A DNA stretch of 64,000 nt from Actinomycetota bacterium (lineage in GTDB: Bacteria > Actinomycetota > Acidimicrobiia > IMCC26256 > JACDBD01). Of the stretch, positions 1-64,000 are shown piece after piece. Positions within the stretch are counted from its first letter, which is position 1, and every line of letters begins with the position of its first letter. The translations under genes were made by a program, and so were the position numbers. The notes under the pieces are model-generated. The model did no database searches and was not told the DNA's origin. It saw nothing but the letters and a program-made list of their open reading frames with translations. Location of the stretch: assembly GCA_052390575.1 (NCBI GenBank), contig JBQTGU010000050.1, forward strand, positions 262 to 64,261. Reading direction: 5' to 3'.

Positions 1-565
1 CTTCGTGGGTTGGTTGCTTTCGAAGGAACCTACGCCCGTCGTCCATTTACACCAGGGACCGGAGTGCGCCCAGCGATCGGGAGGTGCCTATCGAGCAGTC
101 ATGACCTGATCGGAAGCTCGTCGTCGCCAGCCGGTGTGAGTCCGGTCCGGGTAGTTGCCAGGAAGCCCGGAAGCAGGCTGCCGGTGTCGGGGGGAAACGC
201 CCGGCGTCGAAGCGCAGCGTCGAAAGCCCTGTTGGGGGAGCGAATGAGCGGTCCGCAGCATCAAGCGAAGCCTGCCGCGCCGTTAGTGTGCCCGCCTTCG
301 GGCGGGGCGGAGGGAGAGCCGAGCCCGGTCCTTCGGGGCGAAGGCCATGGAAGTGGTGAAGATCCTGGATTGCAGCCACGAGGGACTCCCCGGCGTAGAG
401 GGCGTGGAACGTTCAGAAGGTGACGGCGGGAACTGGGGAGACCCTCCCCGGTCCGGCGGCTGCGGAGTCCGTCGGCGAAGTGTCGTCCTATAACCGGTGA
501 CGAGCCGGGAAGTGGGTGGCGCGCCGGGAGGGTGTCGGAGGCGGCCGTAGTACTGGTCGAGCCGG

Positions 566-1987
566 GTGGACAACACAACCCCCGGTGATGGGAAGGGCCG
601 CTGCTTCGTCCACGCGCGTGTGAAGGGGAAGGGCTGGCGAGTGCCCATCGTGGCTAGGACCGCCGATGACAAGTCCCAAGAACTGCAACGCGCGCTTTAC
701 CGGGCGGCCAAGGCCGAACCCGGACGACGGTTCCACGCGCTCTACGACAAGGTTCACCGCAGGGACGTCTTGGAGCGGGCGTGGGAGCAGGTGCTCCGCA
801 ATCGCGGTGCTGCCGGCATCGACCACATCACCCTGGCCGAAGTCGAGCGTCACGGGCATGCCCGGCTGCTCGACGAGTTGGCCTCGGACCTCAAGGACGG
901 GCGATATCGACCGCTGCCAGCGCGTCGGGTCTGGATCCCCAAGCCCGGCTCGACGGAGCGGCGACCGTTGTCCATCCCCGCGGTTCGAGACCGCATCGTG
1001 CAGGCGGCGGCGAAGATCGTCATCGAGCCGGTCTTCGAAGCCGACTTTCGGTCTGCAAGCTTCGGGTTTCGTCCCAAGCGAGCGGCCCACGATGCCCTGC
1101 AGGTCTTGCTCGATGAGTCCTTCAGGGGCAGGCGATGGGTGGTGGAAACGGACATCGCCGAGTGTTTCGAGGCGATTCCGTATGACTGGTTGATGATGGC
1201 GATCGAGGAACGGGTCTGTGACCGAAAGCTCCTCAAGTTGCTACGAGCGATGTTGCGCTCGGGCGTGCTGGAGGACGGGACGGTCAGGCACACGGTCACC
1301 GGCACCCCCCAGGGCGGGGTGATCTCCCCGCTGCTCTGCAACGTCTACCTGAACCGGCTCGACCGGGAATGGGAGATGCGCGGGAGTGGGGTGCTGGTCC
1401 GCTATGCCGATGACCTGGTGGTGATGTGCCGCACCCGGACGGAAGCCGAACGAGCGCTCGCCGCGCTCACGGCCATCCTCGCCGACTTGGGTCTCAAGCC
1501 CAAAGCGGCGAAGACTCGCATCGTGCACTTGGTGGAGGACGGCGAGGGGTTCGACTTTCTCGGCTTCCACCACCGTTTGGTGCGCGCCCGGGGTCGCCGG
1601 GGTGCCAAGCACATCGTCTTCCTCGCTCGCTGGCCCTCACGTCGAGCGACCCAGCACGCCCGCGATCGCATCCGTGAGCTCACGGCCCGGTCTCGGCTGC
1701 TGGTGCCCGTCGAACGAGTCGTGCAGGACGTGAATCGTTTCCTGCGCGGCTGGGCTGCGTATTTCCGTATCGGGAACTCGGCCCGCACGTTCGACAAGGT
1801 CATGACCTTCGCGGTCGACCGGCTCGCGCTGTTCGTGGCCAAGCTGCATCACCGCAGCCGCCGCTACGGGTGGTCCGTGTATCGCCGGTCACCGGACCGC
1901 ATGGGTCTGATCAACCTCAACGGAACCGTCGTCGCCCCCAGACCCAACCGGGCCTGGCGGGTTCTCGTTGCCGAACACCGCCGGTGA
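566..1987 (+). CDS. Group II intron reverse transcriptase/maturase; no obvious C-terminal HNH endonuclease domain
   Basis: The RT motifs are present, including the YADD catalytic box (VRYADDLVVMC) and GTPQGGVISPLLCNVYL. A maturase X-domain-like stretch (RFLRGWAAYFRIGNS) follows. The ORF sits between the intron 5' end and domain V. Confidence 0.9.
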   Translation: MDNTTPGDGKGRCFVHARVKGKGWRVPIVARTADDKSQELQRALYRAAKAEPGRRFHALYDKVHRRDVLERAWEQVLRNRGAAGIDHITLAEVERHGHARLLDELASDLKDGRYRPLPARRVWIPKPGSTERRPLSIPAVRDRIVQAAAKIVIEPVFEADFRSASFGFRPKRAAHDALQVLLDESFRGRRWVVETDIAECFEAIPYDWLMMAIEERVCDRKLLKLLRAMLRSGVLEDGTVRHTVTGTPQGGVISPLLCNVYLNRLDREWEMRGSGVLVRYADDLVVMCRTRTEAERALAALTAILADLGLKPKAAKTRIVHLVEDGEGFDFLGFHHRLVRARGRRGAKHIVFLARWPSRRATQHARDRIRELTARSRLLVPVERVVQDVNRFLRGWAAYFRIGNSARTFDKVMTFAVDRLALFVAKLHHRSRRYGWSVYRRSPDRMGLINLNGTVVAPRPNRAWRVLVAEHRR

Positions 1988-1998
1988 AGGACGTCGGT

Positions 1999-2031
1999 GA
2001 GCCGTGTGCGGGAGAACCGCACGCACGGTTC
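1999..2031 (+). ncRNA. Group II intron domain V (catalytic hairpin)
   Basis: GAGCCGUGUGCGGGAGAACCGCACGCACGGUUC has the AGC catalytic triad at nt 2-4. The lower stem is GAGCCGUG/CACGGUUC with a 2-nt bulge, and the upper stem is UGCGG/CCGCA. It lies 12 nt after the RT stop codon. Confidence 0.85.
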
Positions 2032-2250
2032 GAAGGGGGAGCGCTGGAAACGGAGCGAACACGATCCACGGTGACGGACCTGAGCCCCCGCACGGGAAAC
2101 CACGGGACCACGGCAGCCGTGCCTACCGATCATCGACGCCACCGCGCCAGCGCTCTACCCGACCGTAACTAGCTGACAGGCTCAGAACCCGACAAGAACC
2201 GGTTCCCTTACGCCCTTGGTGCTCTACGCAATGCGAAGGACTCACGAGCC

Positions 2251-2724
2251 GTGCCCGTTGTGTTGAGAAGCTCGACGGCGCTGAGCACATTTCCGAAGCA
2301 GGTCGCCGACTACTTCATGGCTGTAAGCCCTGTTGGGGACGAACTGGTCGCTTGCGCGATCACCGCGCTTGACGACGTTGCAACCGACTCCCATCATGCT
2401 CGAGACCTGCACCTGCTGCGTGCCCTCCGGCGAGAGAGGAAGGGCCGTGTAGAAGGAACAGCGATGGTTAGGACGGTCCTCGATGAAGCACGACCCGTAG
2501 GCGTGCGCGCTTTCGCTCTGTACGAAAGCTCACGGACCCATGCAGTTCAAATCGGCGAGCTCGGAGACATCGCGCTCGATGAGGATGAGGACATCCTCTT
2601 GCGTCGGGCGGCTATTGCCGGTCTGCGTGGACGACCGGATGCGGATGGGATGTCGTTAGTGCGTCATCCGAAAATTGCTGCGTCCCGTCTGCGTTGGGTT
2701 GCTGCATGGGCCGCAGCGAGCTGA
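2251..2724 (+). CDS. Hypothetical protein in a lower-GC patch next to the intron
   Basis: This is the only ORF of 60 aa or more on either strand between 2172 and 2731. Third-codon-position GC (GC3) is mixed, unlike the neighbouring genes. I recognise no motif. Confidence 0.3.
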   Translation: MPVVLRSSTALSTFPKQVADYFMAVSPVGDELVACAITALDDVATDSHHARDLHLLRALRRERKGRVEGTAMVRTVLDEARPVGVRAFALYESSRTHAVQIGELGDIALDEDEDILLRRAAIAGLRGRPDADGMSLVRHPKIAASRLRWVAAWAAAS

Positions 2725-2731
2725 GCCGCCG

Positions 2732-3811
2732 CTATCCGGTGATGACGCTGCGGATGACCTCGCCGGCCTCCATCGCCCGGAAGGCGTCGTTCACCTCGTC
2801 GAGCTTGATCCGGCGCGAGACCATCGCGCCGAGGTCGAGGCGGCCGGTCTCCACCAGGCTGATGAACCGGGGGAAGTCGCGGCGCACCTGCGCCGACCCG
2901 TACACGCAGCCCAGCAGCTTCTTCTCGTCGTAGAACATCGCGAAGCCCGGCAGCGTGACCTCCGAGTCCATGCGGGGCATCCCGACCACGACCGCGGTCC
3001 CGCCCCGCCGGGCGGTGGAGAACGCCTGCACGATGGTCTCGGGCCGGCCGATCACCTCGAAGGCGTAATCCGCGCCTCGGCCGCCGGTGAGTGCCTGCAC
3101 CTGGCTGACCGGGTCACCCGCACCCGGGTCGATCAGATCGGTCGCACCCTGCTGCTCGGCCGCCTTCCGCTTCAGCTCGACGGGGTCGATGGCGATGATG
3201 CGGGCCGCTCCGGCGATGCGGGCGCCCTGGATCACGGCCTGGCCCACTCCGCCGCAGCCGATCACGGCCACGGTCGAGCCGGGCTCGACCCGGGCGGTGT
3301 TCAACGCCGCGCCCACGCCGGTGGTCACCCCGCACCCGATCAGAGCCAGCTGCTCGTCGGGCACGTCGGTCTCGACCTTCACCGCCTGCGACTCCCGCAC
3401 GGTCATGACGTCGGCGAAGGTGCCCAGGCCGGTGAACCCGATGGCGGTGCTCCCGTCGGGCCGCGTCGCCCGGGGCAGCATCGCGGTCTCGGCCGTCCCC
3501 TCGCACAGGTTGGACTGGTCGTGCAGGCAGTACCAACACGTTCCGCAGGCGGGCACGAAGGTGGCGATGACGCGGTCGCCCGCCTTCAGATGGCTGACCT
3601 CGGCGCCCACCCAGTCGACGACGCCCGCACCCTCGTGGCCGAGGATGCACGGCGGCGGCATGGGGAGCGTGCCGTTGGTCGCCGACAAGTCGGAGTGGCA
3701 CACCCCGCTGGCGGCGATCTGCACGACGACGTCGCGGGACCCGGGCTCGAGCGGCTCGAGGTCCTCCACGACCAGCGGCTGGTCCTGCTCCACGTACACG
3801 GCTGCGCGCAT
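2732..3811 (-). CDS. Zinc-dependent alcohol dehydrogenase (MDR family)
   Basis: GVCHSDLS and GHEGAGVV zinc-ADH motifs and a GCGGVG NAD-binding motif. The start is moved to internal Met24 (MRAAVYVEQDQP); the track ORF extends to 3880. Confidence 0.85.
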   Translation of the reverse strand: MRAAVYVEQDQPLVVEDLEPLEPGSRDVVVQIAASGVCHSDLSATNGTLPMPPPCILGHEGAGVVDWVGAEVSHLKAGDRVIATFVPACGTCWYCLHDQSNLCEGTAETAMLPRATRPDGSTAIGFTGLGTFADVMTVRESQAVKVETDVPDEQLALIGCGVTTGVGAALNTARVEPGSTVAVIGCGGVGQAVIQGARIAGAARIIAIDPVELKRKAAEQQGATDLIDPGAGDPVSQVQALTGGRGADYAFEVIGRPETIVQAFSTARRGGTAVVVGMPRMDSEVTLPGFAMFYDEKKLLGCVYGSAQVRRDFPRFISLVETGRLDLGAMVSRRIKLDEVNDAFRAMEAGEVIRSVITG

Positions 3812-3870
3812 CGATGACTCCTCGGCCTGGGGTGCCGCGACGGTAGCCTCCCCCGTCGAGGAGGTGCGGC

Positions 3871-4866
3871 GTGCGGGCATGGCGAGTGCGCGAGCTGGGT
3901 GAGCCGGTCGACGTCCTCACCCTCGAGGACGTTCCCTCGCCGACGCCCGGTCCCGGCGAGGTGCGCCTCGACGTCGCCGCCGCGTCGCTGAACTTCCCCG
4001 ACGTGCTCCTGTGCCGGGGCGAGTACCAGGTGAAGCCGGAATTACCCTTCACCCCCGGCTCCGAGGTCGCGGGCACCATCACCGCCGTCGGCGAGGGCGT
4101 CGACACCGTGAAGGAAGGCGAGCGGGTCATCGGCATTCCCAAGTTCGGCGACGGCGGGCTGGCCGAGGAGACCCTGGCCGGGGCCGCGACCGTGTACCCG
4201 ATCCCCGACAGCCTCGACTGGCCGGCCGCGGCCGCCCTCCACATCACCTACCAGACCGGGCATCTGGCTCTGCACCGGCGCGCCGCGCTCCAACCGGGCG
4301 AGACCCTGCTCGTGCACGCCGGCGCCGGCGGCGTCGGATCGGCCGCCGTCCAGCTCGGCCGAGCTGCCGGCGCCCGCGTGTTCGCCACCGCCGGCGGGCC
4401 CGAGAAGGTGCAGGTGTGCCGCGACCTCGGGGCCGAGGTCGTCGTCGACTACCGCAGCGCTGACTTCGTGGCCGCGGTGAAGGACGCCACCGACGGCCGG
4501 GGCGCCGACGTCATCTACGACCCGGTCGGCGGCGACACCTTCGACCGATCGCGCAAGTGCGTGGCGTTCGAAGGTCGCATCCTCGTCATCGGCTTCACCG
4601 GCGGGCGCATCGCCGACGCTCCCACCAACCACGCCCTGGTCAAGAACTACGCCGTCGTGGGCGTCCACTGGGGCCTGTACAACCTCATGGAGCCGAAGCT
4701 CATCCGCGCGACCCACGACGAACTGATCCGGCTGCACGCCACCGGCGAGATCGCCCCGCTCGTCTCCCAGGTGCTGCCGCTCGAGGACGCACCCGAGGCG
4801 CTCGCCCGGCTGGCGAGCCGGGGCACCTGGGGCAAGGTCGTCTGCACCACCCGCTCTGCCGCGTGA
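3871..4866 (+). CDS. NADPH:quinone oxidoreductase / zeta-crystallin-like MDR
   Basis: N-terminus MRAWRVRELGEP, then AASLNFPDVLLCRGEYQ and the nucleotide motif HAGAGGVGSAAVQL. Confidence 0.8.
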   Translation: MRAWRVRELGEPVDVLTLEDVPSPTPGPGEVRLDVAAASLNFPDVLLCRGEYQVKPELPFTPGSEVAGTITAVGEGVDTVKEGERVIGIPKFGDGGLAEETLAGAATVYPIPDSLDWPAAAALHITYQTGHLALHRRAALQPGETLLVHAGAGGVGSAAVQLGRAAGARVFATAGGPEKVQVCRDLGAEVVVDYRSADFVAAVKDATDGRGADVIYDPVGGDTFDRSRKCVAFEGRILVIGFTGGRIADAPTNHALVKNYAVVGVHWGLYNLMEPKLIRATHDELIRLHATGEIAPLVSQVLPLEDAPEALARLASRGTWGKVVCTTRSAA

Positions 4867-5465
4867 CGACCACGCGCCTGTTTCTCGTCCGCCACGGCGA
4901 GTCCACCTGGAACGCCGACGGGCGGTGGCAGGGACACGCGGATGCGCCGTTGTCCGCCCTGGGCGAGCGCCAGGCCGAGGCCGCGGTCGCCGGGTTCAGC
5001 GAGGTGCCCGACGCGGTGTGGACCTCTGACCTGGCCCGCGCCGCCCGCACCGCCGAGCTGCTGGCCGCCGGGCTCGGCATGGCGCCCCCGCAGACCGACG
5101 CCCGGTTGCGGGAGCGGGACGTGGGGGAGTGGAGCGGGCTCACGCGCCCCGAGATCGAGGAGCGCTGGCCCGGCTATCTCGCCGAGCGACGCAGCCCGCC
5201 CGGATGGGAGGACGACGACCGACTGGCGCAACGCGCGCTCGCAGTGCTGCGCGACCTCGCCGGCGCCGCGCCGGGGACGACGATCGTGGTGGTCACGCAC
5301 GGCGGCGTGATCCGCACCATCGAGCGTCATCTCGGCGCGGAGCCCGAGCCCGTGCCCAACCTGAGCGGCCGGTGGCTGGCTGCCGACGACGACCTCACGC
5401 TGGGCGAGCGCCAGCTGCTGATCGATCCCGACGACATCGAGGTCACGGTCCCGCCGCCCCGTTGA
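4863..5465 (+). CDS. Histidine phosphatase family protein (phosphoglycerate-mutase-like)
   Basis: LVRHGESTWN (RHG catalytic motif) and VTHGGVIR. The GTG start overlaps the upstream stop codon (GTGA). Confidence 0.8.
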   Translation: MTTTRLFLVRHGESTWNADGRWQGHADAPLSALGERQAEAAVAGFSEVPDAVWTSDLARAARTAELLAAGLGMAPPQTDARLRERDVGEWSGLTRPEIEERWPGYLAERRSPPGWEDDDRLAQRALAVLRDLAGAAPGTTIVVVTHGGVIRTIERHLGAEPEPVPNLSGRWLAADDDLTLGERQLLIDPDDIEVTVPPPR

Positions 5466-5507
5466 GGTGAGCCGGTAGACTGACCGGTTCCCCCAACAGG
5501 AGCCCCC

Positions 5508-7931
5508 TTGCCCGACGAGGCCCCCGGCGCCGAACCCGGCGTTGCCCCCCACGACGAGCTCGAGGCGGAGCAGCGCTACCTCGACGCTGCCTACGACCGC
5601 CTCGACGAGATGCGGCAGGCCGCCCTGCGGGTCGCCGAGGGCTACGCCGACGTCCAGCGGGGCGGCACCCACCAGGCCCGACTCGAGCGCGATGCCGCCA
5701 CCGCGCTCACCCGCCGCCGGCTGGCCGCGCTCGACATCGGCGACAACCCGCTCTCGTTCGGCCGGCTCGACCTCGAGCGTGACGGCGACGGGGACGGGGA
5801 CGGGGACGACGGGCCGTACTACGTGGGCCGGCTCTCGGTCATGGACGCCGACCAGAACCCGCTCGTCATCGACTGGCGCGCCCCGGTGGCGGAGCCGTTC
5901 TACCGGGCGACGCCGGTCGAGCCCATGGGGGTCGCCCGCCGGCGTCACTTCCTCACCCGGGGCCGCGAGCTCGTCGGCATCGACGACGAGATCCTCGACG
6001 CCGACGCCACCGCCGAGGCCGGCTACACGATCGTCGGGGAGGGCGCCCTGCTCGCCGAGCTCGAGCGCGACCGCACCGGCCGCATGCGTGACATCGTCGC
6101 CACCATCCAGGCCGAGCAGGACGAGGCCATCCGTGCCGACCTGCCCGGTGTGCTGATCGTCGCCGGCGGCCCCGGCACCGGCAAGACCGCGGTTGCGCTG
6201 CACCGCGCCGCCTACCTCCTCTACACCCACCGCCGGCGCCTGGCGGCGCGTGGCGTGCTCCTCGTCGGGCCGAACCCGATCTTTCTCCACTACATCGACC
6301 AGGTCCTGCCGTCCCTCGGCGAGGACGAGGTCCAGCTGGCCACCCCGGCCGCGCTCAAGCCCCAGGTGGCGGTGCGGGCCGTCGACCGCGACTCGGTCGT
6401 GGCGGTCAAGGGGGATGCCCGGATGGCGGACGTGATCGAGCGTGCCCTCGCCGACCGCGAGCGCGGCCTGCCGCGCGACGTCGTGGTCACGCTCGACGGG
6501 CACCGGCTGCGCCTGCGGGCCCGCGACTCCGCCCGCATCGTGGAACGGGCCCGCCGGCGGCGGGGGAGCCACAACGAGCGCCGGCCCTCCGTCGCCCGTG
6601 CCGTGATCGACCACCTGCGCGACCAGTACCGCCGCTCGCTGGTCCAGGTCTACGAGCAGGGGGCCGAGGCGCGGCGCGCCGCACCACCCGCGCTCTTCGG
6701 GCTCGAGGACGACGACGACGCCGAAGTCGACCTCCCGGTGGCGGCTGCGCTGGCGCGGGGCGAACGGGCGCCGGACGAGTGGGAAGCGGAGCTCGCGGCC
6801 CGGATCCGCTCGCTGCCCGAGGTACGCGCAGCGCTCGAGCGGATGTGGCCGGTGCTCACCGGCGCCGAGCTCGTCCACGACCTCTTCAGCTTCGTCGCGC
6901 TCATCCGCTCCGCGGCCGACGGAACGCTGAGCCGGGCGGAGCAGGCGGGGCTCCACCGCCCGAGAGCCGGGAACATCCGCGAGGTCCCCTGGACCGCCGC
7001 CGACGTACCGCTGATCGACGAGGCCGACGCGTTGCTCGGCCCGGTCGAGGCGGCGCGGCCCAAGTCGCGGCGGCGACGGCGACGCACCGCGGAGGAGGCG
7101 GAGCAGCTCGCGGCCGCGACCCGCGTCGTCGAGGAGCTCGGCCTCGGCGCGTACACGACCGCCGCCGAAGTCGCTCAGCGCTACGCGGGAGCGCCCGCGG
7201 CCAACGGCGACGACGGGACCGGCGAGCTGCGCACGTACGGCCACGTCCTCGTCGACGAAGCCCAGGACTTGACCGCGATGCAGTGGCGGATGCTGGAGCG
7301 GCGCTGCCCGTCGGGTTCGATGACGCTGGTGGGTGACCCCGGCCAGTCCAGCCAGCCGGGCGCGGTCGCCGACTGGGACACGGTCCTGACCCACCTCCCC
7401 GGACACCAGGCCCCGCGGCGGGTCACCCTCAGCGTGAATTACCGCACCCCGGCCGAGATCATGGCCGTCGCCGACCGGGTGCTCGCCGCCGCGGCCGCGG
7501 CGGTGGAGCCGGTGCGGTCGGTGCGGTCGACCGGCGACCGGCCCCGGTTCGAACCGGTGAGTGAGGGCGCGCTCGCAAGCGCCGCCGCCACCGCGGCGCG
7601 ACGTGCGAGCGCGGCCGGCGGAACGGTGGCGGTGGTCGCGCCCCCCGACCGGCACGGGGAGCTGGTGGACGCGCTGGGTGACCTCGGCGCGGCGGCCGGG
7701 ACCGCCGAGGCACTCGACTCGCCGGTCGCGGTCTTCACGCCGGTGGAGGTCAAGGGGCTCGAGTTCGACCATGTCGTCGTGGTCGAGCCCGCCGCCCTCG
7801 TCGCGCCGGACCCCGCCGGCCTCCGATTGCTCTACGTCACGCTGACCCGGGCGACGCGGACGCTCACGGTGGTTCACGCCCAGGCATTGCCGGAAGCGTT
7901 GGAACCCGTGTCCACCCAGGAGAGCCGATGA
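5508..7931 (+). CDS. helD: HelD-like UvrD-family helicase (RNA polymerase recycling ATPase)
   Basis: The N-terminal coiled-coil region is followed by YVGRLSVMDADQNPLVIDWRAPVAEPFY. Walker A is GGPGTGKT. VLVDEAQDLT and a C-terminal GLEFDHVVVVEP are present. An AGGAG Shine-Dalgarno (SD) sequence lies 6 nt upstream of the TTG start. Confidence 0.8.
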   Translation: MPDEAPGAEPGVAPHDELEAEQRYLDAAYDRLDEMRQAALRVAEGYADVQRGGTHQARLERDAATALTRRRLAALDIGDNPLSFGRLDLERDGDGDGDGDDGPYYVGRLSVMDADQNPLVIDWRAPVAEPFYRATPVEPMGVARRRHFLTRGRELVGIDDEILDADATAEAGYTIVGEGALLAELERDRTGRMRDIVATIQAEQDEAIRADLPGVLIVAGGPGTGKTAVALHRAAYLLYTHRRRLAARGVLLVGPNPIFLHYIDQVLPSLGEDEVQLATPAALKPQVAVRAVDRDSVVAVKGDARMADVIERALADRERGLPRDVVVTLDGHRLRLRARDSARIVERARRRRGSHNERRPSVARAVIDHLRDQYRRSLVQVYEQGAEARRAAPPALFGLEDDDDAEVDLPVAAALARGERAPDEWEAELAARIRSLPEVRAALERMWPVLTGAELVHDLFSFVALIRSAADGTLSRAEQAGLHRPRAGNIREVPWTAADVPLIDEADALLGPVEAARPKSRRRRRRTAEEAEQLAAATRVVEELGLGAYTTAAEVAQRYAGAPAANGDDGTGELRTYGHVLVDEAQDLTAMQWRMLERRCPSGSMTLVGDPGQSSQPGAVADWDTVLTHLPGHQAPRRVTLSVNYRTPAEIMAVADRVLAAAAAAVEPVRSVRSTGDRPRFEPVSEGALASAAATAARRASAAGGTVAVVAPPDRHGELVDALGDLGAAAGTAEALDSPVAVFTPVEVKGLEFDHVVVVEPAALVAPDPAGLRLLYVTLTRATRTLTVVHAQALPEALEPVSTQESR

Positions 7932-9733
7932 CGACCACCGACACCGAGCTGACCGCGGCCGACGTCGCCTGGGACCTCGAGTCCCTGGTCGACGGGCGGG
8001 GCGACGAAGGCGTGGACGCGTTCCTCGACGACGCCGAGCAGCGCGCCGCCGAGATCGTCCGCCACCGCGGCAAGGTGCACGAGGTCGACACCGACGGACT
8101 CGTCACGCTCATGCGCGAGCTCGGCGCGCTGGAGGAGTTGGTCGGCCGGGCCGCCTCGTACGCCGGCCTGCGGTTCTCGGTCGACACGAGCGACCCGGCC
8201 CGGGGCGCGCTTCTCCAGCACGTCGAGGAACGGGCGACCGTCATCCAGACGCAACTGCTGTTCTTCCAGCTCGAGTGGGCCGAGCTTCCCGACGAGCAGG
8301 TCGAGCGGCTGCTGGCCGACGACCACCTCGACTTCTGCCGCCACTACCTTGCGTCCGTCCGCCGGTACCGCCCCCACCTGCTGTCCGAGCCCGAGGAGCG
8401 CATCCTCACCGAGAAATCGGTGACCGGATGCAACGCCTGGACGCGGCTGTTCAGCGAGCTGACATCGGCGATCACCGTCGAGCTCGACGGATCGCAGGTC
8501 AGCCTGGAGGAGGCGCTGTCTCGGCTCGCCTCACCCGACCGCGACGAGCGCCGCCGTGCCGCCGATGCGGTCACCGACGGGCTCTCTCCCGGCCTGCGCA
8601 CGCGAGGATTCGTGTTCAACACCCTCCTCGCCGACAAGGCCACCGACGACCGCCTGCGGCACTATGCCGACTGGCTCGCCAGCCGCAACCTCGACAACGA
8701 AGCCAGTGACGAGTCGGTGCGGGCGCTGGTCGAGGCGGTGCAGGGGCGCTACGACATCCCGCAGCGGTGGTACCGGCTCAAGGCCCGGCTCCTCGGTCTC
8801 GACCGCATCGCCGACTACGACCGGGCGGCGACGGTGGCCGAGCAGGACGCCGAGATCGGGTGGAGCGAAGCCCACGAGCTCGTGCTCGACGCCTACGCGT
8901 CGTTCTCCCCCGAGCTCGCCGCCATCGCCCGCCGGTTCTTCGACGAGCGCTGGATCGACGCACCGGTCCGGCCGGGCAAGCGCCCGGGCGCGTTCTGCGC
9001 TTACACGGTCCCGTCGCACCACCCGTACCTGTTGCTGAACTGGACCGCCCGCCGCCGCGACGTCCTCACGCTCGCGCACGAGCTCGGTCACGGCGTGCAC
9101 GCGTATCTGGCGCGCGACCAGGGCGTCTTCCACCAGTCCACGCCGCTCACCCTGGCCGAGACCGCGTCGGTGTTCGGCGAGACCGTCACGTTCGGCCGCC
9201 TCCTGGCTGAGACCACCGATCCCGCCGACCGGCTCGCGCTGGTGGCGGAGAGCCTCGAGGGCCAGATCGCGACCGTGTTCCGCCAGACCGCCATGAACCG
9301 GTTCGAGGACCGGGTGCACACCGAGCGGCGCGAGGAAGGGGAGTTGAGCGTCGACCGGTTCGGCGACCTGTGGCTGGAGACCCAGTACGCCATGGTGGGC
9401 GACTCGGTCGAGCTGACCGATGGTTACCGCACGTGGTGGTCGTACATCCCGCACTTCATCGGGACGCCCGGCTACGTGTACGCGTACGCCTACGGTCAGC
9501 TGCTCGCGCTGTCGGTGTACCGCGAGTACGAGGAGCGGGGCGGAGACTTCGTTCCCAGTTATCTCGAGCTGCTGTCACGAGGAGGATCGGAGTCACCCGA
9601 GGAGCTGGGCCGGATCGTTGGTGTCGACCTCTCCGACCCCGGGTTCTGGGACGGCGGCCTCGAGATCATCGAGCAGCAGCTGCTCGCCGCCGAAGCCGCC
9701 GCCGTCGCCGCCGGCCGGGTCCCTCCGGGCTGA
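7928..9733 (+). CDS. pepF: M3 family oligoendopeptidase F
   Basis: HELGHGVH zinc motif (HEXXH) and a length of about 600 aa. The ATG overlaps the helD stop codon (ATGA). Confidence 0.85.
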   Translation: MTTTDTELTAADVAWDLESLVDGRGDEGVDAFLDDAEQRAAEIVRHRGKVHEVDTDGLVTLMRELGALEELVGRAASYAGLRFSVDTSDPARGALLQHVEERATVIQTQLLFFQLEWAELPDEQVERLLADDHLDFCRHYLASVRRYRPHLLSEPEERILTEKSVTGCNAWTRLFSELTSAITVELDGSQVSLEEALSRLASPDRDERRRAADAVTDGLSPGLRTRGFVFNTLLADKATDDRLRHYADWLASRNLDNEASDESVRALVEAVQGRYDIPQRWYRLKARLLGLDRIADYDRAATVAEQDAEIGWSEAHELVLDAYASFSPELAAIARRFFDERWIDAPVRPGKRPGAFCAYTVPSHHPYLLLNWTARRRDVLTLAHELGHGVHAYLARDQGVFHQSTPLTLAETASVFGETVTFGRLLAETTDPADRLALVAESLEGQIATVFRQTAMNRFEDRVHTERREEGELSVDRFGDLWLETQYAMVGDSVELTDGYRTWWSYIPHFIGTPGYVYAYAYGQLLALSVYREYEERGGDFVPSYLELLSRGGSESPEELGRIVGVDLSDPGFWDGGLEIIEQQLLAAEAAAVAAGRVPPG

Positions 9734-11404
9734 TCAGGGATCCCACCGCGCCAGCTCCCGCTCGAGCTGGGCCAGGCCCATGTTCCCGAGGTCGAGGGCG
9801 TGGCGGTGGAACGCCTTGAGGTCGAACCGGTCGCCGAGACGCCGGCGAACCGCCTCGCGCGCCCCCAGCCAGACCCGCTCGCCCACCTTGTAGCTGATCG
9901 CCTGGCCGGGCCAGCCGAGGTAGCGGTCGACCTCGCTGGCCATGAAGTCGGCCGGCATCTTCGAATGCGTGATCGCGAACGGGAGTGCCAGCTCGGGTGT
10001 CCACGTCTCGCCCGCATGGGGGTCGCCCTCGGGAACCGCGAGCTCGAGGTGAAGCCCGATGTCGACCACCACCCGCATCGCCCGCATGGCCTGCGCCGCC
10101 AGCATGCCCATCTCGTCGCCGGGGTCGTCGAGGTACCCGAGCTCGCCCATGAGCCGCTCGGCGTACAGGGCCCAGCCCTCGCCGTGGCCCGAGCTCCACG
10201 CCAGGCTGCGCTGGAAGCGGGTGAGCTCGTCGGCGAGGTAGAGCACCTGCCCGACCTGGAGATGATGGCCGGGGACGCCCTCGTGGTAGCAGATCGACAC
10301 CTCCTTCCACAGCGGGAAGCGGGTCTTGCCCAGCGTCGGGTACCAGGTGCGCCCGGGCCGGCTGAAGTCCTCGGAAGGCGGCGTGTAGTACATGGCGGCG
10401 GCGCCACCGGGCGGCGCGATCATCGCCTCGACCCGCTGCACCGGCTCGGGGATGTCGAAGTGGATGTCGTCGAGCTCGGCGACGGTGCGGTCCATCAGGT
10501 CCTGGAGCCACCGGCGCAGCGCGTCCTCGCCCTCGATCGACCGGGCCGGCGACGAGTCCAGGTGCTCGATGACGGCGTCGACCCCTTCACCGGGCAGGAT
10601 GCGCTCGGCGACCTCGCCCATCGCGTGCTCGATGCGGTGGAGCTCGTCCCAGCCCCACCGGTAGGTCTCGTCGAGGTCGAGGGTCATGCCGGTGAACGCC
10701 CGGGCGCGACGCGAGTAGCGGTCGGCGCCGACCGCGTCGCGCTCGGCCGCTCGGGGCGAGTACTCGTCAGTGAGGAAACGGGCGCAGGCGGCGTACGCCT
10801 CGGTGGCGCGGTGCGCCCGGTCCTCGAGCGTGCGCCGCAGCGTTCCGTCGTCCTCCAGCTGCTGCACCAGGCGAGGGAAGAACGGCGGGTCGTCGTCCCC
10901 CAGCCCACCCCAGGTCTCGGCCTGCTTGGCGCACGTCACGACCTGACGGCGGGCGGCAACCAGGCCGCGCCGCGCCCCCTCGGAGAGCGTGTCCTGGTAG
11001 CTCGACAGCGCCGCCGGCACGAGCGCCATCCGGGCCGCGATCGCGTCCCAGTCCGACTCGGTCTCGGTGGGCATGAGGTCGAACACCTGCCGGACCGCCT
11101 GCAGCGGGCTGGCGATGTTGTTGAGCTCGCACAGGTGCTCGCCGGCGTCGTGGAGCTCCACGCCGAGCGAGAGCTCCTCGACCATGACCTCGGCGGCGAC
11201 CCGGTCGCGGTCGTCGTCCTGGGGCGCATGCTCGAGCTGGGTGAGTGTGGCTCGGGCGTGGTCGGCGCGCTCGTCGGCGGCGTCGGGCCCGTAGTCGGTC
11301 ATCTCGGAGTCGTGGCCGGTGATCCCGGCGAACGTCGCGCTGATCGGGTCGAGGGCGGCGAACCGCTCGACGTACTCGTCCGCGATCTCGTCCACGCTCG
11401 GCAT
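9734..11404 (-). CDS. DUF885 domain-containing protein
   Basis: CYHEGVPGHHLQ and the GEGWALYAERL pattern typical of DUF885 proteins; 556 aa. Confidence 0.75.
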   Translation of the reverse strand: MPSVDEIADEYVERFAALDPISATFAGITGHDSEMTDYGPDAADERADHARATLTQLEHAPQDDDRDRVAAEVMVEELSLGVELHDAGEHLCELNNIASPLQAVRQVFDLMPTETESDWDAIAARMALVPAALSSYQDTLSEGARRGLVAARRQVVTCAKQAETWGGLGDDDPPFFPRLVQQLEDDGTLRRTLEDRAHRATEAYAACARFLTDEYSPRAAERDAVGADRYSRRARAFTGMTLDLDETYRWGWDELHRIEHAMGEVAERILPGEGVDAVIEHLDSSPARSIEGEDALRRWLQDLMDRTVAELDDIHFDIPEPVQRVEAMIAPPGGAAAMYYTPPSEDFSRPGRTWYPTLGKTRFPLWKEVSICYHEGVPGHHLQVGQVLYLADELTRFQRSLAWSSGHGEGWALYAERLMGELGYLDDPGDEMGMLAAQAMRAMRVVVDIGLHLELAVPEGDPHAGETWTPELALPFAITHSKMPADFMASEVDRYLGWPGQAISYKVGERVWLGAREAVRRRLGDRFDLKAFHRHALDLGNMGLAQLERELARWDP

Positions 11405-11486
11405 GAGCCCTCCCTGAGAGAGAAGGGCGAGTCTCGCGCGGCGCCGGATGAGTGGTTCCGGTGGGGTCGGGGGCTACCTTCGAGGT

Positions 11487-12893
11487 ATGAGCGGTGACGG
11501 ACCGACCCGGCAGGAGACCGACAGCATGGGCGCCATCGACGTCCCCGCCGACCGGTACTGGGGCGCCCAGAGCCAGCGCAGCCTGCACCACTTCGACATC
11601 GGCGACGACCGCATGCCGAAGGCGGTCATCAGGGGGATGGCCGTTCTCAAGAAGGCGGCCGCGCTCACCAACCAGGATCTCGGCAAGCTCGCCGCCGAGG
11701 AAGCAAAGCTCATCGTCCAGGCGGCCGACGAGGTCATCGACGGCCGCCACGACGACGAGTTCCCGCTCTCGGTCTGGCAGACCGGCAGCGGCACGCAGAC
11801 CAACATGAACGTGAACGAGGTCATCTCCAACCGCGCCATCGAGCTCGCCGGCGGGGAGCGGGGGAGCAAGGCGCCCATCCACCCCAACGACCACGTCAAC
11901 ATGTCGCAGTCGTCCAACGACACGTTCCCGACCGCGATGCACATCGCCGCCGCCGAGGAGATCGTCCGCCGGCTCGTGCCCGCGGTGCGTGCCCTCCGCG
12001 ACGCCCTCGCCCGCAAGGCCGACGAGTTCGCCGGGATCGTGAAGATCGGGCGCACCCACCTCCAGGACGCAGTCCCGCTGACCCTCGGCCAGGAGTTCGG
12101 CGGCTACGTCGCCCAGCTCGATGCCGACCTCGCGCGCATCGACGCGGTCCTCCCCGATCTCCACGAGCTGGCGGTCGGCGGGACCGCCGTCGGCACCGGG
12201 CTCAACACCCATCCCGACTTCGCCGACCGGGTGGCCGAGCGCATCGCCGACCTCACCGGCCTGCCGTTCGTCTCGGCGCCGAACAAGTTCGCCGCCCTCG
12301 CCGCCCACGACGCGCTCGTGATGGCGAGCGGCGCGCTCAAGACCCTGGCGGTCTCGTTGATGAAGATCGCCAACGACATCCGCCTGCTCGCGTCAGGCCC
12401 TCGTTCGGGACTGGGCGAGCTGATCCTGCCCGAGAACGAGCCCGGCTCGTCGATCATGCCGGGCAAGGTCAACCCGACGCAGAGCGAGGCCATGACCATG
12501 GTCTGCGTGCAGGTGCTGGGCAACGACGTGACCATCGGCTTCGCCGGCTCGCAGGGCCAACTCGAGCTCAACGTCTACAAGCCGGTGATCATCTTCAACC
12601 TCCTGCACTCGGTCGACCTCCTCACCGACGTCTGTCGCTCGTTCCGGGAGCACGCGGTCGAAGGGTTGCGGGCCGACGAGGAGCGGATCGCCGAGCACCT
12701 CGGCAACTCGCTCATGCTGGTCACCGCGCTCAACCCGCACATCGGCTACGACAACGCCGCCGCCATCGCCAAGCACGCCCACCGCGAAGGTCTGACCCTC
12801 AAGGAGGCGGCGGTGGCGCTCGGCCACCTCTCGTCCGAGCAGTTCGACGAGCTCGTCCGCCCCGAGGACATGACGGGACCGTCGGGGAAATAG
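11487..12893 (+). CDS. fumC: Class II fumarate hydratase
   Basis: [16 protein letters not shown] signature and [14 protein letters not shown]. The start is moved to Met14 ([15 protein letters not shown]). Confidence 0.95.
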
Positions 12894-12931
12894 CTAGCCT
12901 GACGATCCACTTCGCAGGAGGGACGATCTCA

Positions 12932-13420
12932 ATGGCGATTCTCGATGCCCCGGTGCGCACGCTCGACGGGGGGCCGGCGCAGCTGTCCGACTACCAGGGC
13001 AAGGCACTGCTCATCGTCAACGTGGCGTCGCAGTGCGGCCTGACCCCGCAGTACTCCGGGCTCCAGCAGCTCCACGAGGAGTACGGCCCCCGCGGGTTCG
13101 AGGTCCTCGGCTTCCCCTGCAACCAGTTCGGCGCCCAGGAGCCGGGCGGGCCCGGCGAGATCGCCCAGTTCTGCGAGACCAACTACGGCGTCACCTTCCC
13201 GCTGTTCGAGAAGATCGAGGTGAACGGCGAGGGCCGCCACCCCCTCTACGAGGAGCTGACCGCCGTGGCCGACGCCGACGGCGAGGCCGGCGACATCCAG
13301 TGGAACTTCGAGAAGTTCCTGGTCAGCCCAGACGGCAACACCGTCCGGCGCTTCCGCCCCATGACCGCCCCCGACGACCCCGAGCTGGTGGGCGCCATCC
13401 AGGACGAGCTTCCTTCCTAA
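12932..13420 (+). CDS. Glutathione peroxidase (Cys-type)
   Basis: NVASQCGLTPQY, LGFPCNQFGAQEP and WNFEKFLV motifs. The active-site residue is Cys, not Sec. Confidence 0.9.
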   Translation: MAILDAPVRTLDGGPAQLSDYQGKALLIVNVASQCGLTPQYSGLQQLHEEYGPRGFEVLGFPCNQFGAQEPGGPGEIAQFCETNYGVTFPLFEKIEVNGEGRHPLYEELTAVADADGEAGDIQWNFEKFLVSPDGNTVRRFRPMTAPDDPELVGAIQDELPS

Positions 13421-13440
13421 AGGCGGGCGGCCTGAGGTCA

Positions 13441-13456
13441 CATTCCCGGGGGAATG
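13441..13456 (+). terminator. Hairpin downstream of the glutathione peroxidase gene (candidate terminator; no U-tract)
   Basis: CATTCCCGGGGGAATG is a perfect palindrome that starts 21 nt after the stop codon. Confidence 0.3.
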
Positions 13457-13502
13457 GAGGGTGGCCCCCGGTCGTTCTCCCCTTCACGTAATCGTGTAAT
13501 CG

Positions 13503-13530
13503 CCACGAGATCGTGGCCACGAGATGGTGG
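13503..13530 (+). promoter_or_regulatory. Tandem 14-nt near-palindromic repeat at the lon 5' end
   Basis: CCACGAGATCGTGG followed directly by CCACGAGATGGTGG (13/14 identical). The first copy is an inverted repeat CCACGA-GA-TCGTGG. A GTAATCG x2 direct repeat precedes it. Confidence 0.3.
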
Positions 13531-15902
13531 AGGACAAGCCCATGGCGGAGCTCGACGCCGCCCGGCTCGAGAACGGGGCGCTGCCCCTGCTGCCACTGGC
13601 GGCGGGCGTGGTGCTCCCCCAGACCGTTGTGACCCTCGTCCTCGAGAGCGACGAGGCCCAAGCGGCCGCGGCCGTCGCCCTCGACGGCGACCGCCGGGTC
13701 CTGCTCGTGCCCCGCACCGAGGGCGGGTACGCGCGCGTCGGGACCGTCGCCCGGGTCGAGGACTCAGGGGAGCTCCCGAACGGCGCCAGCGCCGTCGTCC
13801 TGCGCGGCCTGCACCGCGCCGTCCTGGGCGCGGGCGTGACCGGCACCGGGTACGGGCTCTGGGTCCAGGCCGACCCGGTCGAGGACGGCCCGCCGTCGGA
13901 CCGCGTCCGTGAGTTGGGCCGCGAGCTGCGGTCGGTCCTCACCGTGCTCGCCGAGCGCCGCAGCTCGCGCCGCCTCCCCGAGCTCCTCCGCAGCGTCGAC
14001 GACCCCGGTGCGCTCGCCGACGGCTTCGGTGCCTGGAGCGACATGGCCGCCGAGCGCAAGGTCGAGCTCCTCGAGACCGTCGACGTCGAGGCGCGCGTCG
14101 AGAAGGTCCTCGACTGGGCACGGGAGGCGCTGGCCGAGCACGAGGTGACCGAGCGCATCCGCAGCGAGGTCAATGACGGCATGGAGAAGACGCAGCGCGA
14201 GTTCCTGTTGCGCCAGCAGATGGCCGCCATTCGCAAGGAGCTGGGCGAGGACGGCGACGACGACGTCATCGAGACCTACCGGGAGCGCATCGCCGAAGGG
14301 TCCCCTCCCGAAGCCGTGCGCGAGGCCGCCACCCGCGAGGTGGATCGGCTCGAGCGCACCGGTGAGCAGAGCCCCGAGCACGGCTGGATCCGCACCTGGC
14401 TCGACAGCCTCCTCGACGTCCCCTGGGGCGAGTCGACGCCCGACCGGCTCGACGTCGGCGACGCCCGTCGCATCCTCGACGAGGACCACACCGGGCTCGA
14501 CGACGTCAAGGACCGCATCGTGGAGTACCTGGCGGTGCGCAAGCTGCGGGCCGAGCGCGGCATCACCGACAGCGGGGGAGGGTCCGACCGGGCCCGAGGC
14601 GGCGGCGCGATCGTCGCGCTCGTCGGCCCCCCGGGCGTCGGCAAGACGTCGCTGGGTGAATCGGTCGCACGCGCCATGGGGCGCAAGTTCGTGCGGGTCG
14701 CCCTCGGAGGCGTCCGCGACGAGGCCGAGATCCGGGGGCACCGGCGGACGTACGTCGGCGCCCGTCCCGGCCGGATCGTGCGCGCCCTCACCGAGGCAGG
14801 CACGATGAACCCGGTCGTCCTGCTCGACGAGGTCGACAAGCTCGGCGCCGACTGGCGGGGCGATCCGTCGTCGGCCCTGCTCGAGGTGCTCGACCCGGCC
14901 CAGAACCACACGTTCCGCGACCACTACCTCGAGGTCGACCTCGACCTCTCCGAGGTGCTGTTCCTCGCGACCGCCAACGTGGTCGAGACCATCCCCGGGC
15001 CCCTCCTCGACCGGATGGAGCTCGTGCGGCTCGACGGGTACACCGAGGACGAGAAGGTCGCCATCGCGCGCGACCACCTCCTGCCGCGCCAGGTCCCGCG
15101 CAACGGGCTGAACCCGGGCGAGGTCGTCGTGCCCGACGACACCCTGCGGCTCGTGGTGGTCGACTACACCCGCGAGGCGGGGGTGCGGAACCTCGAGCGG
15201 GAGCTGGGCAAGCTGCTGCGCAAGGTCGCGGCCCGAGTGGCGGCCGGCGATGTGACGCCGCCGCTGACCGTCGTCGAGAGCGAGGTGCAGCCGCTCCTGG
15301 GCCGGCCCAAGTTCTTCGCCGAAGCGGCCGACCGCACCGCCACCCCCGGCGTCGCGACCGGGCTGGCCGTGACCGGCACCGGCGGCGACGTCCTCTTCAT
15401 CGAGGCCAGCGTCATGGACGGCGAGCCCGGCTTCACCCTGACCGGTCAGCTCGGTGACGTCATGAAGGAGTCGGCCCAGATCGCGCTGTCCTACGTGCGG
15501 GCGCACCAGGACGAGCTCGGGCTCCCGGGCGACGCCGCCACCCGGCGGTTCCACCTCCACGTGCCCGCCGGCGCTGTGCCCAAGGACGGGCCGTCGGCCG
15601 GCATCACCATGACGACCGCGCTCGCCAGCCTGCTCTCGGGGCGGTCGGTGCGCGCCGGCGTGGGGATGACCGGCGAGGTCACGCTCCAGGGCCGGGTGCT
15701 GCCGATCGGCGGCGTCAAGCAGAAGGTGCTGGCCGCCCAGCGGGCCGGGCTGACCACGGTGGTCCTGCCCACCCGCAACGGCCCCGACCTCGACGACGTC
15801 CCCGAGGCGGTGCGCGACGCGCTGACCTTCCATCTCGTCGACGACATCAGCGAGGTGCTGGCGATCGCGCTCGAGCCCGAGGCGAGCGACCAGGCCGCGT
15901 AA
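13524..15902 (+). CDS. lon: ATP-dependent Lon protease (LonA)
   Basis: N-terminal LON domain, Walker A GPPGVGKTS, and protease motif PKDGPSAGITM. An alternative start at Met7 (13542) has a better GGAGGA SD sequence. Confidence 0.95.
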   Translation: MVEDKPMAELDAARLENGALPLLPLAAGVVLPQTVVTLVLESDEAQAAAAVALDGDRRVLLVPRTEGGYARVGTVARVEDSGELPNGASAVVLRGLHRAVLGAGVTGTGYGLWVQADPVEDGPPSDRVRELGRELRSVLTVLAERRSSRRLPELLRSVDDPGALADGFGAWSDMAAERKVELLETVDVEARVEKVLDWAREALAEHEVTERIRSEVNDGMEKTQREFLLRQQMAAIRKELGEDGDDDVIETYRERIAEGSPPEAVREAATREVDRLERTGEQSPEHGWIRTWLDSLLDVPWGESTPDRLDVGDARRILDEDHTGLDDVKDRIVEYLAVRKLRAERGITDSGGGSDRARGGGAIVALVGPPGVGKTSLGESVARAMGRKFVRVALGGVRDEAEIRGHRRTYVGARPGRIVRALTEAGTMNPVVLLDEVDKLGADWRGDPSSALLEVLDPAQNHTFRDHYLEVDLDLSEVLFLATANVVETIPGPLLDRMELVRLDGYTEDEKVAIARDHLLPRQVPRNGLNPGEVVVPDDTLRLVVVDYTREAGVRNLERELGKLLRKVAARVAAGDVTPPLTVVESEVQPLLGRPKFFAEAADRTATPGVATGLAVTGTGGDVLFIEASVMDGEPGFTLTGQLGDVMKESAQIALSYVRAHQDELGLPGDAATRRFHLHVPAGAVPKDGPSAGITMTTALASLLSGRSVRAGVGMTGEVTLQGRVLPIGGVKQKVLAAQRAGLTTVVLPTRNGPDLDDVPEAVRDALTFHLVDDISEVLAIALEPEASDQAA

Positions 15903-15928
15903 ACCGTCGCCGTGACCCGCCGCGGTAG

Positions 15929-16981
15929 CTACGCGGGCGCGGCGACCTCGGCGGCGGGGCTGCGGGTGAAGTCGAGCTCCTCGCCCGGCTCCAGGGGGAA
16001 GTGGCAGGCGGCGAACCGGCCCGGACGCACCTCGCGTACCTCCGGCTCCTCCTCGGCGCACTTGTCCTGGAACTTGGGGCAGCGGGTCCGGAACCGGCAG
16101 CCGCTGGGCGGCGAGATCGGCGACGGGATCTCGCCCTTGAGGACCTTGCGGTCTTCGGGGCGCACATCGGGGTCGGGGACCGGGATGGCCGTGAGCAGCG
16201 CCGCGGTGTAGGGGTGCACCGGGTCTTCGTACATGTCGTCGGGGGGGCCGAACTCGCACAGCTTCCCGAGGTACATGACCGCGACCTTGTCGCTCACGTT
16301 CTTGACCACGGCGAGGTCGTGGGCGATGAAGATCAGCGTCAGCCCGTAGCGGTCCTTCATGTCCTGTAGCAGGTTGATGATCTGGGCCTGCACCGAGACG
16401 TCGAGGGCCGAGACCGGCTCGTCGCAGATGATGAGCTTCGGCTCGGTCACCACCGCCCGGGCGATCGAGATGCGCTGGCACTGGCCGCCCGAGAACTCGT
16501 GCGGCCGCCGCCCGCGGGCGGCGTCGGGGTCGATGCCGACGGCGTCCAGCACCTCGTCGACCTTCTTGTTGCGCGACTCCTTGTCACCGATCCCCCAGAT
16601 CTGGAGGCCCTCGCCGACGAGATCACCGATCTTGCGGCGCGGGTTCAGTGACGAGATCGGGTCCTGGAAGATCATCTGCATGCGGGGCCGGACCCGGCGC
16701 AGCGCTTCGCCCTTGAGCTGGGTGAGGTCCTGGCCCTCGAAGAGCACCTTGCCCGCGGTCGGGCGGGGCAGCTGGATGGCGGCCCGGGCCAGCGTCGACT
16801 TCCCGCAGCCGGACTCGCCGACCAGGCCGAGGGTCTCGCCCTCCTTGATGTCGACGCTGACCTTCGACACCGCGTTCACCTTGAGCCCGGACTTCCCGAG
16901 CGGGAACTCGACGACGAGGTCCTCGACCCGCAGGAGCGTCTCTTCCTGCGGGCGCAGGTGGGCGGTGCCGCTCCCGGCCAT
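15929..16981 (-). CDS. Peptide ABC transporter ATP-binding protein (OppF/DppF-like)
   Basis: GESGCGKST Walker A, FSGGQCQR signature, and a C-terminal oligopeptide-type extension with CRFRTRCP. Confidence 0.9.
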   Translation of the reverse strand: MAGSGTAHLRPQEETLLRVEDLVVEFPLGKSGLKVNAVSKVSVDIKEGETLGLVGESGCGKSTLARAAIQLPRPTAGKVLFEGQDLTQLKGEALRRVRPRMQMIFQDPISSLNPRRKIGDLVGEGLQIWGIGDKESRNKKVDEVLDAVGIDPDAARGRRPHEFSGGQCQRISIARAVVTEPKLIICDEPVSALDVSVQAQIINLLQDMKDRYGLTLIFIAHDLAVVKNVSDKVAVMYLGKLCEFGPPDDMYEDPVHPYTAALLTAIPVPDPDVRPEDRKVLKGEIPSPISPPSGCRFRTRCPKFQDKCAEEEPEVREVRPGRFAACHFPLEPGEELDFTRSPAAEVAAPA

Positions 16982-18139
16982 CTAATCCGCTCCTCCGCTC
17001 GGTGCTGCTGCGGTCGCGGCGGCGCCGTCGGTCGCGATGATCGCCTCGGTCGCGGCCGTCGTCCCGGCGGCCAGGTTGCGCTCGAGCGCGGCCTTGCCCT
17101 CGGGCGTGCCCACCGGGAACCAGCACCGGAACTCGTGGCCCGGCGTGCTCGCCGGCAGCAGCGGCGGCTGCTCCTCGACGCACTTGGCCTGGGCGTACGG
17201 GCAGCGGGGCGCGAACCGGCATCCCTTCGGCGGGTTGATGAGCGCGGGGGGCCGGCCGCCGATGACCCGCAGGCGGGTGTGGCTCTTGTCGTCGATCTTC
17301 GGGATCGACTCGAGCAGCGCCTCCGTGTACGGCATCTTCATGTCGGTGAAGAGGACCCGCGCCGGGCCCTTCTCCACCACCTGGCCCGCGTACATCACCG
17401 CGATCTCGTCGGCGCGCCCGGCCACGACCCCGAGGTCGTGGGTCACCAGGATCATGGCCATGAACCGCTCGCTCTGCTGCGCCTTGAGCAGGTCGAGGAT
17501 CTGCGCCTGCACGGTCACGTCGAGGGCGGTGGTGGGCTCGTCGGCGAACAGCAGCTTGGGACCGCAGGCGAGCGCGATCGCGATCATCACCCGCTGGCGC
17601 ATGCCGCCGGACAGCTGGTGCGGATACTCGCGGAGCCGCCGCTGGGGCTCGGGGATCCCCACCGACGCCAGCAGCGCGAGCGCGAGCTCGTTCGCGTACG
17701 AGCTCGAGATGTCGAGGTGGTAGAGGAGCGACTCGGTGATCTGCTTCCCGACCCGCATCACCGGGTTCAGCGCCGTCATCGGGTCCTGGAAGACCATCCC
17801 CATCTGCGAGCCCCAGATGTTGCGCATCTCGTCGGGCCCGAGGTTGCCGATCTCGCGGTCTTCGAAGCGCACCGAGCCCTCGCGGATCACGTTCTTCCTG
17901 GGCAGGAGGCCCATGATCGAGCGCGAGAGCACCGTCTTGCCGGAGCCCGACTCGCCCACGATCCCGAGGGTTCGCCCCCGCTCGAGCGAGAAGCTGACGC
18001 CGTCGACGGCGCGTACGAGCCCGCGGCCGGTGCGGAAGTGGGTCTTGACGTCGGCGACCTCGAGCAGCGGCCCGTCGAGGGGGGCGGAGGGGAACCGGTC
18101 GTCGGTGTCGAGGCTCTTGCGCTGGCGCCGAGGGCTCAT
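16982..18139 (-). CDS. Peptide ABC transporter ATP-binding protein (OppD/DppD-like)
   Basis: GESGSGKT Walker A, LSGGMRQR signature and CRFAPRCP. Confidence 0.9.
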   Translation of the reverse strand: MSPRRQRKSLDTDDRFPSAPLDGPLLEVADVKTHFRTGRGLVRAVDGVSFSLERGRTLGIVGESGSGKTVLSRSIMGLLPRKNVIREGSVRFEDREIGNLGPDEMRNIWGSQMGMVFQDPMTALNPVMRVGKQITESLLYHLDISSSYANELALALLASVGIPEPQRRLREYPHQLSGGMRQRVMIAIALACGPKLLFADEPTTALDVTVQAQILDLLKAQQSERFMAMILVTHDLGVVAGRADEIAVMYAGQVVEKGPARVLFTDMKMPYTEALLESIPKIDDKSHTRLRVIGGRPPALINPPKGCRFAPRCPYAQAKCVEEQPPLLPASTPGHEFRCWFPVGTPEGKAALERNLAAGTTAATEAIIATDGAAATAAAPSGGAD

Positions 18140-19188
18140 ACTCCGCCCTCACGAACATCGAACTTCGCCCGGACCGCGTCACCCAGGTAGTTGAGTGACA
18201 GCACCGTGACGAAGATCATGATCGACGGCTCGAACACGATGTAGGGCGCCTTACCGCTGGTGAAGTGCCGGAACCCGCCGGTGATGATGTTGCCCCACGT
18301 GGGCGCGGGCGGGTCGATGCCGGCGCCGAGGATGCTGAGCGACGCCTCGGCGACCACGACGACCGCGATCGCCAGCAACGCGATGGCGGCCATCGCCGGC
18401 ACGACGTTCGGGAGCACTTCCCGGACCATGATCCGGACGTTCTTCGCGCCCTGAGCACGCGCCGCGGTGACGAATTCGCGTTGCGCCCACACCAGCGTGT
18501 TCGCGCGCGTGATACGCGCCAGCGTGGGGATCGCGATCAACCCGAGCGCGAGTGTCAGCGTCGCCCGCTCCGCCGTCTCCTTCGTGTTGAGGATCTCCAG
18601 TACCCGGTCCTCGAGGAAGATGGTCAGCGAGAGCGCCAGGATCAGCGCGGGGACGGAGAGCAGCACGTCCATCGCGGCCATGATGACGGTCTCGAGCCGG
18701 CCCCGGTAGTAGCCGGCGATCAGCCCGAGCGAGCCGCCGACGATGATGCCGATCGCGACCGAGCCGAACGCGACGAACAGCGAGTTGCGGGCCCCGTAGA
18801 TCAGCAGCGAGAGCATGTCGATCCCGAGCGCATCCCCTCCGAGGAAGTGGTTCTCGGTGGGGAACGGGATCGTGTGGAAGAAGAACGGGATGCCCTCGGG
18901 CAAGACCCGAACCGTCGTCGGGCCGAGGAAGGAGAGCCCCTCCACCCGCTCCTCCTTCCCCGGGATCGGGAGGAAGTCGGCGAGCGCGCAGGCAGCCACG
19001 AGCACCGTGAGCCATACGATCGCGAGCCAGGCGCCGAGGCCGAGCTTCTTCTTGACGATGCCTTCGTCACCGGCTTCGACCGCCGCCAAGGGGACACCGA
19101 CGCCGGCGTCGACCGGCAGCGTGTCGGTAACCGCGGCGGCGGTGATCTCGCGCTCGGCGACTGTTGTGTCAGGCCGTGGCTCGGGCAT
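18136..19188 (-). CDS. Peptide ABC transporter permease (OppC/DppC-like)
   Basis: Multi-TM BPD-type permease carrying the EAA-like loop ARAQGAKNVRIMVREVLPN. It overlaps the neighbouring genes. Confidence 0.85.
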   Translation of the reverse strand: MPEPRPDTTVAEREITAAAVTDTLPVDAGVGVPLAAVEAGDEGIVKKKLGLGAWLAIVWLTVLVAACALADFLPIPGKEERVEGLSFLGPTTVRVLPEGIPFFFHTIPFPTENHFLGGDALGIDMLSLLIYGARNSLFVAFGSVAIGIIVGGSLGLIAGYYRGRLETVIMAAMDVLLSVPALILALSLTIFLEDRVLEILNTKETAERATLTLALGLIAIPTLARITRANTLVWAQREFVTAARAQGAKNVRIMVREVLPNVVPAMAAIALLAIAVVVVAEASLSILGAGIDPPAPTWGNIITGGFRHFTSGKAPYIVFEPSIMIFVTVLSLNYLGDAVRAKFDVREGGV

Positions 19189-20308
19189 GGCGGATCCTCG
19201 GGTCCAAGATCGAGTAGAGGACGTCGACGATGACGTTGACCAAGACGTAGGCGACCGCGATCACCCCGATGAAGGTCTGGAGCGCCTCGTACTGGCGCTG
19301 GTTGATGGCGTTGATGATGAGGGTCCCCACCCCGCCGAGCTGGAAGATCACCTCGATGATGACGGCGCCGCCGATGAGGGCGCCGAGGTTGATCGCGGCC
19401 ACGGTGAGCAGCGAGAACGAGGATGGCCGCAGTGCATGACGGAGGAGGATGCGGCGGGTCGTCAGGCCCTTCGAGCGGGCCATGGTGATGAAGTCTTCCT
19501 GGAGGGTCTGGATCATGTCGCTGCGCAGCAGCCGCATGTAGATCGCGATCTGGGCGACGGCCAGGCTGACGGTGGGCAGGAACATCGCCTTGAAGTGCTC
19601 GCTGAAGTTGGTCCCGAGCGGGTGGAAAAGGTCGACCTTTCCCATGGGCTCGTAACCCGAGGTCGGGAAGAAGTCGTTCTTGACGCCGAGGTAGTAGATG
19701 AGGATGTAGGCGAGCACGAAGTTCGGTAACGACAGCAGCGCGAAGGCGCTGGTACTCAAGGACTTGTCGAGGCGGGTGCCGGATCGATAGGCCGCGAGGA
19801 TCCCGAAGGGGATGGCGAAGAGCAGCGCCAGGATCTGGGCGTACGCCATGAGCTGGAGCGACCGGGGCAGCCGGTCCCCGAGCCGGTCCCAGACCTTCTC
19901 CGACCGCACGCCGCTGCCCTCGGCCCCCGCCTGGTAGTAGCGGGTCTCGCCGGTGACGAACGCCTTGATGAAGACGCCGTACTGGACGAAGAGCGAGTCG
20001 TTGAGGCCGAGGTCGTCTCGCAGTTGTTCCCGCTCTTCGGGGGTGGAGGACGGGATGATCGCCTCCGTCGGGTCACCGGGCAGGAACCGGATCAGTGCCC
20101 CGGTGAAGAAGGTGACGAGGACGATCACCACCCCGATCAGGATCAGGCGACGCCAGCCGGCGAACATGACGACGCCCGTCATCACCGCCAGGACCAGCAC
20201 GGCGAGCCCGACCGTGGTGGACACCCAGACGAACAGGGCGACGAGGACGAAGAGGCCGAGAGCAGTCAGGCCCCATGGCACCAGCCGTTTGATTGTGTCC
20301 TGGTCCAT
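19169..20308 (-). CDS. Peptide ABC transporter permease (OppB/DppB-like) with an extra N-terminal TM region
   Basis: FLPGDP motif and MARSKGLTTRRILLRHALRPS. The start could instead be an internal Met43 or Met48. Confidence 0.8.
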   Translation of the reverse strand: MDQDTIKRLVPWGLTALGLFVLVALFVWVSTTVGLAVLVLAVMTGVVMFAGWRRLILIGVVIVLVTFFTGALIRFLPGDPTEAIIPSSTPEEREQLRDDLGLNDSLFVQYGVFIKAFVTGETRYYQAGAEGSGVRSEKVWDRLGDRLPRSLQLMAYAQILALLFAIPFGILAAYRSGTRLDKSLSTSAFALLSLPNFVLAYILIYYLGVKNDFFPTSGYEPMGKVDLFHPLGTNFSEHFKAMFLPTVSLAVAQIAIYMRLLRSDMIQTLQEDFITMARSKGLTTRRILLRHALRPSSFSLLTVAAINLGALIGGAVIIEVIFQLGGVGTLIINAINQRQYEALQTFIGVIAVAYVLVNVIVDVLYSILDPRIRHARATA

Positions 20309-20361
20309 GACCTACCGACGGCTCGTCACCGTGGGCTGCTCCTCCAGTCCTCCTTGACCGC

Positions 20362-22119
20362 CTAGTCCCGCCAGAGCCCGACCACGGGTTGGACACTGGC
20401 GATGATCACGGGCTCGCTGCCGTCCGGGTTCTCGGGCGGGAACAGCCCGTGGATGTCGTTGCCGGCCGCGAACGCCCACAGCGTGTACCAGCCCCAGATG
20501 TTGTAGGCCTGCTCGGCGAAGCGCTTGCTGATGCCCTGGTAGATCTCGGCGCGTGCCGCCGGATCGGTCTCGGCGCGGCCTTCGTCGAACAGCCGGTCGA
20601 TCTCGGGGTCCTTGATCCGGTTGAAGTTCACGAAGTTGTTGGCGCCGCTCTCGATGGTGCTGTACCACCACACGAACTGCGTGCCGGGGTCTCCGCCGGG
20701 GTGGTTGCGCCACAGGAAGGCGTTGAAGTCGCCGCTCAGCGCCTGCGTGATCAGCTGGGCCTGCTCGACCTGGTCGAGCGTCACGGACACGCCGTCACCC
20801 AGGGACTCCTGGATCTGGGACGTCGCCAGCCGGGCCAGTTCGATGGTGCCCGGGTCGGTGGTGCTCTTGAGCTCGAAGGTGAGCACGCTCTGACCGGTCT
20901 CCGTCTTCCAGGCCTCGAGGAACTCCTTGGCCTTCGCCGGGTCGTACTCGGGGTAGCCGAGCTCTTCGGGATCGACGTAGGCGATGTTGTCCTCGCCGAA
21001 CGGCTGCACCGAGCGCTCGACGATCCCGTCCTGGGTGATCTGGATGATCTCTTCCATGTTGACGGCGTGAGCCACCGCCAGACGGGCGTTCTGGCTGGAG
21101 AACGGCGACTTCTCGGGGTCGACGTTCAGCATCGTGTAGCTCGTCTCGGGAGCGAAGTCCGACTCGAGCAGGTTGATGTCACCCGCCTCGGCGTCGCTGC
21201 GCAGCACCGAGATCTGCTGACCGTCGGTGGTGTGGATGACGTCCAGCTCGCCCCCCTTGAGGCCGTTCACCCGTTGGGCGACCTCCACGACGGGGCGGAA
21301 CTCGATCTCGTCGAGGTACGGGAGCTGCTCCCCGTTGGCGTCCTCGCGCCAGTAGTCGGGGTTGGCCGTGGCGGTGAAGTGGTCGTCGACCGCCCAGCAC
21401 TCGCCCACGCACATGAACGGCCCGGTGCCGATCGGCTGCCGGGGGCAGGTGGCGGGGTTGTTGAGCTGGTTGGGAGAAGCCATGGCGATGCGACCGGTTC
21501 CCCAGAGCAGCGCGTCGAAGCCCACGAACGGGACCTCGGTGGTGACCTTCACCGTCAGGTCGTCGACGACGTCCACCGCCGAGACCTTCTCGAAGACGAA
21601 CGAGAACAACGGCGCCGCGATGGCACCCATGCCCCGGAAGGTGTCGAGGTTGAGCTTCACCGCCTCGGCGTTGAGCGGAACGTCGTCGTGGAACGTGATG
21701 CCCTCACGCAGTCCGATGGTCCACTCGGTGTAGGTGTCGTTGTGCTCGAGCGACTCGGCCAGGAACGGTGCGTACTTCACGCCGCCTTCGCCGTCGCTCG
21801 CGGGGACTGTGAGCGTGTCGTAGATGGCGTCGCCGACCTGGATGGCGGGCGCGGCCCACTGGCCCTGCGGCGGGCAGTAGCCGTTGGCGGGGTTGTTCTC
21901 GGCTTCGAGGCCGTAGACGACCTTGCCCCCCCGCTTCGGTGTGCCCTCGTCGGCCACCTTGTCGAACTGGGCGCCCACGTCGCCCTTACCGCCGCCGCCA
22001 CCACCGCCGCTGCGGCTGCTCCCGCCGCCACACGCGGCGGCGATCATGGTGGCTGCCGCCATCACGGCAACGATCGGAATCCACCGTCGACGCGGTGCGT
22101 GTCGGTGCGAGTCGAGCAC
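20362..22119 (-). CDS. ABC transporter substrate-binding lipoprotein, family 5 (OppA/DppA-like)
   Basis: Signal peptide with lipobox (MIAAACGGGS). The 585-aa length and its position heading the permease/ATPase operon fit this family. Confidence 0.85.
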   Translation of the reverse strand: MLDSHRHAPRRRWIPIVAVMAAATMIAAACGGGSSRSGGGGGGGKGDVGAQFDKVADEGTPKRGGKVVYGLEAENNPANGYCPPQGQWAAPAIQVGDAIYDTLTVPASDGEGGVKYAPFLAESLEHNDTYTEWTIGLREGITFHDDVPLNAEAVKLNLDTFRGMGAIAAPLFSFVFEKVSAVDVVDDLTVKVTTEVPFVGFDALLWGTGRIAMASPNQLNNPATCPRQPIGTGPFMCVGECWAVDDHFTATANPDYWREDANGEQLPYLDEIEFRPVVEVAQRVNGLKGGELDVIHTTDGQQISVLRSDAEAGDINLLESDFAPETSYTMLNVDPEKSPFSSQNARLAVAHAVNMEEIIQITQDGIVERSVQPFGEDNIAYVDPEELGYPEYDPAKAKEFLEAWKTETGQSVLTFELKSTTDPGTIELARLATSQIQESLGDGVSVTLDQVEQAQLITQALSGDFNAFLWRNHPGGDPGTQFVWWYSTIESGANNFVNFNRIKDPEIDRLFDEGRAETDPAARAEIYQGISKRFAEQAYNIWGWYTLWAFAAGNDIHGLFPPENPDGSEPVIIASVQPVVGLWRD

Positions 22120-22313
22120 GGTGTCCCCCCCGTGTCAGTCGGGGCGTCGCGGCCCCGCCTATGCCCACATGCTCCGCCGGAACGGCCCAAATCGGCCCGC
22201 CGGCGGGGTTGTCGCCGCAACAATACGAGCAATCGTCGCCTTGTCAACCGCGACCGGTGCCAAACCTACCCTCGGGGTAGGTCTCGGGGCGATCCGGCGC
22301 GACCCGCCCGGGA

Positions 22314-22754
22314 GTGTGCAAGTACCGTCCCGGCGTGGGCCCCGAAGGACTGCGGCTGAGCCGGACCTGCGTGATCCCGGCGGCCGAGCTGGAGTGGCGT
22401 TTCTCGGGAGCGAGCGGGCCGGGTGGACAACACGTGAACACCGCGAACACCCGGGTCGAGCTGCGCTTCGACGTGGCCGGCTCGCGCTCGCTGGGACCGC
22501 ACGAGCGCCAGCGCCTGCTCGAGCGGTTCGGGCCGGTTGTGCGGGTGGTGGCCTCGGACACGCGCTCGCAGGCCCGGAACCGTGAGCTGGCCCTCGGGCG
22601 CATGCGCGCCCGTCTCGCCGACGCGCTGCGGCGCCCTCCGCTCCCGCGTCGGCCGACCGCGCCGACCGCCGGTTCCCGCCGCTCCCGGCTGGAGCGGAAG
22701 CGCCGCCGGGGCGACGTGAAGCGACGGCGACGCCCCCCGACACCCGACGACTAG
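22314..22754 (+). CDS. arfB: Alternative ribosome-rescue factor ArfB (peptidyl-tRNA hydrolase, GGQ domain)
   Basis: SGPGGQHVNT GGQ motif and a basic C-terminal tail (RKRRRGDVKRRRR). The start may be the GTG at 22335. Confidence 0.85.
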   Translation: MCKYRPGVGPEGLRLSRTCVIPAAELEWRFSGASGPGGQHVNTANTRVELRFDVAGSRSLGPHERQRLLERFGPVVRVVASDTRSQARNRELALGRMRARLADALRRPPLPRRPTAPTAGSRRSRLERKRRRGDVKRRRRPPTPDD

Positions 22755-22764
22755 AACTCGCCTC

Positions 22765-23853
22765 TTGGACGCCGTGGTCGAGGTGGCGTGGTTCGGGGGT
22801 GGCGCGCTGCTCGTGCTGGTCGCGCTCGACTCCGCGGTGCGGACGTTCGTCCTTCCCCGCGGAGTGGTCGTCCCGTATTCCCGGCTGGTGTTTGTGGCGG
22901 TGCGCCGGCTGTTCGACCTCCGCCTGCGCTTCGCTCGCAGCTACGAAGCCCGCGACCGGGTGATGGCCATGTACGCACCCCTGACCCTGCTGGTCCTGCC
23001 GGCCACCTGGCTCGTGCTCGTCATCACCGGGTTCACCGGCATGTTCCGGGCGCTGGGCGTCCCGACCTGGCGCGAGGCGTTCACCACCGCCGGCTCGTCG
23101 CTGTTCACCCTCGGCTTCGCCCGGCCTCCCGACCTACCCACGACGGCGCTGGCGTTCTCGAACTCCACCATCGGTCTCGGGCTGGTCGCACTGCTCATCT
23201 CCTACCTGCCCACCATCTACAACTCATTTTCGCGGCGGGAGCGGCGTGTGGCCGCCCTCGCGACCCGGGCTGGTACACCGCCGTCGGCGGTCGACCTGCT
23301 GATCCGGCAGCATCGGATCGGGCGCCTCGACGAGCTGGACGGCCTCTGGATCACCTGGCAGGAGTGGTTCGCCGAGCTCGAGGAGACGCACACCTCGCTG
23401 GCGCTCCTCGTGTTCTTCCGCTCGCCCCAGCCCGACCGCTCCTGGGTGACGGCGTCGGGGGCGGTGCTCGACTCGGCCGCGTTCGTGAACTCGACCATCG
23501 ACGTGCCCTGGACGCCGCAAGCCGGCCTGTGCGTCCGGTCGGGCTACATCGCGCTGCGGGCCATCGGCGACTTCTTCGGCGTGCCCTACGACCCTGACCC
23601 GGCCCCCACTGACGCGATCAGCATCGCGCGCGAGGAGTTCGACGAAGCCTGCGCGACGTTGGCCGCCGCCGGCGTGCCGCTCAAGGCGGACCGCGACCAG
23701 GCGTGGCGCGACTTCGCCGGCTGGCGCGTCAACTACGACACCGTGCTGCTCGCCCTGGCGAACCTGACGGTGGCGCCGTACGCGCCCTGGTCGTCCGACC
23801 GGTCGTTTCGTTTCCGGGTGCGGGAGCTGCCGCGCCGCCGGAGTCGCGGCTAA
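22765..23853 (+). CDS. Hypothetical integral membrane protein
   Basis: Four to five hydrophobic helices in the N-terminal half and a soluble C-terminal half. I cannot assign a family. Confidence 0.55.
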   Translation: MDAVVEVAWFGGGALLVLVALDSAVRTFVLPRGVVVPYSRLVFVAVRRLFDLRLRFARSYEARDRVMAMYAPLTLLVLPATWLVLVITGFTGMFRALGVPTWREAFTTAGSSLFTLGFARPPDLPTTALAFSNSTIGLGLVALLISYLPTIYNSFSRRERRVAALATRAGTPPSAVDLLIRQHRIGRLDELDGLWITWQEWFAELEETHTSLALLVFFRSPQPDRSWVTASGAVLDSAAFVNSTIDVPWTPQAGLCVRSGYIALRAIGDFFGVPYDPDPAPTDAISIAREEFDEACATLAAAGVPLKADRDQAWRDFAGWRVNYDTVLLALANLTVAPYAPWSSDRSFRFRVRELPRRRSRG

Positions 23854-25142
23854 CTCGCCATGCCGCGCACCGGCTCCGCCGGCGCCTCGGGGTGACGAGC
23901 CCGGTACGCCGAGTAGAGCCAGGCGAGGAAGCGCTCGACGCCGAGCACCGCGTAGGCGGTCCGGACCGAGTGGAAGATCTCGAACGCGTGCGACGCGCCC
24001 GGAACCTCGGCGTAGAGCACCGGCTCGCGTGACCGCCCCCGCAGCGCGGCGACGAACCGCCGCGCCTGGCCGACCGGCACGAGGTTGTCGCGGGTGCCGT
24101 GCACGACGAAGAACGGCGGCGCGTCCTCAGAGACGTGCGCGATCGGCGACGCCCGCTCGAACGCGGCACGGTCCTCGGCGAGGGTGGTGCCCGTCACCAT
24201 CCGTTCGAACCGGGCCGCGCCCCGGGTCGGCCCCCCGTGCCGCTCGAACAGGTCGACCAGGTCGTAGACGCCGTAGAACGGCACGCACGCGCTCACCGCC
24301 GTGTCCGTCTCCTCGAAACCCGGCTGGTACTCGGGATCGTTCGCGGTCAGCGCGAGCAAGGACGAGAGGTGGCCACCCGCGGAGCCGCCCGTGACCACGA
24401 CGAAGTCGGGATTGCCGCCGTACTCGGCGACGTGCTCGCGCACCCAGCGCAGCGCGAGCTTGCAGTCGACGAGGTGGTCGGGGAACTTCGCCCGCGGGCT
24501 CAGGCGGTAGTTGTTGGCGACGCAGACCCATCCCCGCGCCGCCAGGTGCAGCATGAGGGGGAGACCCTGCTGACCCTTGTCGCCGATGACCCAGGCGCCC
24601 CCGTGGATCTGAAGCAGCACCGGCGCGCCCTCGACCCCTTCCCTCGGCCGGTACACGTCGAGGCGGTGGCGTCGCCCCGCGCCCGGCGCGTACTCGATGT
24701 TCCTGACCCGCTCGACCCGGCGGTCGCGCAGGTAGAAGGGGAGGAGCAGCTGGAGCCGGGACGGACGCGACGCCATCCGCTCGGCCAGCCCGGGCGCGAT
24801 CTCGGAGCGATAGTCGGGACCGAGGCCCTCCTCGAGCGCCTGCTCCATGACCCGCGCCGATCGCAGCGCCCCGATCTGTAACCACACCAGTCCGGCCCAC
24901 GACCCGATGGTGATGCCGAGCCCGACCAGGCCGGGCCAGGCGTCGAGCGCGCCAAGCCACACGAACACGGCGGCGGCGGCAACCTGCCAGACGAGGTGGA
25001 AGAGGGCGAGCTCGCCCGTGAGCCAACCGGCGAAGAAGCTCACCCCCTGGGTCTGCCACCGCCGCGACGGCCGGAAGGCGTTGAACGTGAACGCGGCGCC
25101 CACCACGCTCACGGCGAGGAACACCCAGGGCATGGCCTGCAT
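23850..25142 (-). CDS. Alpha/beta hydrolase (esterase/lipase, HSL-like) with N-terminal TM segments
   Basis: HGGAW oxyanion-type motif and the GGSAGG nucleophile elbow. Confidence 0.8.
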   Translation of the reverse strand: MQAMPWVFLAVSVVGAAFTFNAFRPSRRWQTQGVSFFAGWLTGELALFHLVWQVAAAAVFVWLGALDAWPGLVGLGITIGSWAGLVWLQIGALRSARVMEQALEEGLGPDYRSEIAPGLAERMASRPSRLQLLLPFYLRDRRVERVRNIEYAPGAGRRHRLDVYRPREGVEGAPVLLQIHGGAWVIGDKGQQGLPLMLHLAARGWVCVANNYRLSPRAKFPDHLVDCKLALRWVREHVAEYGGNPDFVVVTGGSAGGHLSSLLALTANDPEYQPGFEETDTAVSACVPFYGVYDLVDLFERHGGPTRGAARFERMVTGTTLAEDRAAFERASPIAHVSEDAPPFFVVHGTRDNLVPVGQARRFVAALRGRSREPVLYAEVPGASHAFEIFHSVRTAYAVLGVERFLAWLYSAYRARHPEAPAEPVRGMAS

Positions 25143-25155
25143 TGTGACCGACGCG

Positions 25156-25968
25156 TCAGCGGGGCTGCGGATGCGGGAGCGCCTCGAAGAGATCGTCCTC
25201 GCTGATCCCCGGCGCCGCGCCCCGCCGGATGAACCACTCGTGGCCGAACGCCTCCCGGAACGCGTCGGCCGGCATCATCAGGAAGAAGTGGTTCTCGTCG
25301 ATCTGGCTCTGGTGGGCGGCCATGGCGGCGCGCTTCTTGTCGACGAAGTCGCGCACGTCGACCGAGGTCGTGATCAGCGCCTCGGGAGTGCCGAACTCGC
25401 CGAAGTCATCCGGGTTGGGTCGCTCGACACCCTCGGGGATCTCGGCCTCGCGCTCGCGCAGCAGCCGGAGGATGTGGTCGCGGTTCATGGTCGACTCGTA
25501 CACGCCCGGGGTTCCGGCGAGCTCAGCGGCGCGCAGCCCGACCCGGTGCACCTGGATGTGGTCGGGGTGCCCGTACCCGCCGTGGTCGTCGTAGGCGGTG
25601 AGCACGTCCGCGCCCTCCTCCTCGAGGATGGCCGCCAACCGGCCGGCGGCCTCGTCGAGGTCGGCCGACCAGAACGCGTTCGGCTCGTCGTTGGTCGGCT
25701 CGCCCATCATCCCGGAGTCCCGGTACCCGAGGAACTCGACCCGGTGCACGCCCAGGATCTCGGCGGCACGCTCGGTCTCCGCCACCCGGCGCTGCCACAG
25801 CTCCTCGCCCGGCTCGAGCACGCCGTCGGCGACCTCCCCGAGCTCGCCCCGGGTCGCGACCACCAGCACGACCCGGTGGCCCTCGGCGGAGTAGCGGGCC
25901 ATGACCCCGCCGGTGGCGATGGCCTCGTCGTCGGGGTGGGCGTGGAAGGTCACGAGCGTGTGGGTCAC
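25156..25968 (-). CDS. PIG-L family deacetylase (LmbE/MshB-like)
   Basis: VTFHAHPDDEAI motif, and HPDH later in the protein. Confidence 0.8.
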   Translation of the reverse strand: MTHTLVTFHAHPDDEAIATGGVMARYSAEGHRVVLVVATRGELGEVADGVLEPGEELWQRRVAETERAAEILGVHRVEFLGYRDSGMMGEPTNDEPNAFWSADLDEAAGRLAAILEEEGADVLTAYDDHGGYGHPDHIQVHRVGLRAAELAGTPGVYESTMNRDHILRLLREREAEIPEGVERPNPDDFGEFGTPEALITTSVDVRDFVDKKRAAMAAHQSQIDENHFFLMMPADAFREAFGHEWFIRRGAAPGISEDDLFEALPHPQPR

Positions 25969-26058
25969 GCCCGAATGCTCGCGCGTCCGCGGCGGGTGCC
26001 GAGCGGCGGTCCGAAGTGGGCGCTATCGTCCCAGCGCTACCTGACAGGGGGGTCAGCA

Positions 26059-27348
26059 ATGCGGGCTCGAGCGGTCGCGGTGCTCATGGTGGTCGGACTC
26101 GTCGCCGTGGCGTGCGGCAACGAGGAGAGCGGCGGGAGCGGCGAGGGATCGGGCCGCCCCGGCGTGACCGACGACGAGATCCGCGTCGGCGGTGTCGTGG
26201 GCAAGACCAACCCCGTCGGCCGTCCGTACGCCGACGCGTTCGCCGGCGTGAAGGCCTACTTCGACATGATCAACGAAGAGGAAGGCGGGGTCTTCGGGAA
26301 GAAGCTGAAGCTGGTCGCCGAGCGCGACGACCAGTCGCAGGCCTCCCGAAACATCCAGCAGGTGCGGGCCCTGGTGGAGGAGGACAAGGTCTTCGCGATC
26401 GTCCCGGTGGTCACCCAGATCTTTGCCGGTGCCCAGTACCTCGCCGAGCAGGGCATTCCGACGTTCGGGTGGGACATCAACGCCGAGTGGTCGAGCGGCC
26501 CCAACCTCTTCGGGGAGAAGGGGTCGTTCCTCTGCTTCGACTGCCCCTCCTACCACCCGCCGTACGTCGCCCAGCAGGTCGGCGCGACCAACGCGGCAGT
26601 GTTCGCCTACGGCAACGCCGCCCAGTCGCTCGACTGTGCCGAGGGCGTGAAGAACGGCTTCAACACCTACGGTCCGCCGATCGCGTTCGAGGACACCAGC
26701 CTCACGTTCGGGTTCACCGACCTCAGCGCCGACATCGCCGGGATCCGCGAGAACAACGTCGACTTCATCGCAACGTGCATGGACGTCAACGGGAACGCCA
26801 ACATCGCCCAGGCGCTCAAGGACGCCGGGATCGAGGTGAAGGGTATCTACTCGCCCGAGGGCTACGCCCAGGACGTGCTCGATGACCTCGGGGAGAAGGT
26901 CGAGGGCTTCTACTTCGGCTCCGACTTCGTGCCGTTCGAGGCGCCCGAGGGCTCCGAGGGCATGCAGCAGTTCCTCGCCGCCATGGAGAAGCTCGACAAG
27001 ACCCCGAGCGAGCAGGGTCTCGCCGGCTGGATCAACGCCACCCTGTTCGTCGAGGGCCTCAAGGCGGCGGGGAAGAACTTCACCCAGCAGAAGGTGGTCG
27101 ACGCCATCAACCAGATCACCGACTTCACCGCCAACGGCATCGTGTCCGAGCAGGACTGGACCAAGGCCCACGCCGCCGATCCCGCGGCCGACGGGTGCAC
27201 CGCGCTGCTCCAGGCTCAGAACGGCGAGTTCGTGCCCGTGTTCGGCGAGGAGGGGAAGCCGTTCGTCTGCTTCCTGAACGACCAGGTGGCCAAGACCGGA
27301 CCGCCCGACCTCAGCGCTCCGGTCATCCGGGGGGCGGCCCGGGAGTGA
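26059..27348 (+). CDS. Branched-chain amino acid ABC transporter substrate-binding lipoprotein (LivJ-like), copy 1
   Basis: Lipobox VAVACGNEESGG, Type I periplasmic-binding-protein fold (PBP1)-type sequence, and position at the head of the liv-type operon. The start is the internal ATG of the long track ORF 24847..27348. Confidence 0.85.
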   Translation: MRARAVAVLMVVGLVAVACGNEESGGSGEGSGRPGVTDDEIRVGGVVGKTNPVGRPYADAFAGVKAYFDMINEEEGGVFGKKLKLVAERDDQSQASRNIQQVRALVEEDKVFAIVPVVTQIFAGAQYLAEQGIPTFGWDINAEWSSGPNLFGEKGSFLCFDCPSYHPPYVAQQVGATNAAVFAYGNAAQSLDCAEGVKNGFNTYGPPIAFEDTSLTFGFTDLSADIAGIRENNVDFIATCMDVNGNANIAQALKDAGIEVKGIYSPEGYAQDVLDDLGEKVEGFYFGSDFVPFEAPEGSEGMQQFLAAMEKLDKTPSEQGLAGWINATLFVEGLKAAGKNFTQQKVVDAINQITDFTANGIVSEQDWTKAHAADPAADGCTALLQAQNGEFVPVFGEEGKPFVCFLNDQVAKTGPPDLSAPVIRGAARE

Positions 27349-27413
27349 TCGACGTAACCTGACGCGCGTGTTAGGAAACGCTCGGGGCTGACGGAATCGA
27401 TCGGGGGCGAGCG

Positions 27414-28688
27414 ATGCGGGGTCGAATCTTCGCGGGGTTGACGGTCCTGGCGCTGGTGGCGGGTGCCTGCGCGAACGAGGAGAGCGGCGGCGGTGGGGGC
27501 ACCGGCGGGCGCGTCGGCGTCACCGACGCCGAGATCAGGGTCGGCGGCGTGGTCGGCAAGACCAACCCGGTCGGCCGTCCCTACCAGGACGCCTTCGTCG
27601 GGGTCGAGGCGTACTTCGACATGATCAATGACGACGGCGGCGTCTTCGGCAAGGACCTCAAGCTCGTCGCCAAGCGCGACGACCAGTCGCAGGCCTCGCG
27701 CAACATCCAGCAGCTGCGCGCGCTGGTGGAGGAGGACAAGGTCTTCGCCGCCATCCCGGTGGTGACCCAGATCTTCGCCGGGGCGCAGTACCTGGTCGAC
27801 CAGGGCACGCCGACCTTCGGGTGGAACATCAACGCGGAGTGGTCCGCCGGCCCCAACCTCTTCGGGGAGAAGGGCTCGTTCCTGTGCTTCACCTGCCCCA
27901 TCATCCAGCCCGCGCTCATCGCCAAGCAGATCGGCGCCCAGCGGGGCGCGGTCTTCGCCTACGGCAACGCGGCCCAGTCGCTCGACTGCGCCGAGGGCAC
28001 CAAGAACGGCTTCGCCAAGTTCGGCCCCGAGCTCGTCTTCGAGGACACCAGCCTGACGTTCGGGTTCACCGACCTCAGTGCCGACGTCGCTGCCATCCGC
28101 GAGAACAACGTCGACTTCATCGCCACCTGCATGGACGTCAACGGCAACGCCAACATCGCCCAGGCGCTCAAGGACGCCGGCATCGAGGGCGTGACCGTGT
28201 ACTCGCCCGAGGGCTACGACGCCGACGTCCTGAAGGACCTCGGCGCGAAGGTCGAGGGGTTCTACTTCCAGGCCGCCTTCCGACCGTTCGAGGCGCCCGA
28301 GGGCTCCGCCGGGATGGAGGCGTACCTGGCGGCGATGGAGGAGCGGGACCAGACCCCCAACGAGCACAGCCTGGTGGGGTGGATCAACGCCCAGCTCCTC
28401 GTAGAGGGGATCAAGGCCGCGGGCGAGGACTTCACCCAGGAGAAGGTGATCAACGCCATCAACAAGATCACCGACTTTACCGCCGACGGGATCCTCCCGC
28501 CCCAGAACTGGACGGTGGTGCACGGGCCCGCAACCGACGAGCTGGCGTGCGCGTCGTACCTCCACGTCGAGAACGGTGAGTTCGTCCCGGTGTTCGGCCA
28601 GCCCGACAAGCCGTTCGTGTGCTTCGAGCACAACAACGAGGCGGACCTGTCCGGGGTGCCCAGCATCGACAACCCCGTGTACCTCTAG
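27414..28688 (+). CDS. Branched-chain amino acid ABC transporter substrate-binding lipoprotein (LivJ-like), copy 2 (tandem paralog)
   Basis: Lipobox VAGACANEESGG. Long blocks are near-identical to copy 1, for example DDQSQASRNIQQ(V/L)RALVEEDKVFA and ENNVDFIATCMDVNGNANIAQALKDAGIE. Confidence 0.85.
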   Translation: MRGRIFAGLTVLALVAGACANEESGGGGGTGGRVGVTDAEIRVGGVVGKTNPVGRPYQDAFVGVEAYFDMINDDGGVFGKDLKLVAKRDDQSQASRNIQQLRALVEEDKVFAAIPVVTQIFAGAQYLVDQGTPTFGWNINAEWSAGPNLFGEKGSFLCFTCPIIQPALIAKQIGAQRGAVFAYGNAAQSLDCAEGTKNGFAKFGPELVFEDTSLTFGFTDLSADVAAIRENNVDFIATCMDVNGNANIAQALKDAGIEGVTVYSPEGYDADVLKDLGAKVEGFYFQAAFRPFEAPEGSAGMEAYLAAMEERDQTPNEHSLVGWINAQLLVEGIKAAGEDFTQEKVINAINKITDFTADGILPPQNWTVVHGPATDELACASYLHVENGEFVPVFGQPDKPFVCFEHNNEADLSGVPSIDNPVYL

Positions 28689-28703
28689 CGCGGGGGAGCG
28701 CCC

Positions 28704-31271
28704 GTGCAGGAGATCCTCCAGTTCGGGATCGAGGGATTCCCCGTCGGCTGCGTCTACGCGCTCGTCGCGGTCGGCCTTGTCCTCACGTACAAGACGTCAG
28801 GTGTGTTCAACCTCGCCTTCGGCGCCCAGGCGTACCTGTCGGCGGCGGTCTTCCTCGAGCTGAGGAACGACCGGGACTGGCCGCTGTGGGCGGCGTTCGT
28901 CATCGCGGTGGTGGTCGTCGGGCCACTGGTCGGGCTGATCCTAGATCGGGCGCTCTTCCGCTTCATGCGCACGGCGTCGTGGATGGTGAAGCTGGCGACG
29001 TCGCTGGGATTGCTGGTTGCAATCCCACCCGCCGTGCAGATCTGGTTCGGGAAGGGGATCCGCTACAGCCCACCGAGCGCCGCTCCCCTTCTCGGCATCG
29101 ACGCCGATCGCGCCTTCCGCTTCGGCGACTACAACATCTCCGCCAACGAGCTGGTGACGATCATCGCCACGCTCGCGGTCGTGCTCGGGCTCGGGTTGCT
29201 TTTCCGCTACACCGCGCTCGGTCTCCAGATGCGGGCGGTGGTCGAGAGCCCCCGCATGGTCGAGCTCGCCGGGGTCGACTCCGAGCGAGTGAGCATGAGC
29301 GCGTGGATACTGTCGAGCCTCCTCGCCGCACTGTCGGGTGTGCTCGTCGCCCCCCTGCTCACCAACGTCGACGCCGCCACGATGACGCTGCTGATCGTGG
29401 CCGCGATCGCGGCGGCGGCGTTCGGCAAGTTGACCAGCATCCCGCTGACCCTCGCTGGCGGGCTCGTGCTCGGGATCGGCCAGCGGGTGATCGCGGGCAA
29501 GCTCCCGCCCGACAGCATCCTCGCCCAGGGCATCCGCCCCGCGCTGCCGTTCCTGCTCCTGTTCCTGCTGCTGATCTTCCTGCCCGCGCTCTACAAGCGG
29601 CGGGACGTGGGCGACCCGCTCGCCGGCGTCGACCCGCCGGCGCCGGCGATGGCCGCCTCCTACAAAGACGAGCAGCTGCGCCGGTTCACCCGGATGATCT
29701 TCCCGGTCTTCATCGCCGGGTTCATCTTCCTCAACCTCTTCGTGCTCAGCGATCTCTGGGTCTTCCGTTTGACCAACGGTCTCGTGCTCGCAGTGATCTT
29801 CCTCTCGATCACCGCGTTCACCGGGCTGTCGGGCCAGGTCTCGCTGGGCACGGCCGCGTTCGCCGGGTTCGGGGCCGCGATCACGGGCCAGCTCGCCAGC
29901 CAGTCGGACGTCCCGTCGTGGATCGGGATGCTCATCGGCGGCGCGGTGGCCGGGCTGATCGGCGCCCTGCTCGCCATTCCCGCCCTCCGTCTCGGCGGCA
30001 TCTTCCTCGCCCTCGCCACGCTCGCCTTCGGGCTCATGGCCGAGAGCATCATCTTCCCCCTCGACGGTGGCGAGGAGGTGTTCGGCTTCCATCCCAATGT
30101 GTTCGGCGGCCAGCTCGGCGTCGACGTGCCCCGCCCCGAAGGCCTGGGGACCGACCAGGCGTTCTTCCTGTTCGTCTTCGGGATCTTCTCGATCGTTGCG
30201 ATCCTGGTCATCCTCGTGCGCAACGGCGCCACCGGACGGTTCCTGGCCGCGATGCGGGGCAGCGAGACCGCCGCCGCCTCCATCGGCATCAACGCCACCC
30301 GCCAGCGCATCATCGTGTTCGCGTTCTCCGCCGCCATCGCCGGGGTGGGTGGATCCCTCCTCGGCATGCTCAACGAGCGCAGCACCTACCAGGACTGGCC
30401 GACGCTGATCGGCATCTTCTGGGTGGTGCTGGTGCTTAACCTCGGGGTGCGCACCGTCGATGGCGCGGTCAACGCCGGCATGGCCTTTGTGTTGTTCCAG
30501 TACTTGATCGACGACCTGCTGCATCTGCCCGAGTCGCTGTTCTTCATCGCTTTCGGGCTTGGAGCCATCACGTACGCCCGTCACCCCGAGGGGATCGTCG
30601 ACTTCCAGACCCGGCGGAGCATCGACTCCCAGGTCCGGCTCCGGCGGGCCAACCAGCGGGCTGCCCGACTCAAGCAGGAAGGCCGGCTGCCGCCCCAGTG
30701 GCGCCGGGTCTCGGCGGTGGTCGGGCCGATGATGCCGCTGCTGCTCGTGCCGGTCGTCGGCTACTACTACGGCGCCCAGCCGGTCGTGTTCGCGGCCCTC
30801 ATCGGCCTGCCCCTGCTCTACAGCTTCTGGTGGGTGTACTGCTGCTACCGCGACGTGCACGCCCACCGCGGGCGCGGCGTCACCGGTCCGATCGGGTTGC
30901 TCGTCGATCTCGCCGGGAAGGTTGCCACCTTCGTGCTCCTGCCGACCCAGATCGCCCGGATGGCCGACGAGGACGGCCGCGACCGCCCGATCACCTGGCA
31001 CGTGGGCCGGGCGCCGATCGGGTTCGCGCTCGCGGGCCTCTTCCTGTTCAACCGCAACGACACGCCCAAGGCGGCGGAGGAGCTGGGCCTGCTCGTGATC
31101 GCGCTCGCCGGCGTCGTCGTGTTCCTGCGCTGGGTCGGCGACGTGCAGGCGGCGCTCAACCAGTCGTGGCTCGACATCGCCGACCCCGAGTCGGCGGGTG
31201 ACGAAGCCGACGACGAGGCTCCCGAGGTCGCGGCGCCGGCGGCGCTCGCCGCCCCCGCGGGGGGATCGTGA
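28704..31271 (+). CDS. Fused LivH-LivM branched-chain amino acid ABC permease with a 221-aa C-terminal extension
   Basis: The N-terminus (ILQFGIEGFPVGCVYALVAVGLVLTY) is LivH-like. The second half (LSGQVSLGTAAFAGFGA) is LivM-like. The tail from 30606 adds about 4 further hydrophobic helices and an acidic end. Confidence 0.8.
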   Translation: MQEILQFGIEGFPVGCVYALVAVGLVLTYKTSGVFNLAFGAQAYLSAAVFLELRNDRDWPLWAAFVIAVVVVGPLVGLILDRALFRFMRTASWMVKLATSLGLLVAIPPAVQIWFGKGIRYSPPSAAPLLGIDADRAFRFGDYNISANELVTIIATLAVVLGLGLLFRYTALGLQMRAVVESPRMVELAGVDSERVSMSAWILSSLLAALSGVLVAPLLTNVDAATMTLLIVAAIAAAAFGKLTSIPLTLAGGLVLGIGQRVIAGKLPPDSILAQGIRPALPFLLLFLLLIFLPALYKRRDVGDPLAGVDPPAPAMAASYKDEQLRRFTRMIFPVFIAGFIFLNLFVLSDLWVFRLTNGLVLAVIFLSITAFTGLSGQVSLGTAAFAGFGAAITGQLASQSDVPSWIGMLIGGAVAGLIGALLAIPALRLGGIFLALATLAFGLMAESIIFPLDGGEEVFGFHPNVFGGQLGVDVPRPEGLGTDQAFFLFVFGIFSIVAILVILVRNGATGRFLAAMRGSETAAASIGINATRQRIIVFAFSAAIAGVGGSLLGMLNERSTYQDWPTLIGIFWVVLVLNLGVRTVDGAVNAGMAFVLFQYLIDDLLHLPESLFFIAFGLGAITYARHPEGIVDFQTRRSIDSQVRLRRANQRAARLKQEGRLPPQWRRVSAVVGPMMPLLLVPVVGYYYGAQPVVFAALIGLPLLYSFWWVYCCYRDVHAHRGRGVTGPIGLLVDLAGKVATFVLLPTQIARMADEDGRDRPITWHVGRAPIGFALAGLFLFNRNDTPKAAEELGLLVIALAGVVVFLRWVGDVQAALNQSWLDIADPESAGDEADDEAPEVAAPAALAAPAGGS

Positions 31272-32077
31272 CCACCGCTCCCGAGGCCACCACGCCCGGC
31301 CCGGCGCCCACGACTGCCGACGCGATGCTCGATGCGCGTGGCATTACCAAGCGGTTCGCCGGGATCACCGCCCTCCACGACGTCTCGCTCGACGTGCAGC
31401 GCGGCGAGCTCGTGGGCTTGATTGGGCCCAACGGGGCGGGCAAGACGACGTTCTTCAACTGTTTGCTCGGGATGGAGCGTCCCGACACCGGACACGTGAT
31501 GTTCGACGGCCGCGACGTCAGCGAGTTGCCGGTCTACAAGCGGGCCCGACTGGGCTTCGGCCGTACCTTCCAGCGGCTCGAGGTGTTCGTCGGGCTGAGC
31601 GTGCGCGAGCACTTCCTGCTCGCCGACCGGGCCCGTCACGGCGACTTTCCGCTCTGGCGCGACCTGCTCCGCCTGTCCCGCACGACCGCGGCCGAGCTCG
31701 GACGGGCCGACGCGATGCTCGATGCCCTCGGCATCCGCGATCTGGGCGACAAGCCCATCGAGGCGCTCAGCCTCGGCCGCAGCCGGCTGGTCGAGCTCGG
31801 ACGCGCGCTCATGACCCAGCCCAAGCTCCTGCTGCTCGACGAGCCGTCGTCGGGGCTCGACCGCAAGGAGACCGCCGCGCTGGCGCAGCGGCTGCGCCGG
31901 CTGGCCGAGGAGTCGGGCACTGCGGTGCTGCTGGTCGAGCACGACATCGACCTGGTGCAGCAGGTCGTGTCGCGCATCTTCGTGCTCGACTTCGGGACGA
32001 TGATCGCGTCGGGGCCGACCGAGGACGTGCTCTCCGACGCGGCGGTGCGCAAGGCCTACCTCGGGGACATGGTGTGA
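31268..32077 (+). CDS. livG: Branched-chain amino acid ABC transporter ATP-binding protein
   Basis: GPNGAGKTT Walker A, LSLGRSRLVELGRAL signature region, LLLDEPSSGLD Walker B. Confidence 0.9.
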   Translation: MTTAPEATTPGPAPTTADAMLDARGITKRFAGITALHDVSLDVQRGELVGLIGPNGAGKTTFFNCLLGMERPDTGHVMFDGRDVSELPVYKRARLGFGRTFQRLEVFVGLSVREHFLLADRARHGDFPLWRDLLRLSRTTAAELGRADAMLDALGIRDLGDKPIEALSLGRSRLVELGRALMTQPKLLLLDEPSSGLDRKETAALAQRLRRLAEESGTAVLLVEHDIDLVQQVVSRIFVLDFGTMIASGPTEDVLSDAAVRKAYLGDMV

Positions 32078-32826
32078 CCGCGTTGCTCGAGCTGCGCGAC
32101 GTCCACGCCGGCTACGGGCCGTTCCGCTCGCTCTTCGGTGTCTCGTTCGCGATCGAGCCCGGATCGGTCACGGCCCTCCTCGGTTCGAACGGATCGGGCA
32201 AGACCACCGTCGTGCGGGTGGTCTCGGGACTGATCAAGCCCACCTCGGGCGCGGTTGTGTTCCAGGGCCAGGACGTGAGCGGCCGGCGCGCCTTCCGCAT
32301 CGCCCGGCTCGGCATCACCCACGCCCCCGAGGGCCGGTCGGTGTTCGCCTCGCTGACGGTCGAGGAGAACCTGGTCCTCACGTTCCGCGAGCAACTCGGG
32401 CGCAAGGGCGTGCGTCCCGCGCTCGACCAGGCGTTCACGATGTTTCCCCGGCTGGGGGAGCGGCGCCGCCAGCTCGCCGGCCTGCTCTCGGGCGGTGAGC
32501 AGCGCATGCTGTCGCTCGCGCGGGTGCTGGTGGCGTCGCCCAAGCTGCTGGTGACCGACGAGCTGTCGTTGGGGCTGGCCCCGGTCGTGATCGACGAGGT
32601 CTACCGGACGCTCGCGACCATCCGCGGCCACGGGGTCGCGCTGCTCATCGTCGAGCAGCACGTCCGCCGGGCGATGTCGCTCGCCGACGAAGTGGTCGTG
32701 ATGGCGAAGGGAAAGGTGGCGCTTTCCGGGCCGACATCGGAGGTCGCCGACCTCACCGAGACCCTGCTGCCCGCAGCTCAGGGCGAGGCCGTGCCCGACG
32801 GCGACGGCCGATCCGCGCCGCGGTAA
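32074..32826 (+). CDS. livF: Branched-chain amino acid ABC transporter ATP-binding protein
   Basis: GSNGSGKTT Walker A and LSGGEQRML signature. The GTG start overlaps the livG stop codon (GTGA). Confidence 0.9.
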   Translation: MTALLELRDVHAGYGPFRSLFGVSFAIEPGSVTALLGSNGSGKTTVVRVVSGLIKPTSGAVVFQGQDVSGRRAFRIARLGITHAPEGRSVFASLTVEENLVLTFREQLGRKGVRPALDQAFTMFPRLGERRRQLAGLLSGGEQRMLSLARVLVASPKLLVTDELSLGLAPVVIDEVYRTLATIRGHGVALLIVEQHVRRAMSLADEVVVMAKGKVALSGPTSEVADLTETLLPAAQGEAVPDGDGRSAPR

Positions 32827-32880
32827 CGCGCCGGGGCCGCCCCGCAGGGCGGCCCCGGAATGCATGGCGCGAACTTCCGA

Positions 32881-33378
32881 TTAGCCGGTGAGGATGCTCG
32901 CGCAGGGCTCCTCGGTCAGTGTGGCGGGGTTGGCCAGCGACGTGAGGTCGCACACCATGACCGGCGACACCAGCCACTTCTTCTTCCCCTCGGCGTCCTT
33001 GGCGAACAGCGCCTCGCCCGGCGGGGCGATCCCCTCGAGGACCATGCCGGCGATCACGAGGTTGAAGTTCACCGTCGCCTTCTTGGCGCTCTTGAACTTG
33101 ATGCTCTCGATCTCGATCTCGGTCGTCGACGCCGCCGCGGCGTTCGCCTCACCGGTCGTGGTGATCAGCTCCAGGAGCAGGTCGCCGTCCTTCACGCACG
33201 CCGCCTTCTCCTCGTAGGAGTTTGCGAGCGCGCCGCTCAGGAAGCACTGGAACGCGTCCTCGATCTGGGCCTTGGCCTTCTTGGTGTTCTTGGGCTTGTC
33301 GTCGCCCGCGGCGGCAGGCCCCGCGACCATGGCCAACGCCGCCAGCGAGGCGGTGAGCAGAACGAACAGTCGACGCAT
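32881..33378 (-). CDS. Secreted hypothetical protein
   Basis: Clear signal peptide (MRRLFVLLTASLAALAMVAGPAAAG) and four Cys residues. A GGGAGGA SD sequence lies upstream. Confidence 0.6.
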   Translation of the reverse strand: MRRLFVLLTASLAALAMVAGPAAAGDDKPKNTKKAKAQIEDAFQCFLSGALANSYEEKAACVKDGDLLLELITTTGEANAAAASTTEIEIESIKFKSAKKATVNFNLVIAGMVLEGIAPPGEALFAKDAEGKKKWLVSPVMVCDLTSLANPATLTEEPCASILTG

Positions 33379-33405
33379 GGTGATCCTCCCCTAGGCCGGC
33401 GCCCC

Positions 33406-33453
33406 CCTGACGCAGGCGTCAGGAATATAACCGGCCTTCCCGCCGCGGGGAAG
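33406..33453 (-). terminator. Two adjacent GC hairpins between the TetR gene and the downstream gene (candidate terminator or attenuator; no U-tract)
   Basis: CCTGACGC-AG-GCGTCAGG at 33406-33423 and CTTCCC-N6-GGGAAG at 33436-33453. On the minus strand they lie immediately after the TetR stop codon. Confidence 0.3.
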
Positions 33454-33461
33454 AGCGCCCC

Positions 33462-34118
33462 TCAGCCGGTCCGCCCGACCGCAACCCCGCCGAACAGCCC
33501 TGCGTGGGTCACCGCCGCCAGGGTGTCGAGCATGGCCTCGCGGCTCACGTCCACCTGCCGGGCGAGCACGTAGTAGTTGAACCGCTCGATCATGGCGACC
33601 AGCGCCATGGCCGCGATCGCCGGATCGACGTCGCTGGTCGCGTCGGCGCGGACGCGCCGGGCGAGGGTGCGGGCGAACTCGGCCAGGAGGTCGCTCCCGA
33701 GCCGGCCGAACTCGCTGTCGCCGATCTCGGCCTCGGTCCAGGTGCGGATCACCGCGCCGTAGTGCTCGTAGAGCTCGGCGAACCGCTCGAGCCAGTCGCG
33801 CAGCTCCCGGTAGCCGGACTCGCCCGGCGCGACGCGCGGCAGCGCCTCGGCCAGGCCCGCCATCTCCTGCGCGACCTCGGTGGCCAGGGCGCGGAACAGG
33901 TCCTCCTTGTTGGCGAAGTACAGGTAGAAGGTGCCGTGCGAGGTCTTGGCGATCTTCACGACGTCGTCGACGCGGGCGGCGTGATAGCCGCGCTCGGCGA
34001 AGATCTCCGCGCCGGCGTCGAGGAGCCGACGCATCGTGCGGCGCCCGCGTGCTCGGAGCTCGCGCCCCTGCGCCGGCGTGCCGACGCGCCCGTCCACCTG
34101 CCCGTCCACTGGCGGCAT
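33462..34118 (-). CDS. TetR/AcrR family transcriptional regulator
   Basis: Helix-turn-helix region (HTH): RLLDAGAEIFAERGYHAARVDDVVKIAKTSHGTFYLYFANKEDL. The start is moved to Met48 of the track ORF. It is divergent from the MaoC/SDR genes. Confidence 0.85.
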   Translation of the reverse strand: MPPVDGQVDGRVGTPAQGRELRARGRRTMRRLLDAGAEIFAERGYHAARVDDVVKIAKTSHGTFYLYFANKEDLFRALATEVAQEMAGLAEALPRVAPGESGYRELRDWLERFAELYEHYGAVIRTWTEAEIGDSEFGRLGSDLLAEFARTLARRVRADATSDVDPAIAAMALVAMIERFNYYVLARQVDVSREAMLDTLAAVTHAGLFGGVAVGRTG

Positions 34119-34185
34119 CGCGAGCAGGCTACGGGTGGTTGACGCTCGTGTCACCTTTCGCGACGGCGACCGATACGCTCCCGCC

Positions 34186-34611
34186 ATGCCCAGCTTCGAG
34201 GATCTTTCGGTCGGGGACGAGGCCCCGCCGCTGGTGGTCGAGGACCTCTCCCGGACCAACTTCGTCCGCTACGCCGGGGCCTCGGGAGACTTCAACCCGA
34301 TGCACCACGACGACACCGTCGCCACCTCGGTCGGCAACCCGTCGGTGTTCGGCCACGGCATGCTCACCGCCGGTTTGATGGCGCGGGTGGTCAAGGACTG
34401 GTTCGGGCCCGAGGCGCTGCGTCGCTTCCAGGTGCGGTTCTCGAAGCAGGTGTGGCCGGGCGAGACGCTCACCTGCAAGGCGACCGTGACCGCCCTGCGC
34501 GACGACGACGGGACCGGCCTGGCCGACCTCGAGCTCCTCGTCGAGAACCAGGACGGCGAGCCCAAGCTCACCGGCAGCGCGACCGCCGCCGTGCCCAAGG
34601 GGGACGCCTGA
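34186..34611 (+). CDS. MaoC-like (R)-specific enoyl-CoA hydratase (hotdog fold)
   Basis: YAGASGDFNPMHHDD motif; 141 aa. Confidence 0.8.
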   Translation: MPSFEDLSVGDEAPPLVVEDLSRTNFVRYAGASGDFNPMHHDDTVATSVGNPSVFGHGMLTAGLMARVVKDWFGPEALRRFQVRFSKQVWPGETLTCKATVTALRDDDGTGLADLELLVENQDGEPKLTGSATAAVPKGDA

Positions 34612-34613
34612 CC

Positions 34614-35516
34614 GTGGGCTTGCTGGACGGGCGGGTCGCGATCGTTACCGGATCCGGCCGGGGCATCGGCCGGGAGTTCGCGCTGTGCATGGCGCGCGAG
34701 GGCGCGCGGGTCGTGGTCAACGACGTCGGCGTCGGCCTCGACGGTCGCGGCACCGACGAGGACCCTGCCGCCCAGGTCTGCAAGGAGATCGAGGCGCTCG
34801 GCAGCGAGGCCGTGCCGAACTACGACTCGGTCTCCGACTTCGAGGCGGCTGCCCACATCGTCGAGACCGCGACCGATGCCTTCGGCCACGTCGACATCCT
34901 GGTGAACAACGCCGGGATCGTGCGCGACCGGTCGCTCGTCAAGATGTCCGAGGAGGATTTCGACGCCGTGATCGGCGTCCACCTCAAGGGGAGCTTCAAC
35001 TGCGCTCGTCACGCCGCCCCGGTGATGAAGGACGCCGGGTACGGGCGCATCATCAACATCACGTCGTCCGCGGGCCTGCGGGGCAACTTCGGGCAGACGA
35101 ACTACGGCGCCGCCAAGGCCGCGCTCATGGGCCTGACGTTCATCTGGGCACTCGAGCTCGGGAAGTACGGGATCACGGTCAACGCGGTCGCACCCGCGGG
35201 CGCGACCCGCATGACCGCCGCCCTCTTCGAGCGCACCGGCAGCGAACCGCCGCCCGAACAGAACCCTGCGCTCAATGCGCCCCTGGTCGCGTTCCTGGCG
35301 TCCGAGGCCGCCGGCCATGTGAACGGGCAGATCCTGGGGCGCACCGACTACGCCTACACGCTGTTCCAGCACCCGAAGCAGATCGCGTGGATGTGGCGCG
35401 ACGGAGGGTGGGAGCCGAGCGACGTGGCCGAGAACTTCGACGCGGTGCTGGGCCAGCACCTCCAGCACGTTGGCATGGTCATGCCCAAGGGCATGGAGTA
35501 CGGCGAGAAGAAATAG
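34614..35516 (+). CDS. SDR family oxidoreductase (3-hydroxyacyl-CoA dehydrogenase-like, MFE-2 type)
   Basis: TGSGRGIGRE cofactor motif, NNAG, and the YGAAKAAL catalytic YxxxK. It starts 3 nt after the MaoC stop codon. Confidence 0.85.
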   Translation: MGLLDGRVAIVTGSGRGIGREFALCMAREGARVVVNDVGVGLDGRGTDEDPAAQVCKEIEALGSEAVPNYDSVSDFEAAAHIVETATDAFGHVDILVNNAGIVRDRSLVKMSEEDFDAVIGVHLKGSFNCARHAAPVMKDAGYGRIINITSSAGLRGNFGQTNYGAAKAALMGLTFIWALELGKYGITVNAVAPAGATRMTAALFERTGSEPPPEQNPALNAPLVAFLASEAAGHVNGQILGRTDYAYTLFQHPKQIAWMWRDGGWEPSDVAENFDAVLGQHLQHVGMVMPKGMEYGEKK

Positions 35517-35607
35517 TGCGGAGGAGCGTCCCCGTAGGGGCGGCGCCGGCCAATCTCTTCGAGGATGGCCCGGCGCCGAGCGACGGAGCCATTTGAAGGC
35601 CCGCCCC

Positions 35608-36237
35608 GTGCGGTTCGCGCTCGGCGTCGTCGACGTGGTCTACGCGCCCCGGGCGGTCGAGGAGCGCGCCCGCCTCGCCGCCGAGGACGGCTTCGCCCAC
35701 ATCGACGTCATGGTGGACGTCGATGTAGCGACATTGCCGCTCCCGGTGGGCTGCCCGACCGCCTTCCCCAAGCCCAGGCCGGGATGGTGCTCGACCCCGG
35801 CGCCGCGCGATGGCCCCGGGGTGTGGGAGCGCACGGTCGAGCTGTTCCGCAATGCGCCCGGCGCATTGCTCGAGCCGTGGGCGGGTGCGGTCGTCAACTC
35901 GGCTGAGAAGTGCCGGGCGATCATGGCGGAGGTGCCCGGGCTGCGCCTGCTGGTCGACACCGGTCACGTGGCCGACTGGGGCGGCGACCCACTCGAGCTC
36001 CTGCCCTTCGCCGGCCATGTGCAGCTCCGGCAGGGACGCCCGGGATCGACGCAGGTGCACCCGGCCGACCCGAGTGGGGTCGTCGACTTCGCCGCGGTCG
36101 TCGACCGGCTCGACGCGGTCGACTACGCCGGCGCGCTCAGCGTCGAGTACTTCGACCTGCCCGAGAACGGCTGGCCGCTGGACGATCCCCGCGGTCACGC
36201 CATCGCGCTGGCCGAGCGCGTGCGCGACGTTCTGTAG
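35608..36237 (+). CDS. Sugar phosphate isomerase/epimerase-like TIM-barrel protein
   Basis: GFAHIDV, LLVDTGHV and SVEYFD patterns resemble xylose-isomerase-like TIM barrels. The GTG start was chosen 9 nt after GAAGG. The track ORF start at 35470 overlaps the SDR gene. Confidence 0.5.
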   Translation: MRFALGVVDVVYAPRAVEERARLAAEDGFAHIDVMVDVDVATLPLPVGCPTAFPKPRPGWCSTPAPRDGPGVWERTVELFRNAPGALLEPWAGAVVNSAEKCRAIMAEVPGLRLLVDTGHVADWGGDPLELLPFAGHVQLRQGRPGSTQVHPADPSGVVDFAAVVDRLDAVDYAGALSVEYFDLPENGWPLDDPRGHAIALAERVRDVL

Positions 36238-36249
36238 TGCGCTGATCTC

Positions 36250-37248
36250 CTACGGGGGACCGAGTCCCGGCGCGTTGCCGAGGTGCACCGACGCGACCGT
36301 GCCGGCACGGGGCCGGCCGACACCTTCGTCCCCGGCGGCGAAGGATGCGTACGCCGCCTTGGTCCCGCCGTCATAGGAGTAGAAGAAGCTCAATCCGCCG
36401 ACACCGGTGCGCCCGGAGCCTTCGGCGAGCCACGGGCCACCCGGGTTCGAGCTGCACGGGCCGAGCGGCGTTCCACAGCGCGCCAGGCCGGTCGAGTAGG
36501 ACGGCGTCCACCAGTCACCGGCGGAGTAGGCGAGCAGATAGGTGTTGGTGGTCCAGTCGTAGGTCATCGACGGGTTCTCGATGAAGCGTCCTTCCCAGGC
36601 GTGGCTCTTGCCCAGCACCGGGGATGGCGGACCAGCCGGGTTCGAGTTGGCGTCGAGCGGCATCACGTAGATCGGGGTCTCGGTGTCGGCGAAGGCCATG
36701 TGCAGGTACCACTGGCCGTCGGGGCCCAGGAACAGCCCGGGGTCGAGCGCGCCGCGGTGGCCGTCGAGCCCGCAGCTGAACGGCGCGGCTTCGGGAACGT
36801 AGGGGCCGTCAGGAGCCGAGGAGAACGCTCGCCCGATGCATTGGCGATTCGGTGAGCCGTAGGGAGCCGAGAAGAACATGACGAACCCTGATGCGAACAG
36901 CCCGGCGGTGGGGGCCCAGAACGTGTCGTCGAACGCCCACGCCGGGCGCTGCGGCATCCCCTCCTTGGTGATCCCGATCCACGGAAAGAAGGAGTAGGTC
37001 TGACCGAGTGAGCTCACCGGTGTTATGGGAGCGCGGGCGGAGCCGTTCGACCCGAAGACGTAGTACAGGCCGCCGTGCGGCATCACGAACGGGTCGGCGA
37101 CCAGCGGCCACTGCGGCGGGGCAGCCGCGTGCCGGTTGATGAGGCCGAGCTTGGGCGCCACGCTCCTGCAGGCGGAGAAGAGCAGCGCGCCGACGCACAG
37201 CAGGACGACTGCTACGAAGCGAGTGCGCCGGGACGCCTTGCCGTTCAC
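36250..37248 (-). CDS. Secreted or lipoprotein beta-propeller protein, glycoside hydrolase family 43-like
   Basis: N-terminal TM/signal with LLFSAC. ADPFVMPHGGLYYVFGS, RFIENPS and LAYSAGDW resemble GH43 blades. The start is the GTG at Val148 of the track ORF. Confidence 0.55.
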   Translation of the reverse strand: MNGKASRRTRFVAVVLLCVGALLFSACRSVAPKLGLINRHAAAPPQWPLVADPFVMPHGGLYYVFGSNGSARAPITPVSSLGQTYSFFPWIGITKEGMPQRPAWAFDDTFWAPTAGLFASGFVMFFSAPYGSPNRQCIGRAFSSAPDGPYVPEAAPFSCGLDGHRGALDPGLFLGPDGQWYLHMAFADTETPIYVMPLDANSNPAGPPSPVLGKSHAWEGRFIENPSMTYDWTTNTYLLAYSAGDWWTPSYSTGLARCGTPLGPCSSNPGGPWLAEGSGRTGVGGLSFFYSYDGGTKAAYASFAAGDEGVGRPRAGTVASVHLGNAPGLGPP

Positions 37249-37253
37249 CGTCG

Positions 37254-38171
37254 CTACCGGTCGGCGGGCCACGGGGTGAGCGGCAGTCCCGGCGTCGGGA
37301 GGCCCTCCCACGCGACGACGCGGCCGGGCACGGCGTCGGTCGCGAACAATGTGCGGTTGTCGGCGCCGCCGAAGCAACAGTTGGTGGTGACCCCGTCGCC
37401 CTCGATGGTGAGGAAGTCGACCTCCTTGCCGTCGGGCGAGAGCACCCGGACGCCGTGGTCGACGGTGGCGGCGACGTAGAAGTTGCCGTCGGCGTCGAGG
37501 CAGAAGCCGTCGCCGCCGCCCGCGCCCAGCTTCTCGACGACCCATTCCTTCTCGCCGTTCGGGAGCAGCCGCTGGAGCCCGCGGCCTTCCACCACCACGA
37601 GGTTGCGGTCGCGGTCGAGCGTGATCCCGTTGCAGTAGGCGAACTGCCCCGCGATCACCTTCACGTTGCCGTCGGTCTCGTACGCCCACACCCGGCCGAG
37701 GGGCTGCTCCGGCGGCGGGTAGGGGGGCGGGTCGGTGAAGTACACGGTCCCATCCGGCGCGACCACGAGGTCGTTCGGAGCCTGGAACCCCACGTCGGCG
37801 AGGTACGAGACCGACGAGTGGTGCTCGCGCTGGGGCTCATCGGTCTTGGTATCGGCGGCTGGTTCCACGAGCTGGAGGCCCGGGGTCACCGGCCGGTAGC
37901 GAGAGTCGGTGAAGACGCCCATCTTGGCGAAGTCGGTGCCGCCGTTCTGGGTGACCACGAAGGTGCCGCCGGTGCCGAGGGCGGCGCCGTTGGGACCGCC
38001 GGCGGTGTCGGCGAGCTCCTCGAAGCGCTGCTCCTCCGGGAAGACGCGGAAGAGCTTGCCGTCGCAGACGCTCGTGACGACCAGCGTCCCGACGCCGACC
38101 GACGACTCGGGTGGGCACCACACCGGCCCCTCGCCGAACCGGATGCCACCGACCACCACTTCGGCCTGCAT
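37254..38171 (-). CDS. SMP-30/gluconolactonase/LRE family protein
   Basis: GEGPVW, NDLVVAPDGTVYFTD, YCNGI and DGFCLDADGNFYVA propeller motifs. The start is the internal ATG (MQAEVVVGG). Confidence 0.8.
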   Translation of the reverse strand: MQAEVVVGGIRFGEGPVWCPPESSVGVGTLVVTSVCDGKLFRVFPEEQRFEELADTAGGPNGAALGTGGTFVVTQNGGTDFAKMGVFTDSRYRPVTPGLQLVEPAADTKTDEPQREHHSSVSYLADVGFQAPNDLVVAPDGTVYFTDPPPYPPPEQPLGRVWAYETDGNVKVIAGQFAYCNGITLDRDRNLVVVEGRGLQRLLPNGEKEWVVEKLGAGGGDGFCLDADGNFYVAATVDHGVRVLSPDGKEVDFLTIEGDGVTTNCCFGGADNRTLFATDAVPGRVVAWEGLPTPGLPLTPWPADR

Positions 38172-38216
38172 GGCGGAAGTCTCGCGTACGCTCCCGCACG
38201 AAAGGAGGTGTCGCGT

Positions 38217-38756
38217 ATGGCACGCATCCTGGTGCTCGACCCGACCGCAGCGCCGCCCGAGGTCGACCCCGATCCCGGTCCCGACGCCGGCAATCTCGCC
38301 GGTCACACCGTAGGCATCCGCTACGACACCGCGTGGAAGTCGTTCGACTGGGTGATCGACGAGTGGATCCCTCGGCTGCGCGACGCGGGCGCCGACGTGC
38401 GCCGATGGTGCGCGGGCAACCGGATCGGCGACGAAGGCGAGCGCACCCGGGCCGAGCTCGAGTCGTTCGCCACCGACGTCGACATCGCCGTCGTCGGGCT
38501 GGGCAACTGAGGCTCCTGCACCTCCTGGAGCGTCCACGACACGGTCGCGGCCGCGAGCAGGGGGAAGGCGGCGGTCGTCGTCGTGACAGCGGAGTTCGAG
38601 CAGCTGGCCCACACCGTGGCCGCCAACGCCGGGCGGGCGGGCTTGCGCGTCCTCGCGCTGCCGTACCCGCTCGAGTCGCGCCCCGAGGCCGAGGTGCGGG
38701 AGATCGCGCGCCAGCACTGGTCTCGCCTGCTCGACGCCTTGGGCGCCGAGGCCTGA
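38217..38756 (+). CDS. Candidate selenoprotein with an in-frame TGA (codon 98, 38508-38510) in a U-G-S-C motif; 179 aa if the TGA is read through
   Basis: A strong AAGGAGG SD sequence lies 8 nt upstream of the ATG. The track ORF stops at ...VVGLGN-TGA. The same frame stays open for 81 more codons with high GC3 (GSCTSWSVHDTVAAASRGKAAVVVVTAEFEQL...ALGAEA) until the TGA at 38754. The downstream part has no start codon or RBS of its own. The next gene starts 5 nt later. Confidence 0.6.
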
Positions 38757-38760
38757 TCTC

Positions 38761-39858
38761 GTGACCGAGACCGCGCACACCCACGCCGACCGGGAGGAGT
38801 GCGGGCCCGAGGGCTGTCAGATCGACTGGCTCGCCAGCGAGCGCATCGAGGTCGACGACGACCCGGTGGCGTTCACGAAGCTGGCCACCGACGCCGGTTG
38901 GGGCGACGGTCTGCCCCTCGTCCCGCCGACCGAGGTCCGCGTGCGGGACCACGTCGCCGCGTCGGGGCGCTTTCCCGAGGAGTGCCTGGCCGAGTTGCCG
39001 CCCCGCAACGGGCGGGCGACGGTCGAGAAGGTCGCCATCAACGCGGTCATGACGGGCGCGAACGCCGAGGCCATGCCGCTGCTGTGCGCGGCGGTCGAGG
39101 CGATGGCCGACCCGGTGTTCAACCTGTTCGCGCTCAACACCACGACGTCGTGCGTCGTGCCCGGGCTGTTCGTGAACGGCCCCGCCCGCCACGAGCTGGA
39201 GATCCCCTACGAAGCCGGCTGCTTCGGCGGCGACACCGGGCCCGGTCCTGCGATCGGGCGCGCCACCCGGCTGGTCATGCGCAATGTCGCCGGTCAACGC
39301 GTCGGCGTGAGCTCGAAGAGCGTGTTCGGCCAGCCCGGCCGAATTACCGGCATCGTGGTGGGAGAGTGGGAGGAGCGCTCACCGTGGGCACCGTTGGCGG
39401 AGCGTCGGGGCGTCGCCGGCAACGCCGTCACCGTTCACGGCTGCACCGGCACCATCGACGTGGCCGACATCGTCGCCGACAACGGCGTCGACCTGCTCGA
39501 GGTGATCGGCAAATCGCTGGCGTTCCCCGGCACCAACGCGTTCATCGGCTCGCACCACGGCGCCGAGATCCTCGTCGCCCTCGCGCCGCCGTGGGCCGAG
39601 CTCATCGCGGCGCCGTACCCGGCGATCGAAGACGTCCAGGAACGGCTGTGGGCGCACGCCGCCCTCCCGGTCGCGTGGTGGCCCGAGCCCCACCGGCGCA
39701 AGGCGGAGGAGAACGGCCGCGTCGACGGCGACGGGATGGTGCACCTGGTCGAGGGCCCCGACCACATGGTCGTGATGGTCTGCGGCGGGCTGGGCAACCT
39801 CCATGCCCTCGCCCTGCACAGCTTCGGCCCTACCCGCGCGGTGACCCGGCCCTTCTAG
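38761..39858 (+). CDS. Conserved-looking hypothetical protein, translationally coupled to the candidate selenoprotein
   Basis: 365 aa with clean GC3 bias; GWGDGLPLVPPT and AINAVMTGA motifs. I cannot assign a family. Confidence 0.65.
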   Translation: MTETAHTHADREECGPEGCQIDWLASERIEVDDDPVAFTKLATDAGWGDGLPLVPPTEVRVRDHVAASGRFPEECLAELPPRNGRATVEKVAINAVMTGANAEAMPLLCAAVEAMADPVFNLFALNTTTSCVVPGLFVNGPARHELEIPYEAGCFGGDTGPGPAIGRATRLVMRNVAGQRVGVSSKSVFGQPGRITGIVVGEWEERSPWAPLAERRGVAGNAVTVHGCTGTIDVADIVADNGVDLLEVIGKSLAFPGTNAFIGSHHGAEILVALAPPWAELIAAPYPAIEDVQERLWAHAALPVAWWPEPHRRKAEENGRVDGDGMVHLVEGPDHMVVMVCGGLGNLHALALHSFGPTRAVTRPF

Positions 39859-39859
39859 C

Positions 39860-40924
39860 GTGAGCGACCCCGGCGTAGTCGTCGTCGGTACCGGGTTCGG
39901 CGCGCGCGTCCACGTGCCCGCGTTGCGCGCCGCCGGGCTCACGGTGAATGCGCTCGTCGGCCGCGACGCCGAGCGCACCCACCGTCGGGCTGAGCGCCTG
40001 GGGGTGCCGACGGCGTTCACCTCGCTCGACGAGGCGCTTGCGCACCCGGGCGTCGCGGCGGTCACGATCGCGACCCCGCCGAACAGTCATTGCGAGCTCG
40101 CGGTGACCGCCGTCGGTGCGGGCAAGCACGTCATCTGCGAGAAGCCGTTCGCGCTCGACGCCGACGAGGCGGAAGCGATGTTGCGCGCGGCCGATGCCGC
40201 CGGCGTGACTCACCTTGTAGGTCACGAGTTCCGATGGGCGACCGACCGGGCGGTCGCCGGCCGCGCCATCGCCGAGGGTGCCATCGGCGAGCCCCGCCTG
40301 GCCTCGTTCGTCCAGTGGCTGCCGTTGGTCGCCGATCCCGAGACGAAGATGCCGGCGTGGTGGTTCGACCGCGGCGCCGGCGGCGGATGGCTCGGGGCGT
40401 CCGGCTCCCACGTCGTCGACCAGGTCCGCGCCTGGCTGGGCGAGATTGCCACCGTCAACGCCGCGCTCCCACTCGCATCCGACCGACCCGCCGGCGCGGC
40501 CGAGGACTCGTTCGTCGTGCGGCTCGGCCTGGCCTCGGGTGCCGAGGCCGTGCTCCAGCAGACCGCAGGAGCATGGGGACCGTCGGTGGGCGTGACCCGT
40601 GTCGCCGGGACGCGCGGGACGGTGTGGCTCGAGGACGGCGCCGCCTGGGTCGCCGACGCGTCCGGGACGCGACCGCTGCCGGTGCCGGCGGATCTCCAGC
40701 TGCCCCCGCCTCCCGTGATCAGCGACGATGCCCGTCACCGGTTCACCCACCTCGAGCTCGGCCCGTACACGCGGCTGTGCGAGGCGCTGCGCGCCGGCGT
40801 CGCCCGTCGCCCGCTGCCTACCGCCGTGCCCCTGCCGACGTTCGTCGACGGCGTCGGGTGCATGCGCGTGCTCGACGCCATTCGGGCGTCGGCGGCAGGC
40901 GGCGGCGAGACGGTGCGGCCCTGA
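39860..40924 (+). CDS. Gfo/Idh/MocA family oxidoreductase
   Basis: N-terminal Rossmann motif VVVVGTGFGARVHVPAL and the EKP motif (ICEKPFAL). Confidence 0.85.
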   Translation: MSDPGVVVVGTGFGARVHVPALRAAGLTVNALVGRDAERTHRRAERLGVPTAFTSLDEALAHPGVAAVTIATPPNSHCELAVTAVGAGKHVICEKPFALDADEAEAMLRAADAAGVTHLVGHEFRWATDRAVAGRAIAEGAIGEPRLASFVQWLPLVADPETKMPAWWFDRGAGGGWLGASGSHVVDQVRAWLGEIATVNAALPLASDRPAGAAEDSFVVRLGLASGAEAVLQQTAGAWGPSVGVTRVAGTRGTVWLEDGAAWVADASGTRPLPVPADLQLPPPPVISDDARHRFTHLELGPYTRLCEALRAGVARRPLPTAVPLPTFVDGVGCMRVLDAIRASAAGGGETVRP

Positions 40925-40925
40925 C

Positions 40926-41531
40926 CTACCAGGCCGAGCCGTAGCGGTCGCGGTGGGCGTGCTCGGCCACGGGCTCACGGCGGGGCGGCCCCAGCGGTCG
41001 CGCCGGCCATCCGAGTGGAACGACCGCGACCGGCTCGACGTGCTCGGGAAGCCCGACGACCGCGCGCAGATCGGCGGCGAGCGCGGCCGTCAGCGTCGTG
41101 AGGGCCGAGCCCAGCCCGACGGCGTTGGCGGCCAGGAGCAGGTTCTGTAATGCCGGGAACGTCGACGACGCCACCGTCGCCGGGTGGCAGCGCGTCGTGT
41201 CGGCGCCCACGACGACCACGACTGGCGCGGCGCTGACGCCACCGGTTGCGCCCTGCTCGACGTCGGCGAACAGCTTCGGGGCGAGGCGCCCCTCCGAGTG
41301 GGCCCGCCCGCCTTCTTCCCACAGCCGGCGGGTGAGGGCGCCGATGCGCTCGCGCGTGCCGGCATCGCGCACGACCACGAACACCCACGGCTGGCTGTTC
41401 TCGGCACTGGGCGCGAACGTCGCCGCCTCCAGCACCCGCTCGACGAGGTCGTCGTCGACGGGCTCGTCGCGGAACGACCGGCACGCCCGCTGGGCCCGCA
41501 CGACCTCGAAGAACGAGGGCTCGTCGGTCAC
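40926..41531 (-). CDS. Nitroreductase family protein
   Basis: RACRSFRDEPV and APSAENSQPWVFVVV motifs. The GTG start overlaps the upstream stop codon (GTGA). Confidence 0.85.
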   Translation of the reverse strand: MTDEPSFFEVVRAQRACRSFRDEPVDDDLVERVLEAATFAPSAENSQPWVFVVVRDAGTRERIGALTRRLWEEGGRAHSEGRLAPKLFADVEQGATGGVSAAPVVVVVGADTTRCHPATVASSTFPALQNLLLAANAVGLGSALTTLTAALAADLRAVVGLPEHVEPVAVVPLGWPARPLGPPRREPVAEHAHRDRYGSAW

Positions 41532-42172
41532 GCCGGTCGTTCGCCCAGCCGGCGGAAGCTGTTGACGTACATGATTCGCAGCTCGGGTGTGTTGGCCCAT
41601 CCGTCCCACCCGGGCGTGCCCGGTTCGCCCAGGAGCGTCATGACCAGTGGCGGCATGGCCTGGAACGCGGCCTCGGGGTCCTCGGTGTCCATCTCGTAGA
41701 AGTGCATGAAGCGGGGGTCGCCGCCGCTGACGTTCTCGTAGGGCGTGATCATCGAGAACCCGGGCACGCCCACTTCGGCGATGTGGCGGATGTGCACGAA
41801 GTCGGCCCAGTCGCGGAGGGCCTGCGCCTGATTCGCCTCCCGCGGGCTGATGAGCACGAGCGACAGTCCGATGGTCGGCTTGCCGGTGAGCCGACCCTGG
41901 GCCGGACGCGGGTAGCGACGGAAGTGGTGGCCGGTCACCTCGCCCGGGGTATCGGGCGTAGTGAAGTCGTCGCCGACCTCGTACACACCGAGCCGCCCAA
42001 ACTCGGGCAGCTTGCGGGGCAGGTCGTCGCGGTCGCGGTACACGTTCTCCCACCATGTGGCCCGTTCGACGCCGGGCAGCACCAGCACTTCCGGCACCCG
42101 TTCGGCGACGTAGTCGTCGACCGCGCGATCGGTCATCTCCAGGTACAACCCAGGTGTCAGCCGGTCCTCCAC
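41528..42172 (-). CDS. Hypothetical protein
   Basis: 214 aa with good GC3 bias, sitting between the repeat element and the nitroreductase gene. The start is taken as the GTG 9 nt after GAGG; Met39 (42136) is an alternative. Confidence 0.6.
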   Translation of the reverse strand: MEDRLTPGLYLEMTDRAVDDYVAERVPEVLVLPGVERATWWENVYRDRDDLPRKLPEFGRLGVYEVGDDFTTPDTPGEVTGHHFRRYPRPAQGRLTGKPTIGLSLVLISPREANQAQALRDWADFVHIRHIAEVGVPGFSMITPYENVSGGDPRFMHFYEMDTEDPEAAFQAMPPLVMTLLGEPGTPGWDGWANTPELRIMYVNSFRRLGERPA

Positions 42173-42270
42173 CTCTACTGCCTCGCTCGCTGCGGCGCAG
42201 GGTGCCTGCGCCGCGGTCGCTCGCTCCGACGCCAAGTTCGAGCAAGACACATTGATCGTGCCGCTTGCAT
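42173..42270 (-). repeat. Intercistronic conserved element, copy A (~98 nt)
   Basis: Read on the minus strand: ATGCAAGCGGCACGATCAATGTGTCTTGCTCGAACTTGGCGTCGGAGCGAGCGACCGCGG, then the hairpin GGCGCAGG-CAC-CCTGCGCC, then GCAGCGAGCGAGGCAGTAGAG, then the GTG start. The flanks match copy B at 50/60 and 21/24 positions. Confidence 0.75.
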
Positions 42271-42281
42271 GCGCGCGGAGC

Positions 42282-43136
42282 CTACGGCTCGATGCCCAGC
42301 AGGGCGCAGGGGTTGGTGCACGCCATCGTGCGCAGCTCCTTTTCTGAGAGCCCCTCGCCGGCGAGCGTGTCGACGTACGACTGGAAGCCTTCGGCCGGCG
42401 GGACGTTCGCCTTCTGGCCGAAGTCGGTGGCGAGCGTGCAGCGCCCGACCCCGATCGTGCGCGCCGCCGCCGCCATCACCTCCGGCGGCCGGGTGGCCAG
42501 CGCGCCCAGGCACGTCAGGGCACAGAGCTCGATCGTGGCCCCGAGGTCGGCCAGCTCCACGCACTGGTCGACCGAGAGGTTCGGGCCCGCCAGCTCCTCG
42601 AGTGCGTGGGTCACGAGCGTTCGGCCGCGCTTACCGAACTCTTGTGTGACCGCGAGGTGCTCCTCCCACGTGACGTGGCCGGTGGCGAGTATCGCGCCGA
42701 ACTCCTCGACCAGATCGAGGACCTCGCGGGTCTCCGGAAGCAGCGCACCGGCGTCGTCGGTCACCGAGAGGCCGGGGCCGGGGATGCCGAGCTGGGCGCC
42801 GACCCCGTTGAGCTGGTCCTGCCGGCTCGTGAGCGTCGGCAACCACACGATCTTGGCGCCGAGGCGCAGCGCGGTCTCCACCGCGGCGGGGTTGACGCCC
42901 CCCACTTCCCGGTCGCAACAGATGCCACCGAACACACGGACGCCATGGACGACCCGGTCGACGATCGCGGCCAGCGCAGGAGTGGGGTAGTCGTGCGACT
43001 TGAGCACGACGGCTGCATGGCCGGCCTCGGCCGCGTCGCGCGCCGCTTCGAGCGCGTCGACCGAGCGCTCGCGGTGGGCGTCGGGGCCGAAGTGGCAGTG
43101 CAGGTCGGCCGCGCCGCGCAGATCGATGGTGCCCAT
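42282..43136 (-). CDS. Metal-dependent hydrolase, amidohydrolase/PHP-like
   Basis: N-terminus MGTIDLRGAADLHCHFGPD (DxHxH metal motif), then ATGHV and a late ATDFGQ motif. The start is Met32 of the track ORF. Confidence 0.65.
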   Translation of the reverse strand: MGTIDLRGAADLHCHFGPDAHRERSVDALEAARDAAEAGHAAVVLKSHDYPTPALAAIVDRVVHGVRVFGGICCDREVGGVNPAAVETALRLGAKIVWLPTLTSRQDQLNGVGAQLGIPGPGLSVTDDAGALLPETREVLDLVEEFGAILATGHVTWEEHLAVTQEFGKRGRTLVTHALEELAGPNLSVDQCVELADLGATIELCALTCLGALATRPPEVMAAAARTIGVGRCTLATDFGQKANVPPAEGFQSYVDTLAGEGLSEKELRTMACTNPCALLGIEP

Positions 43137-43249
43137 CACTATTGCCTCGCTCGCTGCGGGCCGGGCCAGCCAGAAAGGGATTGGCCGGCCCGCGACCGCT
43201 CGCTCGGACGCCAAGTTCGAGGAATGCACATCGGCCGTGCCGGTTGCAT
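43137..43249 (-). repeat. Intercistronic conserved element, copy B (~113 nt)
   Basis: Read on the minus strand: ATGCAACCGGCACGGCCGATGTGCATTCCTCGAACTTGGCGTCCGAGCGAGCGGTCGCGG, then the hairpin GGGCCGGCCA-N13-TGGCCCGGCCC, then GCAGCGAGCGAGGCAATAGTG, then the ATG start. It begins inside the dodecin stop codon. Confidence 0.75.
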
Positions 43250-43464
43250 CAGTCGTCGAGGCGGAAGCCGATTTTCATCCCGACCTGGAAGTGACCGACC
43301 TCACCATCCTTGATCCAGCCCCGGATCTCGGTCACCTCGAACCAGTCGAGGTTGCGCAGCGTCTGGCCGGCGCGCGACACGCCGTTGCGCACCGCATCCT
43401 GGATGCTGGCCTCCGACGTTCCCACGACCTCGGTGACCCGGTATGTGTGCGGAGACTCGGTCAT
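43249..43464 (-). CDS. Dodecin family flavin-binding protein
   Basis: 71 aa. YRVTEVVGTSEASIQDAVRNGVSRA...WFEV pattern typical of dodecins. Confidence 0.85.
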   Translation of the reverse strand: MTESPHTYRVTEVVGTSEASIQDAVRNGVSRAGQTLRNLDWFEVTEIRGWIKDGEVGHFQVGMKIGFRLDD

Positions 43465-43484
43465 CGATCCTCCTCGCTCGGGTT

Positions 43485-43519
43485 CGTCACGCTAATGCGC
43501 GACCACCGATAACGTGACG
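43485..43519. promoter_or_regulatory. Perfect 7-bp inverted repeat with a 21-nt spacer in the dodecin / acyl-CoA synthetase divergent region
   Basis: CGTCACG (43485-43491) and CGTGACG (43513-43519). It lies between the divergent start codons at 43464 and 43514/43523. Confidence 0.35.
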
Positions 43520-45238
43520 GGCATGTCAGCAAACCGGGTGCGGAGTGCGCCGGCGCCGGGACAGGCGCCGATGCCGGCGGCGAACGCCGCTGCGCTCCTG
43601 CGTCGGAACGCGACCGATCCCAACATTCGCGATCGTCCGGCGGTGAAGTTCGACGACGACGTGTGGACCCACGCCGAGTACGTCGCCGAGTCGACCCGCT
43701 GGGCCAACCTGTTCCTCACCCGCAAGCCGGCCGACCGCGCCCTGCACGTGGGGGTGCTGCTCGACAACGTCCCCGAGTACCTCTTCGCCCTCGGCGGCGC
43801 CGCCCTGTCGGGATCGGCGGTGGTTGGGCTCAACCACACCCGGAGGGGCGAGCATCTCCTCCGCGACATCAAGCACACCCATGTCGGCCTGATCGTCACC
43901 GCACCCGGCCACGAGGCGCTACTCGAGCCCATCGCCGACCGGCTCCCGCCCGTCCTCGTCGTGGGACCTGGCCTCGCCGGCGCGCTCGACGAACAGTCGC
44001 GCGGCGACCCCGGCCTCGAGCCCGAGCCCGACACGGTCTGGGGGCTCATCTTCACGTCGGGCACATCCGACGCGCCCAAGGCGGTGATCTGCACCCAGCG
44101 CCGGTTCATGGTCACCGGCAACCGCATGGGCATCATCATGGGCGTCGAGCCCCACGACGTCGGTTACGTGTGCATGCCGCTGTTCCACTCGAACGCCCTC
44201 ATGGTCGGGTGGGCACCCTCGATCGTCTACGGCGCGGCGGTCGGGCTCGGCCGGCGTTTCAGCGCCTCGCGGTGGCTGGGCGACGTCCGCCGCTACGGTG
44301 CGACCTGGTTCAACTACACCGGCAAGCCTCTCGCCTATCTGCTCGCGACTCCGGAGCAACCCGACGACGCCGACAACCCCCTCCGGGTCGCGTTCGGCAA
44401 CGAAGGCTCACCCGAGATCGTCGACGCGTTCGCCCGCCGATTCGACGTCGAGGTCATCGACGCCTACGGCGCCACCGAGGGGGGCGTGGCCGTCAACCGC
44501 GACGCCGAGGAACGGCCGGGCGCGCTGGGCCAGGCCGACACCGCGGTCAAGGTCGTCGACGAGGACGGCAACGAGCTGCCGCCGGCGCGCATCGATCCCG
44601 CGACCGGGCGGGTGCTCAACGCCGACGAGTGCGTCGGGGAGATCGTCAACACCGCCGGGGTCGGGCCGTTCGACGGCTACTACAACAATCCCGAGGCGAA
44701 CGAGCGCACCACCCGGTTCGGCTGGTACTGGACCGGCGACCTCGGCTATCTCGACGACGACCGCTACCTCTACTTCGCCGGGCGCACCGCCGACTGGATC
44801 CGGGTCGACGGCGAGAACTTCCTCGCGGCACCGATCGAGGCTGCGCTCGCCCGCCACCCCGACGTGGTGCTCGCGGCTGCCTACGGAGTCCCCGACGACG
44901 AGGCCGGCGACCAGGTGATGGCGGGGCTCGTGCTGCGGGACGGCAGCGCGTTCGACCCGGCCGGCTTCGCCCGCTGGCTCGACGAGCAACCCGACGTCGG
45001 CCCGAAGTGGCGGCCCCGCTACGTGCGGGTCCTGCGCGACCCGCCCACCACCGGCACCAACAAGATCGTGAAGCGGGCGCTCGTGCACCAGAAGTGGCGG
45101 GCGGATCTCGCCGGGGGCGATCCCGTCTTCGTCCGTCTCCGTGGCGACGACGACTACCGATTGTTCAGCGAAGACGACGAGCGGGCGCTGCACGACTCGT
45201 TCGTGCGCAACCAGCGCGAACGGTTCTGGGATCTCTAA
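43514..45238 (+). CDS. Acyl-CoA synthetase (AMP-forming, FadD-like)
   Basis: FTSGTSDAPKAV AMP-binding motif, YGATEGG, WYWTGDLG, and a C-terminal GTNKIVKR. The ATG at 43523 is an alternative start. Confidence 0.9.
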   Translation: MTGMSANRVRSAPAPGQAPMPAANAAALLRRNATDPNIRDRPAVKFDDDVWTHAEYVAESTRWANLFLTRKPADRALHVGVLLDNVPEYLFALGGAALSGSAVVGLNHTRRGEHLLRDIKHTHVGLIVTAPGHEALLEPIADRLPPVLVVGPGLAGALDEQSRGDPGLEPEPDTVWGLIFTSGTSDAPKAVICTQRRFMVTGNRMGIIMGVEPHDVGYVCMPLFHSNALMVGWAPSIVYGAAVGLGRRFSASRWLGDVRRYGATWFNYTGKPLAYLLATPEQPDDADNPLRVAFGNEGSPEIVDAFARRFDVEVIDAYGATEGGVAVNRDAEERPGALGQADTAVKVVDEDGNELPPARIDPATGRVLNADECVGEIVNTAGVGPFDGYYNNPEANERTTRFGWYWTGDLGYLDDDRYLYFAGRTADWIRVDGENFLAAPIEAALARHPDVVLAAAYGVPDDEAGDQVMAGLVLRDGSAFDPAGFARWLDEQPDVGPKWRPRYVRVLRDPPTTGTNKIVKRALVHQKWRADLAGGDPVFVRLRGDDDYRLFSEDDERALHDSFVRNQRERFWDL

Positions 45239-45241
45239 ACC

Positions 45242-46405
45242 GTGGACCTGAGCTTCACCGAAGAGGAGCAGGCGTTCGCGGAGGAGGTGCGCGCCTGGCT
45301 CGCCGACAACCTCGAGCTGCCGCCGCCGTTCGGCTCGCTCGACGAGGAGATCGAATGGGGCCGGGCGTGGCAGGCGAAGCTGGCCGCGGACCGCTGGGTG
45401 GGCATCCACTGGCCGGCCGAGTACGGCGGCCGGGGCGCGTCGCCGGTGCAGGTGGCGATCTTCAACATGGAGTACGCCCGCTCGCGTGCGCTCCAGCCGG
45501 TCAACCGCGTGGGCATCAACCTGGCGGGGCCGACCCTGCTGGCGCACGGCACCGAGGCGCAGAAGCAGCGGTGGCTCCCGGCGATCCTCGACGCCGGGGA
45601 GATCTGGTGCCAGCTGTTCAGCGAGCCCGGCGCCGGCTCCGACCTGGCCGCGCTGGCCACCCGGGCGGTGCCGGCCGAGGGCGGGTGGCTGCTGTCGGGC
45701 CAGAAGGTGTGGACGAGCTACGCCCGTCAGGCCCGCTGGGGCATCTGCCTGGCGCGCACCGACGCCGATGCACCCAAGCACCGTGGCATCTCGTACCTCG
45801 TCGTCGACGTGGAGGCACGGGGCATCGACGTGCGTCCGTTGGTGCAGATCACGGGCGAGGCCGAGTTCAACGAGGTGTTCCTCGACGAGGTGTTCGTACC
45901 CGAGGACCACCTCGTCGGCGAGCTCAACCAGGGCTGGGCCGTCGCCAACACCACGCTGGCGCACGAGCGCGGCACCGCCTTCCCCTTCAAGGAGCAGGTC
46001 GTGCACGAGGTCTACCTCGACGAGCTCTACGCGCTGGCGGCCGAGCGCGGAGTGCTCGACGATCCCGAGGCGTCCGATGCGCTCGCGCAGGCGTTCGTGG
46101 AGCTGCGGGTGCTCCGGTTGCACAACTGGCGCACGTTGTCGCGTCTCGCCGAAGGGATCGAGCCCGGTCCGGAGTCGAGTTGGGTGAAGCTGGCCTGGAC
46201 CGACATGACCCAGCACCTGTCGGAGAGCGCGCTGGGCGTGCTCGGCGACGCCGCGCCGCTGTGGGCGGGCGCGGCCGAGAACCCTGCCGACGGGAAGTGG
46301 CAGCGCCAGTGGCTGTGGAGCAAGGCGGCGTCGATCGCCGGCGGGACGTCCGAGGTCCAGCGCACGATCATCGGCGAGCGGCTGCTCGGTTTGCCTCGGG
46401 GATAG
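45242..46405 (+). CDS. Acyl-CoA dehydrogenase
   Basis: EPGAGSDLA and GGTSEVQRTIIGERLLGLPR motifs; 387 aa. Confidence 0.9.
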   Translation: MDLSFTEEEQAFAEEVRAWLADNLELPPPFGSLDEEIEWGRAWQAKLAADRWVGIHWPAEYGGRGASPVQVAIFNMEYARSRALQPVNRVGINLAGPTLLAHGTEAQKQRWLPAILDAGEIWCQLFSEPGAGSDLAALATRAVPAEGGWLLSGQKVWTSYARQARWGICLARTDADAPKHRGISYLVVDVEARGIDVRPLVQITGEAEFNEVFLDEVFVPEDHLVGELNQGWAVANTTLAHERGTAFPFKEQVVHEVYLDELYALAAERGVLDDPEASDALAQAFVELRVLRLHNWRTLSRLAEGIEPGPESSWVKLAWTDMTQHLSESALGVLGDAAPLWAGAAENPADGKWQRQWLWSKAASIAGGTSEVQRTIIGERLLGLPRG

Positions 46406-46411
46406 GCTGAA

Positions 46412-46789
46412 TTGATGGTTCGGGTTTCGGGGCTCGATCACGTCGTGCTGAACGTCGCCGACGTCGAGCGTTCGCTGGCGTGGTACACGGGCGAGCTGGG
46501 CCTCGGCGGCGAACGGGTCGAGGAGTGGAGGAACGGCAAGGCGCCGTTTCCGTCGGTGCGCGTCGACGAGACCACCGTGATCGACCTCGTCGCCGCGCCG
46601 CGAACCGGCGAGAACGTCAACCACGTCTGTCTCGTCATCGAGCCGGACGGTATCGACGACCTGGTCAACTCCGGTCGGTTCGAGGTGCTCGAAGGACCGG
46701 TGGAGCGTTGGGGCGCGCAGGGTGTCGCGACGAGCGTGTACCTCTGGGACCCCGACCAGAACTTGGTCGAACTGCGTCACTACGGCTGA
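46412..46789 (+). CDS. VOC family protein (glyoxalase/dioxygenase fold)
   Basis: GLDHVVLNVADVERSLAWYTGELGL, and NHVCL later in the protein. Confidence 0.75.
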   Translation: MMVRVSGLDHVVLNVADVERSLAWYTGELGLGGERVEEWRNGKAPFPSVRVDETTVIDLVAAPRTGENVNHVCLVIEPDGIDDLVNSGRFEVLEGPVERWGAQGVATSVYLWDPDQNLVELRHYG

Positions 46790-46893
46790 TCAGCACCTTC
46801 GCGCCCTCCCAGGCCCGCTGGTAGGGTGCCCGGCGCTAGAGAGGGCGTGCCTCGCGGCACGTCCCTGTGTCATCAAGCTGCAAGGAGCGACCG

Positions 46894-47094
46894 TTGGCGA
46901 CAGGCACCGTGAAGTGGTTCAACGCCGAGAAGGGCTACGGCTTCATCTCGCGTGAGGGCGGGGACGACGTGTTCGTCCACTACTCCGCCATCAACATGCC
47001 CGGGTACCGGTCCCTCGAAGAGGGACAGGCGGTCGAGTTCGACGTCGGTCCCGGCCGCAAGGGCGAAGAGGCACAGAACGTGAAGGTTGTCTGA
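46894..47094 (+). CDS. cspA: Cold-shock protein (CspA family)
   Basis: [17 protein letters not shown] (RNP1) and VFVHYSAI (RNP2). The TTG start lies 6 nt after an AAGGAG SD sequence. Confidence 0.9.
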
Positions 47095-47096
47095 CG

Positions 47097-47918
47097 CTAA
47101 CCGCGTGACCCGATCCACAATGTGAAGCGGGTCAACGGCAGATAGCCCATCCGCTCGTAGGTACGGCGACCGTCGTCGCTCGAGATGAGCATCGATGGCC
47201 GATCGGGGAGCGCGAGTGTGGCCGCCAAGGTCATGGCTTCCCCATAGCCGCGCCCGCGCACTGCCTCGCTCGATGACACCCACTCGACGTGTGACATCGA
47301 CGCGCCCAGATGCGCCATCGCCGTGCCCACGGCGTCACCGTCGACCAGGCCGAGGTACAGCCGGAAGCTGTCGTCGTCGAGGAGCGCATCCGGGAAGATC
47401 CCGGCGCGCCCCTGCAACTCCGGCATCGGGTATCCCTCGGTCAGGGTGCGTTCGAAGATCCGCAGGTTGTCCGGGTCGGTGACTTCGACGATCTCGAGAT
47501 CGTCAGGCGGCGGGCGCCGCTCGCCTCCCGCGGGGCGGAACATCAGCGGGGGATGCCCGACCGGCTGGAGACCGTGCGGGCGCAGGTCGGAAGTCGGCGT
47601 CGCGCTGAAGAGCATCCACGGACCGCCGGGCCCGCCGGCGAAGAACTCCGTCATCCTTGCGACCACGTCGCCTGCGGCCTGCTCGGGCAGCGGCGCCAGC
47701 AGCACGCCGCCGTTGAGATACGCCCCCGGTGATCCGGCGTCCCCCAGCAGCATGGCGTCGTCATCCAGCACCCGTTCGCCGGCTGCTCGTGCCTGCGTTC
47801 CGACCATCTCGGCGAAGGCGTCGACGTAGGCGCGCACGAGCGTGTCGTCGCTCGGGGCGGCACGGTCCCACTCCGTCGCCAGGTGCTCGCCGGGATCGGC
47901 GACGAAGTCGGAGGCCAT
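47097..47918 (-). CDS. GNAT family N-acetyltransferase
   Basis: C-terminal motif A, VRGRGYGEAM. The start is Met29 of the track ORF. Confidence 0.65.
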   Translation of the reverse strand: MASDFVADPGEHLATEWDRAAPSDDTLVRAYVDAFAEMVGTQARAAGERVLDDDAMLLGDAGSPGAYLNGGVLLAPLPEQAAGDVVARMTEFFAGGPGGPWMLFSATPTSDLRPHGLQPVGHPPLMFRPAGGERRPPPDDLEIVEVTDPDNLRIFERTLTEGYPMPELQGRAGIFPDALLDDDSFRLYLGLVDGDAVGTAMAHLGASMSHVEWVSSSEAVRGRGYGEAMTLAATLALPDRPSMLISSDDGRRTYERMGYLPLTRFTLWIGSRG

Positions 47919-47934
47919 CACATCGAGGCGAGCG

Positions 47935-49332
47935 CTACAGGAACCGCCGCAGGATCCTCTGCTTCCGCTTCGTGTACGGCGGGTACGCGAACGCAGGATC
48001 AACCCGGGTCGACTTGGCCAGGATCCCCTTGCGGTGGCTGAACGTCTCGAAGCCGGCGCGGCCGTGGTACGCGCCCATGCCGCTGGCGCCGACGCCGCCG
48101 AAGGGAAGGTCGGGCACCGCCACCTGGAGCACGGTCGCGTTGATCCCGGCGCCGCCCGAGGAGGTGCGCGTCAGCACCCGGTCTTGGGTATCGCTCGAAC
48201 CCGAGAACACATAGAGCGCCAGTGGCCGGTCGCGCTGGTTGACGAACTCGACGGCCTCGTCGGTATCCGTCACGGGGAGTACGGGAAGGACGGGCCCGAA
48301 GACCTCCTCGGCCATGACGGCCGAGTCAGGCGCGACGTTCCGCAGGACCGTGGGCGCGATGTAGCGCTGCTCGGCGTCGGTGTCGCCTCCGACCACCGCC
48401 GTGCCGTCCGCGAGCAGCGCCTCGAGTCGCCGGAAATGGCGGTCGTTCACGATGCGGGCGTAGTCGGGACTCGCTTTGGGGTCGGGCCCGTAGAAGTCGG
48501 TGACCACCTTGGCGACCCGTTCGACGAAGGCGTCCTCGACCTCCCGGGCGACGAGGACGTAGTCGGGCGCGATGCAGGTCTGGCCGGCGTTGAGGAACTT
48601 GCCCCACGCCACCCGCCGGGCGGCGACGTCGAGGTCGGCGTCGGCGGCGACGATCACCGGGCTCTTGCCGCCCAGCTCGAGCGTGACCGGCGTCAGGTGC
48701 TTCGCGGCCGCCTCCATCACGACCCGCCCGACCTGTCCGTTGCCGGTGTAGAAGACGTAGTCGAAGCGCTCGGTCAGCAGGGCCTGGGTCTCGGCCACGC
48801 CCCCCTCGACGACCGCGATGCAGTCGCGGTCGAGGTACTCGGGGATCAGCCGGGCGAGCGTGGCCGACGTGTGCATCGAGACCTCGGATGGCTTGGCGAC
48901 GACGCAGTTGCCCGCCGCGATCGCACCGACCATTGGTGACAGCAGCAGCTGCACCGGATAGTTCCACGGCGCGATCACGAGCGCGACCCCGAGCGGCTCG
49001 TGCTGCACCCGCGCCTTGCCCGGCCTTTGGGCCAACGGTGTCCACACCTTCTCCGGCTTCGCCCACGACTTGAAGTGCTTGAGCGCGTGCTCGATCTCGC
49101 TCACCACGATGGCGATGTCGCTGACCCAGGCCTCGAGCGGAGGCTTGCCCAGGTCGGCGCCGAGGGCGCCGAGGAGCTCGTCCTCGCGCTCCTTGAGCAT
49201 CTTCTTCATGCCGCGGAGCTGCTCGCGGCGCCACTTGAGCGGGCGGGTCCGGCCCGACTCGAACGCGGACCGCAGTACGGGAACGAGCGCGCCGACGTCG
49301 GTCGTCGTGGTCTCGGGCGTCAGCGTCTGCAT
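47935..49332 (-). CDS. Aldehyde dehydrogenase family protein (class 3-like)
   Basis: ELGGKSP, the catalytic-Cys region GQTCIAPDY, and EEVFGPVLPV. Confidence 0.9.
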   Translation of the reverse strand: MQTLTPETTTTDVGALVPVLRSAFESGRTRPLKWRREQLRGMKKMLKEREDELLGALGADLGKPPLEAWVSDIAIVVSEIEHALKHFKSWAKPEKVWTPLAQRPGKARVQHEPLGVALVIAPWNYPVQLLLSPMVGAIAAGNCVVAKPSEVSMHTSATLARLIPEYLDRDCIAVVEGGVAETQALLTERFDYVFYTGNGQVGRVVMEAAAKHLTPVTLELGGKSPVIVAADADLDVAARRVAWGKFLNAGQTCIAPDYVLVAREVEDAFVERVAKVVTDFYGPDPKASPDYARIVNDRHFRRLEALLADGTAVVGGDTDAEQRYIAPTVLRNVAPDSAVMAEEVFGPVLPVLPVTDTDEAVEFVNQRDRPLALYVFSGSSDTQDRVLTRTSSGGAGINATVLQVAVPDLPFGGVGASGMGAYHGRAGFETFSHRKGILAKSTRVDPAFAYPPYTKRKQRILRRFL

Positions 49333-49397
49333 GGTGTCCTTCCACCGCGGGGGACCCTGACGCTATTCGACGATCGGAGGGGCCGGGGCGGGCCTGG

Positions 49398-50099
49398 TCA
49401 GAGGAGCGTCAGCAGCCCGCGTAGGTCCTCGAGCATGGGCACGGCGGCCCGGGTCGGCTGGTCGGGAGCGCTCGGATCGGGCCAGTGGCCGTCCCGCGCC
49501 AGGTAGGCCGGCGTCATCCCCACCGCCCGGGGCCCTTCGACGTCGGGCCCCCACGTGTCGCCCACGAACAGCGCGTCCGCCGCCACCACTCCTACCTTCT
49601 CGAGCGTGTAGCGGAAGATCCGGGGGTGGGGCTTACGGGCGCCCGCCCACGCCGACGAGACCTCGACGTCGAAGAAGTCCGTGAGGCCGACGTCGTCGAC
49701 GGCCTCGGCGAGGTCCCAGTCCCAGTTCGAGCAGACCGCGAGCCGCAGGCCGCGGCGGCGCAGCTCGCCCAGCACGTCCGCCACCTCCGGGTAGGGCTCG
49801 AGCACCCGCTGCGACGCGCCCGACCGGAGCTTCTGGAGGATCACCTCGTATTCGCCCGGGTGCACGTCGGTCTCCGCCAGCCTGCCGAGGAGGCGCTCCT
49901 GTTGCCAGGCGACGTAGTGGTCGCGGCTCTGCGAGTGCTCGAGGTGCTCGATGCCGTCCACCCCCTCGTTCCACCAGCGGCTGAGCGTGTCGCGCGGCAG
50001 CTCGTACCCGTGCTCGGCCAGCACCGAGTCGATCGACACCCAGTGCGTCGCCTCCGCCAGGGTGCCGTAGAAGTCGAGAAGGACGCCTTCGTACGGCAC
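49398..50099 (-). CDS. HAD family hydrolase
   Basis: GVLLDFYGTLA (motif I variant), CSNWD, and FVGDTWGPDVEG (motif IV). Confidence 0.75.
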   Translation of the reverse strand: MPYEGVLLDFYGTLAEATHWVSIDSVLAEHGYELPRDTLSRWWNEGVDGIEHLEHSQSRDHYVAWQQERLLGRLAETDVHPGEYEVILQKLRSGASQRVLEPYPEVADVLGELRRRGLRLAVCSNWDWDLAEAVDDVGLTDFFDVEVSSAWAGARKPHPRIFRYTLEKVGVVAADALFVGDTWGPDVEGPRAVGMTPAYLARDGHWPDPSAPDQPTRAAVPMLEDLRGLLTLL

Positions 50100-50204
50100 G
50101 CGCCGATTGTCGCAGGCCGGGCGACGTTTCTGAGTAGCGATTACTCACGACGACATGGGCGCGCCGTGGTTGGCTCGCGGCAGTTCCTTACCAGGAGGCG
50201 GGTC

Positions 50205-50426
50205 ATGGACGACCAAACACCCACACAGCCCCAGCAGCCGTGGTACCTGCGCCCGCGCCACGGCCTGTGGCTCGGGCCACTCCTCATCGTCGTGTGCGTG
50301 GCCCTGCGCTTCGGGTGGGGCGGGATCGAAGGCCCGCCGTTCCCGTTCTGGGGCCTCGCGTACGTCACCGGGGCGGCGGGGATCCTTCTGACCTACGGCG
50401 CGGTGGTGGAGCGAGGCCGCGGGTAA
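50205..50426 (+). CDS. Small hypothetical membrane protein (73 aa)
   Basis: An AGGAGG SD sequence lies 6 nt upstream of the ATG. There are two hydrophobic helices. Confidence 0.5.
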   Translation: MDDQTPTQPQQPWYLRPRHGLWLGPLLIVVCVALRFGWGGIEGPPFPFWGLAYVTGAAGILLTYGAVVERGRG

Positions 50427-50431
50427 GCGCC

Positions 50432-50545
50432 TCAGTCGTCCTCGTCGTTGCGGTCGGGGTGTGCCTCGTCGAGGTGGAGCTTGAGCTCCCACTGGGCGGT
50501 GAACCGGAGCTCGCAATACGGGCACTGATGCGATTCGATGCTCAT
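50432..50545 (-). CDS. 37-aa C2H2 zinc-finger micro-protein (below the ORF-track size cutoff)
   Basis: The minus-strand translation is MSIESHQCPYCELRFTAQWELKLHLDEAHPDRNDEDD. This matches C-X2-C-X3-F-X5-L-X2-H-X4-H exactly. 32 of 37 codons end in G or C. The ATG lies 5 nt after the crotonase stop codon, with GGAG upstream. Confidence 0.6.
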   Translation of the reverse strand: MSIESHQCPYCELRFTAQWELKLHLDEAHPDRNDEDD

Positions 50546-50550
50546 GGCGT

Positions 50551-51372
50551 TCACTCCGTGCCGGCGCGCTCGATCAGCGCGCCGAGGTCGAGCTCGCCCT
50601 CCCGGGTCTGGGCCCCGAGCGCGAGCGCGCCCTCCATGCGGGCGTCCAGGTCGGGATCGGCGAGCGTGCGGTTGAACTGGTACGCCTCCTCGATCAGGCC
50701 GTCGGTGATCGTGCCGGTGGCGGCGTCCACGGCGACTTTGGCCCGGCGCACCGCGTCGGGTGGGAACGCCGCGATCCGGCGGGCGAGCCGCTCGACGAAC
50801 GGGCCGAGCTCGGCGGGCGGCAGCGCGCGATTCACCCAGCCGTAGCGCTCGGCGGTCTCGGCGTCGAAGTCGGCACAGCCGAGCACGATCTCGAGGGCGC
50901 GGCCCCGACCCATCAGGCGGGGGAGGCGTTGGGTGCCGCTACCCCCGGGGATGATCCCGACCGACACCTCGGGCTGGCTCAGGACCGCGTCGCTGGCGGC
51001 GAAGCGCAGGTCGAGCGAGAGCGCGAACTCGCTGCCACCACCCCGGGCCCGTCCCTCGATCTGGGCCATCGTGACCTGCGGGAGGGTGCGCCACTGCTCC
51101 ATGAACTGGTGGATGCCGGTGATTTCCGAGCTCCGTTCGGTGACGTCACGGGGCAGCTGCTGGATCAGCTGCAGATCGGCGTGGGCGATGAAGAAGTCGG
51201 GGTCGGCGCTTCGCACCACGACGACGCGCTCGTCACGGTCCGGCAACGAGTTCGCCACCCGCCACAGGTCGCCGATCAGGGTGGCGTCGAGCAGGTTCAC
51301 CGGCGGATGGTCGAGAGTGACGAAGGCGACGCCGGCGTCGACGTCGACGTGCAGGCTCTCGTACTTGCTCAT
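50551..51372 (-). CDS. Enoyl-CoA hydratase/isomerase (crotonase) family protein
   Basis: Crotonase-fold pattern (VTLDHPPVNLL ... GRARGGGSEFAL). The ATG overlaps the GMC gene's stop codon. Confidence 0.85.
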   Translation of the reverse strand: MSKYESLHVDVDAGVAFVTLDHPPVNLLDATLIGDLWRVANSLPDRDERVVVVRSADPDFFIAHADLQLIQQLPRDVTERSSEITGIHQFMEQWRTLPQVTMAQIEGRARGGGSEFALSLDLRFAASDAVLSQPEVSVGIIPGGSGTQRLPRLMGRGRALEIVLGCADFDAETAERYGWVNRALPPAELGPFVERLARRIAAFPPDAVRRAKVAVDAATGTITDGLIEEAYQFNRTLADPDLDARMEGALALGAQTREGELDLGALIERAGTE

Positions 51373-53081
51373 CGCGGCAGCATGGCATCCGCGGGCGGGC
51401 GCTGCGAGCGGAGAGGGTCGAGGCCGGCGAGCTCACGACACGCGCGGATCGCCAACGCGACCAGGGTGAGCGTCGGGCCGTACCCCGTCGACGTCGGGAA
51501 CACCGACGAGTCGGCGCAGACCATGTTCTCGACGTCGTGGAAGCGGCTCCAGCGGTCGACGACGCTCGTGGCGGGGTCGTCGCCCATGCGACAGGTACCC
51601 ATCACGTGGCGCGAAACGGGCGCGGGCCCGAGCGCGCCGTCGTCCCCGTTCACCGGCGGGGAGGTCGTGGTGATCGTCCACTCCGCGCCTGCCTCCTTCA
51701 AGATCGCCTCGAGCTGGGGGGCGACGTAGGCCGAGCACGCCACCTCGTGGCGGTGGGGCGCATACGTCACGCGCCCGGCCGGGAAGCCCCACACGTCGCG
51801 CACCTTGGGATCGAGATCGACCCGGTTGGCCGGTTGCGGCAGGTCCTCGCCCTGCACCGTGAACACCCACATGCGGTCGCGTAACGGCGACTCGAGCATG
51901 AGCTGGGTGTGCAGCTCGCCGGGCGGCAGGTGCACCGCTTCCATGAGCGGACCGACGGCGCCGCCGTGCTCGACGATCCCACCCCGGAAGTAGGGGAGAC
52001 CGGCCGCGCGGGCGGCCGTCCGGCTCTCGTCGGTGACGAGCATGTGGTCGTCGTGCAGGTGCGTGACCGACCGGCCCCGGTGTCCATGAAGGCGGAACGG
52101 GAACGATCCCACCACCAGCGTCTGGAAATGAAACATCAGGTGCCGCCCGACCAGCCCCGACGAGTTGCCCACGCCGCCGCGCAGCAACAGCCGGGGGGTC
52201 TCGAACGCGCCCGCGGCCAGCACCACGTGGTCGGCCGCGACCTCGTGCTCGGCGCCGTCGGCGTCGAGGTAGCGCACGCCGCGGGCATGCCTGCCGGTCT
52301 GGTCGAGGACGACCGTGCTGACGTGGGACTCGGGGCGGACCTCGCAGCGGCCGCTGCGCAGCGCATGGCGCAGCGGGGCGACCGGGTCGCCCTTGGCGTC
52401 GATGGGGCAGCCGAAGAACCCGCAGAAGCCGCAGTTGTTGCACGCGGGCCGACCGTCGTACTCGACGCTGTTCACGCCCGTGGGCGCGCGGTAGGGGTGG
52501 TACCCGAGTCGGTCGGCGGCCTCGCTCGACAACACGGCGCCGTACATGTCGGGGCCGGGCGGCATCGGGTACGGCCCCGACCGCCACGCCGCGAACGGGT
52601 TGGCGCCGGCCTCGCCGGCCACGCCCACGATCCGCTCTGCCTCGGCGTAGTACGGCTCGAGCTCGTCGTAGCCGAGGGGCCAGTCGACGACATCCGCCCC
52701 GTCGATGGGCCCGAGCTCCGAGCGCGGCCGCAAGTCGACCTCGCGGAAGCGGGGGAGCTTGCCGTCGGCGTGGAAGCCGCCGCCGCCGACACCCGAGGGA
52801 AGATTGTTCACGTCGCCGGTGAACGTGCGCTCCCCGTCCGCCTCGCTGTGCCGGAACGTGCGCGGCTCGAGGAGAGGGTCGGGGCCGAGGAAGTGGCGGA
52901 ACATGAACTTCAGCTCGTCGTTCGAGATGTCACCGGTCGGCGCGAACGGCGGCTCCAACGACAGCAGGTGGTTGCGCCCCTTCTCGAGCACGATCACCGA
53001 CCATCCCGCGTCGGTGAGGACGTGCGCGGCGGTCGCGCCGGCGGGCCCGCTGCCGACGACGACCGCGTCGCAGTCGGTCAC
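51369..53081 (-). CDS. GMC family FAD-dependent oxidoreductase (gluconate 2-dehydrogenase flavoprotein-like)
   Basis: DAVVVGSGPAGATAA FAD-binding motif; 570 aa. The C-terminal region has HVMGTCRMG. Confidence 0.85.
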   Translation of the reverse strand: MTDCDAVVVGSGPAGATAAHVLTDAGWSVIVLEKGRNHLLSLEPPFAPTGDISNDELKFMFRHFLGPDPLLEPRTFRHSEADGERTFTGDVNNLPSGVGGGGFHADGKLPRFREVDLRPRSELGPIDGADVVDWPLGYDELEPYYAEAERIVGVAGEAGANPFAAWRSGPYPMPPGPDMYGAVLSSEAADRLGYHPYRAPTGVNSVEYDGRPACNNCGFCGFFGCPIDAKGDPVAPLRHALRSGRCEVRPESHVSTVVLDQTGRHARGVRYLDADGAEHEVAADHVVLAAGAFETPRLLLRGGVGNSSGLVGRHLMFHFQTLVVGSFPFRLHGHRGRSVTHLHDDHMLVTDESRTAARAAGLPYFRGGIVEHGGAVGPLMEAVHLPPGELHTQLMLESPLRDRMWVFTVQGEDLPQPANRVDLDPKVRDVWGFPAGRVTYAPHRHEVACSAYVAPQLEAILKEAGAEWTITTTSPPVNGDDGALGPAPVSRHVMGTCRMGDDPATSVVDRWSRFHDVENMVCADSSVFPTSTGYGPTLTLVALAIRACRELAGLDPLRSQRPPADAMLPR

Positions 53082-53365
53082 ACCCGGGTGGCGCCCGCCG
53101 CGACGAGGGCGTCGACCAGCCGGCGGGCGCCCTCCGCCTGCTCGGGCGGGAACGACAGCCCGCTACGCCCGTCGTACTTCCCGCGGTGATTCAGGCGCAG
53201 CAGGGAACGGCCCTTGTGCTCGCCCTCGCGGATCTCGAGCCGGCTCACGAGGAACCGCACGCTCGGTGACTCGGCTCCCTCGATGGAACGGAAGATCTCG
53301 AGTACGCGCCCGTCGAAGACGACAACGAGGTCGTCCTCGACCACGAGCTCCAGCGGTTCACTCAC
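53078..53365 (-). CDS. Small hypothetical protein (95 aa) between the subunit-3-like gene and the GMC flavoprotein gene
   Basis: The GTG start is embedded in GTGAGTGA and overlaps the upstream stop codon. Its own stop codon overlaps the GMC ATG. I recognise no motif. Confidence 0.5.
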   Translation of the reverse strand: MSEPLELVVEDDLVVVFDGRVLEIFRSIEGAESPSVRFLVSRLEIREGEHKGRSLLRLNHRGKYDGRSGLSFPPEQAEGARRLVDALVAAGATRV

Positions 53366-53924
53366 GACCGGAGACCTCCTCGTCGGTGTACCCGCGTGGT
53401 TGCACGTCGCCGGGGAACTGCACCGCCTGCCACGCGGCACCGCCGTGGTTGCCACCGTACTCGGGGGCCGCGTAGGCGCCCTCGCACGCGTGCTGATAGA
53501 GCAGCGCCTTGAACTCGGGCACGGCGTCGAGGCGCGCGTCCTGCTCCTCCGCGGGCAGGGCTGCGTAGTCGGCGCCCAGCGCGGCGAGCCCCTCGACGTA
53601 CCGCTCCTGCCAGCCGGCCACCGGTCCGTTGAACTCGCGCTCGGGGATGCCGCGCGAGCCCTCGACGCGGGTCCGCCACGCCAGCTCCTCGAGGGGGGAG
53701 AGCGGCAGAAACCGGTCGAACGACGCGTCGCCGCCGGCCCGCCCGGAGAACGGGCCCCCGGCCCAGATGCGGGGAGGGTCGACCGCGAACGCGCCCAGGA
53801 CCCCGTCGACGTAGTCGGCGACGCCGAGGGCCCGAGCGCCGGGATGGGCGTCAGCGGCGGGAATCAGGCGCTCGCAGGCCGCCTCGACGACCGCGTATTG
53901 CTCGGGCGTCAGCCAGGCGGGCAC
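53358..53924 (-). CDS. Gluconate 2-dehydrogenase subunit 3 family protein
   Basis: LTPEQYAVVEAACERLIPADAHPGARALGVADYVDGVL matches the typical pattern of that family. The start is uncertain: I used the GTG at 53924, and longer versions would overlap the divergent gene. No obvious Tat signal. Confidence 0.65.
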   Translation of the reverse strand: MPAWLTPEQYAVVEAACERLIPAADAHPGARALGVADYVDGVLGAFAVDPPRIWAGGPFSGRAGGDASFDRFLPLSPLEELAWRTRVEGSRGIPEREFNGPVAGWQERYVEGLAALGADYAALPAEEQDARLDAVPEFKALLYQHACEGAYAAPEYGGNHGGAAWQAVQFPGDVQPRGYTDEEVSGRE

Positions 53925-54024
53925 GGGGCGGGAGCCTACCGATCGCCGAAATGAGTATCGGGTACTCAGGCGCGCGCGGACCGGCCGTGGTCCAATGCCC
54001 ACAGCGGAACCAGAGGAGAAACCA

Positions 54025-54426
54025 GTGGCCAAGACCATCTTCAAGTGGACGACGTTCCTCGCCCCTGTGGTCATCGCGGCCGGGATCGGGGCGTTGATCT
54101 ACGCCTTCGCCAGCGACAGCCACTACGACCCCAACGCGGTGGTGACCGACTCGAACGGGTTCACGTCGCGCGGTGCCTACGTCACCAACTCCGCTTGGGG
54201 GTGGGTCGGCGGGATCGTGCTCTCGGTCGGATGCATCGCGCTCTTCGTCGGCATCTTCGGGTGGGTGTTCAGCGCCGTCTGGGGCGGCGCGAGCAAGGCG
54301 TTGCAGGGCATCTCGGTGCCATCGACGGGCATCACGCCGTCGGGGCCGGCTCCCGGCGTCGCCACGCCCCGCTGGGCGAGCGCGTCCGCGCCCGCGTCCA
54401 CGCCCGCGGGGCCGGGCAAGACGTAG
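54025..54426 (+). CDS. Hypothetical membrane protein (2 TM helices, Pro/Ala/Ser-rich tail)
   Basis: The GTG start follows a GAGGAG SD sequence by 6 nt. The track start is 53995. Confidence 0.55.
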   Translation: MAKTIFKWTTFLAPVVIAAGIGALIYAFASDSHYDPNAVVTDSNGFTSRGAYVTNSAWGWVGGIVLSVGCIALFVGIFGWVFSAVWGGASKALQGISVPSTGITPSGPAPGVATPRWASASAPASTPAGPGKT

Positions 54427-54447
54427 CGCCCTACGCTCGGAGGGTGC

Positions 54448-55164
54448 GTGAGCCGCACCCTCACCTCTGTCGCTTTCGGCATGCTGGTGGTCGCGTGCTC
54501 CGGCAGCGGAAACGATGACCGCGCCCGCCCGGAGCGCACGACCACACCTGCGACAAGCTCACCGCCGACGACCACGCCGGCGGTGACGGCGGCACCGACG
54601 TTCGACGGCCAGGTTGTGGGCGTCCCCGACGCCGCCCGTCTGCACGCGTCGTGGCGACCGGGGTGCCCGGTCCCGCTCGAGGATCTCCGCGTCCTCGGCC
54701 TCGACCATTGGGGTTTCGACGGGGCGGAGCACCGGGGCGAGCTCGTCGTGCACGCCGATCACGCCGAGGCGGTCGTCGGGGTGTTCCGGACGCTCTTCGA
54801 CGCCCGATTTCCGATCGAGCGCATCGAGCTCGTCGACGCGTTCGGGGCCGACGACGACGCGGTCATGGCCGCCAACGACACGTCCGGCTTCAACTGCCGC
54901 GAGGTCGTGGGCCGACCGGGCGTCTGGTCGCAGCATGCGTACGGCCTCGCAATCGACATCAACCCGCTTGTCAACCCCTACGTCCTGCGACCCGACGACG
55001 TGCGCCCGCCCGAGGGCGCGGCCTACCTCGACCGTACGCAAGACGCGGCCGGGTTGATCCGCGCCGGGGACGTCGTCGTGCCGGCGTTCGCCGCCATCGG
55101 GTGGGAGTGGGGCGGCACGTGGGACATGCCCGACTACCAGCACTTCTCCGCCGCCGGCAATTAG
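54448..55164 (+). CDS. M15 family metallopeptidase lipoprotein (D-Ala-D-Ala carboxypeptidase / VanY-like)
   Basis: Lipobox MLVVACSG. HAYGLAIDINP and WEWGGTWDMPDYQHFS motifs. Confidence 0.8.
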   Translation: MSRTLTSVAFGMLVVACSGSGNDDRARPERTTTPATSSPPTTTPAVTAAPTFDGQVVGVPDAARLHASWRPGCPVPLEDLRVLGLDHWGFDGAEHRGELVVHADHAEAVVGVFRTLFDARFPIERIELVDAFGADDDAVMAANDTSGFNCREVVGRPGVWSQHAYGLAIDINPLVNPYVLRPDDVRPPEGAAYLDRTQDAAGLIRAGDVVVPAFAAIGWEWGGTWDMPDYQHFSAAGN

Positions 55165-55173
55165 CGGGACCGG

Positions 55174-57237
55174 CTACGACGCGCTGACGGCGTAGTTGCC
55201 GTGCTCGTCGACCCGGGCGCCGTGCCCGGGCGGCAGCACGAGCACGGTGAACGGCTCCTCGACCAACGCGGGACCCGAGACTTCGGCTCCCGGCCCGAGC
55301 ACCGTGCCGTCGTAGACGGGCGTGTCGACGAACTCGATGCCGAAGTACGCCGGCCGCGAGCCGCGGCGAGCCTGCTGGGCGTCGGCCACAGTGCCGACCT
55401 CGGCCAGCCGGTCCGGCTTCGGTGTGTTGCCCCGGCTGACCAGGCGCACGCCCCGGAGGAGCGGCTGCTGGTTGCGGAAGCAGAAGCCGCGCTCGCGCTC
55501 GTGCTGGTCGTGGAAGCGCTCGGTCAGGTCGAGCAACCCGGGTTCGTCGAGCGCGGCGCCCTCCGGCACCGCCACGCTCATGTCGAAGTTCTGCCCCGGG
55601 TAACACATCTGCGCGTACAGGGCGACGTCGACGTTGTCGGCGGCGAGGCCGGTGGGCTCCATCTCCTTCCGGGCTTCGTCGGTGAGCTCGTGCATCAGCC
55701 CGTGGAGCCGACCCAGGTCCACCTGCGAGAGGGGTACCACGTAGGCCCGCACCATGTCGACGACGTAGTCAGCCACGAGGACGCCCAACGCCGAGAACGC
55801 CGGTGCCGCTTTCGGCACGACGATGCGGTCGATCCCCAGCTCGGCCGCGATGGCCCACGCGTGCACGGGGCCGTTGCCGCCGTAAGCGATGAGCGAGAGC
55901 TCGCGGGCGTCGGCGCCGTGCCCCGCCAGCACCCGGCGGGTGGCGTTGGCCATGTTGGCGTTCACGATCCGCTCGATGCCCCAGGCAGCTTCGACGACGT
56001 CGAGGCCGAGCGGCTCACCCACGTCGCGTTCGATCGCCCGGCGGGCCCCGTCGACGTCGAGTGTCATGCGACCACCGGCGAACCCGTCGACGGGGAGATA
56101 GCCGAGGACGGCGTCGGCATCGGTGACGGTGGGGCGTTCGCCACCGCGCCCGTAGCAGACCGGCCCCGGTTCCGAGCCCGCGCTCTCCGGGCCGACCAGC
56201 AGCGCGCCCTGGCGCACCCGCGCGATCGATCCGCCGCCGGCGCCGACGCTCTGCACGTCGACCATCGGGAGTCCGATGTAATAGCGGTAGCGCCAGTTCC
56301 AGTCGGTCTTGATCTCAGGTCGGCCGCCGCGCACGAGGCAGAGATCGAAGCTGGTCCCGCCCATGTCGACCGAGACGAAGTCGTCGACGCCGGCCTTTCC
56401 CGCCGCCAGCGCCGCCCCCATCACGCCGCCGGTGGGGCCGGACGCGAGCAGCGACACCGCCCGCCGCGACACGTAGTCGGGCGGCATCACGCCGCCGGTC
56501 GACTGCATGATCAGCAGCTGCCCGGCGTATCCGGCGGCCCGCAGCTTCTCCTGGAGCTGACCGATGTAGGCGGCGATGCGGGGGGCGACGTAGGCGTTGA
56601 CGAGAGTGGTCGAGGTGCGCTCGAACTCCGGGCCCCGCGGCATCACCTCGTGCGAGAGGGAGATGTGGGCGACGTCGGGGAACTCCTCCCGGATGATCTC
56701 GGCGGCGCGCCGTTCGTGCTCCGGGTTCACGAAGCTGAACAGGAACATGACCGCGACCGAGTCGACGCCCAGCTTGCGCAACCGCTGCACGCCTCGACGC
56801 ACCGCCTCCTCGTCGAGCGGTTTCAGCACGTCGCCCTCGAAGCTCATCCGCTCGGGGATCGGGATGCGGGCGCGCCGCCGCGCGATCGGCGGGGGGGCAG
56901 GGTACGACGGGTCCCAGATCTGCTCCTTGTGGACCCGCCGCATCTCGATCTCGTCGCGGTGGCCTTCGGTCACGAGCAGGCCGGTGGCGGCGCCGTTCAT
57001 CTCGATCATGGTGTTGTCGGCAGTGGTCGTGCCGTGGACGAGGATGTCGACGTCGGCGCAGAAGTCGCCCACGGGCACTGCGAACCGCTCGGCTAGCTGT
57101 TCGAGGCCGTTCATGACGCCGGTCGACTGGTCGTCGAGGGTCGTCGGCGTCTTGTCGAGGACGACGTGGCCGTCGGGCGTGACGCAGATCAGGTCGGTGA
57201 ACGTGCCGCCGACGTCGATACCGACCCGATAACCCAT
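55174..57237 (-). CDS. Hydantoinase/oxoprolinase family protein, A subunit
   Basis: GIDVGGTFTD N-terminal ATPase motif; 687 aa. It is adjacent to the B subunit. Confidence 0.9.
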   Translation of the reverse strand: MGYRVGIDVGGTFTDLICVTPDGHVVLDKTPTTLDDQSTGVMNGLEQLAERFAVPVGDFCADVDILVHGTTTADNTMIEMNGAATGLLVTEGHRDEIEMRRVHKEQIWDPSYPAPPPIARRRARIPIPERMSFEGDVLKPLDEEAVRRGVQRLRKLGVDSVAVMFLFSFVNPEHERRAAEIIREEFPDVAHISLSHEVMPRGPEFERTSTTLVNAYVAPRIAAYIGQLQEKLRAAGYAGQLLIMQSTGGVMPPDYVSRRAVSLLASGPTGGVMGAALAAGKAGVDDFVSVDMGGTSFDLCLVRGGRPEIKTDWNWRYRYYIGLPMVDVQSVGAGGGSIARVRQGALLVGPESAGSEPGPVCYGRGGERPTVTDADAVLGYLPVDGFAGGRMTLDVDGARRAIERDVGEPLGLDVVEAAWGIERIVNANMANATRRVLAGHGADARELSLIAYGGNGPVHAWAIAAELGIDRIVVPKAAPAFSALGVLVADYVVDMVRAYVVPLSQVDLGRLHGLMHELTDEARKEMEPTGLAADNVDVALYAQMCYPGQNFDMSVAVPEGAALDEPGLLDLTERFHDQHERERGFCFRNQQPLLRGVRLVSRGNTPKPDRLAEVGTVADAQQARRGSRPAYFGIEFVDTPVYDGTVLGPGAEVSGPALVEEPFTVLVLPPGHGARVDEHGNYAVSAS

Positions 57238-57238
57238 C

Positions 57239-59119
57239 TCAGCCGCGTCGTTCCGCCCGCAGGGCGGCCGTTGCCTCCTCGTCGACGGCGAGGGTCAGCT
57301 CCTCGAGCGACCCGGTGAGGACGACGCCGTACTCACGCTCGGCGCCGGCGACGCTCACGTACTCGTCGAGCACGTCGTCGAGGACGGCCTGCGGGTGGCG
57401 ATCGAGCGGGTTGCCCCAGCCGCCGCCTCCGCCGTAGTCGTACATGATCCGCTCGCCCGCGCTGATCGGCACCCAGTCCGCGGTGTGCTGCACGACGAAC
57501 GGGTCGTCGGAGCCGTAGCGGATGACCATCTTGTTGGGCTCGCCGTTCGTGCCGCCGGCGATGCCGGGCATCGGGTACTTCATCCCGACGACGTACGTGT
57601 ACACCTTGGCGTCGACCCGGACTTCCTTCTCGTAGTGGCTCCCGCACAGCCCCCGCCACTGGCCGGCGCCGCCGGAGTCGGTGCGGTAGTCGCGGCTCCA
57701 CTGCACGTGCGGGTACAGGCTCTCGTTGATCTCGGCCGTCGCCTTCCACAGGTTGCCGAACGACGCGTTCTGCGCGCCCCAGGCGTCCATGCCCTTGGCC
57801 GCGTTGCACCAGCCCGCGTACACCTCGGCGGAGTGGTCGGTGAACTTCTGGCCCGTGCGGGGGTCGACACCCACGATGATCGTGGGGATCCCGGTCTTGT
57901 AGGTCTGGGGCACCGCCTTCTCCGGCAGCACGCCCTGCATCGCGACTGCGATCACCTCGCCGACGTCGGCGCCGGGATGGTGCGTGCCCGCGCTCACCGG
58001 CCGGTCGCCGTGGGGGTTGAGGACACAACCCTGCGGCACGACCAGCTTGATCTGGTCGAAGAACCCCTCGTTCTTGGGGATCTCCGGATCCATCATCGAC
58101 GCGATCTGGCCGATCGTGTACCCGCGCGTGTTCCCGAACGTCGACCAGGCCTGGATCTCCTGGCGGGTGTCGCTGCCGGTGTAGTCGATGGTGAGGTCCT
58201 CACCGGCGACGGTGATCTTCACGTGCAAGTGGATGTCGGGATGGCCGAGCGGGTCGTGGTCGACGTAGGCGTCCCCCTCGTAGACGCCGTCGGGCCAGGC
58301 CGCCACCTCCTCGCGGAACCGGCCGGCGGCGTAATCGATCATGTAGTCCACGGCTTCTTCGACGGTTGCGGCACCATGACGGTCGAGTAGGTCGCTCAGC
58401 CGCTTGGCCGCGAGCTGGGCCGCGCCGATCTGCGCCCGCAGGTCGCCGATGTAGTCGGGCAGACGGTTGTTGGCCTGCATAGCGTAGAGGACGTCGCGGC
58501 GCTCGACCCCCCGGTCGATGAGCTTCACCGCCGGCCAGCGCGCGCCCTCGCCCCAGATGTCGTTGGCGGTGACGTTGTAGCCGCCCGGCACCGCGCCGCC
58601 GGTGTCGCCGTGGTGGCACTGGATGCTGGCGATGAGCACCATCCGCCGGCCGCCCTGCCCATCGTCGGCGAAGATCGGCGCGAACACGTTGTAGTCGGGC
58701 AGGTGCCCGCCGCCGTGGTACGGGTCGTTGCCGACGAACACGTCGCCCTCGTGGAAGTCGTCGGCGCCGAAGAACTCGAGCGCGAACCGCACCGGCAGGG
58801 TCGAGGTCAGCATGAACTGGGGGATCCCGACCGAGAGGGCGGCCAGCCGCCCCTTGCCGTCCAGGATCGTGGCGTTGCGCTCGTTGCTCTGGTTGAGGAT
58901 CGGGGTGGTCGCGGTGCGCGAGACGTAGGTCGCCATCTCGAAGCAGACGGTCTCCATCGCGCCCCGGATCACCTCGGCGGTGACCGGGTCGACGGTGGGG
59001 TGCTCGGCCAGGCGACCCCGGTGGCCCGCGAGCTGGACGAGATCGACGTTCACGGTGGCCCCCTCGTCATGTTTTGCGTCGGCCTGGCTGAACTCCGGTG
59101 AACCTGACGCCGACGTCAC
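57239..59119 (-). CDS. Hydantoinase B/oxoprolinase family protein
   Basis: DPVTAEVIRGAMETV N-terminal pattern, about 600 aa, directly upstream of the A subunit. The exact start is uncertain. Confidence 0.85.
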   Translation of the reverse strand: MTSASGSPEFSQADAKHDEGATVNVDLVQLAGHRGRLAEHPTVDPVTAEVIRGAMETVCFEMATYVSRTATTPILNQSNERNATILDGKGRLAALSVGIPQFMLTSTLPVRFALEFFGADDFHEGDVFVGNDPYHGGGHLPDYNVFAPIFADDGQGGRRMVLIASIQCHHGDTGGAVPGGYNVTANDIWGEGARWPAVKLIDRGVERRDVLYAMQANNRLPDYIGDLRAQIGAAQLAAKRLSDLLDRHGAATVEEAVDYMIDYAAGRFREEVAAWPDGVYEGDAYVDHDPLGHPDIHLHVKITVAGEDLTIDYTGSDTRQEIQAWSTFGNTRGYTIGQIASMMDPEIPKNEGFFDQIKLVVPQGCVLNPHGDRPVSAGTHHPGADVGEVIAVAMQGVLPEKAVPQTYKTGIPTIIVGVDPRTGQKFTDHSAEVYAGWCNAAKGMDAWGAQNASFGNLWKATAEINESLYPHVQWSRDYRTDSGGAGQWRGLCGSHYEKEVRVDAKVYTYVVGMKYPMPGIAGGTNGEPNKMVIRYGSDDPFVVQHTADWVPISAGERIMYDYGGGGGWGNPLDRHPQAVLDDVLDEYVSVAGAEREYGVVLTGSLEELTLAVDEEATAALRAERRG

Positions 59120-59163
59120 TCATATCCTACCCTCGGGCCCGCCGGGGCAGTCAGAGGAGCGCC

Positions 59164-59940
59164 GTGACCGACCAACGCGAGTTCAAGGACATCCGGGGAG
59201 GTGGCGCCGAGAACGCCGCCGCGCTGCCCGTCGACGAGTACATGGCGGGCCTGGAGGCGCTCCAGGCCGAGGTCGCGACCGAGAAGAACCTGGTGTGGGA
59301 GCGCGTCGCCGACGGGACGCTCTCGATGGAGCTGCTCCAGCGGTTGTGCAAGGAGTACTACTTCCTGGGCAAGTGGTACACGAGCGAGTTCGGCTCCATC
59401 GTCTCGAACACCCCCGATGTCGATGCCCTCGCTCTCGGCACGAGCGAGCACTTCGTCCACTGGACCCAGAACCTGGCCGACGAGACCGGCTTCGCCGGCG
59501 ACCGCAACCACGTCGACATGAAGATCGAGTGGGCCCGCCAACTCGGGATCACCGACGACGAGCTGCTCTCGTACCGGGCGATGCCCGAGTCGATCGGGTC
59601 GGTGTTCACGACGCTCTACTACATGCGCCGGTCCTACGAGGAGGGGCTGGCCGCGTTCGGCTGGGCCGGCGAGCGGTTCGCGGCATCCACGAACTACGCG
59701 GTGAAGATGTACGAGGGGATGCGCGACCACTACGGCATCGAGGTCGAGAACTTCAAGGTGCACGCCTACGCCGAGGAGGACCACGGCAAGGCGGCCGACT
59801 ACTTGTTGCGCCAGGTCGTGCAGACCGCGGGCCAGCAGCGAAGCGTTCGCCGCGCCGTCGAGCACGTGCTCGTCATGCGTAACGCCCGTACCACCGCGTT
59901 GAACCACTGGCTGGAGGAGCCCGGAGCGCTCCGGAACTAG
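59164..59940 (+). CDS. Heme-oxygenase-like fold protein (PqqC/TenA/iron-containing redox enzyme family)
   Basis: All-helical sequence with carboxylate/His clusters (TSEHFVHW, LADETG, HAYAEEDHG). The GTG start lies 5 nt after a GAGGAG SD sequence. Confidence 0.6.
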   Translation: MTDQREFKDIRGGGAENAAALPVDEYMAGLEALQAEVATEKNLVWERVADGTLSMELLQRLCKEYYFLGKWYTSEFGSIVSNTPDVDALALGTSEHFVHWTQNLADETGFAGDRNHVDMKIEWARQLGITDDELLSYRAMPESIGSVFTTLYYMRRSYEEGLAAFGWAGERFAASTNYAVKMYEGMRDHYGIEVENFKVHAYAEEDHGKAADYLLRQVVQTAGQQRSVRRAVEHVLVMRNARTTALNHWLEEPGALRN

Positions 59941-59951
59941 GTTTCCCGCCG

Positions 59952-61388
59952 ATGGCCGCGCCCCGGACTGTCGACGACCACCTGAGCCTGCTCGAGCAAG
60001 GTCTCCACCCGCGCCCGTCGCGCCCGGCGCGGGTCATCGTCGTCGGCGCGGGCATGGCCGGGCTCGTGGCCGCGTCGGAGCTGCGCAAGGCCGGGCACGA
60101 CGTGACCCTGCTCGAAGCGCAACAGCGCGTCGGCGGCCGGGTCCTCACCCTGCGTGAGCCGTTCGCCCCCGGACTGTGGGGGGAGGCGGGGGCGATGCGG
60201 CTGCCGCGGTCCCATCGGCTCACCATGGAGCTGGTCGACCGGTTCGGTCTCGAGGTGGCGCCGTTCACGATGGACAACCCGCAGGCGTACTGCTGCCTCG
60301 GCGGGCACCAGGTTCGCTTCGCCGACATCGGTGCCGATCCGCGGGCGTTCGGCTTCGAGCTGGCGGAGGCGGAGTGCTGTCCGCCCGCCGATCTCTGGTC
60401 GAAGGCGCTGGCGCCGTTCGCGGGCCGACTCGAGTCCGAGGGCGACGCCGCGTGGGACGCGATCGCCTCGGAGTTCGACCAGTTCGCGGTGCGGGAGTTC
60501 CTCGAGGCGCAGGGTTGGTCGGAAGGCGCGATCGAGATGTTCGGCCTCTGGTTCAACCAGGAGGCGATGATGAACTCGTCGTTCCTCGAGCTCCTGCGCG
60601 AAGAGCTCGGCGGGTACTACAGCGACCTCGTCTACGTCGTCGGTGGGACCGACCTGCTCCCCCGAGCGTTCCTGCCGGAGCTCGCCGATCGCATCCGCTT
60701 CGGCGCCAAGCTCGTTGCCATCGACCAGTCACCCCGCGACGTGACCGCGCACTACCGCACTGGCGCCGGCCGGTTCTCGGTCACCGCGGACTACGCGATC
60801 GTCACCGCGCCCTTCCCGGTGCTCCGGCACGTCGAGGTGCTCACCCCGTTCTCACGGGCCAAGCAGCGCGCCATCCGTCAGCTCCACTACGACGCATCGG
60901 CGAAGGTGTTTCTCCAGTTCCGCCGGCGGTTCTGGGAGGACGACGATGGCATCACGGGCGGGGGCAGTGTCACCGACCTGGCGGTGCGCAACGTCTACTA
61001 CCCCGATCACGGCCGCGACACGGGCCGAGGCGTGATGCTCGCCAGCTACACATGGGGGGAGGACGCCCAACGGTGGGGGAGCCTGTCGCCGGGCGACCGG
61101 ATCGTGCAGGCGCTCGAGGACGTGTCGCGCATCCACCCGCAGGCGCTGGACGAGTTCGAGGTCGGCGCGTCGAAGATGTGGCACGACGACGAGTTCGCCG
61201 GGGGTGCGTTCGCGCTCTTCGACCCCGGCCAGCAGACCCTGCTTTACGAAGCGGTCGTCGCGCCCGAGGGTCGCATCCACTTCGCCGGCGAGCACGCGTC
61301 GCTCGCGCACGCGTGGATCCAGGGCGCGATCGAGTCGGGCCTCCGGGCGGCCTCCGAGGTCCACGAGGCCGCGGCCGGCACGACCTAG
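59952..61388 (+). CDS. Flavin-containing amine oxidase (L-amino-acid / monoamine oxidase family)
   Basis: VIVVGAGMAGLVAASELRKAGHDVTLLEAQQRVGGRV dinucleotide motif and a C-terminal FAGEHAS motif. Confidence 0.85.
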   Translation: MAAPRTVDDHLSLLEQGLHPRPSRPARVIVVGAGMAGLVAASELRKAGHDVTLLEAQQRVGGRVLTLREPFAPGLWGEAGAMRLPRSHRLTMELVDRFGLEVAPFTMDNPQAYCCLGGHQVRFADIGADPRAFGFELAEAECCPPADLWSKALAPFAGRLESEGDAAWDAIASEFDQFAVREFLEAQGWSEGAIEMFGLWFNQEAMMNSSFLELLREELGGYYSDLVYVVGGTDLLPRAFLPELADRIRFGAKLVAIDQSPRDVTAHYRTGAGRFSVTADYAIVTAPFPVLRHVEVLTPFSRAKQRAIRQLHYDASAKVFLQFRRRFWEDDDGITGGGSVTDLAVRNVYYPDHGRDTGRGVMLASYTWGEDAQRWGSLSPGDRIVQALEDVSRIHPQALDEFEVGASKMWHDDEFAGGAFALFDPGQQTLLYEAVVAPEGRIHFAGEHASLAHAWIQGAIESGLRAASEVHEAAAGTT

Positions 61389-62380
61389 ATCAGCAGGTCA
61401 GCGAGACGGTCGTGATGGTCGGCGCGGGTACCGAGCCAGTGCTCGGACCCGAACGCCCGCCGGATGAAGAGGTGGAGGTCGTGCTCCCACGTGTACCCGA
61501 TGCCGCCGTGGATCTGGATGCCGTCCTTGGCTGCGCGGGTGGCGGCGGCGCCGGCGGCGGCCTTGGCCACGTGGGTCGCCCGGTGGCGCCCGACGGCGTC
61601 GTCGGCGTCGTGGGTCATGGCGGCGTACTGCACCGCGCTGGTGGCTCGCTCGAGCTCGAGGGCCATGTCGGCCAGCTTGTGCTGGATCGCCTGGAACGAG
61701 CCGATGGGGACGTCGAACTGGATGCGCTCCTTGGCGTAGGCGAGCGTCATGTCGAAGAGGCGCCGAGCGGTGCCCACCATCTCCGCCGCCACGGCAACCG
61801 TCGCCCGCTCGATCAGCGACGTCAGGGCGTCCGGCGGGAGCGCGACCGCGTCCGAGAGATCGACGGCCGCGGTATCGACTTCGAACAGGCGTCGGGTGGT
61901 GTCGACGGTGACGACGAGGCGCGTCGGGGGAGCGCGAACCAGTGCCACCGCGTGCTCGCCCGTGACCACCCCGACCCAATCGACCCGGTCGGCCTCGGGC
62001 ACGAACGTCTTGACCGGGTCGTCGTTGACGGCCCAGACGCCGTCGACGCCGGCGATGGCGACCGTCCCGGTGACCTCGCCCGCCAGCACCGCGGGGAGCA
62101 ACTCGTGCCCGATTGCAGCGAGCAGCGGCGCGAACAGCGCGGTCGACGCGAAGAACGGCCCGGGCGCGGCGACGTACCCCGTCTCCTCCAGGAAGAGATG
62201 CAGGTCGGCGAGCGGGCCGCCGCCGAGCCCGGCGAACTCGCGCAGGTGCGTCCACAGTGGATCGGCGGCTGCGGGGTCGTCCATGTGCGCGCGCAGCAGT
62301 GACGGGGGGCACTCGGCCGCCAGCAGCGAGCGCGCCGTGTCCCGCAGCAGCTCCTGGTCGGGCGACAAGCTGAAGTCCAC
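61385..62380 (-). CDS. Acyl-CoA dehydrogenase family protein (short, beta-subunit-like)
   Basis: IQIHGGIGYTWEHDLHLFIRRA C-terminal ACAD motif. It is 331 aa long and starts 4 nt after the upstream ACAD gene. Confidence 0.8.
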   Translation of the reverse strand: MDFSLSPDQELLRDTARSLLAAECPPSLLRAHMDDPAAADPLWTHLREFAGLGGGPLADLHLFLEETGYVAAPGPFFASTALFAPLLAAIGHELLPAVLAGEVTGTVAIAGVDGVWAVNDDPVKTFVPEADRVDWVGVVTGEHAVALVRAPPTRLVVTVDTTRRLFEVDTAAVDLSDAVALPPDALTSLIERATVAVAAEMVGTARRLFDMTLAYAKERIQFDVPIGSFQAIQHKLADMALELERATSAVQYAAMTHDADDAVGRHRATHVAKAAAGAAATRAAKDGIQIHGGIGYTWEHDLHLFIRRAFGSEHWLGTRADHHDRLADLLI

Positions 62381-62383
62381 CCG

Positions 62384-63562
62384 TCAGCCTCTCGGAAGCC
62401 CGAGCACGCGCTGGGCGATGATGTTGCGCTGGATCTCCGAGGAACCACCCGCGATCGTGCTGGCGAAGCTGACGAAGAAGCTGTGGGCCCAGCGCCCGTC
62501 TTCCTCGCTGCGGTCGGGATCGACGACCGCCCCGTACGCACCCTGGAGCTCCATCCCGAGCCCGAAGCACGCCTTCCCGAGCTCCGACGTGGCCATCTTC
62601 ATGTAGGAGTGCTCGGGCGCGGAGCTGCCCTGGGCGAAGCTGGCGAAGCCCTTGTAACCCAGCGCCCGCAGGCTGGCGGCCCGCTCGTGCAGCTCGGCCA
62701 GGCGGCGCCGCACCGCGGGGTCCTCGGCCAGCCCTCGCCGTCGGGCCAGGGCGATGAGTGACGCGACGGTGTGCTCGAGCCGGCTGACGCTCTCGACCCA
62801 GAGGCCGGCCCGTTCGTGCGCGAGCGAACCCTGGGTGATGCGCCAGCCGTCGTCGAGGCCGCCGACGAGGTTCTCGCGGGGCACGACGACGTCGGTGAAG
62901 AACACCTCGGCGAAGTTGGCCGCGCCGGTGATGTGGCGCAGCGGGCGGATCTCGATGCCGGGCGCGTCCATCTCGACGATCAGGAGGCTGATGCCCTTGT
63001 GCTTCGGGACGTCGGGGTTGGTACGGACGTAGCAGAAGCACTGCTGAGCCACCGTCGCGTAGCTCGTCCAGACCTTCTGGCCGTTGACCACGAAGTGGTC
63101 GTCGTGCACTGCGGCGCGCGTCTGGATGCCGGCGAGGTCGGAGCCGGCGTTGGGCTCGCTCATGCCGATGCACCAAATCGTGTCGCCGCGGATGGCCGCG
63201 GGCGCGAGCGTCTGCTGCGCGAGGGTGCCGAACTCGAGCAAGCTGGGGGCGACGATCGCGTACCCGGGGAAGTGCATCGAGCGGGGAATGCTCCGGCGCG
63301 CCATCTCCTCCAGGTAGACGAGGGTCTGGATCGGGGTGCAGTCCCGCCCGCCGAGCTCGGGCGGGTACGCGGGGATCATCCAGCCGTGGTCGAACAGCGT
63401 GGCCTGCCACTTGCGAGCCCACGCGGGGACGATGTCGCCCGAGCCGGTCTCGTCGGTGGCGAAGTCGCGCTGCACCAACGCCTCCGGGGGCGCGTGCTCG
63501 TCGAGGACGGCGACGAGCTCCGCCCGGAACGCCTCCTCCTCCGGGCCCCAGCCGAGCTGCAC
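62384..63562 (-). CDS. Acyl-CoA dehydrogenase
   Basis: EPNAGSDLA and GGSSEIQRNIIAQRVLGLPR motifs. The start is moved to the GTG at Val27 of the track ORF. Confidence 0.85.
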   Translation of the reverse strand: MQLGWGPEEEAFRAELVAVLDEHAPPEALVQRDFATDETGSGDIVPAWARKWQATLFDHGWMIPAYPPELGGRDCTPIQTLVYLEEMARRSIPRSMHFPGYAIVAPSLLEFGTLAQQTLAPAAIRGDTIWCIGMSEPNAGSDLAGIQTRAAVHDDHFVVNGQKVWTSYATVAQQCFCYVRTNPDVPKHKGISLLIVEMDAPGIEIRPLRHITGAANFAEVFFTDVVVPRENLVGGLDDGWRITQGSLAHERAGLWVESVSRLEHTVASLIALARRRGLAEDPAVRRRLAELHERAASLRALGYKGFASFAQGSSAPEHSYMKMATSELGKACFGLGMELQGAYGAVVDPDRSEEDGRWAHSFFVSFASTIAGGSSEIQRNIIAQRVLGLPRG

Positions 63563-63566
63563 TGCG

Positions 63567-64000
63567 TTACTGCTCCGCCGGGGTGAGGAACGCCGGCACG
63601 CCCTCGCCCGATTTGGCGAACAACGTGCCGCGGTGGGCATCGATGCTCTCGATCGTCCAGGGCTTGTCGTCGGTCGCCTCGGTCAGCGGTCGCCACCCCT
63701 GGACGATCTGCACCAGCCCACCCTGCACCTTCACCACCTGGCCCGAGATCGGGGCCGAGAGATCGGAGGCGAGCCAACACGCGGCCGCGGCCGCGTTCTC
63801 GGGAGCGAAGCGATCGAACTCCCCCTCCTTGGCGGCCATGTACTCACCGGCGCCGGGGACCTCCTCGGTCAAGCGGGTGCGCGCCACCGGGCAGATCGCG
63901 TTGGCGCGCACGCCGATCTGCTCCAGCTCACGGGCGAGCACGAGCGTCATGGCGGCGATGCCGGCCTTGGCCGCGGCGTAGTTCACCTGGCCGGCGTTGC
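63567..64000 (-). CDS. SDR family oxidoreductase (5' end lies beyond the window)
   Basis: NYAAAKAGI catalytic YxxxK. The C-terminal extension resembles the other SDR in this window. The gene is truncated by the window edge. Confidence 0.75.
   Translation of the reverse strand, partial: NAGQVNYAAAKAGIAAMTLVLARELEQIGVRANAICPVARTRLTEEVPGAGEYMAAKEGEFDRFAPENAAAAACWLASDLSAPISGQVVKVQGGLVQIVQGWRPLTEATDDKPWTIESIDAHRGTLFAKSGEGVPAFLTPAEQ

Follow-up and report, generated by a model that had tools for sequence, protein, structure and literature searches.

Can a bacterial gene of only 37 codons encode a genuine classical Cys2His2 (C2H2) zinc finger, and if so, what is its product likely to do? In the literature, the classical C2H2 finger is treated as essentially eukaryotic, and Ros/MucR, a type with a different structure, is accepted as the "prokaryotic zinc finger"; classical fingers were described in 2013 as "practically absent in bacteria," at 0.003% of genes (PMC3541406). 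The question is raised here by a 64,000-nt stretch of DNA (the window), in which a minus-strand ORF at 50432..50545, behind an enoyl-CoA hydratase/isomerase (crotonase, ECH) gene, had been predicted to be an unannotated C2H2 finger gene.

A 37-codon reading frame behind a crotonase gene

The ORF runs from ATG to TGA on the minus strand and encodes the 37-aa product MSIESHQCPYCELRFTAQWELKLHLDEAHPDRNDEDD, exactly the translation given in the original prediction. Its candidate zinc ligands are C8 (codon 50524-50522), C11 (50515-50513), H24 (50476-50474), and H29 (50461-50459), arranged as C8-X2-C11-X12-H24-X4-H29 together with F15 and L21, and the protein ends in the acidic tail PDRNDEDD. The ECH stop codon, TGA at 50553-50551, is followed by 5 nt (ACGCC) and then by the finger ATG at 50545-50543. 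A GGAG Shine-Dalgarno (SD)-like element at 50554..50557 (minus strand) lies within the last ECH codons, 8 nt 5' of this ATG, so that both the 5-nt distance from the crotonase stop and the upstream GGAG, as originally described, are borne out by the sequence. A GTG at 50554, which would give a 40-aa protein and a GTGA overlap with the ECH stop, was rejected as the start, having no in-frame counterpart in orthologues; we place the start at ATG 50545 because all orthologues begin at the M/V-S-I/T-E position.

Codon-position composition of the ORF (GC1 25, GC2 12, and GC3 33 of 37) is typical of true genes in this window (70.6% GC); the GC3 of 32/37 reported earlier was one too low. Across all six frames of the 64 kb, the strict pattern C-X2-C-X3-F-X5-L-X2-H-X3-5-H turns up a single time, none of 200 shuffles produced it, and the chance mean of a loose C2H2 pattern is 0.24. 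Scanning 49900-50700 for promoters and terminators found none, and Rfam returned no match in the finger region of the window.

Conservation of the reading frame and its crotonase linkage

An initial protein search, for which the 40-aa GTG-extended version of the finger served as the query, returned five short soil-metagenome proteins, 82-92% identical over the aligned region. From the contigs of these matches and a metagenome scan, we assembled 14 distinct orthologous variants, window included, which share 65-94% identity and come from soil metagenomes and Acidimicrobiia MAGs. The original prediction had proposed looking for homologues downstream of crotonase genes, and that is where they were found: an ECH orthologue (67-89% identical) lies directly 5' of the finger in 14/14 variants. 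The spacing between the two genes is -35, -4 (six variants), +2 (two), +4 (four), or +5 nt, the -4 spacings being ATGA or GTGA overlaps. Both an ATG or GTG start and the GGAG are kept in 6/6 orthologous loci whose upstream sequence was inspected.

Substitutions in the orthologues follow the coding frame. Pairwise pS is 0.25-0.53 and pN 0.04-0.09 over 32 gap-free codons (pN/pS 0.10-0.26), variable alignment columns fall on codon positions 1, 2, and 3 in the ratio 8/5/17, and all tail length differences are in frame. The checks proposed at the outset on synonymous sites and on the four ligands gave the pattern of a protein-coding gene, with third positions varying most and the Cys and His residues invariant across 71 aligned family members. 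As judged from these alignments, the finger ORF is under protein-level purifying selection, and 50432-50545 (minus strand) is a real, conserved gene, in keeping with the claim that an unannotated gene lies here; orthologues, selection, and the constant crotonase linkage all point the same way.

Two ways of explaining the ORF without a separate protein can be set against these data. It might be an untranslated frame that arose by chance in GC-rich intergenic or 3' UTR sequence: it is very short, falls under the gene-caller size threshold in the source annotation, and its own protein is not in the protein collection searched. Chance does not readily produce the strict pattern, as the shuffles show, and the 14 orthologues with their low pN/pS, third-position variation, and in-frame length changes, along with hundreds of clusters in a wider family, make this explanation extremely improbable; the comparative data effectively refute it. 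Alternatively, the finger could be a C-terminal extension of the crotonase produced by programmed frameshifting or readthrough. The frame of the ORF relative to ECH is indeed constant (+2/-1), in gapped and overlapping arrangements alike, but the finger has its own conserved ATG or GTG with GGAG at SD distance, the GTGA/ATGA overlaps are typical of termination-reinitiation coupling, and the same finger is free-standing in other contexts, so we give an extension of this kind hardly any credence.

Sequence pattern, profile matches, and predicted fold of a classical finger

The ligands of the finger have the classical spacing C-X2-4-C-X12-H-X3-5-H, and the C2H2 hydrophobic core (an aromatic residue at C2+4 and Leu at H1-3) is present, with F15 invariant and L21 at least 90% conserved. 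Against PF00096 (zf-C2H2), the window protein scores 21.3 bits (E = 3.6e-4), below the gathering threshold of 25.2, and its other Pfam matches within the zf-C2H2 clan are all sub-threshold as well; 51 of the 71 family members match PF00096 at E <= 0.01, the best at 5.7e-6. Assignment to zf-Di19 (PF05605, a 54-position two-finger domain) was rejected, as the match covered only positions 2-29 and its 21.7 bits fell short of the 27.5-bit cutoff, and no NCBIfam model matches the finger. When the family profile was compared with PDB sequences, it matched ZFY (7znf, E = 3.7e-7), ZNF524 (E = 7.6e-6), and CTCF (E = 1.5e-3).

An AlphaFold2 (AF2) run with the 71-sequence alignment predicted a beta-beta-alpha fold (pLDDT 78.5) in which residues 6-7 and 14-15 form the strands and residues 18-28 the helix. 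The best 50 Foldseek matches of this model in the PDB are all classical fingers, among them ZNF524, CTCF, ZBTB7A, and ZFY, most of them superposing at an rmsd of 0.4-1.8 A over 24-32 columns, with E-values that are weak only on account of the tiny size of the domain. By pattern, profile, and predicted fold, then, the window protein is a classical eukaryote-type C2H2 finger, and the original claim of a match to the consensus, Phe and Leu included, holds at all three levels. Because the four ligands and the Phe/Leu core are in place, structural Zn(II) binding by C8, C11, H24, and H29 is very likely.

Gene cluster around the finger

The finger sits within a cluster of metabolic genes whose order recurs in related loci: hydantoinase B and A, an M15 peptidase on the opposite strand, a gluconate 2-dehydrogenase subunit-3-like gene (Gluconate_2-dh3), a GMC oxidoreductase, EthD in some loci, and ECH; then the finger, a HAD hydrolase, an aldehyde dehydrogenase or Amidohydro_2 gene, a cold-shock protein, a glyoxalase, an acyl-CoA dehydrogenase, and a CoA ligase. 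In the window, the cluster is headed by the hydantoinase/oxoprolinase (caprolactamase-like) genes at 55174..59119, with the B subunit at about 57239-59119 (minus strand, from our own gene calling) and the A subunit at 55174-57237 (minus strand, Pfam and NCBIfam), an order common to L013 and L099. The Gluconate_2-dh3-like gene occupies 53358..54074 (minus strand; PF13618 and tblastn to related loci), and its start probably lies inside this interval, because the homologues are 186-191 aa long. The GMC-family FAD oxidoreductase gene, 51369..53081 (minus strand; Pfam GMC_oxred_N/C), overlaps ECH by 4 nt, and its synteny is kept in L007, L010, L013, and L020; L010 is GCA_050743365.1, whose finger protein is labelled Acidimicrobiia bacterium by NCBI. 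A link of the GMC enzyme to mycofactocin was considered and discarded, the MftG model scoring 80 bits against a cutoff of 387. The ECH gene itself, 50551..51372 (minus strand), is identified by Pfam ECH_1 (1.2e-32) and by 14 orthologous pairs, and the nearest ECH proteins (88%) carry the label Acidimicrobiia bacterium.

On the other side of the finger lie the HAD hydrolase (49398-50099) and aldehyde dehydrogenase (47935-49332) genes, both on the minus strand. In related contigs, the HAD gene stands directly 3' of the finger and the aldehyde dehydrogenase gene after it, all on the same strand; in L001, L008, and L020, this pair begins 15-22 nt past the finger. In the window, a convergent ORF of ~74 aa with two TM segments (about 50202-50426, plus strand; its translation begins MDDQTPTQPQQPWYLRPRHGLWLGPLLIVVCVALRF) separates the finger from HAD and aldehyde dehydrogenase. 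L018 has this ORF at the corresponding position (77% identity over 70 aa), and other relatives are without it. The description of the finger as the fifth and last cistron of an operon thus stands in part: it is last in the window and in L007, but not in L001, L008, and L020, where HAD and aldehyde dehydrogenase follow.

A second element of that operon, the "small protein" cistron at 53078-53455 (minus strand), is doubtful, as it has no counterpart in related loci. Over its first ~35 aa, this 125-aa ORF only re-reads the Gluconate_2-dh3 3' end in another frame; the ~90 aa that follow (EPLELVVEDDLVVVFDGRVLEIFRS...) are protein-like in appearance and match neither Pfam nor any related locus. Related loci have 0-87 nt at this place, versus 277 nt in the window, and the ORF is possibly an inserted small gene specific to the window.

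One related locus, a 792-kb metagenome contig (L099), has a syntenic hydantoinase-Gluconate_2-dh3-GMC-ECH arrangement, with an ECH 76% identical to that of the window, and no C2H2 ORF in 16.8 kb. From this we conclude that the finger is an accessory to the cluster and that ECH in itself can do without it. Downstream (3') of its ECH, L099 carries a MoxR/DUF58/VWA module, and its GMC gene was called in two pieces. At the far left end of the window, on the plus strand, lies a group II intron, which Rfam matched at 128-263 (D1-D4-4, 98.5 bits) and 1997-2072 (Intron_gpII, 41.5 bits) and which presumably carries an ORF between these two places; Rfam had no other matches in the window.

A wider family of short single-finger proteins

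To place the finger among other proteins, we searched a profile of the six closest orthologues against 1.84 billion representative proteins. It matched eukaryote-like multi-finger proteins, with E-values down to 1e-31 (summed over many fingers), and also many short single-finger proteins. Alignment of the short members gave the signature Q-C-P-x-C-E-L-R-F-x4-E-L-x2-H-x4-H-P, and we define the Acidimicrobiia-type QCPxCELRF family by its presence within a protein of about 37-80 aa. Q7, C8, P9, C11, E12, L13, R14, F15, E20, H24, and H29 are invariant in the 71 aligned members, and the window protein has every one of them. A second profile search put the family at no fewer than 893 clusters (90% identity) at E <= 1e-3; among 120 clusters listed, most proteins are 37-65 aa long and some are ~90-aa two-finger forms (e.g., P0156-P0168). 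A few members are named "C2H2-type zinc finger protein" by NCBI, under Acidimicrobiia or Acidimicrobiales bacterium. We found no dedicated Pfam or NCBIfam model for the family, most of whose members are uncalled or "hypothetical," and no paper on it. Single-finger C2H2 micro-proteins had been expected to be rare and poorly described in bacteria; poorly described they are, but with at least 893 clusters, some of them named by NCBI, they are not rare.

Comparison of 80 metagenome loci divided the family into subfamilies that differ from one another in tail motif and in synteny. Subfamily a, with its acidic tail, M-S-I-E start, and W at helix +2, abuts the ECH orthologue; it comprises 14 variants, and the window protein fits it. 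Members of subfamily b (tail ...HPDRxVPEREY) lie behind a ~900-aa polytopic membrane protein or overlap an AMP-binding enzyme gene, convergent with a thiolase gene, those of subfamily c (tail ...DPNDPRPL) lie 5' of a PutA-like proline/aldehyde dehydrogenase, and subfamily d is marked by an Arg-rich tail (RRRRR). Subfamily e (tail ...DDDT) is divergent from an SDR/MaoC pair and lies 5' of a VanW protein. The upstream neighbor of subfamily b in L015, L031, L032, L042, L052, and L054 is a polytopic membrane protein of ~800-940 aa; the one sequence inspected, from L031, has an N-terminal CxxC...CxxC zinc ribbon, and the L015 member has no recorded Pfam domain.

Subfamily e also has an invariant 21-nt motif, GAACGTAGCAGCGCGACACTG, 6-10 nt 5' of the start codon (e.g., L071 5963-5982). 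It is present in L048, L058-L060, L062, L064-L067, L070, L071, L076, L077, L080, L083, L091, L092, and L095-L097 as a single copy per locus with diverging flanks, and is absent from the window. Rfam has no match to this motif, which may serve as an operator or form part of a 5' leader.

Elsewhere in the family, the finger is fused in frame to the N terminus of other domains: an aldehyde dehydrogenase (L068, ~1157-1447), a tandem universal stress protein (USP) domain (L049, ~6001-6969), and a pterin-4a-carbinolamine dehydratase-like domain (P0123). Genes tightly coupled upstream of other members encode AMP-binding enzymes, the polytopic membrane protein, and a P-type ATPase. The ATPase case is an 81-aa "hypothetical protein" beginning MPISQCPRCELKFTSVSEMRWHLREDHPRE (WP_172169900.1; L098 3989-4234), which is encoded 7 nt 3' of a HAD-IC P-type ATPase gene on the Pseudonocardia broussonetiae plasmid NZ_CP053565.1; it is the sole family member found in a cultured organism, in a sampling that covered cultured species poorly. 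When one genome per GTDB species was scanned, the sole match was a Micromonospora 787-aa radical-SAM-like protein (L005), which we set aside as a chance match of 13 residues. Neither INPHARED nor IMG/VR held a family match that would point to a viral or phage origin.

A possible protein partner and competing roles

What might the finger do? Our leading but tentative reading, to which we assign a probability of about 40%, is that it is a translated, translationally coupled, zinc-dependent protein-interaction module for an enzyme of the cluster; translation, zinc binding, and the partner role are all things we infer. Translation of a genuine 37-residue protein would be coupled to that of the crotonase through a shared SD inside the ECH 3' end, across a 5-nt gap in the window and a 4-nt overlap in 6 of the 13 other orthologues. 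One Zn(II) held by Cys8, Cys11, His24, and His29 would then support a beta-beta-alpha fold with a short acidic tail, and the protein would act by binding other proteins rather than by reading DNA. It would serve as a small adaptor or accessory subunit, and its partner would be one of the enzymes of the catabolic cluster (hydantoinase, GMC, ECH, HAD, and aldehyde dehydrogenase), with ECH the likeliest.

We favor a protein-interaction module because of the acidity of the finger, its non-canonical contact positions, the subfamily tails, the translational coupling, and the fusions to enzymes. Of 105 family members, 104 have a finger core with a net charge between -1 and -4, and the whole proteins average -4.9, with the window protein at -7 (pI 4.5). 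For comparison, the profile of the six closest orthologues also matched 116 multi-finger proteins, whose 1,195 fingers have a mean charge of +1.8, with only 15% at or below -1. At helix positions -1, 2, 3, and 6, the family has A, N, or S; W, A, or N; an invariant E; and D, L, or F, respectively, where the usual base-contacting residues of C2H2 fingers are Arg, Lys, His, Asn, and Gln; the strand-2 position that usually carries a phosphate-contacting Lys or Arg is an invariant Leu. Of the two roles first suggested for the finger, a metal-dependent partner protein would fit this strong acidity better than a small regulator. Counting against the partner model are a Rosetta-stone test, in which none of the 120 top-ranking ECH homologues was fused to a finger, the finger-less cluster of L099, the stand-alone genes in other subfamilies, the RRRRR tail of one of them, and the score of the window protein under the Pfam zf-C2H2 gathering threshold; the 21-nt motif of subfamily e could in addition reflect autoregulation by a nucleic-acid-binding protein.

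That motif, lying beside the start codon, is also among the reasons to consider a small nucleic-acid-binding regulator of the cluster or of its own mRNA, perhaps oligomeric or partnered. Binding to DNA or RNA is the best-known activity of classical C2H2 fingers, the structural neighbors found by Foldseek are all DNA-bound fingers, the Arg-rich tail of subfamily d would suit such a role, and AFV1p06, a single-finger protein of an archaeal virus, is a DNA binder (PMC3541406). The window protein, however, is acidic in both core and tail, nearly all family cores share this property, and the base- and phosphate-contact positions are Ala/Trp/Glu/Leu plus the invariant Leu. A single finger, moreover, reads only about 3 bp, and the gene lies mid-operon, coupled to an enzyme gene and in no regulatory position, which leaves a regulator unlikely in our estimate. 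Similarly unlikely, in our view, is a zinc- or redox-responsive element, whether a zinc buffer or donor for nearby metalloenzymes or a thiol switch in which oxidation would release zinc and alter the activity or stability of a partner. Zinc-thiolate redox switches such as RsrA are established in Actinomycetota, and the neighborhoods are rich in metal-dependent proteins (Amidohydro_2, hydantoinase-like carboxylase/lactamase relatives, M15 peptidase, Zn-ADH, glyoxalase, and P-type ATPase), but such enzyme families are common in every actinobacterial genome, and the invariant non-ligand residues Q7, P9, E12, L13, R14, and E20 argue for a defined recognition surface and against a simple reservoir of metal. 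This possibility partly overlaps with the zinc-dependent partner module, and the two are compatible.

Extended to the whole family, the partner module becomes a broader and more speculative proposal, which we regard as possible but doubtful: an undescribed, paralogously expanded family of stand-alone, eukaryote-type C2H2 fingers in bacteria, recruited as acidic zinc-dependent protein-binding adaptors and not to read DNA, each subfamily locked to its own partner. Such a family might span Acidimicrobiia and at least some Actinomycetes, as the Pseudonocardia plasmid would suggest, and its conceivable partners would include the crotonase, products of the acyl-CoA ligase/thiolase loci, the PutA-like dehydrogenase, the VanW protein, and the P-type ATPase. 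If this is true, bacteria have a history of the classical finger that is their own, and the finger has an ancestral or alternative function other than nucleic acid binding, which would bear on the debated origin of eukaryotic C2H2 fingers.

Significance and relation to known zinc fingers

The finger described here is a minimal, 37-residue, sequence-significant classical C2H2 domain under purifying selection in bacteria, and it belongs to a family with several genomic settings, most of whose members have slipped through a systematic gap in annotation. It is small enough to be synthesized, and so offers small-protein work a test case for zinc binding, partners, and redox sensitivity, as well as a bacterial data point on the origin of eukaryotic fingers and on whether protein binding predates DNA reading.

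Among known systems, MbtH-like proteins and other small accessory subunits encoded beside their enzyme partners offer an analogy of working mode only, that of a small, conserved protein whose gene is co-transcribed and translationally coupled with those of various enzymes, and in some cases joined to one of them as a fusion. The finger has no sequence or fold relationship to them, and its own partner is a proposed one. With the Ros/MucR proteins of alpha-proteobacteria, the finger shares a bacterial host and a Cys2His2-type zinc site. Ros/MucR proteins, unlike the finger, are basic, oligomeric, H-NS-like DNA binders, and their ligand spacing is shorter (C-X2-C-X9-H-X3-4-H). Membership in that group was rejected on the X12 spacing, 37-aa length, and beta-beta-alpha prediction of the finger, against ~58-87 aa and beta-beta-beta-alpha-alpha for ROS_MUCR, and a Pfam scan of the finger gave no ROS_MUCR match at E <= 0.1.

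Haloarchaeal C(P)XCG micro-proteins have zinc-ribbon-like folds and, like the finger, are stand-alone prokaryotic zinc-finger microproteins. They are built from two C(P)XCG knuckles with Cys4 sites, whereas the finger combines one CPxC knuckle with two helix His residues; it was excluded from this type, having a single C-P-Y-C followed by Glu and His as the other ligands. The haloarchaeal one-domain proteins (e.g., HVO_0758 and HVO_2753) are under 70 aa and have diverse roles other than that of transcription factor (PMC6562870, PMC10716476). AFV1p06, from a crenarchaeal virus, is likewise a small protein of the prokaryotic world built on one classical beta-beta-alpha finger; it binds DNA, had no bacterial homologues in the study that described it, and, as its authors proposed, may also contact other proteins through a hydrophobic face of its sheet that is exposed (PMC3541406). 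The present family differs from this viral/archaeal protein in being chromosomal and acidic, without matches in the viral collections searched, and comparison of the family profile with the PDB gave no significant sequence link to crenarchaeal viral fingers (SSV B-129, 2wbt, only at E = 0.75).

The closest resemblance is to the TFIIIA/ZFY-type C2H2 fingers of the PF00096 clan, with which the finger shares the C-X2-C-X12-H-X4-H spacing, the Phe/Leu core, and the predicted beta-beta-alpha fold; its H-X4-H variant is also seen in the "even" fingers of ZFY. Unlike eukaryotic C2H2 proteins, it is bacterial and consists of one finger as the whole protein, with no TGEKP-linked array, and it has an acidic core and tail, invariant non-ligand residues (Q-C-P-x-C-E-L-R-F ... 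E-L), and coupling to a metabolic enzyme gene. The C2H2 fold and motif, and the generic domain name on some NCBI records, are thus already known; what is unusual is their presence in a bacterium, in a protein that consists of one finger only, is acidic, has extra invariant residues, and is encoded in an operon in coupling with metabolic enzyme genes.
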